UHGV virus genome: UHGV-0360189
DNA from: a virus
Length of the DNA: 30,757 bases
Reading direction: 5' to 3' (one strand)
Below the pieces are notes generated by a model that saw nothing but the letters and a program-made list of their open reading frames with translations, ran no database searches and had not been told where the DNA came from. The position numbers were made by a program, and so were the translations under genes. Below, one piece after another: positions 1 to 30,757 of the stretch (within the stretch, counting starts at the first letter, position 1; each line of letters opens with the position of its first letter).

Positions 1-75
1 TCCGGAACGCTATCTGCATTATGTACTTGATGTCATCGCCGACTGGCCTGTGAACCGGGTGGGTGCTCTGCTCCC

Positions 76-546
76 GTGGCGGGTTACTCTGCCTGCCTGA
101 CCAGCTTCACTTCGTCAATACGGTTCTCACTGCACGCTTACCATCAGCAAAACGCTATTCACGCAGTACAGCAAATCCTTCCAGACCCAACCAAACCAAT
201 CGTAGTAACCATTCAGGAACGCAACCGCAGCTTAGACCAAAACAGGAAGCTATGGGCCTGCTTAGGTGACGTCTCTCGTCAGGTTGAATGGCATGGTCGC
301 TGGCTGGATGCAGAAAGCTGGAAGTGTGTGTTTACCGCAGCATTAAAGCAGCAGGATGTTGTTCCTAACCTTGCCGGGAATGGCTTTGTGGTAATAGGCC
401 AGTCAACCAGCAGGATGCGTGTAGGCGAATTTGCGGAGCTATTAGAGCTTATACAGGCATTCGGTACAGAGCGTGGCGTTAAGTGGTCAGACGAAGCGAG
501 ACTGGCTCTGGAGTGGAAAGCGAGATGGGGAGATCGGGCTGCATGA
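76..546 (+). CDS. ninB: NinB (Orf-family recombination mediator); 5' end atypical
   Basis: ORF track 76..546; from about residue 22 (HQQNAIHAVQQILPDPTKPIVVTIQERNRSLDQNRKLW...) the translation matches lambda NinB as I remember it. The N-terminal 21 residues differ and the only in-frame start is GTG at 76 with no obvious SD. Stop TGA 544-546 overlaps the next ATG. Confidence 0.8.
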   Translation: MAGYSACLTSFTSSIRFSLHAYHQQNAIHAVQQILPDPTKPIVVTIQERNRSLDQNRKLWACLGDVSRQVEWHGRWLDAESWKCVFTAALKQQDVVPNLAGNGFVVIGQSTSRMRVGEFAELLELIQAFGTERGVKWSDEARLALEWKARWGDRAA

Positions 547-1070
547 CTATCAAATCAAATACGCCAGCACACGACAAGGACTGCTGGCAAACGCCGCTTT
601 GGCTTTTTGATGCACTGGATATTGAGTTTGGATTCTGGCTGGATTCGGCAGCGAGCGACAAAAATGCTCTGTGTGCTCACTGGCTAACTGAGGCCGACGA
701 CGCGCTCAATTCTGAGTGGGTAAGCCACGGTGCAATCTGGAATAACCCACCGTACAGCAATATCAGGCCGTGGGTGGAAAAAGCCGCTGAGCAGTGCATA
801 CAACAGCGACAGACGGTAGTTATGCTTGTGCCAGAGGATATGTCAGTCGGATGGTTCAGCAAGGCTCTGGAGAGTGTCGACGAAGTTCGCATTATCACTG
901 ATGGACGGATTAATTTTATCGAACCATCGACAGGGCTGGAGAAGAAGGGAAACAGCAAAGGCTCCATGCTGCTGATTTGGCGACCGTTCATCAGTCCTCG
1001 ACGGATGTTTACTACCGTATCCAAAGCGGCATTGATGGCGATCGGGCAGGGCGTCAGGAGGGCGGCATGA
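543..1070 (+). CDS. DNA N6-adenine methyltransferase (phage Dam-like orphan MTase)
   Basis: ORF track 483..1070; likely start ATG 543 ([26 protein letters not shown]...) overlapping the ninB stop as ATGA. Contains the NPPY catalytic motif ([10 protein letters not shown]) typical of N6-adenine MTases. Occupies the position of ninC/ninD in lambda. Confidence 0.75.
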
Positions 1071-1249
1071 GGCGACAGCGACGAAGTTTCACCGACATCA
1101 TCTGCGAAAACTGCAAATACCTTCCAACGAAACGCTCCAGAAATAAACGCAAGCCAATCCCAAAAGAATCTGACGTAAAAACCTTCAATTACACAGCTCA
1201 CCTGTGGGATATCCGGTGGCTTAGAGAACGTGCGAGGAAAACAAGGTGA
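1067..1249 (+). CDS. ninE: NinE
   Basis: ATG 1067 preceded by AGGAGG (1056-1061); translation [60 protein letters not shown] matches lambda NinE. Start overlaps the MTase stop (ATGA). Confidence 0.85.
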
Positions 1250-1416
1250 TTGACCAAAATCGAAGTTACGAACAAGGAAGTGTCGAGCGAGCTTTAACGT
1301 GCGCTAACTGCGGTCAGAAGCTGCATGTGCTGGAAGTTCACGTGTGTGAGCACTGCTGCGCAGAACTGATGAGCGATCCGAATAGCTCGATGCACGAGGA
1401 AGAAGACGATGGCTAA
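1246..1416 (+). CDS. ninF: NinF (small Cys-rich protein)
   Basis: Not in the ORF track with this start; GTG 1246 overlaps the ninE stop (GTGA). My own translation gives [56 protein letters not shown], ending TAA 1414-1416, matching lambda NinF as remembered. Confidence 0.75.
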
Positions 1417-2020
1417 ACCAGCGCGAAGACGATGTAAAAACGATGAATGTCGGGAATGGTTTCACCCTGCATTCGCCAATCAGTGGTGGTGCTCTCCAGA
1501 GTGTGGAACCAAGATAGCACTCGAACGACGAAGCAAAGAACGCGAAAAAGCGGAAAAGGCAGCAGAGAAGAAACGACGACGAGAGGAGCAGAAACAGAAA
1601 GATAAACTTAAGATTCGAAAACTCGCCTTAAAGCCCCGCAGTTACTGGATTAAACAAGCCCAACAAGCCGTAAACGCCTTCATCAGAGAAAGAGACCGCG
1701 ACTTACCATGTATCTCGTGCGGAACGCTCACGTCTGCTCAGTGGGATGCCGGGCATTACCGGACAACTGCTGCGGCGCCTCAACTCCGATTTGATGAACG
1801 CAATATTCACAAGCAATGCGTGGTGTGCAACCAACATAAAAGCGGAAATCTCGTTCCGTATCGCGTCGAACTGATTAACCGCATCGGGCAGGAAGCAGTA
1901 GACGAAATCGAATCAAACCATAACCGCCATCGCTGGACTGTCGAAGAGTGCAGGACCATCAAGGCGGAGTATCAACAGAAACTTAAAAAACTGCGAAACA
2001 GCAGAAGTGAGGCTGCATGA
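1409..2020 (+). CDS. ninG: NinG (Rap-like recombination/structure-specific endonuclease)
   Basis: ORF track 1409..2020, 203 aa, [33 protein letters not shown]... matches lambda NinG; Cys-rich N-terminus. Confidence 0.9.
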
Positions 2021-2682
2021 ATATCTACGAAAGAATTGATGGCAGCAAATACCGAAATATTTGGGTAGTTGGCGATCTGCACGGATGCTACACGAACCTG
2101 ATGAACAAACTGGATACGATTGGATTCGACAACAAAAAAGACCTGCTTATCTCGGTGGGCGATTTGGTTGATCGTGGTGCAGAGAACGTTAAATGCCTGG
2201 AATTAATCACATTCCCCTGGTTCAGAGCTGTACGTGGAAACCATGAGCACATGATGATTGATGGCTTATCAGAGCGTGGAAACGTCAATCACTGGCTGCT
2301 TAATGGCGGTGTCTGGTTCTTTAATCTCGATTACGACAAAGAAATTCTGGCTAAAGCTCTTGCCCATAAAGCAGAAGAACTTCCGTTAATCATCGAACTG
2401 GTGAGCAAAGGTAAAAAATATGTCATCTGCCACGCCGATTATCCTTGTGACGAATACGAATTTGGAAAGCCAGTTGATCATCAGCAGGTAATCTGGAACC
2501 GCGAACGAATCAGCAACTCACAAGACGGGATCGTGAAAGAAATTAAAGGCGCGGACACGTTTATCTTTGGTCATACGCCAGCAGTGAAACCACTTAAATT
2601 TGCCAACCAAATGTATATCGATACCGGCGCAGTGTTCTGCGGAAACCTCACATTGATTCAGGTACAGGGAGAAGGCGCATGA
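2017..2682 (+). CDS. ninI: NinI serine/threonine protein phosphatase (lambda PPase, ORF221)
   Basis: ORF track 2017..2682, 221 aa; metallophosphatase motifs GDLHG, GDLVDRG, GNHE visible; start overlaps the ninG stop (ATGA). Confidence 0.9.
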
Positions 2683-3302
2683 GACTCGAAAGCGTAGCTA
2701 AATTTCATTCGCCAAAAAGCCCGATGATGAGCGACTCACCACGGGCCACGGCTTCTGACTCTCTTTCCGGTACTGATGTGATGGCTGCTATGGGGATGGT
2801 GCAATCACAAGCCGGATTCGGAATGGCTGCATTCTGCGGTAAGTATGAACTCAGCCAGAACGACAAACAAAAGGCTATCAACTATCTGATGCAATTTGCA
2901 CACAAGGTATCGGGGAAATACCGTGGTGTGGCAAAGCTTGAAGGAAATACTAAGGCAAAGGTACTGCAAGTGCTCGCAACATTCGCTTATGCGGATTATT
3001 GCCGTAGTGCCGCGACGCCGGGCGCAAGATGCAGAGATTGCCACGGTACAGGCCGTGCGGTTGATATAGCCAAAACAGAGCAGTGGGGGAGAGTTGTTGA
3101 GAAAGAGTGCGGAAGATGCAAAGGTGTCGGCTATTCAAGAATGCCAGCAAGCGCCGCATATCGCGCTGTAACGATGCTAATCCCAAACCTTACTCAACCC
3201 ACCTGGTCACGCACTGTTAAGCCGCTGTATGACGCTCTGGTGGTGCAATGCCACAAAGAAGAGTCAATCGCAGACAACATTTTGAATGCGGTCACACGTT
3301 AG
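2679..3302 (+). CDS. Q: Late gene antiterminator Q
   Basis: ORF track 2679..3302, 207 aa, [27 protein letters not shown]... essentially lambda Q including the Cys-rich zinc-binding region (CRDCHGTG...CGRCKG). ATGA overlap with ninI. Confidence 0.92.
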
Positions 3303-3344
3303 CAGCATGATTGCCACGGATGGCAACATATTAACGGCATGATA

Positions 3345-3373
3345 TTGACTTTTTGAATAAAGTTGGGTAAATT
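3345..3373 (+). promoter_or_regulatory. Late promoter pR' with overlapping Q-utilisation (qut) region
   Basis: TTGACT at 3345-3350, 17-bp spacer, TAAATT at 3368-3373; the sequence TTGACTTTTTGAATAAAGTTGGGTAAATTTGAC matches the lambda pR' region immediately downstream of Q. Confidence 0.75.
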
Positions 3374-3379
3374 TGACCC

Positions 3380-3573
3380 AACGATGGGTTAATTCGCTCG
3401 TTGTGGTAGTGAGATGAAAAGAGGCGGCGCTTACTACCGATTCCGCCTAGTTGGTCACTTCGACGTATCGTCTGGAACTCCAACCATCGCAGGCTGAGAG
3501 GTCTGCAAAATGCAATCCCGAAACAGTTCGCAGGTAATAGTTAGAGCCTGCATAACGGTTTCGGGATTTTTTA
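3380..3573 (+). ncRNA. 6S late leader transcript (pR' to tR')
   Basis: Interval from the inferred pR' start site to the tR' hairpin plus T-run; length of about 194 nt agrees with the lambda 6S RNA. Ends are inferred, not measured. Confidence 0.5.
3515..3572 (+). terminator. tR' intrinsic terminator (antiterminated by Q)
   Basis: Long imperfect hairpin with outer arms CCCGAAAC (3517-3524) and GTTTCGGG (3558-3565), followed by T-run 3567-3572. Confidence 0.65.
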
Positions 3574-3970
3574 TATCTGTGCAACAGGTAAGAGCATTCT
3601 CCTTTATGGGGCTTGGTTTAAATGCATTGAGTGCTCTTTCCGTTGTGCTGAATTAAGCGAATACCGGAAGCAGAACCGGATCACCAAATGCGTACAGGCG
3701 TCATCGCCGCCCAGCAACAGCACAACCCAAACTGAGCCGTAGCCACTGGCTATCCTGAATTCATCAGTGATAGTTACGCTGCGGCCTTCTACACATGATC
3801 TTCGTGAAAGCGGGTGACAGGAGGTCGCGCTAACAACCTCCTGCCGTTTTGCCCGTGCATATCGGTCACGAACAAATCTGATTACTAAACACAGTAGCCT
3901 GGATTTGTTCTATCAGTAATCGACCTTATTCCTAATTAAATAGAGCAAATCCCCTTATTGGGGGTAAGAC

Positions 3971-4294
3971 ATGAAGATGCCAGAAAAACATGACCTGTTA
4001 GCCGCCATTCTCGCGGCAAAGGAACAAGGCATCGGGGCAATCCTTGCGTTTGCAATGGCGTACCTTCGCGGCAGATATAATGGCGGTGCGTTTACAAAAA
4101 CAGTAATCGACGCAACGATGTGCGCCATTATCGCCTGGTTCATTCGTGACCTTCTCGACTTCGCCGGACTAAGTAGCAATCTCGCTTATATAACGAGCGT
4201 GTTCATCGGCTACATCGGTACTGACTCGATTGGTTCGCTTATCAAACGCTTCGCTGCTAAAAAAGCCGGAGTAGAAGATGGTGGAAATCAATAA
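3971..4294 (+). CDS. S: Holin S (S107 antiholin / S105 holin, dual start)
   Basis: ORF track 3971..4294, 107 aa, [34 protein letters not shown]... matches lambda S; Met1-Lys2-Met3 dual-start motif and three hydrophobic segments. Confidence 0.92.
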
Positions 4295-4754
4295 TCAACG
4301 TAAGGCGTTCCTCGATATGCTGGCGTGGTCAGAGGGAACTGATAACGGACGGCAGAAAACCAGAAATCATGGTTATGACGTCATTGTAGGCGGAGAGCTA
4401 TTCACTGATTACTCCGATCACCCTCGCAAACTTGTCACGCTAAACCCCAAACTCAAATCAACAGCAGCCGGACGTTACCAGCTTCTTTCACGTTGGTGGG
4501 ATGCCTACCGCAAGCAACTTGGCCTGAAAGACTTCTCTCCCAAAAGCCAGGACGCAGTGGCATTGCAGCAGATTAAAGAGCGTGGCGCTTTACCGATGAT
4601 TGATCGCGGTGATATTCGTCAGGCTATCGACCGTTGCAGCAATATCTGGGCTTCACTGCCGGGCGCTGGTTATGGTCAGTTCGAGCATAAGGCTGACAGC
4701 CTGATTGCAAAATTCAAAGAAGCGGGCGGAACGGTCAGAGAGATTGAGGTATGA
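4278..4754 (+). CDS. R: Endolysin R (lytic transglycosylase)
   Basis: ORF track 4278..4754, 158 aa, [39 protein letters not shown]... matches lambda R; overlaps the S 3' end by 17 nt. Confidence 0.92.
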
Positions 4755-5209
4755 GCAGAGTAACCGCGATTATCCCCGCTCTGATTATCTGCATCATCGT
4801 CTGCCTGTCATGGGCTGTTAATCATTACCGTGATAACGCAATCGCCTACAAAGAGCAGCGCGATAACAAGGCCAGTGAACTGGAGAAGGCGAACGCCACC
4901 ATCGCTGACATGCGGAAGCGTCAACGTGATGTAGCAGAACTCGACGCAAGATACACAAAGGAGCTTGCTGATGCTAACGCGACTATCGAAAGTCTCCGTG
5001 CTGATGTTTCTGCTGGGCGTAAGCGCCTGCAAGTCGCCGCCACCTGTGCAAAGTCAACGACCGGAGCCAGCGGCATGGGCGATGGAGAAAGCCCAGGACT
5101 TACAGCAGATGCTGAACTCAATTATTACCGTCTCCGAAGTGGAATCGACAAGATAACCGCGCAGGTTAACTACCTGCAGGAATACATCAGGACGCAATGC
5201 CTGAAATAA
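4751..5209 (+). CDS. Rz: Rz i-spanin (inner-membrane spanin subunit)
   Basis: ORF track 4751..5209, 152 aa; N-terminal transmembrane segment ([18 protein letters not shown]) followed by a coiled-coil-like periplasmic domain; ATGA overlap with R. Diverged from lambda Rz in the C-terminal half. Confidence 0.85.
4965..5156 (+). CDS. Rz1: Rz1 o-spanin (outer-membrane lipoprotein), embedded in Rz in the +1 frame
   Basis: ORF track 4965..5156, 63 aa; lipoprotein signal with lipobox-like VSAC followed by a proline-rich mature region ([13 protein letters not shown]); lies wholly inside Rz, as in lambda. Confidence 0.72.
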
Positions 5210-5241
5210 TTTTTTTGCAAATCACAAAGTCCATTTAATGA

Positions 5242-5263
5242 GCCTCGCGATGCGGGGCTTTTT
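5242..5263 (+). terminator. Candidate intrinsic terminator 1 downstream of Rz
   Basis: Imperfect hairpin GCCTCGC-gat-GCGGGGC (5242-5258) followed by a short T-run (CTTTTT). Free energy not computed. Confidence 0.4.
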
Positions 5264-5270
5264 GCAATAA

Positions 5271-5295
5271 ATGCGTACCGCAACGCATGTTTTTT
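5271..5295 (+). terminator. Candidate intrinsic terminator 2 downstream of Rz
   Basis: Perfect 6-bp stem ATGCGT/ACGCAT (5271-5276 / 5283-5288) with loop ACCGCA, then G and TTTTTT (5290-5295). Confidence 0.5.
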
Positions 5296-5410
5296 ACACC
5301 GAACCTGCCCCTTTGGAATGGGCCTTTGAGGATACCAGTTAGTGCTGGCGAGCCTCGGCGGGCTGGTTTCCTGTGCGGCAAAGGTTCATTTCAAAGAGTA
5401 GGTACACGCT

Positions 5411-5908
5411 ATGAAATCATTAACCCTCTTCAATCAACCAATTCGTATCGGTGAAGATGGCATGATCTGCCTCACTGATATGTGGAAAGCCAGTGGTAAA
5501 AGTGAATCTGAATCGCCTTACCACTACCTGCGAAACAAGCAGACCAAAGAGTTCTTAGCCGAGCTGGAGAAAAACCACGAATCTGTGGTTTTTACTGAGC
5601 GCGGTGTACACGGTGGAACATATGGCGGGAAGTTTGTTGCTTACGATTATGCGGCTTGGTTAAACCCCGGGTTCAAGTACGCGGCCTATAAAGTCCTCGA
5701 TGACTACTTCACCGGAGAACTTCAGCATCGCAACAGCTTAAGTGCGCAGCTCAACATGAAATGTCATGAGTTTGACCAGAAGAAAGACATGGCGAGCTTC
5801 TGCGGACAAGGGCTGGCAGCATGGCGCTATACGAAGCCAGTGTTGGTCGCTGAGATTAACTCCCTGGCTAACCAGCTGCAGATTACGATCCCCGGGCTTC
5901 CGGGATGA
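5411..5908 (+). CDS. KilA-N-like domain protein (accessory, function unknown)
   Basis: ORF track 5411..5908, 165 aa. The N-terminal region (IRIGEDGMICLTDMWKASGKSESESPYHYLRNKQTKEFLAELEK) resembles the KilA-N/APSES-type DNA-binding domain as I recall it; not verified by profile search. Sits where lambda has bor. Confidence 0.45.
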   Translation: MKSLTLFNQPIRIGEDGMICLTDMWKASGKSESESPYHYLRNKQTKEFLAELEKNHESVVFTERGVHGGTYGGKFVAYDYAAWLNPGFKYAAYKVLDDYFTGELQHRNSLSAQLNMKCHEFDQKKDMASFCGQGLAAWRYTKPVLVAEINSLANQLQITIPGLPG

Positions 5909-6174
5909 GTGATCGTGTTATTGAATGCGCCTCCAGAGCGGGGCGCGACTTCTCAGAGTTCATGAAAGGCGAGAAGGGCATGATGGAAGCATTGGCCTCG
6001 GTGGATGAGTTTGGCGAGCAGCTGCGCCTCAACGGCTGTGTCAATCATCACTTTGTTAGCTACATGATGCGGAACTCGATCATGCAGGCATTCATGGACA
6101 TGGCAAAAGCCGAGAGGAAAGAAGAGCGCCGGCGTAAGCGAGCGGAAGCAAAAGCAAAAGCAAAAGTGAAGTAG
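5905..6174 (+). CDS. Hypothetical small protein with basic Lys/Ala-rich C-terminal tail
   Basis: ORF track 5905..6174, 89 aa; start overlaps the upstream stop (ATGA), suggesting translational coupling with the KilA-N-like gene; C-terminus KAERKEERRRKRAEAKAKAKVK. No family recognised. Confidence 0.5.
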   Translation: MSDRVIECASRAGRDFSEFMKGEKGMMEALASVDEFGEQLRLNGCVNHHFVSYMMRNSIMQAFMDMAKAERKEERRRKRAEAKAKAKVK

Positions 6175-6398
6175 CCATTACAAAGCCCATTTACGGGTGG
6201 GCTTGATAATGAAACCGGAATTTATTCTGGGCCACCAGTTAACGGCAGTACCACGAAACAACCCAAGCCAGTAAGTGGGGAAATAACACCGGCAGCCACT
6301 GAAAGATGAACCTCCTGCCTTATGGCAAAAAAGATTCTTTGTGGTGGCGGACTGATGGAAAGACATCCTAATTTCAGCCAAACATTGAAGGAGTTGTT

Positions 6399-6470
6399 AT
6401 GTCAGCAGAAGGTTTCAATAACCCATCAAAATTCCGGGATGAGTGGGATAGCAGCGTAAAGAGTAAGTGA
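6399..6470 (+). CDS. Candidate small ORF, 23 codons (MSAEGFNNPSKFRDEWDSSVKSK)
   Basis: Not in the ORF track (too short). ATG 6399 preceded by GAAGGAG (6387-6393) with a 5-nt spacer; stop TGA 6468-6470; bracketed by the two hairpin-containing repeats. Coding status unproven. Confidence 0.3.
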   Translation: MSAEGFNNPSKFRDEWDSSVKSK

Positions 6471-6762
6471 TGCCATCACAAAAGCCATTCCCTACAGAGT
6501 GGCTTTGATAATGGCTTATACCCTACACGGGATAACTTAACTGATATCCCTTTTAAAGGATAAAGGTATTCAAGCCTGACACATCATGCGCTGTATCGTC
6601 GCCGTATTCCCGTATTAACAGAGACCGTAGCCCGACGGGGAACTCCTTCTGCGCGAGTGTGCGGGAATAATCAAAAACGATGCACACCGGGGTTACCGGG
6701 TACACATATTTCATCATGCCAGCGAGTCCGGTTCTGGCACGGAAGAAACCGGACGTTATGAT

Positions 6763-7188
6763 TTAGTGCGGAAATATTTGTGTAGTGTTCTGAATGTTCT
6801 CAGTAAAGAGTAATGAATTATCAAAGGTATAGTAATACCTTTTGTTTTCGTGGATATTTGTAATCCATCTGAAAACCCCTGCTGTAGCAAGATTTTTCCT
6901 GTATTCGTAAAATGATAACTCTCCTGATTTGAATCCTTTTAAGGTGGCTTCTATAAGGCATTTATTTTTTGAAAATCTTACATTTACAACCTTACCCTGT
7001 CCTTTTATTAAAACCGTATTATCGTTTTCAAGAACAAGATGAATATTCTCTGTGGCTAAATAGTAAATGTAATGTGAGACATTGTGACGTTTTAGTTCAG
7101 AATAAAACCAGTGATAGTTTAAATTATTTCGCACTTTATCGAATATTTGTTTAAAAATGGCAACCTGAGCCATTGTAGTACCTTCCAT
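6763..7188 (-). CDS. AT-rich accessory protein, YdfO/YbcV-like (DUF1398-type as I recall), function unknown
   Basis: ORF track 6763..7188 (-), 141 aa. A more likely start is the second ATG (about 7173, [11 protein letters not shown]...) preceded by GGAAGG. The gene is markedly AT-rich by eye compared with the flanking lambda-like genes. Family assignment is from memory of E. coli cryptic-prophage genes next to the nu1 homologue, not from a search. Confidence 0.6.
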
Positions 7189-7230
7189 GTGATATGAGGG
7201 GGCGTAGTCTGCACGATTATCTAAATTGCT

Positions 7231-7464
7231 TCAATCTGGTCTAACCTGTTTTCTGAGCAATTCAGTAATGTCACTCTTTTCTTTGTTTGCTTCAGGCGAA
7301 ACTCTTTTTTCTGAGCACAGTCTCCGGCGGCAGGCTTCAATGACCCAGGCTGAGAAATTCCCGGACCCTTTTTGAACAAGAGCGATGTTAATTTGTTCAA
7401 TCATTTGGTTAGGAAAGCGGATGTTGCGGGTTGTTGTTCTGCGGGTTCTGTTCTTCGTTGACAT
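7231..7464 (-). CDS. Small ribbon-helix-helix-type DNA-binding protein, YnfO/YlcI-like
   Basis: ORF track 7231..7464 (-), 77 aa, MSTKNRTRRTTTRNIRFPNQMIEQINIALVQKGSGNFSAWVIEACRRRL... Basic N-terminus then a pattern compatible with an RHH (Arc/MetJ/CopG-like) fold; lies immediately left of cos and upstream, on the same strand, of the AT-rich gene. Confidence 0.6.
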   Translation of the reverse strand: MSTKNRTRRTTTRNIRFPNQMIEQINIALVQKGSGNFSAWVIEACRRRLCSEKRVSPEANKEKSDITELLRKQVRPD

Positions 7465-7663
7465 GAGGTTGCCCTGTATTCAGTGTCGATGATTTGTATT
7501 GTCTGAAGTTGTTTTTACGTTAAGTTGATGCAGATCAATTAATACGATACCCGCGTCATAATTGATTATTTGACGTGGTTTGATGGCGTAGATGCACGTT
7601 GTGACATGCAGATGATAATCATTATCATTTTGCGGGTCCTTTCCGGCGATCCGACAGGTTACG

Positions 7664-7675
7664 GGGCGGCGACCT
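7664..7675. other. cosN: 12-nt cohesive-end sequence GGGCGGCGACCT at the terminase nicking site
   Basis: Exact match to the lambda cohesive end; flanking sequence on both sides (..CCGACAGGTTACG | GGGCGGCGACCTCGCGGGTTTTCGCTATTTATGAAAATTTTCC..) matches the joined lambda right and left ends. Confidence 0.88.
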
Positions 7676-7852
7676 CGCGGGTTTTCGCTATTTATGAAAA
7701 TTTTCCGGTTTAAGGTGTTTCCGTTCTTCTTCGTCGTAACTTAATGTTTTTATTTAAAATACCCCCTGAAAAGAAAGGAAACGACAGGTGCTGAAAGCGA
7801 GCTTTTTGGCCTCTGTCGTTTCCTTTCTCTGTTTTTGTCCGTGGAATGAGCA
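7676..7852 (+). promoter_or_regulatory. cosB region (terminase small-subunit binding elements upstream of nu1)
   Basis: Inverted pair AGAAAGGAAACGACAG (7772-7787) and CTGTCGTTTCCTTTCT (7813-7828), resembling the lambda R3/R2 gpNu1-binding elements; A/T-rich segment between cosN and these elements consistent with an IHF site. Boundaries approximate. Confidence 0.6.
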
Positions 7853-8372
7853 ATGGAAGTCAACAAAAAGCAGCTGGCTGACATTTTCGGTGCGAGTATC
7901 CGTACCATTCAGAACTGGCAGGAACAGGGAATGCCCGTTCTGCGAGGCGGTGGCAAGGGTAATGAGGTGCTTTATGACTCTGCCGCCGTTATAAGATGGT
8001 ATGCCGAAAGGGATGCTGAAATTGAGAACGAAAAGCTGCGCCGGGAAGTTGAAGAACTGCGGCAGGCCAGCGAGACAGATCTCCAGCCAGGGACTATTGA
8101 GTACGAACGCCATCGACTTACGCGTGCGCAGGCCGACGCACAGGAGCTGAAAAATGCCAGAGACTCCGCTGAAGTGGTGGAAACCGCATTCTGTACTTTC
8201 GTGCTGTCGCGGATCGCAGGTGAAATTGCCAGTATTCTCGACGGGATCCCCCTGTCGGTGCAGCGGCGTTTTCCGGAACTGGAAAACCGACATGTTGATT
8301 TCCTGAAACGGGATATCATCAAAGCCATGAACAAAGCAGCCGCGCTGGATGAACTGATACCGGGGTTGCTGA

Positions 8373-8398
<26 letters not shown>
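7853..8398 (+). CDS. nu1: Terminase small subunit Nu1
   Basis: ORF track 7853..8398, 181 aa, MEVNKKQLADIFGASIRTIQNWQEQGMPV... matches lambda gpNu1 (winged-HTH N-terminus). Confidence 0.93.
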
Positions 8399-12079
<3,681 letters not shown>

Positions 12080-12099
<20 letters not shown>

Positions 12100-13399
12100 T
12101 CTCCCGCATATTGCCAGCATGGCCTTTAATGAGCCGCTGATGCTTGAACCCGCCTATGCGCGGGTTTTCTTTTGTGCGCTTGCAGGCCAGCTTGGGATCA
12201 GCCGCCTGACGGATGCGGTGTCCGGCGACAGCCTGACTGCCGGAGAGGCACCCGCGGCGCTGGCGTTATCCGTTGATGATGACGGACCACGACAGGCCCG
12301 CAGTTATCAGGTCATGAACGGCATCGCCGTGCTGCCGGTGTCCGGCACGCTGGTCAGCCGGACGCGGGCGCTGCAGCCGTATTCGGGGATGACCGGTTAC
12401 AACGGCATTATCGCCCGTCTGCAACAGGCTGCCAGCGATCCGATGGTGGACGGCATTCTGCTGGATATGGACACACCGGGCGGGATGGTGGCGGGAGCAT
12501 TTGACTGTGCTGACATCATCGCCCGTGTGCGAGACATAAAACCGGTATGGGCGCTGGCCAACGACATGAACTGCAGTGCAGGTCAGCTGCTTGCCAGCGC
12601 CGCCTCCCGGCGTCTGGTCACGCAGACCGCCCGGACAGGCTCCATCGGCGTCATGATGGCTCACAGTAATTACGGTGCTGCGCTGGAGAAACAGGGCGTG
12701 GAAATCACGCTGATTTACAGCGGCAGCCATAAGGTGGATGGCAACCCCTACAGCCATCTTCCGGATGACGTCCGGGAGACACTGCAGTCCCGGATGGATG
12801 CAACCCGCCGGATGTTTGCGCAGAAGGTGTCGGCATATACCGGCCTGTCCGTGCAGGCTGTGCTGGATACCGAGGCTGCAGTGTACAGCGGTCAGGAGGC
12901 CATTGATGCCGGACTGGCTGATGAACTTGTCAACAGCACCGATGCGATCACCGTTATGCGTGATGCACTGGATGCACGTAAATCCCGTCTCTCAGGAGGG
13001 CGAATGACCAAAGAGACTCAATCAACAACTGTTTCAGCCACTGCTTCGCAGGCTGACGTTACTGACGTGGTGCCAGCGACGGAGGGCGAAAACGCCAGCG
13101 CGGCGCAGCCGGACGTGAACGCGCAGATCACCGCTGCGGTTGCGGCAGAAAACAGCCGCATTATGGGGATCCTCAACTGTGAGGAGGCTCACGGACGCGA
13201 AGAACAGGCCCGCGTGCTGGCAGAAACCCCCGGTATGACCGTGGAAACGGCCCGCCGCATTCTGGCCGCAGCACCACAGAGTGCACAGGCGCGCAGTGAC
13301 ACTGCGCTGGATCGTCTGATGCAGGGGGCACCGGCACCGCTGGCTGCAGGTAACCCGGCATCTGATGCCGTTAACGATTTGCTGAACACACCAGTGTAA
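12080..13399 (+). CDS. C: Head maturation protease / scaffold C (ClpP/S49-like)
   Basis: Within ORF track 11945..13399; the lambda-like start is GTG 12080 (V/MTAELRNLPHIASMAFNEPLMLEPAYARVFF...), overlapping the 3' end of B by 20 nt; 439 codons. Confidence 0.88.
12794..13399 (+). CDS. nu3: Scaffolding protein Nu3, in-frame internal start within C
   Basis: ATG 12794 is in the C reading frame (MDATRRMFAQKVSAYTGLSVQ...) and shares the C stop; the position corresponds to lambda Nu3 as I recall it. Start not independently verifiable here. Confidence 0.55.
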   Translation: MDATRRMFAQKVSAYTGLSVQAVLDTEAAVYSGQEAIDAGLADELVNSTDAITVMRDALDARKSRLSGGRMTKETQSTTVSATASQADVTDVVPATEGENASAAQPDVNAQITAAVAAENSRIMGILNCEEAHGREEQARVLAETPGMTVETARRILAAAPQSAQARSDTALDRLMQGAPAPLAAGNPASDAVNDLLNTPV

Positions 13400-13408
13400 G
13401 GGATGTTT

Positions 13409-13741
13409 ATGACGAGCAAAGAAACCTTTACCCATTACCAGCCGCTGGGCAACAGTGACCCGGCTCATACCGCAACCGCGCCCGGCGGATTGAGTGCGAA
13501 AGCGCCTGCAATGACCCCGCTGATGCTGGACACCTCCACCCGTAAGCTGGTTGCGTGGGATGGCACCACCGACGGTGCTGCCGTTGGCATTCTTGCAGTT
13601 GCTGCTGACCAGACCAGCACCACACTGACGTTCTACAAGTCCGGCACGTTCCGTTATGAGGATGTGCTCTGGCCGGAGGCTGCCAGCGACGAGACGAAAA
13701 AACGGACCGCGTTTGCCGGAACGGCAATCAGCATCGTTTAA
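13409..13741 (+). CDS. D: Head decoration protein D
   Basis: Within ORF track 13403..13741; [41 protein letters not shown]... matches lambda gpD from ATG 13409. Confidence 0.92.
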
Positions 13742-13796
13742 CTTTACCCTTCATCACTAAAGGCCGCCTGTGCGGCTTTTTTTACGGGATTTTTTT

Positions 13797-14822
13797 ATGT
13801 CGATGTACACAACCGCCCAGCTGCTGGCGGCAAATGAGCAGAAATTTAAGTTTGATCCGCTGTTTCTGCGTCTCTTTTTCCGTGAGAGCTATCCCTTCAC
13901 TACGGAGAAAGTCTATCTCTCACAAATTCCGGGACTGGTAAACATGGCGCTGTACGTTTCGCCGATTGTTTCCGGTGAGGTTATCCGTTCCCGTGGCGGC
14001 TCCACCTCTGAATTTACGCCGGGATATGTCAAACCCAAGCATGAGGTGAATCCGCAGATGACCCTGCGTCGCCTGCCGGATGAAGATCCGCAGAATCTGG
14101 CGGACCCGGCTTACCGCCGCCGTCGCATCATCATGCAGAACATGCGTGACGAAGAGCTGGCCATTGCTCAGGTCGAAGAGATGCAGGCAGTTTCTGCCGT
14201 GCTCAAGGGCAAATACACCATGACCGGTGAAGCCTTCGATCCGGTTGAGGTGGATATGGGCCGCAGTGCGGCGAACAACATCACACAGTCCGGCGTCACG
14301 GAGTGGAGCAAGCGTGACAAGTCCACGTATGACCCGACCGACGATATCGAAGCCTACGCGCTGAACGCCAGCGGTGTGGTGAATATCATCGTGTTTGACC
14401 CGAAAGGCTGGGCGCTGTTCCGTTCCTTCAAAGCCGTCAGGGAGAAGCTGGATACCCGTCGCGGCTCTCATTCCGAGCTGGAGACAGCGGTAAAAGACCT
14501 GGGCAAAGCGGTGTCCTATAAGGGAATGTATGGCGATGTGGCCATCGTCGTGTATTCCGGACAGTACGTGGAGAACGGCGTCAAAAAGAACTTCCTGCCG
14601 GACAACACGATGGTGCTGGGGAACACTCAGGCTCGCGGTCTGCGCACCTATGGCTGCATTCAGGATGCGGACGCACAGCGCGAAGGCATTAACGCCTCTG
14701 CCCGTTACCCGAAAAACTGGGTGACCACCGGCGATCCGGCGCGTGAGTTCACCATGATTCAGTCAGCACCGCTGATGCTGCTGGCTGATCCTGATGCGTT
14801 CGTGTCCGTTCAACTGGCGTAA
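13797..14822 (+). CDS. E: Major capsid protein E
   Basis: Within ORF track 13770..14822; MSMYTTAQLLAANEQKFKFDPLFLRLFFRESYPFTTEKVYL... matches lambda gpE from ATG 13797. A hairpin plus T-run (13763-13783) lies between D and E. Confidence 0.94.
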   Translation: MSMYTTAQLLAANEQKFKFDPLFLRLFFRESYPFTTEKVYLSQIPGLVNMALYVSPIVSGEVIRSRGGSTSEFTPGYVKPKHEVNPQMTLRRLPDEDPQNLADPAYRRRRIIMQNMRDEELAIAQVEEMQAVSAVLKGKYTMTGEAFDPVEVDMGRSAANNITQSGVTEWSKRDKSTYDPTDDIEAYALNASGVVNIIVFDPKGWALFRSFKAVREKLDTRRGSHSELETAVKDLGKAVSYKGMYGDVAIVVYSGQYVENGVKKNFLPDNTMVLGNTQARGLRTYGCIQDADAQREGINASARYPKNWVTTGDPAREFTMIQSAPLMLLADPDAFVSVQLA

Positions 14823-14863
14823 TCATGGCCCTTCGGGGCCATTTTCTCTCTGTGGAGGAGTCC

Positions 14864-15259
14864 ATGACGAAAGATGAACTGATTGCCCGTCTTCAGGAGC
14901 TGGGTGAGCAACTGAACCGCGATGTCAGTTTGACGGGAACGAAAGAAGAACTGGTGCTCCGTGTGGCAGAGCTGGAAGAGGAGCTTGATGACACGGATAA
15001 CGCTGCCGGTCAGGACACATCTGTCAGCCCGGAAAATGCGCTGACCGGACATGAAAATGAGGTGGTATCAGCGCAGCCGGATACCGTGATTGATACGGCT
15101 GCTCTGGTCACGGTCGTGGCACTGGTGACGCTGCATACTGATGCACTTCACGCCACGCGGGATGAGCCTGTGGCATTTGTGCTGCCGGGAACGGCGTTTC
15201 GTGTCTCTGCCGGTGTGGCAGCCGAAATGACAGAACATGGCCTGGCCAGAATGCAATAA
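14864..15259 (+). CDS. FI: DNA packaging / head assembly protein FI
   Basis: Within ORF track 14825..15259; MTKDELIARLQELGEQLNRDVSLTGTKEEL... from ATG 14864 preceded by GGAGGAG. Confidence 0.9.
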   Translation: MTKDELIARLQELGEQLNRDVSLTGTKEELVLRVAELEEELDDTDNAAGQDTSVSPENALTGHENEVVSAQPDTVIDTAALVTVVALVTLHTDALHATRDEPVAFVLPGTAFRVSAGVAAEMTEHGLARMQ

Positions 15260-15270
15260 CGGGAGGCGCT

Positions 15271-15624
15271 GTGGCTGATTCCGATAACCTGTTCGATGCT
15301 GCCATTGCCCGCGCCGATGAAACGATACGCGGGTACATGGGAACGTCAGCCACCATGACATCCGGTGAGCTGTCCGGTGCTGTGATACGTGGTGTTTTTG
15401 ATGACCCTGAAAATATCAGCTATGCCGGACAGGGGGTGCGCGTTGAAGGCTCCAGCCCGTCCCTGTTTGTCCGGACTGATGATGTGCGGCAGCTGCGGCG
15501 TGGAGACACACTGACCATCGGCGAGGAAAACTTCTGGGTGGACCGGATTTCGCCGGATGATGGCGGAAGCTGTCATCTCTGGCTTGGGCGTGGCGTGCCG
15601 CCTGCCGTTAACCGTCGCCGCTGA
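15271..15624 (+). CDS. FII: Head-tail joining protein FII
   Basis: ORF track 15271..15624, 117 aa, MADSDNLFDAAIARADETIRGYMGTSATMTSGE... matches lambda gpFII. Confidence 0.92.
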   Translation: MADSDNLFDAAIARADETIRGYMGTSATMTSGELSGAVIRGVFDDPENISYAGQGVRVEGSSPSLFVRTDDVRQLRRGDTLTIGEENFWVDRISPDDGGSCHLWLGRGVPPAVNRRR

Positions 15625-15635
15625 AAGGGGGATGT

Positions 15636-16214
15636 ATGGCCATAAAAGGTCTTGAGCAGGCCGTTGAAAACCTCAGCCGTATCAGCAAAACGGCGGTGCC
15701 TGGTGCCGCCGCAATGGCCATTAACCGCGTTGCGTCATCCGCGATATCGCAGTCTGCGTCACAGGTTGCCCGTGAGACAAAGGTACGCCGGAAACTGGTA
15801 AAGGAAAGGGCCAGGCTGAAAAGGGCCACGGTCAAAAATCCGCAGGCCAGAATCAGGGTTAACCGGGGGGATTTGCCCGTAATCAAGCTGGGTAACGCGC
15901 GGGTTGTCCTTTCCCGCCGCAGACGTCGTAAAAAGGGGCAGCGTTCATCCCTGAAAGGTGGCGGCAGCGTGCTTGTGGTGGGAAACCGTCGTATTCCCGG
16001 CGCGTTTATTCAGCAACTGAAAAATGGCCGGTGGCATGTCATGCAGCGTGTGGCCGGGAAAAACCGTTACCCCATTGATGTGGTGAAAATCCCGATGGCG
16101 GTGCCGCTGACCACGGCGTTTAAACAGAATATTGAACGGATACGGCGTGAACGTCTTCCGAAAGAGCTGGGCTATGCGCTGCAGCATCAACTGAGGATGG
16201 TAATAAAGCGATGA
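15636..16214 (+). CDS. Z: Tail completion protein Z
   Basis: ORF track 15636..16214, 192 aa, MAIKGLEQAVENLSRISKTAVPGAAAMAINRV... matches lambda gpZ. Confidence 0.92.
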   Translation: MAIKGLEQAVENLSRISKTAVPGAAAMAINRVASSAISQSASQVARETKVRRKLVKERARLKRATVKNPQARIRVNRGDLPVIKLGNARVVLSRRRRRKKGQRSSLKGGGSVLVVGNRRIPGAFIQQLKNGRWHVMQRVAGKNRYPIDVVKIPMAVPLTTAFKQNIERIRRERLPKELGYALQHQLRMVIKR

Positions 16215-16606
16215 AACATACTGAACTCCGTGCAGCCGTACTGGATGCACTGGAGAAGCATGACACCGGGGCGACGCTTTTTGATGGTCGCCCCGCTGTT
16301 TTTGATGAGGAAGATTTTCCGGCAATTGCCGTTTATCTCACCGGCGCTGAATACACGGGCGAAGAGCTGGACAGCGATACCTGGCAGGCGGAGCTGCATA
16401 TTGAAGTTTTCCTGCCTGCTCAGGTGCCGGATTCAGAGCTGGATTCGTGGATGGAGTCCCGGATTTATCCGGTGATGAGCGATATCCCGGCACTGTCAGA
16501 TTTGATCACCAGTATGGTGGCCAGCGGCTATGACTACCGGCGCGACGATGATGCGGGCCTGTGGAGTTCAGCCGATCTGACTTATGTCATTACCTATGAA
16601 ATGTGA
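16211..16606 (+). CDS. U: Tail terminator protein U
   Basis: ORF track 16211..16606, 131 aa, [33 protein letters not shown]... matches lambda gpU; ATGA overlap with Z. Confidence 0.92.
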
Positions 16607-16613
16607 GGACGAT

Positions 16614-17354
16614 ATGCCTGTACCAAATCCAGTAATGCCGGTGAAAGGGGCCGGGACCACACTGTGGGTTTATAAGGGGAACGGTGACCCTTATGCGAAC
16701 CCGCTTTCAGACGTTGACTGGTCGCGTCTGGCTAAAGTTAAAGACCTGACGCCCGGCGAACTGACCGCTGAGTCCTATGACGACAGCTATCTCGATGATG
16801 AAGATGCGGACTGGACTGCGACCGGGCAGGGGCAGAAATCTGCCGGAGATACCAGCTTCACGCTGGCGTGGATGCCCGGAGAGCAGGGGCAGCAGGCGCT
16901 GCTGGCGTGGTTTAATGAAGGGGATACCCGTGCCTATAAAATCCGCTTCCCGAACGGCACGGTCGATGTGTTCCGCGGCTGGGTCAGCAGTATCGGTAAG
17001 GCGGTGACGGCGAAGGAAGTGATCACCCGCACGGTGAAAGTCACCAACGTGAGACGTCCGTCGATGGCAGAAGATCGCAGCACGGTAACAGCGGCAACCG
17101 GCATGACCGTGACGCCTGCCAGCACTTCGGTGGTGAAAGGGCAGAGCACCACGCTGACCGTGGCATTCCAGCCGGAAGGCGCAACCGACAAGAGCTTCCG
17201 TGCGGTGTCTGCGGATAAAACAAAAGCCACCGTGTCGGTCAGTGGTATGACCATCACCGTGAAAGGTGTTGCTGCAGGCAAGGTCAACATTCCGGTTGTA
17301 TCCGGTAATGGTGAACTTGCTGTGGTTGCAGAAATCACCGTCACCGACAGTTAA
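16614..17354 (+). CDS. V: Major tail tube protein V
   Basis: Within ORF track 16584..17354; [33 protein letters not shown]... from ATG 16614; C-terminal Ig-like domain ([25 protein letters not shown]). Confidence 0.93.
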
Positions 17355-17369
17355 TCCGGAGAGTCAGCG

Positions 17370-17792
17370 ATGTTCCTGAAAACCGAATCATTTGAATATA
17401 ACGGTGTGACCGTCACGCTTTCTGAACTGTCAGCCCTGCAGCGAATTGAGCATCTCGCCCTGCTGAAACGACAGGCAGAACAGGCGGGATCCAGTCTCAA
17501 TCGACAGGTGAGCGTGGAAGATCTCGTCAGAACCGGTGCTTTTCTGGTGGCGATGTCCCTGTGGCATAGCCATCCGCAGAAGACAAAGATGCCGTCCATG
17601 AATGAAGCCGTTAAACAAATTGAGCAGGAAGTGCTTACCACCTGGCCCACAGAGGCAATTGCTCAGGCTGAAAATGTGGTAATGCGTCTGTCCGGTATGT
17701 CTGAGTTTGTTGTGAATGATGCACCTGAACAGGCAGATGACGCCGGGCCAGCAGAGCCTGTTTCTGCGGGAAAGTGTTCGACGGTGAGCTGA
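17370..17792 (+). CDS. G: Tail assembly chaperone G
   Basis: ORF track 17370..17792, 140 aa, MFLKTESFEYNGVTVTLSELSALQRIEHLALLKRQAEQ... matches lambda gpG; contains the slippery heptamer GGGAAAG near its 3' end. Confidence 0.92.
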   Translation: MFLKTESFEYNGVTVTLSELSALQRIEHLALLKRQAEQAGSSLNRQVSVEDLVRTGAFLVAMSLWHSHPQKTKMPSMNEAVKQIEQEVLTTWPTEAIAQAENVVMRLSGMSEFVVNDAPEQADDAGPAEPVSAGKCSTVS

Positions 17793-18208
17793 GTTTTGCC
17801 CTGAAACTGGCGCGTGAGATGGGGCGACCCGACTGGCGCGCCATGCTTGCCGGGATGTCATCCACGGAGTATGCCGACTGGCACCGCTTTTACAGTACCC
17901 ATTATTTTCATGATGTTCTGCTGGATATGCACTTTTCCGGGCTGACGTACACCGTACTCAGCCTGTTTTTCAGCGATCCGGATATGCATCCGCTGGATTT
18001 CAGTCTGCTGAACCGGCGCGAGGCTGACGAAGAGCCTGAAGATGATGTGCTGATGCAGAAAGCGGCAGGGCTTGCCGGAGGCGTCCGCTTTGGCCCGGAC
18101 GGGAATGAAGTTATCCCCGCTTCCCCGGATGTGGCGGACATGACGGAGGATGACGTAATGCTGATGACAGTATCAGAAGGGATCGCAGGAGGAGTCCGGT
18201 ATGGCTGA
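17774..18208 (+). CDS. T: T segment of tail assembly chaperone, expressed as a G-T fusion by programmed -1 ribosomal frameshift
   Basis: ORF track 17774..18208 in the -1 frame relative to G; ..FDGELSFALKLAREMGRPDWRAMLAGMSSTEYADWHRFY... matches lambda gpT; no independent SD or ATG; slippery site G GGA AAG at 17768-17774. Confidence 0.88.
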   Translation: MFDGELSFALKLAREMGRPDWRAMLAGMSSTEYADWHRFYSTHYFHDVLLDMHFSGLTYTVLSLFFSDPDMHPLDFSLLNRREADEEPEDDVLMQKAAGLAGGVRFGPDGNEVIPASPDVADMTEDDVMLMTVSEGIAGGVRYG

Positions 18209-20780
18209 ACCGGTAGGCGATCTGGTCGTTGATTTAAGTCTGGATGCGGCCAGATTTGACGAGCAGATGGCCAGAGTCAGGCGTCATTTTTCCGGTACGG
18301 AAACTGATGCGAAAAAAACAGCGGCAGTCGTTGAACAGTCGCTGAGCCGACAGGCGCTGGCTGCACAGAAAGCGGGGATTTCCGTCGGGCAGTATAAAGC
18401 CGCCATGCGTATGCTGCCTGCACAGTTCACCGACGTGGCCACGCAGCTTGCAGGCGGGCAAAGTCCGTGGCTGATCCTGCTGCAACAGGGTGGTCAGGTT
18501 AAGGACTCCTTCGGCGGGATGATCCCCATGTTCAGGGGGCTTGCCGGTGCGATCACCCTGCCGATGGTGGGGGCCACCTCGCTGGCGGTGGCGACCGGTG
18601 CGCTGGCGTATGCCTGGTATCAGGGCAACTCAACCCTGTCCGATTTCAACAAAACGCTGGTCCTTTCCGGCAATCAGGCGGGACTGACGGCAGATCGTAT
18701 TCTGGCCCTGTCCAGAGCCGGGCAGGCGGCAGGGCTGACGTTTAACCAGACCAGCGAGTCACTGACGGCGCTGGTGAATGCCGGTGTGCGTGGTGGTGAG
18801 CAGTTTGAGGCGATCAGCCAGAGTGTGGCGCGTTTCTCCTCTGCATCCGGCGTGGAGGTGGACAAGGTCGCTGAAGCCTTCGGGAAGCTGACCACAGACC
18901 CGACGTCGGGACTGACAGCGATGGCACGTCAGTTCCATAACGTGACGGCGGAGCAGATTGCGTATGTTGCTCAGTTGCAGCGTTCCGGAGATGAAGCCGG
19001 GGCATTGCAGGCGGCGAACGAGGCCGCAACGAAAGGGTTTGATGACCAGACCCGCCGCCTGAAAGAGAACATGGGCACGCTGGAGACCTGGGCAGACAGG
19101 ACAGCACGGGCATTCAAATCCATGTGGGATTCGGTGCTGGATATTGGTCGCCCGGACACTGCCCAGGGAATGCTGGAGAAAGCAGAAAAGGCTTTTGATG
19201 AGGCGGACAAAAAATGGCAGTGGTATCAGAGCCGAAGCCACCGGCGCGGTAAAACCTCAGCATTTCTTGCCAATCTCCGGGGAGCATGGGAGGACAGAGC
19301 GAATGCGCAACTTGGGCTTTCAGCCGCCACGTTGCAGGCCGATCTTGAAAAGGCCAGAGAGATGGCAGCAAAGGACTGGGCCGAGTCTGAGGCATCACGG
19401 CTGAAATATACCGAAGAGGCGCAGAAGGCTTACGAACGCCTGCAGACGCCGCTGGAGAAATATACCGCCCGTCAGGAAGAACTGAACAAGGCACTGAAAG
19501 ACGGGAAAATCCTGCAGGCAGATTACAACACGCTGATGGCGGCGGCGAAAAAGGATTATGAAGCGACGCTGAAAAAGCCGAAACAGTCCGGCGTGAAGGT
19601 GTCTGCGGGCGATCGTCAGGAAGACAGTGCTCATGCTGCCCTGCTGACGCTTCAGGCAGAACTCCGGACGCTGGAGAAGCATGCCGGAGCAAATGAGAAA
19701 ATCAGCCAGCAGCGCCGGGATTTGTGGAAGGCGGAGAGTCAGTTCGCGGTACTGGAGGAGGCGGCGCAACGTCGCCAGCTGTCTGCACAGGAGAAATCCC
19801 TGCTGGCGCATAAAGATGAGACGCTGGAGTACAAACGCCAGCTGGCTGCACTTGGCGACAAGGTTACGTATCAGGAGCGCCTGAACGCGCTGGCGCAGCA
19901 GGCGGATAAATTCGCACAGCAGCAACGGGCAAAACGGGCCGCCATTGATGCGAAAAGCCGGGGGCTGACTGACCGGCAGGCAGAACGGGAAGCCACGGAA
20001 CAGCGCCTGAAGGAACAGTATGGCGATAATCCGCTGGCGCTGAATAACGTCATGTCAGAGCAGAAAAAGACCTGGGCGGCTGAAGACCAGCTTCGCGGGA
20101 GCTGGATGGCAGGCCTGAAGTCCGGCTGGAGTGAGTGGGAAGAGAGCGCCACGGACAGTATGTCGCAGGTTAAAAGTGCAGCCACGCAGACCTTTGATGG
20201 TATTGCACAGAATATGGCGGCGATGCTGACCGGCAGTGAGCAGAACTGGCGCAGCTTCACCCGTTCCGTGCTGTCCATGATGACAGAAATTCTGCTTAAG
20301 CAGGCAATGGTGGGGATTGTCGGGAGTATCGGCAGCGCCATTGGCGGTGCTGCCAGTGGTGGAGCATCCGCGTCAGGCGGTACAGCCATTCAGGCCGCTG
20401 CGGCGAAATTCCATTTTGCGACCGGGGGATTTACGGGAACCGGCGGCAAATATGAGCCAGCGGGGATTGTTCACCGTGGTGAATTTGTCTTCACGAAGGA
20501 GGCAACCAGCCGGATTGGTGTCGGCAACCTGTACCGCCTGATGCGGGGCTATGCGGAAGGTGGTTATGTGGGCGGTGCCGGAAGTCCGGCGCAGATGCGG
20601 CGGGCTGAAGGCATTAATTTTAATCAGAACAATCACGTGGTGATTCAGAACGACGGTACGAATGGTCTGCCAGGTCCACAGATGATGAAGGCAGTGTATG
20701 ACATGGCCCGCAAGGGTGCCCGTGATGAAATTCAGACACAGATGCGTGATGGTGGCCTGTTCTCCGGAGGTGGACGATGA
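18201..20780 (+). CDS. H: Tail tape measure protein H
   Basis: ORF track 18201..20780, 859 aa, MAEPVGDLVVDLSLDAARFDEQMARVRRHFSGTETDAKK... matches lambda gpH; long alpha-helical/coiled-coil central region and Gly-rich C-terminus. Confidence 0.95.
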   Translation: MAEPVGDLVVDLSLDAARFDEQMARVRRHFSGTETDAKKTAAVVEQSLSRQALAAQKAGISVGQYKAAMRMLPAQFTDVATQLAGGQSPWLILLQQGGQVKDSFGGMIPMFRGLAGAITLPMVGATSLAVATGALAYAWYQGNSTLSDFNKTLVLSGNQAGLTADRILALSRAGQAAGLTFNQTSESLTALVNAGVRGGEQFEAISQSVARFSSASGVEVDKVAEAFGKLTTDPTSGLTAMARQFHNVTAEQIAYVAQLQRSGDEAGALQAANEAATKGFDDQTRRLKENMGTLETWADRTARAFKSMWDSVLDIGRPDTAQGMLEKAEKAFDEADKKWQWYQSRSHRRGKTSAFLANLRGAWEDRANAQLGLSAATLQADLEKAREMAAKDWAESEASRLKYTEEAQKAYERLQTPLEKYTARQEELNKALKDGKILQADYNTLMAAAKKDYEATLKKPKQSGVKVSAGDRQEDSAHAALLTLQAELRTLEKHAGANEKISQQRRDLWKAESQFAVLEEAAQRRQLSAQEKSLLAHKDETLEYKRQLAALGDKVTYQERLNALAQQADKFAQQQRAKRAAIDAKSRGLTDRQAEREATEQRLKEQYGDNPLALNNVMSEQKKTWAAEDQLRGSWMAGLKSGWSEWEESATDSMSQVKSAATQTFDGIAQNMAAMLTGSEQNWRSFTRSVLSMMTEILLKQAMVGIVGSIGSAIGGAASGGASASGGTAIQAAAAKFHFATGGFTGTGGKYEPAGIVHRGEFVFTKEATSRIGVGNLYRLMRGYAEGGYVGGAGSPAQMRRAEGINFNQNNHVVIQNDGTNGLPGPQMMKAVYDMARKGARDEIQTQMRDGGLFSGGGR

Positions 20781-21106
20781 AAACCTTCCGCTGGAAAGTG
20801 AAACCCGGTATGGATGTGGCTTCGGCCCCTTCTGTAAGAAAGGTGCGCTTTGGTGATGGCTATTCCCAGCGAGCGCCTGCCGGGCTGAATGCCAACCTGA
20901 AAACGTACAGCGTGACGTTTTCTGTTCCCCGTTGGGAGGCCACGGCGCTGGAGTCGTTTCTGGCTGAGCACGGGGGCTGGAAAGCCTTTCTGTGGACGCC
21001 GCCTTATGAGTGGCGGCAGATAAAGGTGACCTGCGCAAAATGGTCGTCGCGGGTCAGTATGCTGCGTGTTGAGTTCAGCGCAGAGTTTGAACAGGTGGTG
21101 AACTGA
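20777..21106 (+). CDS. M: Tail tip protein M
   Basis: ORF track 20777..21106, 109 aa, MKTFRWKVKPGMDVASAPSVRKVRFGDGYSQRAPAGLNANLKTYSV... matches lambda gpM. Confidence 0.92.
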   Translation: MKTFRWKVKPGMDVASAPSVRKVRFGDGYSQRAPAGLNANLKTYSVTFSVPRWEATALESFLAEHGGWKAFLWTPPYEWRQIKVTCAKWSSRVSMLRVEFSAEFEQVVN

Positions 21107-21804
21107 TGCAGGATATCCGGCAGGAAACACTGAATGAATGCACCCGTGCGGAGCAGTCGGCCAGCGTGGTGCTCTGGGAAATCGACCTGACAGAGGTCGG
21201 TGGAGAACGTTATTTTTTCTGTAATGAGCAGAACGAAAAAGGTGAGCCGGTCACCTGGCAGGGGCGACAGTATCAGCCGTATCCCATTCAGGGGAGTGGT
21301 TTTGAACTGAATGGCAAAGGCACCAGTACGCGCCCCACACTGACGGTTTCTAACCTGTACGGTATGGTCACCGGGATGGCGGAAGATCTGCAGAGTCTGG
21401 TCGGTGGAACGGTGGTCCGGCGTAAGGTTTACGCCCGTTTTCTGGATGCGGTGAACTTCGTCAACGGAAACAGTGGCGCCGATCCGGAGCAGGAGGTGAT
21501 CAGCCGCTGGCGCATTGAGCAGTGCAGCGAACTGAGCGCGGTGAGTGCCTCTTTTGTACTGTCCACGCCGACGGAAACGGATGGCGCTGTTTTTCCGGGA
21601 CGTATCATGCTGGCCAACACCTGCACCTGGACCTATCGCGGTGACGAGTGCGGTTATAGCGGTCCGGCTGTCGCGGATGAATATGACCAGCCAACGTCCG
21701 ATATCACGAAGGATAAATGCAGCAAATGCCTGAGCGGTTGTAAGTTCCGCAATAACGTCGGCAACTTTGGCGGCTTCCTTTCCATTAACAAACTTTCGCA
21801 GTAA
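21106..21804 (+). CDS. L: Tail tip protein L
   Basis: ORF track 21106..21804, 232 aa, MQDIRQETLNECTRAEQSASVVLWEIDLTEVGGERYFFCNEQ... matches lambda gpL; C-terminal Cys cluster (CTWTYRGDECGYSG...CSKCLSGC). Confidence 0.93.
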   Translation: MQDIRQETLNECTRAEQSASVVLWEIDLTEVGGERYFFCNEQNEKGEPVTWQGRQYQPYPIQGSGFELNGKGTSTRPTLTVSNLYGMVTGMAEDLQSLVGGTVVRRKVYARFLDAVNFVNGNSGADPEQEVISRWRIEQCSELSAVSASFVLSTPTETDGAVFPGRIMLANTCTWTYRGDECGYSGPAVADEYDQPTSDITKDKCSKCLSGCKFRNNVGNFGGFLSINKLSQ

Positions 21805-21809
21805 ATCCC

Positions 21810-22553
21810 ATGACACAGACAGAATCAGCGATTCTGGCGCACGCCCGGCGATGTGCGCCAGCGGAGTCGTGCGGCTTCGTGGTAAGCACGCCGGAGGGGG
21901 AAAGATATTTCCCCTGCGTGAATATCTCCGGTGAGCCGGAGGCGTATTTCCGTATGTCGCCGGAGGACTGGCTGCAGGCAGAAATGCAGGGTGAGATTGT
22001 GGCGCTGGTCCACAGCCACCCCGGTGGTCTGCCCTGGCTGAGTGAGACTGACCGGCGGCTGCAGGTGCAGAGTGATTTGCCGTGGTGGCTGGTCTGCCGG
22101 GGGGCGATTCATAAGTTCCGCTGTGTGCCGCATCTCACCGGACGGCGCTTTGAGCACGGGGTGACGGACTGTTACACGCTGTTCCGGGATGCTTATCATC
22201 TGGCGGGGATTGAGATGCCGGATTTTCATCGCGAGGATGACTGGTGGCGTCACGGTCAGAATCTCTATCTGGATAATCTGGAGGCCACAGGGCTGTATCA
22301 GGTGCCGTTGTCATCAGCACAACCGGGCGATGTGCTGCTGTGCTGTTTTGGTTCATCGGTGCCGAATCATGCCGCCATTTACTGTGGTGATGGCGAGCTG
22401 CTGCACCATATTCCTGAACAACTGAGCAAACGAGAGAGGTATACCGACAAATGGCAGCGACGCACACACTCCCTCTGGCGTCACCGGGCATGGCGCGCAT
22501 CTGCCTTTACGGGGATTTGCAACGATTTGGCCGCCGCATCGACCTTCGTGTGA
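21810..22553 (+). CDS. K: Tail tip assembly protein K (JAB/MPN plus NlpC/P60-like domains)
   Basis: ORF track 21810..22553, 247 aa, MTQTESAILAHARRCAPAESCGFVVSTPEGERYFPCVNISGEP...; HSHP motif typical of JAB/MPN; 3' end overlaps I by 103 nt. Confidence 0.88.
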   Translation: MTQTESAILAHARRCAPAESCGFVVSTPEGERYFPCVNISGEPEAYFRMSPEDWLQAEMQGEIVALVHSHPGGLPWLSETDRRLQVQSDLPWWLVCRGAIHKFRCVPHLTGRRFEHGVTDCYTLFRDAYHLAGIEMPDFHREDDWWRHGQNLYLDNLEATGLYQVPLSSAQPGDVLLCCFGSSVPNHAAIYCGDGELLHHIPEQLSKRERYTDKWQRRTHSLWRHRAWRASAFTGICNDLAAASTFV

Positions 22554-23122
22554 AAACGGGGGCTGAAGCCATCCGCGCACTGGCCACACAGCTCCCGGCG
22601 TTTCGTCAGAAACTGAGCGACGGCTGGTATCAGGTACGGATTGCCGGGCGGGACGTCAGCACGTCCGGGTTAACGGCGCAGTTACATGAGACTCTGCCTG
22701 ATGGCGCTGTGATTCATATTGTTCCCAGAGTCGCCGGGGCCAAGTCAGGTGGCGTATTCCAGATTGTCCTGGGAGCAGCCGCCATTGCCGGATCATTCTT
22801 TACTGCCGGAGCCACCCTTGCAGCGTGGGGGGAAGCCATTGGGGCCGGTGGTATGACCGGCATCCTGTTTTCTCTCGGTGCCAGTATGGTGCTCGGTGGT
22901 GTGGCCCAGATGCTGGCACCGAAAGCCAGAACTCCCCGTACACAGACAACGGATAACGGCAAACAAAACACCTATTTCTCCTCACTGGATAACATGGTTG
23001 CCCAGGGCAATGTTCTGCCCGTTCTGTACGGTGAAATGCGCGTGGGATCACGTGTGGTTTCTCAGGAGATCAGCACGGCAGACGAAGGGGACGGTGGTCA
23101 GGTTGTGGTGATTGGTCGCTGA
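22451..23122 (+). CDS. I: Tail tip assembly protein I
   Basis: ORF track 22451..23122, 223 aa, MAATHTLPLASPGMARICLYGDLQRFGRRIDLRVKTGAEAIRALATQL... matches lambda gpI. Confidence 0.92.
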   Translation: MAATHTLPLASPGMARICLYGDLQRFGRRIDLRVKTGAEAIRALATQLPAFRQKLSDGWYQVRIAGRDVSTSGLTAQLHETLPDGAVIHIVPRVAGAKSGGVFQIVLGAAAIAGSFFTAGATLAAWGEAIGAGGMTGILFSLGASMVLGGVAQMLAPKARTPRTQTTDNGKQNTYFSSLDNMVAQGNVLPVLYGEMRVGSRVVSQEISTADEGDGGQVVVIGR

Positions 23123-23178
23123 TGAAAAACGTTTATGTGAAACCGCCTCCGGGCGGTTTTGTCGTTTATGGAGCGTGA

Positions 23179-26580
<3,402 letters not shown>

Positions 26581-26598
26581 ATTTTATAACCCAGAACG

Positions 26599-26622
26599 GG
26601 CGTCAGAAATGACGCCTTTTTT
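26599..26622 (+). terminator. Intrinsic terminator downstream of J
   Basis: Stem GGCGTC/GACGCC (26599-26604 / 26611-26616), loop AGAAAT, followed by TTTTTT (26617-26622). Confidence 0.6.
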
Positions 26623-26646
26623 ATTGCAGAAAAGCGAGAGGTAATT

Positions 26647-27246
26647 ATGCGTAAACTTTATGCCGCCATTTTGTCCGCAGCCATTTGTCTGGCCGTATCC
26701 GGTGCGCCTGCATGGGCATCTGAACATCAGTCCACGCTGAGCGCGGGGTATCTTCATGTCTCGACGAACGTTCCCGGCAGCGATGATCTGAACGGGATTA
26801 ACGTGAAATACCGTTATGAGTTTACGGACACACTGGGGATGGTGACGTCTTTCAGCTATGCAGGAGACAAGAATCGCCAGCTTACCCGTTACAGCGATAC
26901 CCGCTGGCATGAAGATTCCGTGCGTAACCGCTGGTTCAGCGTGATGGCGGGGCCGTCTGTGCGCGTGAATGAATGGTTCAGCGCGTATGCGATGGCGGGT
27001 GTGGCTTACAGCCGTGTGTCGACTTTCTCCGGGGATTATCTCCGCGTAACTGACAACAAGGGGAAAAAGCACGATGTGCTGACCGGAAGTGATGACGGTC
27101 GCCACAGCAACACGTCTCTGGCGTGGGGAGCTGGCGTGCAGTTTAACCCGACCGAATCCGTGGCCATTGATATTGCTTATGAAGGCTCCGGCAGTGGTGA
27201 CTGGCGCACTGACGGTTTCATCGTGGGTGTCGGTTATAAATTCTGA
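26647..27246 (+). CDS. lom: Lom outer-membrane protein (Ail/Lom family beta-barrel; moron)
   Basis: ORF track 26647..27246, 199 aa; N-terminal signal peptide ([24 protein letters not shown]), beta-barrel-like alternating pattern, C-terminal GYKF; matches lambda Lom as remembered. Confidence 0.9.
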
Positions 27247-27272
27247 TTAGCCAGGTAACACAGTGTTATGAC

Positions 27273-27299
27273 AGCCCGCCGGTTCAGGCGGGCTTTTTT
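27273..27299 (+). terminator. Intrinsic terminator downstream of lom
   Basis: Perfect 8-bp stem AGCCCGCC/GGCGGGCT (27273-27280 / 27287-27294), loop GGTTCA, then TTTTT (27295-27299). Confidence 0.7.
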
Positions 27300-27310
27300 G
27301 TGGGGTGAAT

Positions 27311-30300
27311 ATGGCAGTAAAGATTTCAGGTGTACTGAAAGACGGCACAGGAAAACCGGTACAGAACTGCACAATCCAGCTGAAAGCAAAACGTAACAGT
27401 ACCACGGTGGTGGTGAACACGCTGGCATCTGAAAATCCGGATGAAGCCGGGCGTTACAGTATGGACGTTGAGTACGGTCAGTACAGCGTTATTCTGTTGG
27501 TGGAAGGATTCCCGCCGTCACATGCCGGGACCATCACCGTGTATGAAGATTCTCAACCCGGTACGCTGAATGATTTTCTCGGTGCCATGACGGAGGATGA
27601 TGCCCGTCCGGAGGCACTGCGTCGTTTTGAACTGATGGTGGAAGAGGTGGCGCGTAACGCGTCCGTGGTGGCACAGAACACGGCAGCCGCAAAGAAGTCA
27701 GCCAGTGATGCCAGCACATCTGCCAGTGAGGCGGCAACCCGTGCGACTGATGCTGCAGATTCAGCACGTGCAGCCAGCACGTCAGCCGGACAGGCCGCGT
27801 CGTCGGCTCAGTCAGCGTCTTCCAGCGCAGGAACGGCATCAACAAAGGCCAGTGAAGCATCGAAAAGTGCTGCTGCTGCAGAGTCCTCAAAAAGCGCGGC
27901 AGCTACCAGTGCCGCTGCGGCGAAAACGTCAGAAACGAATGCGGCAGCGTCACAACAATCAGCAGCCACCTCTGCATCCACCGCGACCACGAAAGCGTCA
28001 GAAGCTGCCTCCTCAGCCAGGGATGCGTCGGCTTCAAAAGAGGCGGCAAAATCATCAGAAACGAGCGCAGCCTCGAGCGCCAGTAGTTCCGCTTCCTCGG
28101 CAACGGCGGCAGGCAATTCCGCGAAGGCGGCAAAAACGTCCGAGACGAACGCCAGGTCTTCTGAGACGGCAGCGGGACAGAGCGCCTCAGCTGCGGCAGG
28201 CTCAAAAACAGCGGCTGCGTCGTCTGCCAGTGCCGCGTCAACAAGTGCCGGGCAGGCCTCAGCCAGTGCCACCGCCGCCGGAAAATCGGCAGAAAGTGCC
28301 GCATCGTCTGCTTCAACAGCCACAACGAAGGCTGGCGAAGCCACTGAACAGGCCAGCGCAGCAGCGAGGTCAGCTTCCGCAGCGAAGACATCCGAAACGA
28401 ACGCGAAAGCGTCGGAAACCAGCGCAGAATCCTCAAAAACGGCTGCCGCATCGTCAGCCAGTTCGGCGGCGTCATCGGCATCATCGGCGTCTGCTTCAAA
28501 AGATGAGGCGACCAGACAGGCATCAGCAGCGAAAGGCAGCGCCACGACGGCATCCACGAAAGCAACAGAGGCAGCTGGCAGTGCGACGGCGGCAGCACAG
28601 AGCAAAAGTACGGCGGAATCCGCGGCAACGCGCGCCGAGACAGCGGCAAAACGGGCAGAGGATATTGCATCCGCCGTGGCGCTTGAGGATGCGAGCACGA
28701 CGAAAAAGGGGATAGTACAGCTCAGCAGCGCGACCAACAGCACGTCTGAAACGCTGGCGGCAACGCCAAAGGCAGTAAAAGCAGCCTATGACAATGCAGA
28801 GAAACGTCTGCAGAAAGACCAGAACGGCGCTGATATACCCGATAAGGGACGCTTCCTGAACAACATTAACGCGGTCAGTAAAACAGACTTTGCTGATAAG
28901 CGTGGTATGCGTTATGTGCGGGTTAACGCTCCTGCAGGTGCAACATCTGGAAAATATTATCCTGTTGTTGTTATGCGTTCTGCTGGCTCAGTAAGCGAAC
29001 TGGCATCAAGGGTCATTATCACCACGGCAACGCGAACCGCAGGCGATCCGATGAATAACTGCGAGTTTAACGGATTTGTTATGCCTGGTGGCTGGACTGA
29101 CAGGGGGCGTTATGCTTATGGAATGTTCTGGCAATATCAAAACAATGAACGAGCCATCCACTCAATAATGATGAGTAATAAGGGCGATGATTTGCGCTCT
29201 GTGTTCTATGTTGATGGCGCTGCTTTCCCTGTTTTTGCGTTCATCGAAGATGGCCTGTCAATATCCGCACCTGGTGCTGATCTCGTTGTTAATGATACGA
29301 CCTATAAGTTTGGGGCAACAAATCCAGCGACTGAATGTATCGCGGCGGACGTTATCCTTGATTTTAAGAGTGGGCGTGGTTTTTATGAGTCCCATTCGTT
29401 AATCGTTAACGATAACTTGTCGTGCAAAAAACTTTTTGCCACAGACGAAATTGTAGCGCGTGGTGGTAATCAGATTCGAATGATAGGTGGGGAGTATGGG
29501 GCATTATGGCGTAATGATGGCGCTAAAACTTACCTGCTGCTTACCAATCAAGGTGATGTTTATGGTGGATGGAATACATTAAGACCGTTTGCTATTGATA
29601 ACGCAACCGGCGAACTGGTTATTGGAACCAAGCTGTCTGCAAGTCTGAACGGTAACGCATTGACAGCAACAAAGCTGCAAACGCCAAGACGGGTTTCTGG
29701 TGTTGAGTTTGATGGTTCCAAAGATATTACTTTAACCGCCGCGCATGTGGCTGCTTTTGCCAGAAGGGCAACGGATACGTATGCCGATGCGGATGGGGGC
29801 GTTCCATGGAATGCCGAATCAGGCGCTTACAATGTCACCCGCTCTGGCGACAGCTATATTCTGGTTAACTTCTATACCGGAGTCGGAAGTTGCCGGACCC
29901 TGCAGATGAAGGCACATTACAGAAATGGAGGTCTGTTCTACCGTTCCTCAAGAGATGGCTATGGTTTTGAGGAAGACTGGGCAGAAGTTTATACCTCGAA
30001 AAATCTTCCACCAGAAAGCTACCCAGTCGGCGCACCAATCCCGTGGCCATCAGATACCGTTCCGTCTGGTTATGCCCTGATGCAGGGGCAGACTTTTGAC
30101 AAATCTGCTTACCCGAAACTTGCAGTTGCTTATCCGTCAGGCGTGATCCCTGATATGCGTGGCTGGACGATTAAGGGCAAGCCCGCCAGTGGTCGTGCCG
30201 TATTGTCTCAGGAACAGGACGGCATTAAATCGCACACCCACAGCGCCAGCGCATCCAGTACGGATTTGGGGACGAAAACCACATCGTCGTTTGATTACGG

Positions 30301-30661
30301 CACTAAATCCACGAATAACACTGGTGCGCATACCCATAGTGTTAGCGGTACGGCTGCTTCAGCCGGTGCACATACCCATTCGATGACATTTGTTTCAGGT
30401 GGTTCCAGTGGTGCTCCGGGAAGTGGATCACCTGATTATTCTAAATACAGTGTTAACACTTCTTCTGCAGGCGCTCATACGCACTCTGTATCGGGTACTG
30501 CTGCAAGCGCAGGTGCACACGCACATACTGTCGGTATTGGTGCTCATACGCACTCCGTTGCGATTGGTTCACATGGACATACCATCACCGTTAACGCTGC
30601 TGGTAACGCGGAAAATACCGTCAAAAACATCGCATTTAACTATATTGTGAGGCTTGCATAA
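27311..30661 (+). CDS. stf: Side tail fibre protein Stf (intact, long form)
   Basis: ORF track 27305..30661; the lambda-like start is ATG 27311 ([35 protein letters not shown]...). Long Ala/Ser/Thr-rich repeat region followed by a C-terminal domain with repeated GAHTHS / HxH motifs and ending [11 protein letters not shown], as in T4 gp37-like fibre tips. Confidence 0.9.
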
Positions 30662-30757
30662 TGGCATTCAGAATGAGTGAACAACCACGGACCATAAAAA
30701 TTTATAATCTGCTGGCCGGAACTAATGAATTTATTGGTGAAGGTGACGCATATATTC
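30661..30757 (+). CDS. tfa: Tail fibre assembly protein Tfa, 5' partial (runs off the window)
   Basis: ATG 30661 overlaps the stf stop (TAATG); translation [32 protein letters not shown] matches the lambda Tfa N-terminus. Confidence 0.85.

Follow-up and report, generated by a model that had tools for sequence, protein, structure and literature searches.

A lambdoid-phage dam gene between ninB and ninE, encoding a protein identical to M.EcoVT2Dam, in a virus genome with an IS66-family insertion in ninB

Identity of the gene

The open reading frame between ninB and ninE in the stretch of DNA that was analysed (30,757 nucleotides of UHGV virus genome UHGV-0360189; hereafter the window) is very probably the dam gene of lambdoid phages, encoding a minimal AdoMet-dependent N6-adenine methyltransferase of the T1/HP1/VT2 Dam family that is identical to M.EcoVT2Dam, an enzyme reported to convert GATC to Gm6ATC (we put the probability of this reading at roughly 0.88). 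The coordinates of the gene, of its conserved motifs and of the adjoining features are collected in Table 1. An earlier note made from the sequence had described an orphan N6-adenine methyltransferase among the nin genes, and this description is borne out by matches to PF05869 and TIGR01712, by the conserved motifs and by the lack of an endonuclease partner among the neighbouring frames scanned. The novelty that the note implied is not, as annotations of the gene exist in hundreds of phages and it occurs in many E. coli genomes (see below). The gene has already been named, cloned and routinely annotated.

Table 1. Features at the left end of the window, with the evidence for each.
Feature	Position	Strand	Evidence
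Right end of IS66-family element: transposase C-terminus, stop 98-100, then terminal inverted repeat ending ...GCACGCTTAC	1..141	+	plasmid matches, translation
ninB (orf) remnant without codons 1-12 and start codon	142..546	+	PF05772 profile positions 10-131
ninB stop/dam start: GGGGAG Shine-Dalgarno-like run 527-532, 10-nt spacer, ATGA 543-546	527..546	+	sequence
dam, 175-aa phage N6-adenine DNA methyltransferase	543..1070 (including stop codon)	+	PF05869 6.4e-65, TIGR01712 9.7e-80, phrog_111, 175/175 vs VT2-Sakai dam
WQTP, aa 15-18, motif-X-like (W-TP), at start of helix 19-29	585..596	+	alignment of 33 homologues; T1 Dam WSTP
LDSAAS, aa 33-38, motif-I-like putative AdoMet-binding loop	639..656	+	alignment of 33 homologues; T1 Dam LDAAAS
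NPPY, aa 68-71, catalytic motif IV of amino-methyltransferases	744..755	+	alignment of 33 homologues; T1 Dam NPPY
dam stop/ninE start: AGGAGG 1056-1061, 5-nt spacer, ATGA 1067-1070	1056..1070	+	sequence
ninE, 60 aa, overlaps dam, downstream	1067..1249	+	PF05322 1.9e-42, full length

Family and distribution

The predicted protein matched the Pfam family PF05869 (DNA N-6-adenine-methyltransferase (Dam)) with 218.4 bits over profile positions 1-167 of 169 (gathering score 28.1 bits), the NCBIfam equivalog TIGR01712 (phage N-6-adenine-methyltransferase) with 265.9 bits over the full profile (1-165 of 165; cut-off 97.05 bits) and PHROG 111 (DNA methyltransferase). It is identical over all 175 residues to the product of dam of the Stx2 phage VT2-Sakai (BAA94133.1, M.EcoVT2Dam), where the gene likewise measures 528 bp, lies between ninB and ninE and has 4-nt overlaps with both. 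The two phages differ in that the backbone of the window is lambda/434-like and not that of an Stx phage, and in that its ninB has been truncated by an IS66-family element.

The gene is widespread. A tblastn search of the phage collection with the dam protein returned 1908 records, 201 of which showed at least 99% identity, Stx phages among them, and the gene was found at a nucleotide identity of at least 95% in 1566 of 5426 complete E. coli genomes (~29%). The E. coli copies among the matches listed were annotated as 'phage N-6-adenine-methyltransferase' and had NinB and NinE on either side, and the same gene occupies the ninB-dam-ninE slot in phages 434, Sf6 and HK544 and in many Stx phages.

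Phage T1 Dam (M.EcoT1Dam, 237 aa) belongs to the same family (PF05869/TIGR01712) and is 33% identical to the protein studied here over 158 aa (E 2e-26), with its W-TP, LDxAAS and NPPYS segments aligned; it is described as an enzyme that yields Gm6ATC. T1 Dam alone is longer at its N-terminus, by ~45 aa, and carries ~14 additional residues behind the fourth strand, and it comes from a virulent phage and not from a nin operon. HP1 Dam is, together with T1 Dam, a founding member of the family, and the annotation of VT2-Sakai notes the similarity of its dam to HP1 Orf13 and to T1 M.T1.

The dam gene in the nin operon

The reading frame opens with ATG at 543 and closes with TGA at 1068-1070 on the forward strand (175 codons and the stop). 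Read from the sequence, its start codon (543-545) overlaps the TGA of ninB (544-546), and its stop codon overlaps the ATG of ninE (1067-1069), each time in a 4-nt ATGA. The flanking frames are indeed NinB (PF05772, 3.9e-52) and NinE (PF05322, 1.9e-42), so that the description of a 175-aa NPPY frame with an ATGA at either end agrees with what the reading frame, the Pfam matches and the junctions show. The Shine-Dalgarno-like run of dam is modest and is followed by a 10-nt spacer; one GATC (532-535) falls between this run and the start codon. On the opposite strand a frame of 174 aa (677-1201, -) lies across the 3' portion of dam and the greater part of ninE; it had no Pfam family match and is probably spurious.

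In lambda, Nin290 (ninC) and Nin57 (ninD) lie between Nin146 (ninB) and Nin60 (ninE). A conserved ninB-dam-ninE cassette thus replaces lambda ninC-ninD, and the position assigned to the gene in the earlier note, where lambda has these two genes, fits the lambda gene order. The nin region of the window (142-2700) is collinear with that of phage 434 as one piece of 97% identity, and it also closely matches those of Sf6, Sf101, HK544, IME10 and mEp213. The ninG gene (1409-2682 region, +) is directly followed by a gene for a NinI-type phosphatase, with no ninH between them, unlike the order in lambda.

The coupling to ninB and ninE that the earlier note had emphasized is anatomically correct. Nevertheless, it is generic to the nin operon: all six junctions from ninB to Q (142-3302) overlap, four through ATGA (at 543, 1067, 2017 and 2679), one through GTGA (1246) and one over 8 nt (1409-1416), so the ATGA coupling is not special to dam; moreover, the start of ninB itself has been lost to the IS66-family insertion. 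The nin regions of all lambdoid phages have been described as tightly packed, with 'numerous ATGA sequence motifs' (PMC8022706).

Elsewhere the window aligns with structural genes annotated in a lambda-like prophage, the lysis and packaging genes following Q. Accessory genes for a KilA-N/ORF11CD3 protein (5411-5908, +) and a DUF1398 protein (6763-7188, -) lie between the lysis cassette and Nu1 and are also present in related E. coli prophages; the frame at 4278-4754 had no Pfam match, and no tRNA genes were found in the window.

A Pfam scan detected no restriction-endonuclease-like domain in ninB, ninE, ninF, ninG, ninI, Q, holin S, Rz, the KilA-N and DUF1398 genes, Nu1 or the tail fibre gene, and annotated homologous loci likewise show none, in line with the earlier statement that no endonuclease partner lies nearby. 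We therefore rejected a type II restriction-modification system, for which an adjacent cognate endonuclease would be expected in the flanking frames or in the homologous loci. That dam could be the methyltransferase half of a system of which the endonuclease was overlooked has next to no probability: nothing was found to speak for it, the genes that flank dam are ninB, ninE, ninF, ninG, ninI and Q, the antisense frame at 677-1201 has no family match, and the cassettes of VT2-Sakai, of lambda-like prophages and of phage 434 have no partner either, only unrelated HNH homing-type genes being present in some relatives.

Conserved motifs and fold

In an alignment of 33 homologues (60-84% identity), T17 and P18 of the WQTP segment were invariant and W15 and Q16 at least 90% conserved, L33, D34 and A36 of the LDSAAS segment were invariant, and so were all four residues of NPPY (N68, P69, P70 and Y71). 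The classification by motifs that the earlier note had proposed can thus be made, with W-TP, LDxAA and NPPY present and conserved in the 33 homologues as well as in T1 Dam. By analogy with gamma-class enzymes we infer that WQTP corresponds to motif X. The LDSAAS loop is the putative binding site of the cofactor AdoMet, in a part of the protein that was poorly modelled: the AF2 model made from the alignment had a pTM of 0.78 and a mean pLDDT of 74.8, and residues 33-41 fell below 50.

The order W-TP (motif-X-like), LDxAA (motif-I-like), NPPY (motif IV) is that of the gamma class. Only 29 residues separate LDxAA from NPPY and there is therefore no room for an inserted target-recognition domain; the protein has a class I (Rossmann-fold) methyltransferase core and no separate domain of this kind. 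Gamma-class M.TaqI, CamA, M.BseCI and type I HsdM, as well as PCIF1, are proteins of 380-610 aa with large target-recognition domains or partner specificity subunits, whereas the protein in the window is essentially the catalytic core alone and shares 7-13% identity with them. A search of the PDB by sequence, with the single protein and with a profile, detected no entry.

Assignment to the classical Dam family (EcoDam, T4Dam, DpnM; class alpha, PF02086) was considered and rejected, as neither a match to the MethyltransfD12/Dam HMM nor an inserted target-recognition domain was found. E. coli Dam, T4 Dam and DpnM do share with the enzyme the reported GATC target, the m6A chemistry and a Rossmann-fold AdoMet core. 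The dam protein is a minimal methyltransferase core with the gamma-class motif order, Dam-like in its reported action and outside the classical Dam family.

Target sequence

In 2001 Radlinska & Bujnicki (PMID 11720311) reportedly cloned VT-2 dam and observed methylation of GATC to Gm6ATC. The GATC activity of VT-2 dam is credited to their work both in PMC6602927 and in PMC7139368. The former names the 'orphan MTase M.EcoVT2Dam' of the E. coli prophage VT2-Sa and lists its homologues with a predicted GATC specificity; the latter, from the laboratory that cloned the enzyme, states that the Dam-like activity of VT-2 (GATC to Gm6ATC) 'has been shown', and that only the enzymes of T2 and T4 are homologous to cellular Dam. 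The earlier note had called the target sequence unknown, which does not hold for a protein that is 175/175 identical to M.EcoVT2Dam, an enzyme with a REBASE name and with GATC reported in these two papers. Its interpretation was only partly right, because the orphan m6A methyltransferase stands but the target is not unknown. GATC is the reported specificity, which we extend to the present protein on the basis of its 100% identity to M.EcoVT2Dam and of secondary citations.

Other members of the family lend support to this target: T1 Dam, to which the present protein is 33% identical, is described as a Gm6ATC enzyme (see above), and cloned M.Btr190III, which is 35% identical to M.EcoT1Dam, also methylates GATC and shows some off-target activity (PMC4996451). 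One could instead picture the present enzyme as a promiscuous adenine methyltransferase for which GATC is merely the preferred site, and which would give broad protection against restriction rather than mimic Dam. The absence of a recognisable target-recognition domain in a protein of 175 aa, in which alignment to known methyltransferases is confined to the Rossmann core, points in that direction, as does the existence of the non-specific prophage-borne adenine methyltransferases Hia5 and M.EcoGII. These two are likewise orphan m6A enzymes, thought to protect exported DNA, and modify nearly all adenines, whereas M.EcoVT2Dam is reported to be specific for GATC; it is by these descriptions that they are set apart. 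However, GATC is the specificity under which the identical protein is listed, M.EcoGII is a class beta enzyme, of a different family (PMC7544214), and no sequence link to Hia5 was noted. Furthermore, in a strain with two copies of M.EcoVT2Dam, a lysogen in which their expression is uncertain, no extra motif was observed (PMC6602927). Together these points make relaxed specificity quite improbable. Kinship with Hia5 and M.EcoGII as such was rejected, M.EcoGII being of class beta and the Hia5 paper making no mention of the T1, HP1 or VT2 enzymes or of Pfam.

The window contains fewer GATC sites than expected (70 versus 119 +/- 9.7 in dinucleotide-preserving shuffles of the whole window, every one of which had more). 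We take this scarcity as a probable trait of the lambda-type backbone that says nothing about dam.

The IS66-family element in ninB

Over positions 1-145 the window matches the 3' terminus of an IS66-family element, at 99.3% identity, in 344 plasmids. Frame 2 yields the C-terminus of the transposase, PERYLHYVLDVIADWPVNRVGALLPWRVTLPA, followed by the stop codon at 98-100, and an annotated copy of the IS66 transposase terminates at the equivalent point. In the left part of the window, phage and E. coli sequences all match from 142 onwards, and in an alignment with the 5' end of lambda ninB the break falls just before CAT (His13). The ninB gene is thus a 5'-truncated remnant of which the first 12 codons have been removed by the IS66-family element. 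The junction between the element and ninB (141/142) was found neither in the 5426 complete E. coli genomes searched nor among the GTDB representative genomes; its absence from the former indicates a strain-specific and probably recent event. On a Citrobacter freundii plasmid (NZ_CP133848.1, 530-3796 of the locus) a copy of this IS66-family element seems to interrupt a gene of the classical Dam family, with short 'DNA adenine methylase' and 'Dam family' CDSs on either side of the element, a coincidence that is unrelated to the window.

With the element directly upstream in ninB, normal expression of the operon, dam included, may be altered: the insertion may lower the expression of dam, or change it by read-through from the co-oriented transposase. 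In its extreme form this would make dam an unexpressed passenger, the nin genes having been cut off from pR by the element in ninB and perhaps also by decay beyond the left edge of the window. Several observations agree with such a state: the end of the element abuts ninB codon 13, no promoter-like site lies between it and dam, dam has a modest Shine-Dalgarno-like run, its start overlaps the ninB stop while ninB itself no longer has a start, and the junction is absent from all 5426 complete E. coli genomes. On the other hand, the dam frame is intact and, judged by its sequence, 100% identical to the functional allele, whose enzyme is reported active; as the transposase is co-oriented, read-through or N-antiterminated transcription could still reach dam; and the late region downstream looks complete. 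We consider silence of the gene unlikely, though it has to be reckoned with, and it bears on the activity in this strain and not on the identity of the gene, which we continue to regard as the dam of lambdoid phages.

Expression and role of dam

No sigma-70-like site was found between the start of the window and dam. The only such site on the forward strand, TTGACT-17-TAAATT at 3345-3373, lies just downstream of Q and is taken, from its position, to be the late promoter pR'. The gene would belong to the non-essential, delayed-early part of the pR operon, sharing the N-antiterminated early-right transcript and presumably being translated in line with its overlapping neighbours. In phage Phi24B the CDS CM2, a putative dam of 528 bp for which 100% identity to the VT2-Sakai protein is listed, shows a significant change of expression upon induction (PMC3342100). 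Host Dam methylates the virion DNA of lambda and P22 incompletely, probably because it cannot keep pace with replication (PMC3299994; PMC8022706). The dam product may then methylate the GATC sites on fast-replicating phage DNA that host Dam has left unmethylated, by which progeny DNA would become fully Dam-modified whatever the dam status of the host, and would be protected from restriction enzymes that cut only unmethylated GATC.

An alternative role would be played in the lysogen, where dam could regulate epigenetically or back up host Dam, and so help to maintain the prophage, rather than modify progeny DNA. The dam of Phi24B was recovered when lysogen cultures were screened for expressed genes; the authors suggest that it may add to the activity of host Dam, on which stable 933W lysogeny depends (PMC3342100). 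Spontaneously induced cells are, however, present in lysogen cultures, and dam belongs to the repressed early-right operon and has no promoter-like site of its own. Moreover, host Dam already methylates the same site, so the phage enzyme adds no new epigenetic information in a dam+ host. A lysogen role thus seems improbable to us, and modification of progeny DNA remains the role that we propose.

In the published methylomes consulted, the activity of phage dam is masked by host Dam, and the function of phage Dam enzymes has been called 'still not well understood' (PMC7556043). The window gives no special handle on the benefit that a phage may draw from doubling the Dam activity of its host, or on how an enzyme of 175 aa, with neither a target-recognition domain nor a solved structure detectable by sequence, would read GATC; both matters concern the family as a whole. 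Beyond the right annotation the value of the present finding is small, dam being a common, named accessory gene of lambdoid phages. There is a slim chance that the GATC specificity is not strict at the levels reached upon phage induction, or else that the enzyme is constitutively active in the lysogen through read-through from the IS66-family element; if the former were true, progeny DNA would be protected against several restriction specificities.

Follow-up and report, generated by a model that had tools for sequence, protein, structure and literature searches.

A KilA-N gene and its coupled partner behind a conserved leader hairpin in the rha position of a phage late operon

In phage P22, the late-operon gene rha lies directly after Rz/Rz1, starting about 150–220 nt past gene 15, and its product combines a Phage_pRha head with an ORF11CD3 domain. 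According to work cited in PMC4936722, the Rha proteins of P22 and phi80 block phage growth in IHF-deficient hosts, and tight control of their expression would thus be sensible. Two small RNAs described in P22 bear on this region, namely P22F, an 89-nt RNA of published sequence that reaches high levels during infection and was confirmed by RT-PCR, and the 204-nt P22G; the authors of that study drew an analogy between P22F and IsrK (PMC13397905). In lambda, the position directly after Rz is taken by bor, which is encoded on the minus strand.

Here, we analyzed a window of 30,757 nt, the whole stretch of DNA available from the virus genome UHGV-0360189, and focused on a pair of genes that the original prediction had placed after Rz in the position of lambda bor. 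Both ORFs and their ATGA overlap (positions 5905–5908) were found in the sequence as described, in the bor position, with ORF1 starting 202 nt past the Rz stop codon and thus in the same slot as P22 rha. The order of elements is terminator, Shine–Dalgarno (SD)-sequestering leader, ORF1, coupled ORF2, and terminal hairpin (Table 1). The two genes are hkbK/hkbL of phage HK620. They are not new, since numerous phages of E. coli and Salmonella have them annotated and about 8–9% of complete E. coli genomes contain them, so that the earlier view of a pair peculiar to this prophage had to be given up. We found no functional study of the hkbK/hkbL pair in the literature.

Table 1. Features of the locus behind Rz; positions refer to the window.
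Feature	Position	Strand	Properties and basis
Rz	4751..5209		immediately 5' of the Rz–ORF1 gap
Intrinsic terminator after Rz	5240..5263	+	stem GAGCCUCGC/GCGGGGCUU, then U run (UUUU); fold
Small hairpin	5271..5288	+	AUGCGU-accgca-ACGCAU, U run next; fold
Structured 5' leader	5303..5403	+	one hairpin of ~100 nt, apex 5351-5364; fold, covariance model, covariation
ORF1	5411..5908	+	165 aa, ATG start
ORF2	5905..6174	+	89 aa
Hairpin right after the ORF2 stop	6176..6211	+	CAUUA..AAGCCCA...UGGGCUU..UAAUG, no U run; fold
Conserved 3' non-coding block	6238..6367	+	common to HK97 and HK620; blastn boundaries 5920-6367

The gene pair and its relatives

The predicted KilA-N domain of ORF1 was borne out by Pfam (PF04383), with a match of residues 9–101 at an E-value of 1.3e-15 (score 57.6 bits, cut-off 23.8; profile positions 8–106 of 107). 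Pfam further assigned residues 109–161 to ORF11CD3 (PF10549, E-value 2.4e-13; score 50.5 bits, cut-off 25; profile positions 1–54 of 54), a domain absent from the original prediction. The AF2 model (pLDDT 84.5) comprises an alpha/beta domain (residues 1–84) followed by two long helices, and Foldseek revealed no significant structural neighbour in the PDB (best E-value 0.79), with the APSES protein Mbp1 in second place (E-value 0.79). ORF1 is a Bro-network protein with a KilA-N putative DNA-binding head and an ORF11CD3 helical tail. The C-termini of ORF1 and P22 Rha share 35% identity (E-value 2e-8), and both proteins end in IPGL; the heads differ, and ORF1 has no match to Phage_pRha (PF09669) in Pfam. 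Since KilA-N replaces pRha, ORF1 is a KilA-N-headed, domain-swapped analogue of P22 Rha that stands outside the Rha family. Among the Rha genes themselves, we flagged a systematic mis-annotation of start codons.

ORF2 matched the entire phrog_875 profile (positions 1–85 of 85, E-value 3.7e-54), carries the conserved motifs ECASRAGRDFSEF and GCVNHHF, and ends, as predicted, in a basic tail (KAERKEERRRKRAEAKAKAKVK). The AF2 model (pLDDT 90.6) is a three-helix protein (residues 3–20, 26–42, and 48–88) with a basic C-terminal helix, for which no significant structural neighbours were detected (best E-values 1.7 in the PDB and 0.17 in BFVD). NCBIfam yielded no match for either ORF. The family is narrow and enterobacterial, a set of 1.84 billion proteins containing no more than 20 representatives, and its low-complexity tail varies in length (proteins of 85, 87, or 89 aa). 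A zinc site was considered, as all close relatives have C8, C45, H48, and H49; the idea was dropped because C8, H48, and H49 are lost in distant homologues (P0122 and a T5orf172 fusion).

The same genes, with the ATGA overlap and the position after Rz, occur in HK620, ECP1, PhiR49_1, and the Stx phages 1717 and 2851, where the first gene is called 'kilA'. ORF1 is 96–100% identical to its counterparts in HK620 (hkbK), ECP1, and PhiR49_1. Residues 1–66 of ORF2 are identical to HK620 hkbL, from which it differs in tail length (89 aa versus 85 aa, by a (GCAAAA)n repeat) and in nothing else substantial. More distant are gp73 and HK97p61 of HK97, with equivalents in HK022 and mEp phages, which occupy the same slot and share the flanking terminator and the leader family. 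HK97p61-type proteins belong to the same family as ORF2 (66–98% identical), whereas gp73 is a KilA-N + P63C protein of 242 aa, the KilA-N part of which is only 23% identical to ORF1, and the two genes are separated by a 2-nt gap instead of overlapping. ORF2 showed dN/dS values of 0.09–0.29 (0.10 against a Klebsiella copy), and the comparison of ORF1 with the Klebsiella copy gave a pN of 0.17 and a pS of 0.78. Hence, both ORFs are real genes under purifying selection and not chance reading frames.

Tight coupling of the two genes at the level of translation, as had been proposed, was supported: no SD sequence precedes ORF2, and all homologous junctions examined are an overlap or a 2-nt gap. Co-conservation was equally clear, with ORF2 following all 18 of 18 full-length ORF1-type genes in a sample that was picked without reference to ORF2. 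Across the ORF2 family, the gene start always adjoins the stop codon of a Bro-network gene, by an ATGA overlap, an 8-nt overlap, or a 2-nt gap. These upstream genes fall into four architectures with little or no sequence similarity. In other proteins, the ORF2 domain forms a fusion with T5orf172. Probably, ORF2 is a further Bro-network module beside ORF1, with a putative role in binding nucleic acid or a target.

The KilA-N domain takes its name from KilA of phage P1, a protein lethal to the host when expressed, and ORF1 could likewise be a host-killing or growth-inhibiting protein of the KilA type, with ORF2 as a fixed-ratio antidote or modulator. The ATGA coupling together with tight control of expression resembles toxic gene pairs, and Rha is inhibitory in IHF-deficient hosts in the work cited in PMC4936722. 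However, the four dissimilar partner architectures argue against a specific protein–protein antidote, as does the existence of fusions between the ORF2 domain and a nuclease-like one. In addition, many Bro-network genes with the same leader do without ORF2: P22 rha has no such partner, nor has any of 61 sampled Rha-type genes (0/61) or of the ST104-type KilA-N genes (0/29). We consider such a toxin–modulator pair improbable. With regard to type II toxin–antitoxin systems, Pfam, NCBIfam, and PADLOC detected no domains of this kind in ORF1 or ORF2, and the consensus scan no promoter.

A conserved leader hairpin over the Shine–Dalgarno region of ORF1

Two terminator-like hairpins had been noted between Rz and ORF1. 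We found three, of which the one nearest to Rz is indeed an intrinsic terminator, while the largest turned out to be a conserved leader that sequesters the SD sequence. The terminator marks the upstream boundary of the cassette. A block reaching from position 5200 to its end at 5263 is common to HK97-type cassettes with a different KilA-N gene, and a comparable hairpin with a T run lies 5' of the leader in HK620, HK97, Klebsiella RAH1, L101, ST104, and P22. At the position of the small hairpin, alignment revealed a hairpin with a GCGC..GCGC stem in all leader types.

The leader, which ends a few nucleotides before the start codon, pairs ACCUGC with GUAGGU, the SD region of ORF1. Its minimum free energy is −50.9 kcal/mol (z-score −3.87), and the covariance model R1, built from the leaders of other phages, matched positions 5306–5413 over its full length (43 bits, E-value 6e-8). 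The mean pairing probability of the SD was 0.82, compared to 0.54 in controls, and the SD 5-mer in the window reached 0.99. In an alignment of 90 distinct sequences, 95.6% of cells were paired versus 76.6% in shuffles, both-sided (compensatory) changes were found in 25 of the 28 pairs, and the covariation score was 0.536, compared to 0.199 for shuffled alignments and <0.1 for slid partners. This alignment was fitted to the model, and part of the signal reflects ascertainment, because an inner helix was prescribed on both strands by two of the three patterns used for retrieval; no constraint was placed on the outer helix or on the apical stem's 3' side. When the leaders were aligned with MAFFT alone, RNAalifold gave a weak consensus only, since indels in the two arms were misaligned, and the covariance-model alignment was therefore needed. 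The leader is also rich in G–U pairs, which are unable to pair on the complementary strand. Rfam searches of the window and three related loci, at gathering and permissive thresholds, returned no relevant family. The hairpin is thus a strongly conserved RNA, without an Rfam family, that buries the SD sequence.

Comparison with the published P22F sequence revealed a match over the first ~80 nt but for one base, with the last ~9 nt being different. The leader thus corresponds to P22F, and the leader of P22 rha is almost identical to the one described here. Concerning P22F itself, its reported ends could be decay products and not processing sites. The P22 counterpart of the conserved 3' block lies directly 3' of the rha stop codon, within P22G. 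At the present locus, homology to the cassettes of ECP1, PhiR49_1, and the Stx phages stops at position 6211.

In most of its occurrences, the leader is not accompanied by ORF2. An ORF was present within 90 nt downstream of 268 of the 281 leader-pattern matches, giving 165 distinct products, most of which are of the Rha, KilA-N, P22_AR_N, or T5orf172 type. The leader precedes genes of at least five Bro-network architectures, and it was also seen before T5orf172 and HNH-AP2 genes. Of 5426 complete E. coli genomes, 835 carry one particular sequence subtype of it.

These data bear on the idea that ORF2 is an RNA-binding autoregulator, whose arginine-rich tail (EERRRKRAEA) would bind the leader or another RNA and thereby open or close it. 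The tail resembles the arginine-rich motif of P22 N (HERRRKLAIE), and a structured RNA is part of the same cassette. Against this, the tail is of low complexity and variable length. Moreover, ORF2 also follows pRha-type genes at two loci lacking the leader (L098 and L105, no covariance-model match), and many leader-bearing genes have no ORF2, so the two parts are separable and may not act together. We regard this autoregulation as very unlikely.

The presence of one leader 5' of T5orf172 and HNH-AP2 genes also fits a selfish recombination or homing module, in which the leader mainly serves as a DNA boundary for swapping Bro-network and free-standing nuclease genes, with no benefit to the phage. 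Homology breakpoints lie at the leader and at codon 6 of ORF2, the hybrid P0147 joins a pRha head to a 97% identical ORF1-type tail, and truncated copies are common. However, the compensatory changes and abundant G–U pairs indicate selection on RNA structure and not on DNA identity alone, the purifying selection on ORF1 and ORF2 speaks against a module of this kind, and Pfam detected no nuclease domain in the window. A purely selfish origin of the arrangement therefore seems hardly probable.

Hairpins in which the ribosome-binding site of an accessory gene with potentially harmful effects is paired are familiar from phages, such as those of T4 e, soc, and I-TevI, of mobE in Aeh1, where a terminator also lies upstream of the hairpin, and of the Gifsy-1 IsrK system. 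The present leader offers a parallel to these systems, yet neither sequence nor covariance models relate it to IsrK or any Rfam family, and, unlike in those systems, no internal late promoter is evident.

Late-operon context and expression

A consensus scan of the plus strand between Rz and ORF1 (5200–5410) revealed no sigma-70-like promoter, and none was seen between the terminator and the leader by scan or by eye; the scan used a simple consensus, which weak or factor-dependent promoters could escape. Control by IHF, as reported for rha, was also considered and rejected, as the IHF consensus WATCAANNNNTTR occurs nowhere in the window. The cassette is also found inside the tail or head operons of unrelated phages, and in all contexts seen its orientation was that of the late operon. 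The reading of the pair as bor-like, independently expressed cargo is not supported by these results: the scan revealed no promoter-like site, and, where a lysogenic-conversion moron of this kind would encode an envelope protein or lipoprotein, the predicted products are a protein of DNA-binding type and a soluble one made of helices.

In a broader form, the pair could still be a lysogen-expressed moron or defence gene that, like bor or BstA, protects the host from other phages. BstA is prophage-encoded, begins with a KilA-N-like domain, and is made in lysogens from a gene by the repressor locus (PMC8585504). ORF1, too, is encoded by a prophage and has an N-terminal domain of the KilA-N type, and the terminator–gene–hairpin layout is moron-like. 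In PADLOC, the candidate model PDC-S22 also matched ORF1 in part (E-value 1.2e-8), over residues 60–90 only. In contrast to BstA, a two-domain protein of 307 aa with its own C-terminal domain (PMC8585504), ORF1 comprises 165 aa with an ORF11CD3 tail, lies in a late operon, and had no match to the BstA model. PADLOC assigned the pair to no defence system, no promoter was found by the scan, the SD sequence is buried, and the cassette is always co-oriented within late operons. A protective function in lysogens is, in our estimate, unlikely.

Taken together, we favor the view, with a probability of roughly 0.6, that the locus is a mobile accessory Bro-network cassette of the late operon, which sits in the P22 rha slot, is held down in its expression by the terminator and the leader, and carries a coupled partner gene. 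Probably lacking a promoter of its own, the cassette would rely entirely on Q-modified late transcripts from pR' that extend past the terminator. The leader would then still hold down the translation of ORF1 for as long as its anti-SD strand stays in place and paired. Since no ribosome-binding site precedes ORF2, its synthesis would depend on ribosomes that have translated ORF1 to the end. Most likely, ORF1 is a Rha-like or antirepressor-like predicted DNA-binding regulator in lytic growth, alongside which ORF2 would work, and the cassette as a whole would be dispensable for the phage.

A more far-reaching and tentative proposal is that the hairpin is a riboregulator gating potentially toxic phage genes, which is opened by a specific event, and that hkbL-type proteins are a new Bro-network module which takes part, together with the regulators so gated, in conflicts between mobile elements. 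If so, the gated set would comprise the DNA-binding and nuclease genes of the Rha, KilA-N, P22_AR_N, T5orf172, and HNH-AP2 types, and opening might occur, for example, by a cleavage that removes the anti-SD strand or by a trans-acting factor.

The genes as such are ordinary and already in databases; it is the leader and the companionship of hkbL that go beyond current annotation. In lambdoid and P22-like phages, the 'Rha slot' emerges as a place for interchangeable Bro-network genes behind one common structured leader, so far noticed in P22 solely as an abundant small RNA that lacked an explanation. The hkbL-type proteins, in turn, constantly accompany Bro-network genes of several architectures and are translationally coupled to them. 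A leader that can be mutated and a partner that can be deleted provide handles on the decades-old question of what the late genes of the Rha and KilA-N type do, and on why their expression must stay low.

Layout of the locus

The window is a lambda-like prophage whose cassette consists of a terminator, a leader, a KilA-N/ORF11CD3 gene (ORF1), a translationally coupled second gene (ORF2), and a hairpin. ORF1 and ORF2 are already known as hkbK and hkbL, their names in HK620. Over 1.2 kb, the region shares 94-99% identity with ECP1, PhiR49_1, Stx phages 1717 and 2851, and HK620; ORF1 is annotated as "KilA-N-ORF11CD3" in ECP1 and PhiR49_1 and as "kilA" in the two Stx phages, while RefSeq labels ORF1 "KilA-N domain-containing protein" and ORF2 "hypothetical protein". 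Among 5426 complete E. coli genomes, ORF1 DNA was present in 504 and ORF2 DNA in 427. A literature search found no published functional test of either gene.

Both genes are as the original prediction described them; their ATGA overlap lies at 5905-5908, and ORF2 has a Lys/Arg/Ala/Glu tail. The prediction rightly placed lambda bor at the equivalent position on the opposite strand. Its reading of the pair as bor-like cargo was not supported: a consensus scan of the + strand of the Rz-ORF1 interval revealed no promoter matching the consensus upstream of ORF1, and the cassette is co-oriented in late operons. Transcription would occur solely via Q-antiterminated read-through. Specific evidence likewise counts against the pair being a defence expressed in the lysogen. 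Regarding the minus-strand genes preceding the terminase, members of both families are also carried by the K-12 cryptic prophages DLP12 and Qin, and the corresponding interval of lambda holds a minus-strand gene, lambdap78, labelled "head protein".

Features of the locus, in window positions
Feature	Position	Strand	Remarks
Holin	3971-4294		before endolysin
Endolysin	4278-4754		after holin
Rz	4751-5209		directly before the ORF1/ORF2 pair
Leader hairpin	5303-5403		
ORF1	5411-5908	+	165 aa, KilA-N + ORF11CD3
Hairpin CCCGG-GCUU-CCGGG	5891-5904		GC-rich; stops one base short of the ORF2 ATG
ORF2	5905-6174	+	89 aa, phrog_875
(GCAAAA)x3 repeat	6148-6165		hexanucleotide repeat; encodes part of the ORF2 tail
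Hairpin	6176-6211		
Non-coding block	6238-6367		conserved beside ORF2 in HK97, HK620, and mEp phages; directly 3' of rha in P22
Hairpin	6472-6515		begins the 68-nt block
68-nt block	6497-6564		conserved in HK97 and HK620
DUF1398 gene	6763-7188	-	between cassette and Nu1; YbcV/YdfO-like; PHROGs label "head protein"
DUF3950/YlcI-YnfO gene	7231-7464	-	between cassette and Nu1
Terminase Nu1	start 7853		
Terminase A	start 8373		

ORF1 in the rha slot

The predicted KilA-N domain of ORF1 was recovered by Pfam above the gathering score (E 1.3e-15), followed by a second domain, ORF11CD3 (residues 109-161, E 2.4e-13). ORF1 belongs to phrog_129 ("transcriptional regulator"). Its AF2 model (pLDDT 84.5) comprises an alpha/beta domain and two long helices (86-130 and 132-156), for which Foldseek returned no significant PDB neighbour.

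In P22, the gene directly 3' of 15/Rz1 is rha, whose product consists of Phage_pRha and ORF11CD3. The C-terminal 68 residues of P22 Rha align with those of ORF1 through the terminal IPGL (35% identity, E 2e-8), whereas the heads differ, being Phage_pRha in Rha and KilA-N in ORF1. With the same slot and a homologous tail under another head, ORF1 is thus a domain-swapped counterpart of Rha. A different KilA-N gene occupies the slot in ST104. Furthermore, a 191-aa database protein (P0147) combines a Phage_pRha head with a C-terminal part that matches ORF1 at 97% identity over 77% of the ORF1 length, making it a recent, naturally arisen head-swap of Rha and the KilA-N gene. [quoted passage not shown] No IHF consensus site was found within the window. 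ORF1 would serve as a Rha-like DNA-binding regulator in lytic growth, accompanied by ORF2 as a partner module.

The GTG annotated as the start of P22 rha (39575) falls inside the leader hairpin. The true start is likely the ATG at 39644, preceded by a GAAGG Shine-Dalgarno sequence, which would yield 178 instead of 201 aa. As E. coli RefSeq genes labelled "Rha family transcriptional regulator" likewise run across the leader with over-extended 5' ends, the mis-annotation looks systematic; where any RefSeq feature covers an E. coli leader, it is such an end.

A structured leader sequesters the Shine-Dalgarno region

Upstream regions of genes in this slot could be aligned, even between loci with unrelated coding sequences. 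Folded individually, the leaders have a common architecture, i.e., a small GCGC-stem hairpin followed by one long hairpin, at the base of which a CCUU(U)-type stretch pairs with a Shine-Dalgarno region of the AAAGG or UAGGU type. The window hairpin folds with an MFE of -50.9 kcal/mol (z -3.87; 0/200 shuffles fold as well). A covariance model trained on ten leaders of a subtype other than the window's recovered the window element (5306-5413; 43 bits, E 6e-8) and every other subtype.

In the covariation alignment (97 sequences, 90 distinct), which was fitted to this model, standard pairs filled 95.6% of cells compared to 76.6% in shuffles, both-side changes occurred in 25 of 28 pairs, and double changes amounted to 489 cells compared to 151. 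The covariation score was 0.536 (shuffled, 0.199; partners slid by 1-3 columns, < 0.1), and several pairs divide almost equally into two types, e.g., GC:48/CG:42, CG:47/UA:42, and AU:45/GC:44. G-U pairs are common, consistent with a + strand RNA. Two of the three retrieval patterns had preset both strands of one inner helix, but left free the outer helix, with double changes in 12 of 13 pairs, and the apical stem on its 3' side. Independent of any alignment, the pairing probability of the Shine-Dalgarno 5-mer averaged 0.82 (median 0.92) across 139 distinct leaders, compared to 0.54 after shuffling the upstream sequence, and reached 0.99 in the window. The leader would throttle translation. Rfam contained no family matching the leader of the window or of three related loci, even at E < 10.

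Searching IMG/VR with three leader-derived sequence patterns yielded 281 places, and at 268 of these an ORF of 80 aa or more follows within 90 nt. The 165 distinct complete products comprise 59 Rha-type, 35 KilA-N + P63C, 24 ST104-type KilA-N, and 16 ORF1-type proteins, the remainder including P22_AR_N-like, T5orf172, and HNH-AP2 proteins. The window subtype alone occurs in 835 of 5426 E. coli genomes and reaches five copies in a single genome. In a Scandinavium prophage (L013), another ORF separates the leader (2577-2682) from the KilA-N + P63C gene, so that an extra gene may have been inserted there; its C-terminal sequence resembles an HNH-AP2-like protein behind the leader of another locus (L181).

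A 2026 survey of small RNAs made during P22 infection reported the 89-nt RNA P22F (AAUGGGCCUUUGAGGAUACCAG...GAAGAAGGCA), detected at 2054 reads per million in infected and none in uninfected cells, validated by RT-PCR, and assigned "no known function" (PMC13397905). From 5318, the window matches the first ~80 nt of P22F save one base, and the last ~9 nt differ. P22F begins within the hairpin's 5' arm, past the anti-SD stretch, and a transcript with this 5' end would leave the ribosome-binding site free. This suggests that activation comes about through loss of the anti-SD strand; the ends of P22F could also simply reflect decay.

ORF2 as a coupled companion of Bro-network genes

ORF2 falls into phrog_875, annotated "function unknown", and into no family of Pfam or NCBIfam. 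Its AF2 model (pLDDT 90.6) contains three helices, the last of which (residues 48-88) bears the basic tail, and has no significant structural neighbour in PDB or BFVD. Homologues of 85, 87, or 89 aa differ solely in how many Ala-Lys units they contain, suggesting slippage at the hexanucleotide repeat. The family is very narrow, with 138 clusters in a 5.8-billion-protein set (always Enterobacterales where the source is named) and only 20 members among 1.84 billion representatives in an exhaustive profile search. The ORF2 domain also forms N-terminal fusions to T5orf172/MUG113 proteins (hhalign probability 94%), a position reportedly usual for Bro-network DNA-binding domains (Iyer, Koonin and Aravind 2002), and therefore looks like an additional module of this network. 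An RNA-binding role for ORF2 was also considered, and specific evidence counts against it.

At every locus with enough upstream DNA, a Bro-network gene abuts the ORF2 homologue. Its architecture is KilA-N + ORF11CD3 (ORF1 type; ATGA or 8-nt overlap), KilA-N + P63C (HK97 gp73 type; 2-nt gap or 4-nt overlap), Phage_pRha (234 aa; ATGA overlap), or Phage_pRha + ANT (2-nt gap), the latter two within Arc/Arc/antirepressor operons resembling P22 immI. All examined junctions lack a Shine-Dalgarno sequence, and ORF2 would be synthesized only by ribosomes terminating at the ORF1 stop. In the window, these would have to melt the GC-rich junction hairpin, the like of which is missing at Klebsiella and HK97-type junctions. 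In a sample gathered via the leader and hence blind to ORF2, it followed 18/18 full-length ORF1-type genes, bearing out the predicted co-conservation, as well as 27/48 gp73-type, 0/61 Rha-type, and 0/29 ST104-type KilA-N genes. Specific evidence also speaks against interpreting the two proteins as a toxin and its modulator.

The pair was found between tail genes in a Klebsiella phage, flanked by the tape-measure and Dit genes in an Enterobacter prophage, and, as the gp73 type, between head genes in a further phage. It shares the orientation of its neighbours in every case and is therefore a mobile cassette. Compared to the HK97-type cassette, DNA homology covers 5200-5263 and 5920-6367 and is absent across the intervening ORF1 region; the KilA-N gene has thus been swapped between constant flanks. 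Furthermore, the 204-nt small RNA P22G spans the rha 3' end and a block homologous to 6238-6367 (PMC13397905), so that, relative to P22, the window has ORF2 and a hairpin inserted between the Bro gene and the 3' block. A Proteo-phage-1 match in Rfam at 6262-6297 was weak and non-significant (E 1.2). The hairpins at 6176-6211 and 6472-6515 are alike, closed by ...UGGGCUU/UGGCUUU and followed by GAUAAUG. The 68-nt block overlaps the P22 annotation "orf25", possibly not a genuine gene.

The phage can do without the cassette, as it is absent from lambda and often present in truncated form. Both genes are under purifying selection (ORF1, pN 0.17 and pS 0.78; ORF2, dN/dS 0.10, each against the Klebsiella phage copy; ORF2, 0.09-0.29 against other distant copies), and specific evidence counts against a purely selfish recombination module. 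An E. coli-type Rz/ORF1/ORF2/DUF1398 segment with 99% identity is also present on a contig assigned to "Candidatus Nanosynbacter", probably a binning contaminant, and the record of Actinobacillus phage vB_Apl-pPE4 contains a 96% identical ORF1 next to a truncated ORF2.

Beyond existing annotation, this analysis places hkbK/hkbL in the Rha slot, behind an unclassified, covariation-supported leader that sequesters the Shine-Dalgarno sequence and corresponds to the P22F element, and points to hkbL-type proteins as a coupled companion to several Bro-network architectures.

Follow-up and report, generated by a model that had tools for sequence, protein, structure and literature searches.

Two copies of a conserved bipartite stem-loop between the lysis and terminase genes of a lambdoid prophage: a probable intercistronic RNA element that may double as homology for cassette exchange

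In the window (the whole stretch of viral DNA analysed, UHGV-0360189, 30,757 nucleotides), the region between the lysis and the terminase genes carries two similar stem-loops on the plus strand, here termed hairpin A and hairpin B. The TAG stop codon (6172–6174) of a late-operon gene resembling hkbL of phage HK620 lies 1 nt ahead of hairpin A, and the distance from the start of copy A to the start of copy B is 298 bp. The individual parts, in positions of the window, are:

5905–6174, plus strand: upstream late-operon open reading frame (ORF) of 89 aa, HK620 hkbL-like, phrog_875 (PHROG 3.7e-54; PGAP CDS)
6175–6211, plus strand: hairpin A (type A), from fold, covariance model (56.4 bits, E = 3.7e-13) and pair counts
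6176–6180/6207–6211, plus strand: lower stem of hairpin A (CAUUA/UAAUG), 5 bp
6181–6182/6205–6206, plus strand: 2x2 internal loop of hairpin A (CA/GA)
6183–6191/6196–6204, plus strand: upper stem of hairpin A, 9 bp, with the loop at 6192–6195
6212–6513: 302-bp present/absent block (linker, core, small ORF and hairpin B), from alignment to the related loci L001 and L002
6212–6237, plus strand: variable linker between hairpin A and the core, from sequence comparison (breakpoints 6224 and 6228–6233)
6238–6367, plus strand: conserved non-coding core of about 130 nt (homology block ~6232–6367)
6368–6471, plus strand: variable cassette slot, with other contents or none in relatives
6387–6393, plus strand: Shine-Dalgarno sequence GAAGGAG inside the cassette slot
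6399–6470, plus strand: 23-codon ORF MSAEGFNNPSKFRDEWDSSVKSK, the content of the slot in the window
6472–6515, plus strand: hairpin B (type B), from fold, covariance model (54.8 bits, E = 1.1e-12) and pair counts
6472–6476/6511–6515, plus strand: lower stem of hairpin B (GCCAU/AUGGC), 5 bp
6474–6513, plus strand: family core of hairpin B
6481–6490/6497–6506, plus strand: upper stem of hairpin B above the internal loop, 10 bp, with the loop at 6491–6496
6516–6564, plus strand: companion segment hp3 (fold z = –2.1 on the plus and –2.8 on the minus strand), with a mosaic boundary at 6564

Both hairpins are stable in RNA folding (minimum free energy –17.0 kcal/mol, z = –3.6, for A and –22.4 kcal/mol, z = –4.9, for B), and a covariance model built from relatives recovers them as the only family matches in the 30.7-kb window, the third-best match having E = 0.34. 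The first-pass annotation had described them as imperfect direct repeats, each with a 7-bp stem and a common GATAATG tail. Both copies are real and chance is excluded, with no match to the lead-stem-tail pattern expected from 100 shuffles and covariance-model E-values of about 4e-13 and 1e-12. Copy B, CCATCACAAAAGCCATTCCCTACAGAGTGGCTTTGATAATG, was found at 6473–6513 as described, as was the common tail (6205–6211 and 6507–6513), and copy A, CCATTACAAAGCCCATTTACGGGTGGGCTTGATAATG, is likewise present, its bounds however being 6175–6211 instead of 6171–6210, an interval that took in the upstream TAG stop and ended 1 nt short. The copies do bracket a block, with a gap of 261 bp rather than about 255 bp between them. 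The 7-bp stem turned out to be too short, as the fold gives a 5-bp lower stem, an internal loop and an upper stem of 9–10 bp; the annotation had missed the lower stem with its internal loop and also, between the copies, the conserved 130-nt core and the ORF of 23 codons. In Rfam searches of 4000–9000 and 6150–6600 at permissive thresholds, no family reached its gathering threshold for either hairpin, and the best matches overlapping them were miRNA models at chance level.

Regarding the neighbouring parts, about 90 nt stand in the place of the linker in HK620-type relatives. The core is nearly invariant (55 unique variants), while its left and right neighbours are many and different. It was rejected as a conserved protein gene because a six-frame coding test found a synonymous excess in no frame (synonymous to non-synonymous changes about 9:42 in each), and because its 62-aa minus-strand ORF, which is annotated in phage Chlobot, belongs to no Pfam or PHROG family, and because single-base indels occur in some copies of the core. 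Folding of the core is ordinary (z = 0.0 on the plus and –1.1 on the minus strand), with a weak alifold consensus and variation too slight for covariation. For the 23-codon ORF, Pfam and PHROG gave no protein family. Peptides starting from the AUG of the GAUAAUG tail (21 aa after A and 9 aa after B) were discarded; neither is preceded by a Shine-Dalgarno sequence, and conservation is lacking for the peptide after A, which has 3 codons in HK620-type relatives. The segment hp3 consists of a 6-bp stem, GGGAUA/UAUCCC, followed by UUUU; it is present in 106 phage records and always stands after the hairpin that adjoins structural or accessory genes.

Altogether, 187 hairpin copies were collected from 126 related phage loci (the IMG/VR locus set was gathered via an anchor just 3′ of the hairpin, and the sample is biased accordingly). 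They fall into three main sequence types with a common architecture, in which a lower stem of 5 bp is followed by a conserved CA/GA internal loop, an upper stem of 9–10 bp and a variable loop, and a search for divergent members in the fetched loci added a single further type, C, in which this architecture is kept (locus L015, CAGGCAUUC..GAGUGCCUG). Among the 38 unique variants out of the 187 copies, 97.4% of the stem cells were paired compared to 88.7% in shuffles, none of 500 shuffles reaching the observed value, and sliding the partner arm reduced pairing to at most 50%. Compensatory changes on both sides occur at 5 of 14 pairs (63 cells), e.g., at the lower-stem pair 5-36 (A-U 27, G-C 6), and represent few independent events since the variation stems from few lineages (types A, B, B′ and C). 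On the plus strand, i.e., the late-operon sense strand, the non-Watson-Crick stem cells comprise 57 G-U pairs and 14 mismatches, compared to 8 G-U pairs and 63 mismatches when read on the minus strand. As the variation thus appears as G-U on the sense strand and as mismatch on the other, it points to selection on the sense-strand RNA. The 3′ arm is invariant and C-to-U changes occur only in the 5′ arm; the internal-loop bases are also invariant and the apex CAUUC...GAGUG is conserved, while the hairpin loop columns vary. Selection on sense-strand RNA keeps the hairpin structure, and the earlier suggestion that conserved stems with divergent loops reflect structural selection is borne out by folding and covariation in homologous prophages. 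Positions 4-37 and 5-36 in the lower stem and 6-35 in the internal loop pair better on the minus strand.

The hairpin family is confined to the lysis-to-terminase syntenic site of lambdoid phages. In the 100 loci where a lysis-gene homologue is present, all 152 copies stand downstream of these genes and in the same orientation, and in the window and about 970 kb of related contigs no copy was found outside this position, the count being two in the window and one to three per related locus. Copies follow the stops of at least 10 different sense-strand ORFs at a distance of 1–15 nt, often at stop + 1 nt. At least 106 phage records match, including HK97, HK022, HK620, CUS-3, epsilon34 and Stx phages, with few near-clonal sequence types across phages of Escherichia, Salmonella and Shigella and with unrelated head/packaging modules (P22-like in HK620 and CUS-3, HK97-like, lambda-like and Stx). 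Of 5426 complete E. coli genomes, 2612 gave a match to the element, and only 34 have the full arrangement. The prophages DLP12 and Qin of E. coli K-12 are without the hairpin, and their homology to the window begins at 6587 and 6725. A scan of species-representative genomes with hp3 as anchor gave Escherichia and Shimwellia only, together with seemingly misbinned MAG contigs, and no further hairpin types. None of the GenBank/RefSeq records inspected marks a regulatory or RNA feature for the element, and a literature search on the hairpin sequences yielded no relevant paper.

Phages PhiR49_1 and Stx2 phage 1717 have a single hairpin, and positions 6212–6513 of the window therefore constitute a 302-bp present/absent block. 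Positions 5900–6211 and 6472–6800 align to overlapping positions (1763–1800) of L001 and L002, whose single hairpin aligns to A as well as to B. The block is an insertion/deletion relative to the single-hairpin phages. The idea that the repeats are duplicated ends of a small inserted unit consequently holds insofar as the interval and one repeat are present or absent as a unit; however, the repeats are neither target-site duplications nor transposon ends, and the copies are types A and B of one syntenic family. Moreover, five cassette classes (the content found in the window and four others) occupy the slot before the hairpin among the relatives. Homology breakpoints cluster at the hairpin edges, with peaks at 6169–6176, 6211/6224, 6232, 6367/6372, 6471–6475 and 6564, the last being the stop of 74 homology blocks, and a search of E. 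coli genomes gave the same edges as the phage comparison. Alternatively, illegitimate recombination and subsequent selection of intact genes could produce this clustering.

The hairpins could also be weak or factor-assisted (NusA-type) intrinsic terminators, possibly bidirectional, which end independently expressed “morons” and are read through by Q-modified polymerase in lytic growth, a reading that we consider unlikely while giving it some weight. As expected of terminators, they are stable, G+C-containing hairpins right after stop codons, and those of the window lie between convergent genes; in type B, the stem is followed by three U on the plus strand and by UUUUGUGAU, a borderline U-tract, on the minus strand, and P22-like late operons do contain intra-operon terminators without a known role (PMC8022706). 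However, a terminator scan (at least 5 T in 8) flagged neither hairpin on either strand, so that the missing U-tract had essentially been recognized correctly at first sight, and the tails after the upper stem, UUGAUAAU in A and UUUGAUAAU in B, belong to hairpins with tail scores of 2.1–2.8, compared to 4.2–4.8 for neighbouring canonical terminators. We relied on U counts since a d’Aubenton-Carafa-type score was poorly calibrated and came out negative for the hairpins on both strands and for the post-Rz terminator of the window alike. The tail of the commonest type, B′ (41 of 187 copies), is CGACAAUG with a single U among the first 8 nt past the stem, and the 3′ tail UAAUG/CAAUG is not single-stranded but pairs with the 5′ lead in the covarying lower stem. 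Furthermore, 28 copies sit 5 nt behind four different canonical terminators, the mEpX1 annotation has a rho-independent terminator after Rz and none at the hairpins, and A-C mismatches degrade the minus-strand hairpin in the commonest variants. The cassettes also have no promoter of their own, as a promoter scan found no promoter-like site within 6171–6564; by manual reading, TTGATA in the tail as –35 element has only 14 nt to the nearest –10-like hexamer, and GATAAT as –10 element has no –35. A classical terminator is hence unlikely because of the lack of U-tracts, the one-U tail of the commonest type and the copies behind canonical terminators, in line with the first-pass annotation.

Less probable still is a pure linker, i.e., conserved DNA without RNA function that is kept as recombination homology and whose palindromy is incidental or inherited. 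The breakpoints at the element edges, the few near-clonal types across phages of different genera and the neighbouring core, equally conserved without detectable structure, would be in accordance with it, whereas compensatory double changes between types, variation that is G-U only on one strand, and an invariant 3′ arm with C-to-U changes in the 5′ arm alone would not be expected unless structure were under selection; the loops varying where stems do not speak against it as well. We see hardly any chance that the copies are subterminal hairpins of a mobile element (IS200/IS605-derived PATE, REP-like or MITE) or attC-like sites acting as single-stranded DNA. It would fit that same-strand hairpins flank a unit of about 300 bp which some relatives have and others lack, that each unit consists of a cassette and a hairpin much as in integrons, and that folded single-stranded DNA also tolerates G-T wobbles, but the hairpin also occurs singly, no copy in the window and about 970 kb of related contigs lies off the syntenic position, target-site duplications are missing, and neither a transposase nor an integrase gene is among the ORFs read at 4500–8500. 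Integron attC sites have the core sites R″/R′ (RYYYAAC/GTTRRRY), with a tyrosine integrase and attI nearby; the lead CATTAC and the tail GATAATG do not fit the R-box GTTRRRY, and neither the ORF list nor the PGAP annotation has an integrase in the lysis-to-terminase region of the window. Comparably improbable are double-stranded palindromes that serve as operator-type site for a dimeric protein of phage or host, a version of the protein-binding sites proposed at the outset. Imperfect inverted repeats make up their outer arms (CCATTAC.../...GATAATGG) and the internal-loop bases are invariant; binding of double-stranded DNA is nevertheless disfavoured because the half-site distance depends on the type (36, 37 or 40 nt) and the two arms change together, which preserves complementarity rather than a single half-site sequence. 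Conservation is, in addition, strand-asymmetric, and no constant regulator gene is found next to the hairpins.

We therefore favour, with somewhat more confidence than doubt, the explanation that the repeats are two copies of a conserved bipartite stem-loop, an intercistronic RNA element doubling as cassette-exchange homology. This stem-loop lies in a non-essential stretch between the lysis and the terminase genes, always on the late-operon sense strand, and each hairpin closes a unit, A after the hkbL-like gene and B after a small inserted cassette composed of the 130-nt core and the ORF of 23 codons. Within the late transcript, antiterminated by Q, it would represent a stable intercistronic element and not a terminator, and its conservation suggests a role as 3′ protective hairpin, as RNase III-type processing site, or both. 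The 40–90 bp common to all copies, i.e., the hairpin and the following conserved segment, could serve as DNA homology through which cassettes are gained, lost or exchanged by recombinases of phage and host, and such exchange could explain the two copies on either side of a block in this prophage. In a further-reaching version, which we put forward as a rather doubtful option, the bipartite hairpin with its CA/GA loop and apex, the core and hp3 would together form an exchange and expression platform. Here, a sequence-specific RNA processing or protein-binding signal would insulate each accessory cassette in the late mRNA, and the DNA would be a portable joint at which P22-like, HK97-like, lambda-like and Stx phages might trade accessory genes and whole structural modules, as a lambdoid counterpart of T4 PeSLs or integron attC sites lacking a dedicated recombinase.

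Among known systems, the PeSLs of T4-type phages are repeated stem-loop cassettes, and recombination between their copies drives modular shuffling (Arbiol et al., 2010; PMC2839356). The hairpins resemble them as short repeated stem-loop motifs between small non-essential genes, with copies that bracket indels or replacements. However, PeSLs, which are many across hyperplastic regions, join a strong sigma-70 promoter to an effective terminator, whereas the hairpins have neither promoter nor U-tract and occur one to three times per genome at one syntenic site of the late operon. Intra-operon terminators have been noted in lambdoid phages (PMC8022706; PMC2629481). The hairpin studied here stands immediately 3′ of late-operon accessory genes in a region of high gene-content flux. 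It thereby resembles moron boundaries with intrinsic terminators, a concept of Hendrix and Casjens, but the cassettes are without own promoter, and the hairpin, often behind a canonical terminator, has no U-tract and a paired tail. The RNase III sites T7 R1.1, lambda sib and the N leader are likewise intercistronic hairpins in long polycistronic phage mRNA, and in T7 the upstream mRNA keeps a protective hairpin at its 3′ end after cleavage. Like the R1.1 type, the hairpins studied here have a lower stem, a conserved internal loop and an upper stem of about 10 bp, while sequence similarity to known sites is absent. A signal of the R1.1 type spans about two turns of coaxial helix, with an internal loop close to where it is cut. 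Types B and B′ comprise 19–23 bp-equivalents and contain an internal loop of 2x2 or 4x4, and hairpin A beside the core comprises about 16, which is short for RNase III. A literature search on RNase III processing of lambdoid late mRNA gave nothing relevant.

Short conserved sequences between exchangeable modules, common to phages with unrelated head/packaging modules, are also the linkers of the Susskind-Botstein modular theory (PMC2327257), and traces of homologous recombination exist at lambdoid mosaic borders (PMC3945230); in contrast, the linker described here is structured and covarying, which the general model does not demand. In Rfam, int-alpA (RF02996) scored above the gathering threshold in four relatives, in the slot between core and hairpin B, and a stretch of 18 nt in the core is also found at the 3′ end of the Proteo-phage-1 model (RF03044), this match however reaching 19.8 bits against a threshold of 42 bits and both model hairpins being missing. 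The two families share the setting of enterobacterial prophage accessory regions, but neither hairpin matches any Rfam family. The hairpins are an example of small-gene shuffling by lambda-like phages and not a new class of system.

The mosaicism of lambdoid phages is usually explained either by illegitimate recombination with subsequent selection or by relaxed homologous recombination, for which the short homologies are left unspecified. In this context, the element is a concrete and widespread joint, with the lysis module on one side and packaging/head modules of three unrelated types on the other. Its usefulness lies in being structured, under selection at the RNA level and a demonstrable breakpoint for accessory-gene cassettes. 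As the element is absent from Rfam and RefSeq currently calls about 590 bp of the region “intergenic,” defining the hairpin would improve prophage annotation. It further offers a tractable site for measuring cassette exchange as well as the processing of a late mRNA of more than 20 kb.

The two imperfect direct repeats proposed in the first-pass annotation are real and represent a stem-loop that is conserved, is under sense-strand selection and lies at the borders of exchangeable accessory cassettes. Copy A (6175-6211) and copy B (6473-6513) have in common the lead CCAT(T/C)ACAAA and the tail GATAATG, a lead-gap-tail pattern for which zero chance matches are expected, and they are the only two sites found in 30.7 kb by a covariance model trained on relatives (E about 1e-12; next-best match in the window, E = 0.34). 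Both copies fold into hairpins as had been described, but the fold extends further, into a 5-bp lower stem, a small internal loop and a 9-10-bp upper stem with a 4-6-nt loop (-17.0 kcal/mol for A and -22.4 kcal/mol for B; relative to dinucleotide shuffles, z = -3.6 and -4.9). A weak match of the hairpin model on the minus strand at 6816-6865, inside the DUF1398 gene (GATTACAAA...TTGATAATT, 32-nt interior; 12.6 bits, E = 0.63), is probably due to chance.

The window is a lambdoid prophage, of which the tested 521 bp are identical to E. coli strain OkiPb01701, and the gene order around the hairpins therefore places them in a non-essential late-operon stretch between the lysis and packaging genes.

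Genes around the hairpins
4278-4754, lysozyme gene
4751-5209, Rz-type gene
5411-5908, KilA-N/ORF11CD3 gene
5905-6174, hkbL-like gene, 89 aa (phrog_875)
~590 bp after the hkbL-like gene, no RefSeq annotation
6763-7188, strand opposite to the late-operon genes, DUF1398 gene
7231-7464, strand opposite to the late-operon genes, DUF3950 gene
7853-8398, Nu1-type small terminase gene, large terminase next

The 3' end of the ORF at 5905-6174 carries an in-frame AAAAGC hexamer repeat (6139-6165) encoding a Lys-Ala tail, with one copy in HK97-type relatives, two in locus L014, three in the window and four in locus L022.

A search anchored immediately 3' of hairpin B yielded 120 IMG/VR contigs, which together with six added phage records contained 187 hairpin copies of 38 unique variants, one or two per locus (locus L015 has two weak extra copies besides). 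Well-studied phages with the hairpin are HK97, HK022, HK620, CUS-3, epsilon34 and Stx phages. The variants align without gaps except in the loop, and the covariation analysis in homologous relatives, suggested in the first-pass annotation, found the stems kept: standard pairs occupy 97.4% of cells in the structure (((((..(((((((((........)))))))))..))))), compared with 88.7% in shuffles (0 of 500 matching the observed value) and at most 50% with slid partners. Both sides changed at five of the 14 pairs (63 cells; e.g., 10-31 G-C/A-U, 11-30 C-G/G-C, 16-25 U-A/C-G, 8-33 A-U/G-C and 5-36 A-U/G-C), although the types represent few lineages and independent events are accordingly few. C6, A7 and G34 of the internal loop are invariant, the loop columns are variable, and a further type in L015 (CAGGCAUUC AUU GAGUGCCUG) has a new stem with unchanged architecture. 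The family has no Rfam entry, no regulatory or RNA feature is annotated on it in the phage and RefSeq records inspected, and its sequence was not found in the searchable literature library.

The functional form is most likely the sense-strand RNA of the late operon, judging from variation, pairing and orientation. Within types, variation is almost wholly C-to-U in the 5' arm (GCCCA to GCCUA, GCUCA or GUCCA) with a constant 3' arm; the non-Watson-Crick stem cells comprise 57 G-U and 14 mismatches on the plus strand, the corresponding minus-strand counts being 8 and 63; and wherever a lysis gene could be recognised (100 loci, 152 copies), every copy is located downstream of that gene in the same orientation. 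A minority counter-signal comes from C-A at position 6-35 and, in CAUCA variants, also at 4-37, which would be G-U on the minus strand.

That the hairpins act as a weak, factor-assisted terminator is unlikely. As the first-pass annotation had noted, neither copy has a U-tract, and a terminator scan flags neither strand (the numerical terminator score used on the hairpins is not well calibrated); in type B', the commonest, only one U occurs among the 8 nt past the stem, and the 3' tail is itself paired within the covarying lower stem. Moreover, four different canonical intrinsic terminators, each with its own stem and with 5-7 U, are found 5 nt ahead of 28 type B copies (L015 1856-1900 and 27 other loci), so the cassettes concerned already have a terminator. 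All four are joined to hairpin B via the same TTTTT(T)ATTGC junction, which therefore marks a mosaic joint in or at the terminator T-run. In the GenBank entry for mEpX1, a rho-independent terminator is annotated downstream of Rz and nothing at the hairpins. A mobile element is very unlikely, as no copies occur outside the syntenic site in the window and ~970 kb of related contigs and a reading of the ORFs at 4500-8500 revealed neither a transposase nor an integrase; an attC-type site is very unlikely as well, since the hairpin ends do not match attC R-boxes. Arm spacing is type-dependent and the arms covary, which fits a folded strand and not a duplex operator.

The region is highly mosaic. 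Parts of it are matched by 277 phage records; among 5426 complete E. coli genomes, matches to parts of the region occur in 2612 and the full arrangement of the window in only 34. PhiR49_1 and Stx2 phage 1717 have a single hairpin directly 3' of the hkbL-like gene, to which both 5900-6211 and 6472-6800 align (overlap at locus positions 1763-1800); therefore 6212-6513 (302 bp) is a present/absent block with the two copies at its edges. The window has one cassette (core, 23-codon ORF and hairpin B) more than such phages, which accounts for its second hairpin. Homology blocks start at 6169-6176 and 6471-6475, i.e., the 5' edges of A and B, and end at 6211/6224, 6367/6372 and 6564; an independent E. 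coli genome search gave the same edges (query positions 70-77, 132-134, 372 and 465). Across loci the hairpin lies 3' of the stop codons of at least 10 different sense-strand ORFs, often at stop + 1 nt. Near-identical Escherichia-phage contigs in MAGs labelled Cellvibrionaceae, Nanosynbacter, Bacillota and Collinsella (L131, L132, L133, L138, L139) are probably binning contamination.

Between the core and the next hairpin, the slot content varies, and loci with a cassette all end in a type B hairpin.

Content of the cassette slot
Nothing, type B' hairpin: 42 loci
106-nt small-ORF cassette: 13 loci
~245-nt cassette: 4 loci
int-alpA RNA (Rfam RF02996, above gathering score) and ORF: 6 loci
Gp49-family gene: 16 loci

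In HK97, HK620 and Chlobot, hairpin A and the segment 6212-6367 precede a third hairpin type, B' (GCAGAGGCCATTCAATGAGTGGTCTCGACAATGG), and in mEpX1 a 372-nt gene replaces 6373-6471, with hairpin B after it. The 23-codon ORF of the window (MSAEGFNNPSKFRDEWDSSVKSK; 6387-6470 including the Shine-Dalgarno sequence) has a strong GAAGGAG 5 nt upstream and stops 3 nt short of hairpin B. Neither Pfam nor PHROG has a family for it, PGAP leaves it unannotated, and it is a candidate micro-protein cassette. In four loci its slot holds int-alpA directly downstream of the core (42-45 bits, above threshold; L038 2722-2784, L066 6828-6890, L122 9155-9217 and L082 11252-11314), the 3' part of which (CACCGCCAGCCACTGAA) is similar to CACCGGCAGCCACTGAA of the core.

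The core itself (~130 nt, 6232-6367) is near-invariant across dozens of phage contigs, with varied left neighbours (hairpin A, the end of a Rha-type gene and others) and five cassette classes on its right. It appears to be non-coding, because the ratio of synonymous to non-synonymous counts is close to 9:42 whichever of the six frames is read, and 1-nt indels occur in some copies; its RNA stability is not unusual (z = 0.0 and -1.1) and no structure was detected. Rfam Proteo-phage-1 gives a partial match below threshold at 6262-6297 (19.8 bits vs. 42), limited to the unpaired ends of the model and including 17/18 nt of GAAAaAACaCCGGCAGCC; neither hairpin of the model is present. Hairpins B and B' are always followed by a conserved companion segment, hp3 (6516-6564), with a 6-bp stem GGGAUA/UAUCCC and then UUUU, a sharp mosaic boundary at which 74 homology blocks end (6564). 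In HK97 and HK620, 15 nt separate hp3 from the downstream start codon of an hkbM-like gene; in the window, hp3 adjoins convergent minus-strand genes. A minus-strand 54-aa ORF (6553-6717), "hypothetical" in PhiR49_1 and Chlobot, uncalled by PGAP and without Pfam or PHROG family, has its stop codon within the hp3 U-run.

In the favoured reading, the hairpin would be a stable intercistronic element of the Q-antiterminated late mRNA, serving either to protect 3' ends or as a processing signal of the RNase III type. Its geometry of upper stem, internal loop and lower stem, and the 19-23 bp-equivalents of types B and B', resemble T7 processing signals; hairpin A next to the core spans only about 16. 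For the probable role in cassette exchange, the nearest published analogue is the PeSL cassette found in T4-type phages (PMC2839356); the hairpin is PeSL-like in its evolution, yet it is no PeSL, because the defining promoter, efficient terminator and many dispersed copies are all absent. At lambdoid mosaic borders, traces of homologous recombination have been documented (PMC3945230, PMC2327257). The hairpin family belongs conceptually to known kinds of elements, namely intercistronic hairpins and module linkers, and the 40-90 bp common to all copies (hairpin and hp3) may provide the homology by which Red/RecET-type or host recombination would allow these phages to gain, lose and swap cassettes.

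Follow-up and report, generated by a model that had tools for sequence, protein, structure and literature searches.

What is a 23-codon open reading frame with a strong ribosome-binding site doing in a stretch of phage DNA that carries no annotation, and is it a gene at all? The DNA analysed here (the window) is the 30,757-nucleotide virus genome UHGV-0360189, and its positions 6175-6762 are without annotation in an E. coli genome whose sequence matches the window exactly across 6150-6780. On the plus strand of this region the Shine-Dalgarno (SD) sequence GAAGGAG (6387-6393) is followed by a 5-nt spacer (TTGTT), an ATG (6399-6401) and a reading frame that closes with TGA (6468-6470). The micro-ORF (6399-6470) encodes the 23-residue peptide MSAEGFNNPSKFRDEWDSSVKSK, in which residues 4-17 form the conserved core. 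The SD, the spacer length, the start and stop codons and the peptide all belonged to the original prediction for this locus, and all were confirmed both in the sequence and in the list of open reading frames. The same prediction held that so strong a ribosome-binding site was unlikely to be accidental, a claim that the signal alone supports only weakly: an ORF of at least 20 codons behind AGGAG-N4-9-ATG arose in 2.9% of 20,000 shuffles of 6175-6762, and the plus strand of the window contains seven distinct sites of that type, of which at least two lie inside longer ORFs in another frame. The signal by itself is thus only mildly unusual. Furthermore, in the predicted equilibrium fold of the window transcript the SD is mostly paired with CCUCCU (6312-6317), its unpaired probability being 0.25. 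That the feature exceeds chance is shown by its conservation and not by its ribosome-binding site.

Conservation became visible only at the level of the peptide. A nucleotide search of 50,697 phage records with the cassette around the ORF returned HK544 and Emek only, and blastn gave no match between those types of the gene that tblastn links. By tblastn, the peptide has homologues of the same length with 52-61% identity over residues 1-23, each with its own SD and ATG, together with four partial matches at 43-55%. A degenerate-DNA scan returned at least 119 loci, every one a short ORF belonging to the family. In scans of larger collections, 333-380 stretches were confirmed in IMG/VR, and GTDB genomes of Escherichia, Enterobacter, Atlantibacter, Trabulsiella and Proteus contributed 14. 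In total the family comprises 311 loci with 128 unique nucleotide versions and 62 distinct peptides of 22-31 residues, found in lambdoid, P22-like and HK97-like phages and prophages whose hosts span at least eight genera of enterobacteria; besides those of E. coli, the carriers include phages of Salmonella, Enterobacter, Cronobacter, Proteus and Providencia. Among 5,426 complete E. coli genomes, 129 carry type 1 and approximately 193-231 carry type 2, or roughly 6%. The sequences upstream and downstream are unrelated between types, with 213 distinct contexts, and one locus (L077) is a recombinant within the ORF that joins two different contexts. Disrupted copies, sought at the nucleotide level, were absent from the loci collected, and only two obviously defective copies were met overall.

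Most of these loci came from searches whose peptide or degenerate-DNA patterns hold several core residues constant. The core [EQ]-G-[FS]-x-N-P-x-[KQ]-F-R-x-E-[WL]-D is common to all members, with G5, P9, F12, R13, E15 and D17 invariant, although invariance at pattern-fixed positions is partly ascertainment because the search patterns fix them. The fair test of conservation is therefore provided by the pattern-free codons and by the unbiased tblastn matches. At the pattern-free codons pN/pS is 0.31 in frame versus 1.7-1.8 out of frame. Over the core as a whole it is 0.20 in the ORF frame and 1.25-2.0 in the other frames, with the expected exception of the mirror antisense frame, where it is 0.28 and where stops occur in 13 of 64 versions. 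None of the 64 core versions has a stop in the ORF frame, whereas four of the other five frames are interrupted in 13-50 of them. Variation falls mainly on third positions (pS approximately 0.7-0.85 versus pN 0.14-0.26 in the ORF frame), so that substitutions are overwhelmingly synonymous, and synonymous sites are near saturation: Arg13 is written with five codons (CGT, CGC, CGG, CGA and AGG), Ser6 with both of its codon families (TCA, TCG, AGT and AGC), and Leu16 as TTG or CTG. Core nucleotide identity falls as low as 62-79% though the peptide is retained. Even the most diverged type-1 copy differs by four synonymous changes and a single replacement, V20I.

The signals around the core are kept as well. 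Of the 183 first-round instances, 178 have an ATG where the alignment places the start, and only six matches in the 311 loci have no in-frame ATG. A tetramer resembling an SD precedes the start by 4-16 nt in 115 of the 128 unique versions (approximately 90%); nearly all type-1 copies keep GAAGGAG, and a minority have the weakened GAAGAAG. The stop follows six codons after D17 in 122 of the 128 versions. Residues 18-23 are the least conserved, the last being K, E, A or L, and the stop codon itself may be TGA, TAA or TAG. The substitution patterns thus show purifying selection on the amino-acid sequence, even though the DNA and the flanks have diverged. On these comparisons I put the probability that 6399-6470 is a real, selected coding gene at roughly 0.9, and the predicted products form a previously unannotated family of hydrophilic peptides of 22-31 residues. 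The suggestion that a genuine small coding ORF had been overlooked is well supported by the peptide-level homologues, the diverged DNA, the unrelated flanks and the mostly synonymous substitutions.

How thoroughly it has been overlooked, as was also foreseen, is apparent from the databases. The gene is never annotated in frame, not once in approximately 320 E. coli genomes that carry it, and three phage records place a longer, probably spurious, CDS across it in another frame. A concatenate of six variants searched against 5.8 billion proteins with a word-indexed method gave three matches, namely a confirmed read-through fusion to DUF2560, an apparent fusion and a weak match, and phmmer with a 32-residue stretch of the window found nothing among 1.84 billion representatives. 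PHROGs, NCBIfam, PADLOC and the PDB sequences contain no match to the peptide, and Rfam returned no credible RNA family for the window or for 6100-6800 at gathering or permissive thresholds. In Pfam the only match is below threshold, to DUF2740 (PF10872), at 12-15.3 bits versus a gathering score of 27. The peptide strings were not mentioned in the papers and the one supplement set searched, the small-ORF and ribosome-profiling papers yielded no phage match to the peptide, no ribosome-profiling or proteomic record of it came to light, and a literature search found no paper mentioning DUF2740.

What, then, is the unit that carries the gene? As originally described, the ORF of the window is enclosed by two related hairpins. 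Hairpin A (6176-6211, plus strand) begins 2 nt past the TAG of an upstream 89-aa ORF. It is followed by a conserved non-coding stretch, here called block 1 (6212-6372, plus strand), which probably belongs to the late transcript, ahead of the micro-ORF; coding by block 1 on either strand is excluded by 1-nt and 8-nt indels among 34 versions. The cassette-specific DNA (6373-6474, plus strand; leader, SD and ORF) is present in the window, HK544 and Emek. Hairpin B (6472-6515, plus strand) consists of a lower stem (6472-6476/6511-6515) and an upper stem (6481-6490/6497-6506). The ORF had been said to end about 10 nt before this second repeat, which holds for the upper stem (10 nt past the TGA), but the lower stem begins only 2 nt past it. 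The left arm of this RNA hairpin exists in three variants, each of which pairs with an invariant right arm with the help of some G-U pairs. The structure is thus kept on the plus strand, and no U-tract is present on that strand.

In HK97, Chlobot, L190, L194 and L197 nothing occupies the slot after GACATC (6367). The window, HK544, Emek, L191, L192 and L195 have the micro-ORF there, and mEpX1, an Stx2 phage and L196 have gp49 or another gene; in mEpX1 and an Stx2 phage this cargo is a 123-aa gene of the Gp49 family. Loci L190-L197 have the same flanks, with the slot either empty or occupied by the micro-ORF or other cargo. The micro-gene is thus an optional cassette, which prophage contexts that are otherwise identical may have or lack, and it is dispensable, as the isogenic prophages without it demonstrate. 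Hairpin B persists at the slot boundary whatever the cargo, the empty slot included. I considered the hairpins as a defining feature of the family and rejected them, as many members have no hairpin, or a different one, after the stop. Enclosure by hairpins is accurate for the window and not for the family: the hairpins belong to the slot rather than to the peptide family.

Without exception the family locus is found between the Q antiterminator and the terminase genes, the cassette being downstream of Q, holin, lysozyme and Rz. Its commonest placement is just past the Rz/Rz1 spanin genes or among the morons ahead of the small terminase gene (TerS). The lysis-to-terminase segment also carries KilA-N, Rha/Bro-N, Gp49, DUF2560 and Tad2-like genes, and in related phages the same segment has counter-defence genes, including a Tad2-like gene and an annotated anti-CRISPR. 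No sigma-70-like promoter was found on the plus strand from hairpin A to the ATG (6175-6398), and none on the antisense strand. In Proteus and Providencia copies an intrinsic terminator lies directly before the SD; the Proteus-type terminator hairpin has been retained through compensatory changes, and there is no room for a promoter between it and the SD. Because of this terminator, and because no promoter was found here, the micro-gene would be transcribed only within the Q-antiterminated late transcript, and the peptide would then be translated from its own SD.

A conserved coding sequence this short could still work in cis, and the original prediction had left the choice between a regulatory leader peptide and a micro-protein open. 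Regulatory leader peptides of the TnaC and SpeFL type have 24-34 codons, and in their manner a ribosome stalled or terminating on the micro-ORF might control hairpin B, access of Rho or downstream late expression. The resemblance goes beyond length: conserved amino acids in a very short ORF typify arrest peptides, and the spacing from the conserved residues (5-17) to the stop is fixed while the tail varies, which fits a mechanism inside the ribosome, since with a ribosome at the stop the core would sit in the upper exit tunnel. A hairpin or a gene also follows shortly downstream in some contexts. A ribosome terminating in the window, 2 nt before hairpin B, would melt the lower stem, and the ORF of E. 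coli type 2 ends 5 nt before the small-terminase ATG, its last codons providing the SD of that gene. Against this, there is no fixed regulated gene. The downstream neighbours in the 213 contexts are none/other in 84, DUF2560 in 37, TerS in 31 and Bro-N in 27, and the distance to the downstream gene may be as little as 5 nt or exceed 1 kb; in the window two convergent genes come next, and the first plus-strand gene is 1.38 kb downstream. DUF2560, often a neighbour and in one case a fusion partner, was likewise rejected as an obligate partner, as the window and many other loci lack it. Termination-arrest peptides depend critically on their C-terminal residues and stop codon, both of which vary here, and the micro-ORF contains no runs of regulatory codons and has no sequence similarity to TnaC or SpeFL. 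Many members have no hairpin past the stop, and hairpin B also accompanies unrelated cargo or an empty slot. Finally, the micro-ORF lies inside an antiterminated operon, and Q-modified RNA polymerase, as is established for lambda, already reads through terminators. I regard a leader function as improbable, and the variety of downstream neighbours favours the micro-protein.

The remaining alternatives fare worse. The ORF might be incidental to a conserved DNA or RNA element, such as a recombination linker of late modules or a structured RNA; the locus does lie at a mosaic junction, L077 recombined within the ORF, an out-of-frame ORF is also open across the region in several phages, and the conserved non-coding block 1 and the hairpins adjoin. 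Nevertheless, the peptide outlasts the divergence of its own DNA, the variation is third-position variation in one frame with switches between Arg and Ser codon families, that frame is free of stops in all core versions whereas four of the other five are not, and ATG, SD and stop position are kept amid unrelated flanks. A sequence through which blastn fails to connect the types would make a poor recombination linker, and no conserved RNA structure was found inside the ORF, nor any Rfam match, all of which makes this explanation very unlikely. Still less probable is a decaying pseudogene, in which the SD and first codons of a former slot occupant survive. The region is highly mosaic, and the Gp49-family gene of mEpX1 and Stx2 phages places its ATG at a nearly equal distance from block 1, but the peptide does not resemble the N-terminus of Gp49, the protein searches uncovered no longer protein with the motif apart from the three matches among 5.8 billion sequences, all 62 variants keep to 22-31 residues, and purifying selection is the opposite of decay. 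A module resembling type I toxin-antitoxin systems, with a toxic small peptide, flanking hairpins and an antisense RNA, would account for a short reading frame that has a strong SD and stable hairpins on both sides, and the list of open reading frames does include an antisense hydrophobic ORF of 20 codons at 6426-6488. That ORF depends on hairpin B, however, and is itself absent from other family types; a promoter was found on neither strand, PADLOC and Rfam gave no match, and the peptide is hydrophilic and charge-balanced (four acidic and four basic residues) without a transmembrane segment. I consider such a module barely credible, and the earlier argument that a hydrophilic peptide is no typical membrane-toxic type I toxin stands.

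With a selected micro-protein as the preferred reading, the question becomes how it might act. Since the downstream neighbours vary, the window has convergent genes next, and the last six residues and the stop are unconserved, action in trans as a peptide is somewhat better favoured than action in cis. An AF2 single-sequence model predicts a soluble helix from P9 to K21 (pLDDT approximately 85), a model of one sequence, as a 32-mer including nine non-coding residues, to which I give little weight. The peptide may act in the cytoplasm late in infection, with the conserved N-terminal EGF(D/N)NP segment capping a short amphipathic helix (face F12 / W-or-L16 / V-I-A-T20) that would dock on a host or phage protein. 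Its function would be accessory and non-essential, with counter-defence and late-stage or lysis-timing modulation as candidate roles. More tentatively, the product could be a new late-acting effector of about 23 residues: a micro-inhibitor of a host defence or protease system by which late phage proteins are sensed, a cytoplasmic regulator of lysis timing that binds the holin or spanin machinery behind which the gene so often lies, or a signal taken up by neighbouring cells, for which lysis would be the route of release because the peptide has no export signal. This proposal is speculative, and I think it considerably more likely to be wrong than right.

Known systems offer partial parallels. 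Morons are accessory genes inserted between conserved lambdoid late genes, lambda bor and lom being examples, and the concept reportedly stems from the work of Hendrix, Juhala and colleagues on HK97 and HK022. The micro-gene resembles them in being optional between the same flanks in near-identical prophages, with a hairpin following, and in its position in the variable lysis-to-terminase segment. It is far smaller, however, with 72 nt of coding sequence, and unlike a moron with its own promoter and terminator it has no promoter that could be found and is followed by a hairpin without a U-tract. Because the Proteus-type terminator directly precedes it and no promoter was found, it resembles a late-transcript gene rather than an independent lysogenic-conversion gene. 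The term moron is in use in PMC2629481.

Among peptides of similar size, the family can be set beside Stp of phage T4, the product of an early T4 gene and a 26-residue peptide that acts in trans on the host defence complex EcoprrI/PrrC. Both are hydrophilic phage peptides of approximately 25 residues without a signal sequence, and any action of the micro-peptide must be through binding another protein. The two differ in sequence, with no similarity, and in setting, as the micro-gene lies in the late region of temperate phages; PADLOC gave no link between the micro-peptide and a defence system. The communication peptide AimP of arbitrium systems, which has a signal/pro-peptide and an adjacent AimR-like receptor gene, is likewise a short temperate-phage peptide, and release by lysis could in principle let the micro-peptide reach neighbouring cells. 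However, the micro-gene lies in the late operon rather than in an early location and belongs to phages of Gram-negative hosts, none of the 62 variants has a hydrophobic N-terminus that would indicate a signal peptide or processing site, and no constant neighbouring gene that could encode an AimR-like receptor exists across the 213 contexts. The only library family touched by the micro-peptides is DUF2740, a domain-of-unknown-function family of 43 positions: residues 5-18 align to profile positions 19-32 in six of eight variants, and in four of seven open-frame translations extended at the N-terminus. This match remains below the gathering score and is confined to the 14-residue core even when the upstream open frame is added, and neither an HMM search of every short ORF at the collected loci nor the annotation of a related prophage explained it further.

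Proteins of fewer than 30 residues are systematically missed, and a gene carried by approximately 6% of complete E. coli genomes that is absent as an annotated protein from all protein databases searched, despite clear purifying selection, illustrates the extent. The micro-gene is also a cheap and well-defined candidate for functional work: it is very short, contexts with and without it occur naturally, and two of the phages that carry it, HK544 and Emek, can be cultivated. Should it turn out not to be an effector, the finding still corrects annotation in a useful way. If it is one, the proteins known to act between phage and host would include smaller ones than before, and a late-acting effector of this kind, conserved over eight genera, would be among the smallest functional phage proteins known.

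The start signal described in the original prediction is exact: GAAGGAG (6387-6393) is followed by the spacer TTGTT, an ATG at 6399, 23 sense codons encoding MSAEGFNNPSKFRDEWDSSVKSK, and a TGA at 6468-6470. The Shine-Dalgarno (SD) motif is thus present, but the argument that a ribosome-binding site of this strength is unlikely to be accidental holds only in part, as by itself the signal is no more than mildly improbable. Shuffling the stretch 6175-6762 creates an AGGAG-N4-9-ATG ORF of 20 codons or more in about 2.9% of cases, and seven distinct sites of this kind lie on the plus strand of the window, at least two of them nested out of frame within longer ORFs. Since shuffles and other window sites give the same signal, the ribosome-binding site cannot settle the question.

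The window is the late region of a lambdoid prophage, in which an antiterminator region is followed by holin (3971), lysozyme (4278), Rz (4751), a KilA-N/ORF11CD3 gene (5411-5908), an 89-aa gene ending in TAG (5905-6174), the unannotated stretch holding the micro-ORF (6175-6762), convergent minus-strand DUF1398 (6763-7188) and DUF3950/YnfO (7231-7464) genes, and a Nu1-type small terminase (7853) with the large terminase behind it. An E. coli APEC genome matches the window over 6150-6780 at 100% identity, and its PGAP annotation has no feature between the 89-aa and DUF1398 genes. As predicted, standard annotation misses the micro-ORF: none of the E. coli matches listed has a feature for it. An exact 12-nt repeat, CCGGGATGAGTG, occurs at 5900-5911, the ATGA overlap joining the KilA-N and 89-aa genes, and at 6434-6445, the F-R-D-E-W codons of the micro-ORF; a rough estimate puts the chance expectation at about 0.04 such repeats in 1.1 kb, and the pair may be a coincidence.

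Among 50,697 phage records, blastn, including its sensitive mode, places the cassette in HK544 and Emek only. The tblastn search suggested in the original prediction found relatives at the peptide level, with full-length matches to the 23 residues at 52-61% identity and four partial ones at 43-55%. The phages concerned infect E. coli (APC_JM3.2, E212, EC.P3), Enterobacter, Proteus (Brookers, Pm34), Cronobacter (ES2) and Providencia. At all six of the loci inspected the match is a short late-region ORF that has an ATG of its own and an SD-like motif. The peptides read MATQGFDNPSKFRDEWDKQAEGK in APC_JM3.2, MAVEGSDNPVKFREELDKSIPKK in Brookers, MAAQGFDNPTQFREELDKSIPKE in Pm34, MATQGFDKPEQFREELDKSIPKE in PSTNGR2lys (Providencia), MSLEGSQNPSQFRKEWDESTEQKPASL in MStein-2023a (Enterobacter) and MKSCNATQGFDNPTKFREEWDRQTKEA in ES2. 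Scans of IMG/VR gave 333 and 380 confirmed stretches, and GTDB, sampled at one genome per species, yielded 14 loci, from Enterobacter, Atlantibacter, Trabulsiella and Proteus among others. When IMG/VR was scanned with a degenerate-DNA pattern, at least 120 stretches came back, and all 119 loci analysed are short family ORFs, with no chance matches within long genes. In total, the family comprises 311 loci, with 128 unique SD-plus-ORF nucleotide versions that encode 62 distinct peptides, each 22-31 residues long. Of the 128 versions, 86 encode 23 aa and 32 encode 27 aa, and in 122 exactly six residues follow D17. Window-like copies (type 1) occur in 129 of 5,426 complete E. coli genomes, and the version adjoining the small terminase (type 2) in about 193-231.

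One ORF (L077, 3001-3072) is a recombinant that joins type-1 upstream context and N-terminus to a type-2 C-terminus, with an Sf6-type small terminase after it, and another locus (L068) carries paralogous type-1 and type-2 copies (3001-3072, 3420-3491) with DUF2560 between them. Two GTDB assemblies, a Cellvibrionaceae MAG (L172) and a Candidatus Nanosynbacter MAG (L173), hold a peptide 100% identical to E. coli type 1 together with its upstream leader, the former also with the DUF2560-to-P22-type-terminase junction of enterobacterial P22-like prophages; these contigs are almost certainly mis-binned enterobacterial prophage DNA.

Comparison across this family indicates, with a probability of about 0.9, that the micro-ORF is a protein-coding gene under purifying selection. 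Within the core (codons 4-17) residues G5, P9, F12, R13, E15 and D17 are invariant, yet their codons vary: Arg13 is written CGT, CGC, CGG, CGA or AGG, and elsewhere in the core Ser6 is TCA, TCG, AGT or AGC and Leu16 TTG or CTG. Among 11 lineage representatives the core has a pS of 0.76 and a pN of 0.16, a ratio of 0.20, whereas the other two sense frames give 1.3 and 2.7; 86 versions repeat this pattern. One antisense frame has a ratio of 0.28, the mirror effect expected where wobble positions are shared with the ORF frame, and contains stops in 13 of 64 versions against none of 64 in the ORF's own frame. Most loci were retrieved by patterns that fix several core residues, and so the pattern-free codons (4, 6, 7, 10, 11 and 14) were scored separately, giving 0.31 in frame versus 1.7-1.8 out of frame. 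The most diverged type-1 copy from the nucleotide search differs by five changes, four synonymous plus V20I. Defective copies are rare: the 119 pattern-scan loci listed include one with a nonsense codon and one that has lost start and stop, and a nucleotide-level search across all retrieved family loci found no disrupted copies. The proposed check of frame against nucleotide conservation thus came out in favour of the frame.

The insertion slot of the micro-ORF is polymorphic among phages and prophages with shared flanks, so that a discrete cassette, optional in this known accessory-gene hot spot, has the micro-ORF as its cargo. The window, HK544, Emek, HK97, Chlobot, mEpX1 and one Stx2 phage all share hairpin A with some 190 conserved non-coding nt (block 1, up to 6367/6372) on the left, and hairpin B with the sequence to its right. 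Between these, HK97 and Chlobot have nothing, the window, HK544 and Emek have the micro-ORF, and mEpX1 and the Stx2 phage have a Gp49-family gene of 123 aa. In eight prophages picked solely for encoding the same 89-aa protein, the slot holds the micro-ORF in three, is empty in three and holds another gene in one; the eighth has another layout, in which a type-2 copy lies further down. Block 1 itself (6212-6372), about 160 non-coding nt kept regardless of what follows, also occurs in HK022, in Stx2 phages and in numerous E. coli prophages. Both a 67-aa minus-strand ORF (6178-6381, a CDS in Chlobot) and a 45-aa plus-strand ORF (6322-6459) are excluded by indels of 1 nt and 8 nt that break the frame. 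The CCUCCU of block 1 (6312-6317) pairs with the micro-ORF SD in the predicted fold, and Rfam assigns the block to no family, the sole weak match being Proteo-phage-1 (19.8 bits, 6262-6297).

Hairpins A (6176-6211) and B (6472-6515) are related imperfect palindromes; A starts 2 nt past the TAG of the 89-aa ORF, and the lower and strong upper stems of B lie 2 and 10 nt past the micro-ORF TGA. The left arm of B varies with cargo: it reads GCCATCAC beside the micro-ORF and GTTATTAC beside gp49, and empty slots have GTTATTGC together with an upper stem of GAGGCC/GGTCTC. Each variant pairs with the constant right arm GAYAATGGC, in part by G-U pairs, which would be mismatched on the opposite strand, so the structure appears to be maintained in plus-strand RNA. 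This suggests that the hairpins are RNA structures of the late transcript with recombination break-points inside them. Hairpin B lacks a U-tract on the plus strand and has only a weak one on the minus strand. In other family members a post-stop hairpin is absent, or is different and preceded by an A-run, as a would-be minus-strand terminator; by this comparison the hairpins are a property of the slot, not the gene. Enclosure by hairpin repeats is therefore true of the window and not a feature of the gene. Such slot-boundary hairpins form a small family (the window pair, L004-L007 and L190-L197), and terminator-like hairpins inside P22-like late operons have been noted (PMC8022706). Two hydrophobic antisense mini-ORFs, 6426-6488 (MAFVMASLTLYAAIPLIPEF) and 6092-6190 (MGFVMATSLLLLLLLPLAYAGALLSSRLLPCP), both on the minus strand, begin inside hairpins B and A respectively, and their first residues are alike. 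Both probably arise incidentally from the repeat and from Lys/Glu-rich codons read in antisense, and the first of the two ORFs is missing in family members without hairpin B.

In all 213 distinct contexts Q and terminase bracket the gene, which is part of the late operon. It directly follows Rz/Rz1 in 62 (typically 25 nt from Rz in Proteus and 11 nt from Rz1 in Enterobacter) and DUF2560 in 25, and in ES2-like phages sits between Q and holin. Downstream, 84 contexts have no recognisable gene, 37 have DUF2560, 31 the small terminase and 27 a Bro-N-type gene. The E. coli type-2 copy lies 2 nt after DUF2560 and 5 nt before the small terminase, and its last codons serve as the terminase SD. In Proteus and Providencia copies a canonical intrinsic terminator, preserved through compensatory changes, ends 4 nt ahead of the SD, leaving no room for a promoter. 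No plus-strand promoter was found in the window between hairpin A and the ATG, and a terminator-like site follows Rz there, with a counterpart annotated in HK544. From the late-operon position, the terminator abutting the SD and the lack of a detected promoter, I infer that the Q-antiterminated late transcript is the gene's only source of expression.

Several further features surround the gene. In Proteus-type loci (L092-L171) the terminator (GC stem plus T5) lies about 45 nt upstream of the ATG, overlaps the 3' end of Rz or other genes, shows compensatory pairs such as GAGCCTCGC/GCGGGGCTT versus GATCCTCGC/GCGGGGATT, and is always followed by AATGGAGAAATATC-ATG; many of these ORFs have a downstream hairpin with a preceding A-run that would terminate the opposite strand. 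DUF2560 is the commonest named neighbour on either side, perhaps through a functional link, perhaps just through a shared location. On several contigs (protein P0001; L188 628-945, L189 174-491) a 1-nt insertion (GGAGCATAAAC to GGAGCCATAAAC) puts DUF2560 and the micro-ORF into one frame, with a fused product of 105 aa. P22-type phages without a type-2 micro-ORF carry a 6-codon mini-ORF (ATGATGCTCAACCTGAAATAA, MMLNLK) at the DUF2560-to-gene-3 junction, just after DUF2560 in L027, L029, L040, L062 and L172, and the junction sequence CCGGAGCATAAAC-ATG is the reused start context of several unrelated downstream genes.

What might such a peptide do? The original prediction left a choice between leader peptide and micro-protein, of which I favour the latter, with somewhat better than even confidence, as a cytoplasmic, late-expressed accessory peptide acting in trans; the accessory function is proposed because the gene is optional. 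The Q-antiterminated late transcript would carry the micro-ORF, and the peptide would stay in the cytoplasm late in infection and dock on a host or phage protein. The peptide is hydrophilic, as claimed, with four acidic and four basic residues and neither signal sequence nor transmembrane segment, which makes a type I toxin very unlikely. An N-capped amphipathic helix fits the conserved pattern: one face would carry F12, W/L16 and V/I/A/T20, and a conserved EGF(D/N)NP segment precedes the helix; a single-sequence AF2 model of a 32-aa window stretch, given low weight, has a helix at P9-K21 (pLDDT about 85).

The main rival, a nascent peptide acting in cis like TnaC or SpeFL, would explain the fixed distance from core to stop and why the stop lies so near hairpin B or the terminase start. 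However, the C-terminus and stop codon vary, there is no constant downstream gene, convergent genes follow in the window, and the operon is antiterminated already, so that a leader seems improbable. An incidental ORF within a conserved DNA or RNA element is very unlikely given the in-frame selection and because the flanks on both sides are unrelated between types, which makes the ORF itself the conserved unit. Purifying selection, and a size of 22-31 residues throughout, make a remnant of a larger gene very unlikely too.

The peptide is not in any curated family. A word-indexed search of 5.8 billion proteins gave three matches, the confirmed DUF2560 fusion, an apparent read-through fusion and a weak match, and HMMER found no homologue among 1.84 billion representatives. 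PHROGs, NCBIfam, PADLOC and PDB have no match to the peptide, and in Pfam the 14-residue core hits DUF2740 repeatably but below threshold (12-15 bits; threshold 27). A literature search found no paper that mentions it. Longer out-of-frame CDSs are annotated over the micro-ORF in Emek (orf53, L003 2636-2797), Pm34 (gp6, L010 2460-2606) and PSTNGR2lys (QPB11334, L186 2406-2597). Because they pass through terminator hairpins in a frame with no selection signal, they are probably mis-calls hiding the real small gene.

The gene is best placed among unannotated phage micro-proteins. Like a phage moron it is an optional insert, but no promoter of its own was found, and it is roughly tenfold smaller than the morons described. 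Its peptide is comparable in size and nature to T4 Stp, but has no sequence similarity to it and, in PADLOC, no match to a defence system. In relatives, the lysis-to-terminase segment hosts counter-defence cargo: a P22-like prophage carries a Tad2-like (anti-Thoeris family) gene there (L188 157-333), and phage Huey a gene annotated as anti-CRISPR. Because the same segment carries such genes, a counter-defence role for the peptide is a reasonable guess. For functional work, natural isogenic presence/absence variants and the cultivable phages HK544 and Emek exist.

What the first reader, a model, noticed from the sequence alone, without database searches (positions are those of the whole stretch)
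6763..7464. AT-rich gene plus ribbon-helix-helix gene on the minus strand, abutting cos
Between the lysis cassette and cos, on the strand opposite to all flanking phage genes, sits a two-gene unit: a 77-aa protein with an RHH-like DNA-binding pattern (7464-7231) followed by a 136-141 aa protein (7188-6763). The second gene is conspicuously AT-rich against the GC-balanced lambda-like backbone, which suggests a horizontally acquired moron. I recall these as YnfO/YlcI-like and YdfO/YbcV-like families found next to nu1 homologues in E. coli cryptic prophages; neither has an established function. The arrangement of a small DNA-binding protein upstream of a cargo gene of foreign composition, transcribed against the late operon, fits a lysogen-expressed module such as superinfection exclusion, abortive infection or a toxin-antitoxin-like pair. 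That functional reading is speculation.
Basis: partly seen in the sequence, partly recalled or inferred. Interest (0 to 1): 0.7.

Follow-up and report, generated by a model that had tools for sequence, protein, structure and literature searches.

The report
Known lambda right-end ynfO–ydfO genes
These two small minus-strand genes next to cos are copies of the widespread but still uncharacterised YnfO/YlcI (DUF3950) and YdfO/YbcV (DUF1398) families, which phage lambda and about 70% of complete E. coli genomes also carry, and nothing here shows them to be a toxin-antitoxin or defence pair.

Summary
On the minus strand, 7464..7231 encodes a 77-aa DUF3950 (YlcI/YnfO) protein. 7173..6763 encodes a 136-aa DUF1398 protein about 80% identical to E. 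coli YdfO (PDB 2HH8); the ATG at 7188 is probably not the start. The DUF1398 gene has 31% GC against 54% for the window. Both genes are under purifying selection.

The pair is not new. It is 100% identical to E. coli prophage DNA and about 88% identical to K-12 Qin ynfO-ydfO. Lambda has the same two genes split by ybcW/lambdap79. It matches 3800 of 5426 complete E. coli genomes.

The two genes do not behave as one unit. The DUF3950 core is in 151 phage records and sits divergent from nu1/cos. DUF1398 is in 43. Other phages carry a PerC gene there instead. Distant DUF1398 relatives stand alone on chromosomes.

The upstream region carries the FNR and Fur sites shown experimentally in K-12. I infer that the FNR box drives the DUF3950 gene as a class II promoter.

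There is no match to a toxin, a defence system or an enzyme, and the DUF1398 fold has no informative structural neighbour. My best reading is two host-regulated accessory genes. Their function remains unknown. Interest is low to moderate.

The parts
7231..7464 (-). 77-aa DUF3950 (YlcI/YnfO family) gene, with a putative ribbon-helix-helix DNA-binding core at residues about 13-50 and a variable C-terminal tail.
   Evidence: Pfam PF13132 E=2e-20 and NCBIfam NF041551 at 35.2 bits. The N-terminal 50 aa are almost invariant while the tails are mosaic. Core pN/pS is 0.10. The AF2 single-sequence model places helices at 19-31 and 37-50. hhalign aligns it in register with Arc/Mnt/CopG, but only at P=0.026.
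6763..7173 (-). 136-aa DUF1398 (YdfO/YbcV family) gene, AT-rich (GC 0.31). The ORF can be extended to an ATG at 7188 (141 aa), but that start is probably not used.
7216..7250 (-). Predicted sigma-70 promoter for the DUF1398 gene (-35 TAGACC at 7243-7238, -10 GATAAT at 7221-7216), overlapped by a PdhR-box-like palindrome ATCTGGTCTAACCTGTT at 7234-7250.
   Evidence: Promoter scan. The block from GGT(T/C)AGACCAGAT down to the ATG is conserved in the window, K-12 Qin, lambda, a DLP12-type prophage and PhiR70_1, although the DNA upstream differs. The homologous K-12 sites were found by PdhR genomic SELEX, and ybcV mRNA fell 10-fold in a pdhR mutant (PMC7660256).
7490..7538 (-). Inferred leftward class II FNR-type promoter for the DUF3950 gene: FNR box TTGATGCAGATCAA at 7525-7538, -10 GACAAT at 7503-7498, predicted start site near 7490, leader of about 26 nt.
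   Evidence: The box is unique in the window, with 0.02 copies expected by chance. The identical 24-mer bound FNR in vivo (ChIP-chip) and in vitro (EMSA) in K-12 Qin and DLP12 (PMC1802558). 113 of 128 loci keep the box centred 67 nt before the ATG. Across five loci the half-sites are kept while the spacer varies. The promoter geometry is my inference.
7601..7632 (+). Fur box (two overlapping 16/19 matches at 7608-7626 and 7614-7632, palindrome TGATAATCATTATCA) overlapping a rightward promoter-like site (GTGACA-16-TATCAT, 7601-7628) that points at cosQ, cosN and nu1.
   Evidence: 0 copies expected by chance. Fur binding to the homologous nohA and nohB upstream sites was predicted at 22-25 bits. 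A gel shift was done with a nohA oligonucleotide, and the region was recovered from an in vivo Fur-binding screen (PMC2189734).
7634..7675 (+). cosQ (GGGTCCT, 7634-7640) and the cosN cohesive-end sequence (GGGCGGCGACCT, 7664-7675). These are context, not part of the gene pair.
   Evidence: The region is homologous to the lambda right end. The names cosQ and cosN come from established lambda knowledge.

Best explanation
Identity: this is the ordinary 'right-end' accessory region of lambda-like phages, in the same arrangement as ynfO-ydfO of the E. coli K-12 Qin prophage. It holds two separately evolving small genes, not one two-component system.

(1) The DUF3950 gene is the constant element.
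- It sits divergent from nu1 across cos in lambda, Stx phages and cryptic prophages.
- It encodes a very basic 9-kDa protein whose first 50 residues are strongly conserved and fit a strand-helix-turn-helix (RHH-like) DNA-binding pattern.
- I infer that it is transcribed leftward from a class II FNR-dependent promoter, so it would be switched on by anaerobiosis in the lysogen, and that it acts as a small dimeric DNA-binding regulator. Its target is unknown.

(2) The DUF1398 gene is an optional, AT-rich, horizontally acquired cargo gene (a moron).
- It lies downstream of the DUF3950 gene and keeps its own short promoter and leader block, which carries a PdhR-type box.
- It is dispensable for lambda lytic growth.
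- It encodes a soluble, basic 16-kDa protein built as a duplicated alpha-alpha-beta-beta-beta unit. It has no catalytic signature, no signal peptide and no informative structural neighbour.
- Most likely it is a lysogen-expressed accessory protein under host regulators (PdhR, and probably H-NS silencing because of its AT content) that works by binding something rather than by catalysis.

Shown here or in the literature: family identity, gene order, composition, selection, presence/absence pattern, and FNR, Fur and PdhR binding at the homologous K-12 sites. Inferred: promoter assignments, DNA binding by the DUF3950 protein, expression in the lysogen, and any physiological role.
For: - Family identity.
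- Same locus in lambda, HK629, phage Kati, K-12 Qin and a DLP12-type prophage.
- Prevalence: 3800 of 5426 complete E. coli genomes have a match and 2677 carry the whole pair; RefSeq already names the genes.
- Purifying selection: DUF3950 core pS 0.32, pN 0.03; DUF1398 pN/pS 0.38; both ORFs intact in 77 of 77 loci.
- DUF3950 is the cos-linked constant and DUF1398 the optional cargo: 151 against 43 phage records. In the DUF3950-anchored sample of 80 loci, the commonest pattern (43 loci) was TerL-Nu1, the DUF3950 gene and Rz with no DUF1398, and only 15 loci had DUF1398. Two loci of that type carry a PerC gene there, one of them beside a Nu1 only 40% identical to this one.
- Foreign composition.
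- Own promoter block travels with DUF1398 across arrangements.
- FNR box geometry and conservation. FNR ChIP-chip and EMSA on the identical sequence: PMC1802558.
- PdhR SELEX and a 10-fold drop of ybcV mRNA in a pdhR mutant: PMC7660256.
- lambdap78 is non-essential by CRISPRi: PMC10695390.
- ydfO is transcriptionally responsive: 117-fold by qPCR 30 min after [C2mim]Cl addition, and growth-phase dependent (PMC4077768).
- ydfO scores as 'essential' only by transposon sequencing (PMC5821084). I read this as low insertion density in H-NS-bound AT-rich DNA.
- No defence, toxin or enzyme match.
Against: - RHH membership of the DUF3950 protein is not established. hhalign gave P=0.026 and probability 1.9%. 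A profile search of PDB found nothing. The single-sequence AF2 model is poor, with pLDDT 55.
- No transcription start site or expression data were available for either promoter in this phage.
- The FNR study found only marginal FNR effects, but it tested the fragment as a nohA-directed fusion and not in the leftward direction.
- There are only 42 nt between the DUF3950 stop codon and the 7188 ATG (57 nt to the Met6 ATG), and no terminator was predicted there. Co-transcription as an operon is therefore possible, and that is the classic antitoxin-toxin layout.
- Wherever a phage-borne DUF1398 gene could be examined with upstream sequence, a DUF3950 gene lay upstream (77 of 77). A one-way dependence of DUF1398 on DUF3950 is not excluded.
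- No function for either protein has been shown anywhere.
Confidence: 0.55

Rival explanations
1. Toxin-antitoxin, abortive-infection or superinfection-exclusion module. The RHH protein would be the antitoxin and autorepressor, and the DUF1398 protein the toxin or effector.
For: - The small basic DNA-binding-like protein is encoded first and a larger protein second, on the same strand, 42-57 nt apart, with no predicted terminator between them.
- The pair is transcribed against the late operon.
- Phage-borne DUF1398 genes always had a DUF3950 gene upstream in the loci that could be read.
- A rare natural fusion of the two ORFs exists (P0013).
Against: - PADLOC gave no hit and Pfam found no toxin family.
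- DUF3950 occurs without DUF1398 in most Stx-type loci.
- Lambda and DLP12 separate the two genes with an oppositely oriented gene and replace the DUF3950 tail, yet keep both genes.
- Distant DUF1398 homologues are solitary.
- The DUF3950 C-terminal tail, where antitoxins bind their toxins, is the non-conserved part.
- YdfO was produced and solved by NMR (2HH8), which suggests it can be over-produced in E. coli. This last point is my inference.
Confidence: 0.1
2. The DUF3950 protein belongs to the packaging module. It would bind near cosQ or cosB, or regulate terminase expression. DUF1398 would be an unrelated passenger.
For: - The gene is almost always divergent from nu1 across cos. This holds even beside a Nu1 only 40% identical to this one (L135).
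- The gene's N-terminal half and its upstream region appear conserved together next to cos, while the sequence after about codon 50 is mosaic.
- YlcI/YnfO proteins are listed in capsid-forming, cos-type satellites of Enterobacter that carry their own TerS and TerL (PMC13612085).
- A Fur-box-controlled rightward promoter-like site faces cos and nu1.
Against: - Decades of lambda genetics and minimal-cos cosmids have found no packaging gene to the left of cosQ (established lambda knowledge, not tested here).
- 15 of 128 loci have the gene with a completely different upstream region.
- Linkage to cos could be simple hitch-hiking, because it is the last gene before the genome end.
Confidence: 0.15
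3. Programmed UGA readthrough, or a fusion protein: the two ORFs would be one gene product, an RHH domain joined to a DUF1398 effector domain.
For: In the window the ORFs are in frame, separated by a single TGA plus 14 sense codons. A TGA-to-TGG variant encodes a 233-aa fusion (P0013).
Against: - The frame is not conserved. Among 77 loci, 40 are in frame and 37 are shifted by a 1-nt indel. Some in-frame loci carry a second stop.
- The fusion itself was seen on only 6 contigs. The '761 members' of its cluster are ordinary 136-aa proteins.
- Lambda and DLP12 have the genes physically separated.
Confidence: 0.02
4. Decaying, functionless remnants that persist only because they lie next to cos.
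For: No phenotype is known. lambdap78 is non-essential. The pair is common in cryptic prophages.
Against: Both ORFs are intact in 77 of 77 loci. pN/pS is 0.10 and 0.38. The transcription-factor half-sites are conserved while their spacers vary.
Confidence: 0.05

Closest known systems
E. coli K-12 Qin prophage ynfO-ydfO (YdfO structure: PDB 2HH8)
   Same: - Same gene order, strand relation and 57-nt spacing to the Met6 ATG. The whole 702-bp interval is 87.6% identical in nucleotides.
- The same FNR box, Fur palindrome and cosN lie upstream.
   Different: - A different allele: the DUF1398 protein differs at about 20% of positions, mostly in residues 58-95.
- The neighbours on the lysis side differ. 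Here they are a KilA-N/ORF11CD3 gene and orf89; in Qin they are cspI, ymcF, ynfR, ynfN and gnsB.
Phage lambda right end: lambdap78, lambdap79, and a 64-aa YlcI/YnfO ORF not annotated in the lambda records seen here (equivalent to DLP12 ybcV-ybcW-ylcI)
   Same: Homologous DNA runs from just downstream of the DUF1398 gene, through both genes, to cos and nu1. The DUF1398 protein is 76% identical and the DUF3950 core 98% identical.
   Different: Lambda and DLP12 carry a + strand gene (ybcW/lambdap79) inserted into the 3' end of the DUF3950 gene. This gives a 64-aa protein with a new tail and leaves the old tail as a remnant upstream of lambdap78. Lambda also has bor downstream, which this window lacks.
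Stx-phage and EHEC-prophage right ends with a DUF3950 gene and a PerC homologue
   Same: The same cos-proximal DUF3950 gene with the same upstream region, FNR box included.
   Different: There is no DUF1398 gene. The interval between the DUF3950 gene and Rz holds a PerC-family gene (PF06069, E=5e-44) on the late-gene strand.
Ribbon-helix-helix regulators (Arc, Mnt, CopG, NikR N-domain, ParD)
   Same: The pattern matches: a short strand (NIRF), helix A, a G-x-(S/T/N)-type turn (GSGNFS) and helix B. hhalign puts them in that exact register. The predicted helices fit. The N-terminal arm is basic.
   Different: No statistically significant sequence or fold match was obtained. Dimerisation and DNA binding are untested.
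Solitary chromosomal DUF1398 genes (a 43%-identical group that I take to be E. coli ycgX, and 25-40% identical genes in Kluyvera, Klebsiella, Raoultella, Pseudocitrobacter and Salmonella diarizonae)
   Same: Same family and length, and the same conserved motifs (YYIYxxAT, AGVF(K/R)W, RxYY).
   Different: They are not in prophages and have no DUF3950, nu1 or terminase gene nearby.

Membership tests
DUF1398 (Pfam PF07166; YdfO/YbcV/YcgX) | Full-length match to the family HMM above the curated cut-off | tested here: met
   147 bits against a cut-off of 22, covering profile positions 1-119 of 119.
DUF1398 (Pfam PF07166; YdfO/YbcV/YcgX) | The YdfO fold as solved in PDB 2HH8 | tested here: met
DUF3950 / YlcI-YnfO (Pfam PF13132, NCBIfam NF041551) | HMM match above the curated cut-offs | tested here: met
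   PF13132 72.8 bits against 25. NF041551 35.2 bits against 30.
DUF3950 / YlcI-YnfO (Pfam PF13132, NCBIfam NF041551) | Position divergent from a nu1-type small terminase gene across cos in lambdoid elements. This is an empirical hallmark, not a formal criterion. | tested here: met
   The same position is seen in the window, lambda/O276, a DLP12-type prophage, PhiR70_1 and most IMG/VR loci.
Ribbon-helix-helix (MetJ/Arc) superfamily | Strand-helix-helix core with a G-x-(S/T/N)-type turn, detectable by profile or fold comparison | tested here: inconclusive
   The sequence pattern and predicted helices 19-31 and 37-50 fit. A PDB profile search and Foldseek gave nothing.
Ribbon-helix-helix (MetJ/Arc) superfamily | Dimer that inserts a two-stranded sheet into the DNA major groove | not testable with these tools
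   Needs multimer modelling or EMSA/footprinting.
Type II toxin-antitoxin pair | The two genes co-occur as an obligate unit across relatives | tested here: not met
   151 against 43 phage records. Loci with DUF3950 only. The ybcW insertion in lambda and DLP12. Solitary distant DUF1398 genes.
Type II toxin-antitoxin pair | The second gene belongs to, or resembles, a known toxin family or fold | tested here: not met
Type II toxin-antitoxin pair | Toxicity of gene 2 that is neutralised by gene 1 | not testable with these tools
   Requires cloning and expression.
Known anti-phage defence systems (PADLOC-DB v2) | Match to a defence-system protein model | tested here: not met
   The only hit was a chance-level one: Csx23, E=0.025, 12.6 bits, for DUF1398. 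There was none for DUF3950.
Moron (prophage accessory gene) | Base composition unlike the backbone, and presence/absence polymorphism between otherwise collinear phages | tested here: met
   GC 0.314 against 0.541. DUF1398 is present in some right ends and absent or replaced in others.
Moron (prophage accessory gene) | Own promoter, and expression from the repressed prophage | tested here: inconclusive
   A promoter-like site at 7243-7216 lies in a block that stays with the gene across arrangements. K-12 ydfO and ybcV transcripts are detected and regulated (PMC4077768, PMC7660256). No data exist for this phage, and no terminator was found.
Virion 'head protein' or 'envelope protein' (labels attached to PHROG 413 and lambdap78) | Similarity to a known structural protein, or a signal peptide or transmembrane segment | tested here: not met

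The most novel reading that the evidence does not exclude
The cos-proximal DUF3950 gene may be an overlooked, FNR-activated small DNA-binding regulator. In lambda it is a 64-aa ORF that the lambda records seen here do not annotate. Together with the adjacent Fur-controlled rightward promoter, it would link the host's oxygen and iron status to expression of right-end cargo genes such as DUF1398 or PerC, or to terminase expression, in lysogens. DUF1398 would then be an effector that works through an exposed, tyrosine-rich beta-sheet face, for example by binding RNA or single-stranded DNA, as in the weakly similar SRP9/14 and phage PA1C gp2 structures.
Probability: 0.15. Interest if true: 0.6.

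Novelty: already known. Interest (0 to 1): 0.3.

Why it matters
Both families are very common. They match about 70% of complete E. coli genomes, up to 12 places per genome, and they are present in lambda itself. Yet both are still listed among the uncharacterised genes of E. coli. A function for either would fill one of the last blanks on the lambda map, and it would be relevant to Stx phages that carry the same cos-proximal gene.

The finding as submitted adds no new object, because the pair is already annotated in RefSeq under these family names. This re-examination contributes three things:
- Evidence that the two genes are not an obligate pair.
- A testable reassignment of the published FNR site, previously attributed to nohA and nohB, to a leftward class II promoter for the DUF3950 gene.
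- A warning that the 'head protein' and 'envelope protein' labels, and the reported 'oxidative-stress' phenotype, are unsupported.

Tried and rejected
- Programmed readthrough or fusion. The in-frame single TGA looked interesting. The frame is not conserved (40 in frame, 37 shifted), and the fusion protein is rare (6 contigs).
- Structure of the DUF3950 protein. The single-sequence AF2 model was poor (pLDDT 55). Foldseek on it gave one meaningless hit.
- One model of both domains. I built an alignment led by the natural fusion, but MAFFT misaligned the DUF1398 N-termini onto the DUF3950 region. I dropped it and modelled DUF1398 alone.
- PDB profile search with a DUF3950 alignment gave no RHH hit.
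- Deep homology. phmmer against 1.84 billion representatives gave only 189 hits, many of them fragments; the relatives whose organisms I traced were all Enterobacteriaceae. Profile searches returned mostly lambda control-DNA reads, so the alignment for modelling stayed shallow.
- The first genome scan with an 18-sequence alignment failed for lack of conserved stretches. A 5-sequence alignment worked.
- Rfam gave no credible RNA family in 5200-8000.
- No intrinsic terminator was found after either gene.
- Literature. A 2026 preprint that mentions lambdap79 was not held.
Full report
**1. What is there**

The window carries a lambda-like late region on the + strand.
- R lies at 4278-4754 and Rz at 4751-5209.
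- Two extra + strand genes follow: a KilA-N/ORF11CD3 protein (5411-5908) and an 89-aa ORF (5905-6174).
- cos, nu1 (7853-8398) and terminase A (8373-10298) come next.
- The lambda cohesive-end sequence GGGCGGCGACCT occurs once, at 7664-7675. cosQ (GGGTCCT) is at 7634-7640.

GC drops to 0.31-0.36 over 6700-7300, against 0.50-0.57 on either side. By gene, GC is 0.314 for the second ORF, 0.444 for the first and 0.541 for the window.

**2. Identity**

The 141-aa ORF is a full-length DUF1398 protein (PF07166, 147 bits, cut-off 22). It is about 80% identical to E. coli K-12 YdfO, whose NMR structure is PDB 2HH8 (E=1.4e-69). The 77-aa ORF is DUF3950, the YlcI/YnfO family (PF13132 72.8 bits; NCBIfam NF041551 35.2 bits).

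The true start of the DUF1398 gene is almost certainly the sixth codon (ATG at 7173, 136 aa). It is preceded by GGAAGG. Lambda and DLP12 have one extra T between the two ATGs, which puts the upstream ATG out of frame. Most database homologues are 136 aa long.

**3. It is a known, very common locus**

- The 702-bp interval is 100% identical to an E. coli chromosome and 87.6% identical to ydfO-ynfO of the K-12 Qin prophage.
- It matches 3800 of 5426 complete E. coli genomes, 2677 of them over at least 80% of its length, with up to 12 places per genome. RefSeq already labels the genes 'DUF1398 domain-containing protein' and 'YlcI/YnfO family protein'.
- The region from just downstream of the DUF1398 gene to nu1 is homologous to the right end of lambda itself.
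- Lambda carries bor, lambdap78 (DUF1398), lambdap79 (YbcW, + strand) and then a 64-aa YlcI/YnfO ORF. The closely related phage O276 record annotates that ORF, but no feature was reported for it in the GenBank lambda record J02459 or in the HK629, HK630 and DE3 records.
- In lambda and DLP12 the ybcW gene is inserted into the 3' end of the DUF3950 gene. This gives a new tail (…TSEKRAYTSIKSDEE), and the old tail survives as a remnant in the DNA upstream of lambdap78.
- The window and Qin therefore show the uninterrupted arrangement.

**4. Are they real genes?**

Yes.
- Both ORFs were intact in all 77 IMG/VR loci where both could be read.
- Across 28 distinct nucleotide versions of the DUF3950 core (49 codons), segregating sites fall 8, 8 and 23 at codon positions 1, 2 and 3. 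Mean pS is 0.32 and mean pN 0.03, a ratio of 0.10. The conservation is therefore selection on the protein, not just on cis-acting DNA near cos.
- DUF1398 compared with lambdap78 gives pS 0.33 and pN 0.13, a ratio of 0.38. Most changes fall in residues 9-22 and 58-95.

**5. Are they one module?**

The evidence says no.
- By tblastn against 50,697 phage records, DUF1398 is in 43 records and the DUF3950 core in 151. The latter include many Stx1a, Stx2c and Stx2 phages.
- I anchored a sample of 80 IMG/VR loci on a 74-aa DUF3950 variant. The commonest pattern (43 loci) was terminase-Nu1, the DUF3950 gene and Rz with no DUF1398, and only 15 loci had DUF1398.
- In the two such loci I inspected, the interval holds a PerC-family gene (PF06069, E=5e-44) on the late strand.
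- The DUF3950 gene keeps its place even next to a Nu1 that is only 40% identical to this one (L135).
- Conversely, distant DUF1398 relatives (25-44% identity) are solitary chromosomal genes with no DUF3950, Nu1 or terminase gene within 4 kb. They include a 43%-identical group that I take to be E. coli ycgX, and genes in Kluyvera, Klebsiella pneumoniae, Raoultella, Pseudocitrobacter and Salmonella diarizonae.
- Within the DUF3950 protein, the first 50 residues are nearly invariant while the C-terminal tails are mosaic. The tail is where an antitoxin would hold its toxin.
- One dependence survives: every phage-borne DUF1398 gene that could be read had a DUF3950 gene upstream.

**6. A lead that failed**

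In the window the two ORFs are in frame, separated by one TGA and 14 sense codons. A database protein, P0013 (233 aa), is the TGA-to-TGG fusion. I tested whether this reflects programmed readthrough.
- Among 77 loci, 40 are in frame and 37 are shifted by a 1-nt indel.
- Some in-frame loci have a second stop.
- The fusion sequence itself occurs on only 6 contigs. The 761 'members' of its cluster are ordinary 136-aa proteins.

I rejected the idea.

**7. Regulatory signals**

The 200 bp between the DUF3950 start codon and cos hold two sites that were characterised in K-12. Those papers attributed them to nohA and nohB. I believe ynfO and ylcI were not yet annotated at that time.

(a) FNR site.
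- TTAAGTTGATGCAGATCAATTAAT lies at 7520-7543, with the box TTGAT-N4-ATCAA at 7525-7538. The box is unique in the window, with 0.02 copies expected by chance.
- It is identical to the site at which FNR was found by ChIP-chip and confirmed by EMSA in Qin and DLP12 (PMC1802558).
- That study fused the fragment in the nohA direction only and saw marginal FNR effects.
- The box centre (7531.5) is 67 nt before the DUF3950 ATG in 113 of 128 loci. Across five loci examined, the half-sites are kept while the spacer varies among GCAG, GCGG and CTGC.
- On the minus strand a -10 element follows 28 nt after the centre (7503-7498). It reads GACAAT here and GATAAT in some variants.
- This places FNR at about -41.5 relative to a start site near 7490. 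That is the canonical class II FNR-activated geometry, with a 26-nt leader.
- The assignment to the DUF3950 gene is my inference. It has not been tested.

(b) Fur site.
- Two overlapping 16/19 matches to the Fur box lie at 7608-7632, with 0 expected by chance.
- They overlap a rightward promoter-like site, GTGACA-16-TATCAT, at 7601-7628.
- The homologous K-12 sites scored 22-25 bits. A nohA oligonucleotide shifted with Fur, and the region was recovered from an in vivo Fur-binding screen (PMC2189734).

(c) Signals for the DUF1398 gene.
- The only minus-strand sigma-70-like site is TAGACC-16-GATAAT at 7243-7216, in the last codons of the DUF3950 gene and the spacer.
- It is overlapped by ATCTGGTCTAACCTGTT (7234-7250), the counterpart of the PdhR SELEX sites in ynfO/ydfO and ybcV/ybcW. 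ybcV mRNA fell 10-fold in a pdhR mutant (PMC7660256).
- The block from GGT(T/C)AGACCAGAT to the ATG is conserved in the window, Qin, lambda, a DLP12-type prophage and PhiR70_1, even though the DNA just upstream differs.
- The DUF1398 gene therefore seems to carry its own promoter and leader.
- No intrinsic terminator was predicted after either gene, so read-through from the DUF3950 promoter remains possible.

**8. The proteins**

DUF1398:
- AF2 with a shallow alignment gave pLDDT 83 and pTM 0.77. The fold is a duplicated helix-helix-strand-strand-strand unit.
- BFVD gave no hit at E<=0.001. PADLOC gave none.
- The protein is basic (pI 9.4) and hydrophilic (GRAVY -0.41), which gives no support for a membrane or secreted protein.
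- The database labels 'putative envelope protein' and 'head protein' (PHROG 413, RefSeq) have no support here. lambdap78 is non-essential by CRISPRi (PMC10695390).

DUF3950:
- It is very basic (pI 10.9).
- Its core, RNIRFPNQMIEQINIALVQKGSGNFSAWVIEACRRRL, fits the strand, helix A, G-x-(S/T/N)-type turn, helix B pattern of ribbon-helix-helix proteins.
- A single-sequence AF2 model puts helices at 19-31 and 37-50, but it is of low confidence (pLDDT 55).
- A PDB profile search found nothing, and Foldseek on the poor model was uninformative.
- RHH membership is therefore plausible and unproven.

**9. Literature on function**

- Both families were still classed as uncharacterised in 2024 (PMC11551758).
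- ydfO was induced 117-fold by qPCR 30 min after adding an imidazolium ionic liquid, in a growth-phase-dependent way (PMC4077768).
- ydfO responds to DicC over-expression (PMC11430063).
- It appears 'essential' only in transposon sequencing (PMC5821084). I read that as low insertion density in AT-rich, H-NS-bound DNA.
- The statement that 'YdfO overexpression increases oxidative-stress resistance' cites Wang et al. 2010. As I recall, that paper's abstract names the CPS-53 proteins YfdK, YfdO and YfdS. This is probably a gene-name mix-up. I could not open the paper to confirm it.

**10. Verdict**

The finding is real but ordinary. It is a known and already annotated gene pair of unknown function.

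The best-supported picture has two parts. The first is a cos-linked, probably DNA-binding small protein under a likely FNR-dependent promoter. The second is an optional AT-rich moron with its own promoter under host regulators. The toxin-antitoxin and defence reading is not supported by the comparative data, although only experiments can exclude it.

The useful products of this re-examination are:
- the decoupling of the two genes;
- the testable reassignment of the published FNR site to the leftward gene;
- the correction of misleading annotations.

Noticed in passing
window 7601-7632: A strong Fur box overlaps the -10 of a rightward promoter-like site that points into cosQ, cosN and nu1. In a prophage this could give iron-regulated transcription of the terminase genes. 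K-12 papers list it as a nohA/nohB Fur site.
   Followed up: partly
window 7534-7566: A 13-nt inverted repeat (ATCAATTAATACG / CGTCATAATTGAT, 7 nt apart) overlaps the right half of the FNR box. It could be an operator for the DUF3950 protein or for another factor.
   Followed up: no
window 6553-6717 (minus strand): A 54-aa ORF lies just downstream of the DUF1398 gene and travels with it in related loci. It has no Pfam, NCBIfam, PHROG or PADLOC hit. Its variants are mostly amino-acid changes, so it is doubtful as a gene. About 130 nt of it are 80% identical to HK629 (lambda-type) DNA.
   Followed up: partly
window 5411-6174 (plus strand): Two extra genes sit between Rz and the pair: a KilA-N + ORF11CD3 protein (antirepressor/Bro-like; weak PADLOC PDC-S22 hit, E=1e-8) and an 89-aa phrog_875 protein. 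Lambda has bor in this position instead.
   Followed up: no
window 7772-7828: A 25-nt imperfect inverted repeat lies just upstream of nu1. I take it to be the cosB terminase-binding (R) sites of lambda-type cos. Rfam gave only chance miRNA hits there.
   Followed up: no
P0013 and L167-L181 type loci; window 7189-7233: The two ORFs are in frame with a single TGA between them in about half of the loci. A rare TGA-to-TGG fusion allele (233 aa, 6 contigs) exists.
   Followed up: yes
GenBank MW057783.1 (hits H57, H77): 'Campylobacter phage CJLB-4' (48,361 bp) gives the same tblastn identities as lambda itself for both genes, at lambda-like coordinates. It looks like lambda DNA deposited under another name.
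   Followed up: no
protein hits P0018-P0120 and P0143-P0239 (ENA contigs of about 3.5 kb): Hundreds of error-laden variants of lambdap78 and of the lambda YlcI-like ORF come from contigs of about 3.5 kb. I take these to be the 3.6-kb lambda control amplicon used in nanopore sequencing. 'YlcI' proteins attributed to Staphylococcus aureus, Bacillus and a spider are probably the same kind of contamination.
   Followed up: no
literature (PMC4077768 ref 32; PMC9181523): ydfO (Qin) and yfdO (CPS-53) appear to be confused in papers. The oxidative-stress phenotype credited to YdfO probably belongs to YfdO.
   Followed up: partly
L106 3307-3621 and L135 3307-3621: In the Stx-type right ends inspected, the slot between the DUF3950 gene and Rz holds a PerC-family activator gene, which I take to be a pch-like gene. 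The same cos-proximal slot therefore carries different cargo in different phages.
   Followed up: partly

Follow-up and report, generated by a model that had tools for sequence, protein, structure and literature searches.

A proximal rod in tail-fibre proteins of E. coli prophages was described by Ghosh et al. (PLoS One 2012, PMC3368898), who showed that the so-called PCoil of EPclA and EPclB, the collagen-like tail-fibre proteins of E. coli O157 prophages, is a trimeric α-helical rod, EPclA PfN-PCoil being trimeric by SEC-MALLS. The PCoil follows the PfN domain (PF08400), is built of Ala/Ser-rich A-x-x-A/S-x-x-S heptads and differs in length between proteins by multiples of seven. More recently, Wang et al. 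(Sci Adv 2025, PMC12617516) assigned residues 102-393 of Ur-lambda gpStf to a proximal trimeric coiled coil by cryo-EM/ET, with gpStfN defined as residues 1-91. The trimeric coiled-coil PCoil, its heptad pattern and its length steps of 7n were thus already known, and a lambda homologue had been modelled, before the locus reported here was analysed. A further case is LtfA of the T5-like phage DT57C, which forms a three-helix coiled coil where it leaves the tail collar (PDB 8hqz).

The window analysed, 30,757 nt of the virus genome UHGV-0360189, carries an StfR-type side tail fibre gene, stf, on the forward strand at 27311..30661. The open reading frame list begins it at a GTG at 27305, whereas the ATG at 27311 agrees with the MAVKIS start in lambda; an intrinsic-terminator-like hairpin lies on the forward strand 3' of lom (27273..27294), followed by a T-run that ends about 11 nt upstream of that ATG. 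The 1116-aa frame is intact, and its identity follows from Pfam and from DNA identity of 96.5% to K-12 stfR, 98.1% to that of E. coli EC19 and 86.5% to lambda stf over the shared parts. The initial annotation had stated that laboratory lambda, by contrast, carries a frameshifted stf, and this is borne out by the lambda record (orf-401/orf-314) and by PMC12617516.

The N-terminal collar domain (gpStfN/PfN core, aa 1-94; 27311..27592, forward strand), assigned to docking of the fibre on the tail, matches the 94-aa 'Tail fiber protein' of PDB 9e7m chain Ta (E 6e-52) and falls within a phage_tail_N domain (PF08400) at aa 1-134 (E 1e-71). This Pfam domain directly precedes an Ala/Ser/Thr-rich tract that starts at aa 121. 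Beyond the tract lie a conserved junction motif recognised in alignments (aa 467-490; 28709..28780, forward strand), a Gp34_trimer domain (aa 663-762), a Collar domain (aa 907-954) and an HxH fibre repeat; aa 441-521 match fibre protein S of phage Mu (PDB 5yvq). The receptor-binding tip (aa 902-1116; 30014..30658, forward strand), with its GAHxHS repeats, is a homologue of the T4 gp37 tip (PDB 2xgf, E 1.5e-88; Pfam Collar and Phage_fiber).

The tract is very probably the proximal trimeric coiled-coil shaft of a lambda-type side tail fibre, that is, the PCoil domain of gpStf. Ur-lambda gpStf is a direct homologue, sharing the N-terminal collar domain, the xxSAxxA tract residue for residue and the C-terminal junction motif; the present allele differs from it by 15 additional heptads (aa 304-408, 105 aa, ~15.6 nm if helical) and by a different, longer distal half with Gp34_trimer (1116 vs 774 aa overall). 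In StfR of the E. coli K-12 Rac prophage the architecture is unchanged and the tract likewise counts 47 heptads; the differences are scattered substitutions and 4 aa outside the tract (1120 vs 1116 aa). With the PCoil of EPclA and EPclB the tract has in common its position after PF08400, an Ala/Ser-dominated composition with nearly no Leu, Ile or Val, the A-x-x-A/S-x-x-S heptads, length steps that are mostly 7n and an α-helix, the last in silico here and by CD in the homologue. The EPclA PCoil is shorter, at ~110 aa by its fragment boundaries (PfN 1-140, PfN-PCoil 1-250; PMC3368898) against ~330 aa here, contains more Glu and continues into a collagen triple helix, whereas a T4-like distal half follows in this fibre.

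A PDB sequence search with the tract alone returned one marginal match, DT57C LtfA residues 33-153 (E 0.021), in which an SA..A flavour is shared, and no solved structure spanning the tract; the full-length Stf query weakly matched the N-terminal part of T7 gp17 (E 0.0047). Both similarities are marginal and may reflect shared composition, the coiled regions in these two proteins being much shorter, and T5-like phages attach to the collar through a separate protein, LtfC.

Heptad register and predicted fold of the tract

As had been noted from the sequence, aa 121-452 of Stf (nt 27671-28666) are rich in Ala, Ser and Thr, which together account for 75% of the 332 residues (A125, S86, T39, K22, E20, Q10, G10, R8, D6, N5, I1). 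Val, Leu, Met, Phe, Trp, Tyr, Cys, Pro and His are absent, and the sole large hydrophobic residue is the one Ile at the C-terminal edge. The recurring units pointed out earlier are likewise present, KTSETNA three times (aa 205, 275 and 359), ASSA ten times and SASA five times, and all three KTSETNA copies share one heptad register. What the initial annotation took for loose low complexity is instead one strictly phased heptad array, which it overlooked. Forty-seven xxSAxxA heptads (aa 121-449; 27671..28657, forward strand) follow one another with no phase break, with Ala at position 7 in 46/47 (98%), Ser at position 3 in 37/47 (79%) and Ala at position 4 in 33/47 (70%). The Fourier power of the Ala indicator reached 42.8 at a period of 3.5 and 18.0 at 7.0, whereas none of 200 shuffles exceeded 10.6, so that the pattern lies far beyond chance.

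The same register extends beyond the Ala/Ser array on both sides. On the N-terminal side, three hydrophobic heptads (aa 100-120; 27608..27670, forward strand) were seen when the register was printed out, the first AF2 helix beginning at about aa 98, and on the C-terminal side a single heptad, EDIASAV (aa 450-456; 28658..28678, forward strand), was found, the Viterbi register continuing to aa 455. By analogy with the homologues, three Stf chains would associate into a parallel, in-register α-helical coiled coil with a small-residue core of Ser 3, Ala 4 and Ala 7, and the two hydrophobic caps would probably nucleate and clamp it. Under standard a/d assignment, either position 3 or position 4 may act as the core partner of position 7.

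An Ala/Ser core is atypical among coiled coils. Small Ala cores are found in parallel trimers of the alanine-zipper type, such as the Ala-zipper region of Braun lipoprotein Lpp-56. Ala zippers are short segments among Leu/Ile/Val heptads; the core of small residues in Stf, in contrast, runs over about 47 heptads.

Sequences of such extreme composition, three-quarters Ala, Ser and Thr and nearly devoid of large hydrophobics, are often flagged as disordered, and the tract could on that ground be read as a flexible tether, in the form of a disordered or extended linker that may also be a target of glycosylation. We regard this as very improbable. A linker would have no reason to keep a seven-residue phase through 47 repeats, nor to conserve positions 3, 4 and 7 selectively and accept mainly indels of 7n residues. 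The single-sequence AF2 monomer is essentially all helix over the tract, with helices at model residues 4-160, 169-291 and 301-411 and block-mean pLDDT inside them mostly 74-89 (whole-model mean pLDDT 69.9, pTM 0.27). In homologues, CD and SEC-MALLS show the corresponding region to be a helical trimer that melts cooperatively near 50 °C (PMC3368898), and a straight proximal fibre is visible in Ur-lambda tomograms (PMC12617516). The AF2 helix doubles back at two low-confidence breaks to give a three-segment bundle; this fold-back is probably an artefact, and structural matches to such a monomer would say nothing about a trimeric rod.

Length classes and stability of the tract

The best 120 homologous-protein matches were skewed towards relatives of the same length, and samples picked by the N-domain alone were used instead, with the junction motif at aa 467-490 as the C-terminal anchor for measuring tract length. 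Conservation follows the register. Among 53 distinct alleles of the same length, 13%, 9% and 17% of the columns at positions 3, 4 and 7 are variable, against 32-45% at positions 1, 2, 5 and 6. Both anchors were present in 32 cluster representatives, and in 25 of these the distance between them differs from that in this allele by 0, -105, -112, -203, -217 or -224 aa, all multiples of seven. The other 7/32 distances are not multiples of seven, six of them being a multiple of seven minus one, and one allele (L043) has a +4 insertion that shifts the heptad frame; strict phase is therefore preferred rather than absolute. At ~330 aa, the tract belongs to the longest class among 150 cluster representatives.

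Lambda Stf is collinear with and highly similar to this Stf, apart from a single clean gap of 105 aa. The corresponding 15-heptad block (aa 304-408, 315 nt; 28220..28534, forward strand), defined by alignment, is present in this allele and in K-12 StfR and absent from lambda. A recent internal duplication was considered as its origin and rejected, local alignment of the block to the remainder of the tract scoring 17.5 against 15.1 ± 2.4 in register-preserving codon shuffles, with no significant DNA similarity between the two. One copy of the block under a CDS annotated gpJ (H81) proved to lie in a decayed prophage remnant built of pseudogenes. The suggestion that tract length might differ among related prophages and set the length of the fibre holds, since it does differ between relatives (lambda at -105 aa, and the other classes) and a rod must set fibre length. 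These changes between homologues are rare and mostly involve whole heptads.

The initial annotation also held the tract to be prone to expansion and contraction, and in its strongest form this would make it a hypermutable, contingency-type repeat in which slipped-strand mispairing often alters the number of copies, so that fibre length varies rapidly. The variable length among homologues and the recurrence of short units such as KTSETNA would fit, as would a DNA self-identity of 0.445 at shifts of 21-nt multiples, against 0.367 at other multiples of 3. At third codon positions, in contrast, 7-codon periodicity is absent (0.275 vs 0.264), and the seven-residue periodicity is thus imposed at the level of the protein. 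Head-to-tail DNA repeats of high identity were sought by TRF and by an exact-repeat search; TRF yielded just two trivial arrays of 22-26 nt, none exceeding 26 nt, and exact direct repeats reach 12 nt at most, which is chance level (mean 13.2 in synonymous-codon shuffles). The 15-heptad block resembles the other parts of the tract no more than register-preserving shuffles do. Copy number was also compared among near-identical relatives, and in 55/62 prophages with a 98-100% identical N-domain the tract is exactly equal in length, the other classes lying at -105 and -112 aa, yet 28% of the tract columns differ in sequence among relatives of that same length. Hypermutability is accordingly considered highly unlikely, and with no tandem DNA repeats, chance-level exact repeats and one predominant length the claimed proneness is not upheld. 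Long-read confirmation of the repeat count, as had been proposed, is needless, because there is nothing for an assembler to collapse. In the coiled-coil shaft, evolutionary change in length would instead come about by rare recombinational insertion or deletion, surviving only if the heptad phase is kept.

Open reading frames in the other frames

The strand bias remarked on earlier is evident in an AT skew of +0.32 to +0.45 over the tract, where T makes up 11.5% of the bases and 0% of those at codon position 2. Three long frames overlap the tract, namely an Arg/Gln/Pro-rich +1 frame of 336 aa (27705..28715, forward strand), an antisense Ala-rich frame of 311 aa (27808..28743, reverse strand) that is the counterpart of the annotated lambda 'orf206b', and an antisense Pro/Leu-rich frame of 255 aa (27903..28670, reverse strand). 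The first two had been called spurious in the initial annotation, and codon shuffles agree in identifying them as compositional artefacts. The +1 frame stayed open through 331 codons in 300/300 codon shuffles, being free of stops because codon position 2 is never T. The open run of the -1 frame (285 codons) lies inside the shuffle range (mean 240), and 1-3 stops interrupt this frame in other alleles.

The -2 frame behaves differently, its open run of 253 codons exceeding all 300 codon shuffles (mean 101). The sole route to a stop in this frame is an NCT|A junction, and such junctions are at least 4-fold depleted in every phage gene tested, including J, distal stf and a long ORF (18201-20780) that is probably the tape-measure gene H; the excess length of the frame is thus attributable to phage-wide avoidance of NCT|A. 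Other alleles carry 0-4 stops in it.

The sheer length of these frames (255-336 aa), the annotation of orf206b in the lambda reference record and the endurance of the -2 frame beyond every shuffle (n=300) might be taken to mean that one of them is a real overlapping gene constraining the tract. The chance of this is judged to be exceedingly small. The +1 frame is incapable of a stop, the -1 frame runs as shuffles do, the -2 frame is explained by NCT|A avoidance, and both antisense frames contain stops in other alleles, so that in the shuffles and the allele comparison taken together no frame was found that is open beyond compositional expectation and also open in homologues. Synonymous divergence per codon is moreover higher in the tract (0.110) than in the N-domain (0.058), which argues that the tract is under no extra constraint at silent sites.

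Predicted rod length and its practical meaning

As a coiled-coil shaft, the tract would hold the receptor-binding distal half at a distance from the tail collar, and the number of heptads would set the length of the rod at ~1.04 nm each. The 47 Ala/Ser heptads of this allele, or ~51 heptads with the caps, would span roughly 49-53 nm (~49 nm for the 47 alone), and the excess over lambda would correspond to ~15.6 nm for 15 heptads.

A speculative and rather doubtful extension is that the heptad number is a selected setting of 'reach'. Two main rod classes, of 47 and 31-32 heptads (~49 and ~33 nm), would be maintained together in E. coli prophages, matched either to how deep the surface layer of the host is, be it O-antigen or capsule, or to how long the central J fibre is, and would change in steps of seven only, so that collar and distal half stay in their azimuthal relation. 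Quantisation and co-circulation are both seen, with 5507 occurrences of the 15-heptad block (in 3692/5426 genomes) and 15104 of the stf N-domain across E. coli genomes. Each length class is combined with several different distal halves, which speaks against a tight coupling.

With the PCoil in print since 2012 and a model of the lambda homologue since 2025, the present findings carry little weight as a discovery, and their value lies in annotation and engineering. The tract deserves the label of a coiled-coil shaft and should not be masked as low complexity, and the open reading frames in other frames, lambda orf206b included, should not be called genes. For the construction of Stf chimeras, or for changes of fibre length, insertions and deletions should be made in multiples of 7 residues.

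The side tail fibre gene and its predicted shaft domain

The window closes on its 3′ side with the tail-fibre region of a lambdoid prophage, where J (23182-26580) and lom (26647-27246) precede stf, running from an ATG at 27311 to a stop at 30661 and followed by the start of tfa. The gene is intact, being a single open reading frame of 1116 residues, as the initial annotation stated; the frameshift that it noted in laboratory lambda is likewise borne out by the lambda reference record (NC_001416), where stf is divided into orf-401 and orf-314, and by Wang et al. (Sci Adv 2025; PMC12617516), who link the loss of side fibres in laboratory lambda to this frameshift. Two strong intrinsic-terminator-like hairpins with T-runs (26598-26617 and 27273-27294, + strand) bracket lom. 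The T-run of the latter stops about 11 nt 5′ of the stf ATG, so that late stf expression presumably depends on Q-modified (antiterminated) polymerase reading through it.

Pfam assigns to Stf a “prophage tail fibre N-terminal” domain (residues 1-134), a T4 gp34-type trimerisation domain (663-762), a Collar domain (907-954), and an HxH fibre repeat. PDB matches cover both ends of the protein: a chain of 9e7m, a 94-residue “Tail fiber protein”, at residues 1-94, and the T4 gp37 tip (2xgf, E 1.5e-88) over the C-terminal 215 residues. Recurring GAHTHS/GAHAHT motifs in this tip (window 30323-30558; direct repeats D9 and D11) are the His-x-His repeats of a T4 gp37-type needle domain. It is an StfR-type gene, with DNA identities of 96.5% to K-12 stfR and 98.1% to a prophage of E. 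coli EC19; of 5426 complete E. coli genomes, 5131 contain matches to parts of the gene.

The Ala/Ser/Thr-rich tract at residues 121-452 (27671-28666) is a previously described domain of this very common prophage gene, already known and consistent with the textbook account. Ghosh et al. (PLoS One 2012; PMC3368898) investigated the tail-fibre proteins of O157 prophages, which have a MAVKIS N-terminus and the PfN domain in common with the window Stf, and gave the name “PCoil” to the low-complexity Ala/Ser region after PfN, with a heptad A-x-x-A/S-x-x-S and length differences in multiples of seven (PMC3368898). In the Ur-lambda side fibre resolved by Wang et al., gpStf residues 1-91 form the collar domain and residues 92-101 a linker; residues 102-393 are a proximal trimeric coiled coil, after which come a hinge and then the distal domain (PMC12617516). 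The LtfA fibre of DT57C, a T5-like phage, emerges from the collar as a coiled coil of three helices, and its chain (PDB 8hqz, residues 33-153) is the sole PDB sequence match to the tract, albeit a weak one. By analogy with the experiments on the O157 and Ur-lambda homologues, the window tract would be helical and trimeric.

Heptad register and alternative reading frames

The initial annotation placed and described the tract correctly, including its composition, strand bias, and long additional ORFs, of which three are present. Residues 121-452 comprise A125, S86, T39, K22, E20, Q10, G10, R8, D6, N5, and a single Ile, with V, L, M, F, W, Y, C, P, and H all at zero by residue count; KTSETNA occurs three times (residues 205, 275, and 359), AT skew reaches +0.45, and T makes up 11.5% of the bases. 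Arranged in rows of seven, the tract resolves into 47 uninterrupted heptads with the pattern xxSAxxA: Ala occupies position 7 in 46 and position 4 in 33, Ser occupies position 3 in 37, and the non-Ala residues at position 4 are mostly Lys or Glu. The Ala indicator gave Fourier peaks at periods 3.5 (power 42.8) and 7.0 (power 18.0), the highest power in 200 shuffles being 10.6. The register extends into hydrophobic heptads on both sides (14 residues and ARNASVV before, EDIASAV after), whose hydrophobic residues occupy positions 3/4 and 7, such that a single phase is held over about 51 heptads; a register-aware Viterbi parse returned the tract as one continuous segment. A single-sequence monomer AF2 model of residues 95-520 was nearly all helix, folding back at two low-confidence turns, which we take to be a monomer artefact of the prediction. 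Comparable difficulty with AF3 on full-length Ur-lambda gpStf was reported by its authors (PMC12617516).

Among 53 distinct IMG/VR prophage alleles of identical tract length, selected by the N-domain alone, variable columns amounted to 13%, 9%, and 17% at positions 3, 4, and 7, and 32-45% at positions 1, 2, 5, and 6. Low variability at the former three is, on these alignments, the signature of a buried helix stripe.

The possibility of overlapping genes in the other frames was rejected. T is zero at codon position 2 throughout the tract, making stop codons impossible in the +1 frame, which stayed open over all 331 codons in 300 of 300 codon shuffles, and the open length of the Ala-rich antisense frame fell within the shuffle range. 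The Pro/Leu-rich antisense frame was open for longer than in any shuffle; its sole source of stops is an NCT codon followed by an A-initial codon, a junction found once in the tract against 8.1 expected (4- to 8-fold depleted). The same junction was observed against expectation 4 versus 15.9 times in distal stf (28667-30658), 1 versus 4.5 in J (23182-26577), and 0 versus 5.1 in an 859-residue ORF (18201-20780). Furthermore, the alternative frames contain stops in other alleles, and synonymous divergence per codon is higher in the tract (0.110) than in the N-domain (0.058), hence no extra constraint acts on its silent sites. All three ORFs are artefacts, in agreement with the initial description of such ORFs as spurious. 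Each phage gene examined showed strong depletion of CTA across a codon boundary, and T|A junctions of all kinds numbered 4 in the tract against 15.1 expected (hypergeometric P = 6e-5). The lambda record (NC_001416) labels the Ala-rich antisense ORF in its own Stf coiled-coil tract “orf206b hypothetical protein” (798-1418 of the extracted locus, minus strand), which by the present analysis is a compositional artefact.

Length variation and stability of the tract

Comparison among related prophages was made on the distance between two flanking anchor motifs. Across 62 close relatives with both anchors and with N-domains 98-100% identical, this distance was 356 residues in 55, 251 in three (minus 15 heptads), 244 in one (minus 16 heptads), 360 in one, and 400 in two; the last keep the tract extent unchanged, so their 44 additional residues lie after it. 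The sole frame break among these relatives is a stutter-like discontinuity in IMG/VR UViG_2850808358_000003, the relative with 360 residues, where a four-residue insertion near residue 208 shifts the heptad frame through the remaining tract. For 32 representatives of 50%-identity clusters with both anchors present, 25 differed from the window by 0, -105, -112, -203, -217, or -224 residues, all multiples of seven, six by a multiple of seven minus one, and the remaining one by -208, coinciding with a register break. Lambda Stf is collinear with the window protein save for one clean gap of 105 residues (window residues 304-408). In the PF08400 family at large, some members lack the tract and others have up to about 340 residues of it, almost always in one register; the window is in the longest class observed among family representatives.

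Both length classes are common: the stf N-domain DNA has 15104 sites spread over 4806 E. coli genomes, and the 315-nt block lacking a counterpart in lambda (28220-28534) has 5507 sites spread over 3692 of the 5426 complete genomes, with at most seven copies in any one; long and short shaft classes thus co-circulate, often in one genome. The best match to this block (NZ_CP032986 locus, 2882-4582) is covered by a pseudogene labelled “gpJ TipJ family”, which is part of a decayed prophage remnant adjoining appY; the label seems to have been given in error to a J-stf remnant.

The initial annotation regarded the tract as a low-complexity repeat prone to expansion and contraction that may set fibre length. 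The differing length classes uphold its variability, and the role in setting fibre length also stands for a rod-like tract; the mechanism of an unstable DNA repeat, which predicts repeated DNA, was wrong. TRF detected nothing in the tract beyond two trivial arrays (22-26 nt), the longest exact direct repeat was 12 nt against a mean of 13.2 in synonymous-codon shuffles, and the 315-nt block resembled the remainder of the tract no better than register-preserving shuffles did. Self-identity of the DNA was 0.445 at multiples of 21 nt versus 0.367 at other multiples of three, with no seven-codon periodicity at third codon positions (0.275 versus 0.264). The lack of periodicity there and of long DNA repeats indicates that the repeat is kept by protein-level selection rather than by recent duplication. 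Judged from the sequences compared, tract length is polymorphic in the population, stable within lineages, and changes by whole heptads; together with the position-specific constraint, this length variation is evidence that the heptad periodicity is functional.

A proposed coiled-coil rod

Across a set of 80 IMG/VR prophage loci, the 47-heptad shaft is linked to many distinct distal halves, with 25 total lengths from 652 to 1176 residues and several C-termini. Some loci (e.g. L053) carry a far shorter heptad tract ending near residue 291, which may be a junction inside the tract. This suggests that the shaft and its flanks serve as recombination joints for fibre mosaicism.

In the proposed mechanism, three Stf chains would attach to the tail collar via their N-domains and, from about residue 100, zip into a coiled coil, probably parallel, around a core formed by the small-residue stripe S3/A4/A7, with the hydrophobic caps (residues 100-120 and 450-456) probably nucleating it. 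The rise in a coiled coil is about 0.1485 nm per residue, from which we calculate that the 47 Ala/Ser heptads would be about 49 nm long, and about 53 nm with the caps included. Such a rod, 15.6 nm longer in the window than the estimated lambda rod, would keep both the hinge and the receptor-binding, gp37-like tip at a distance from the tail.
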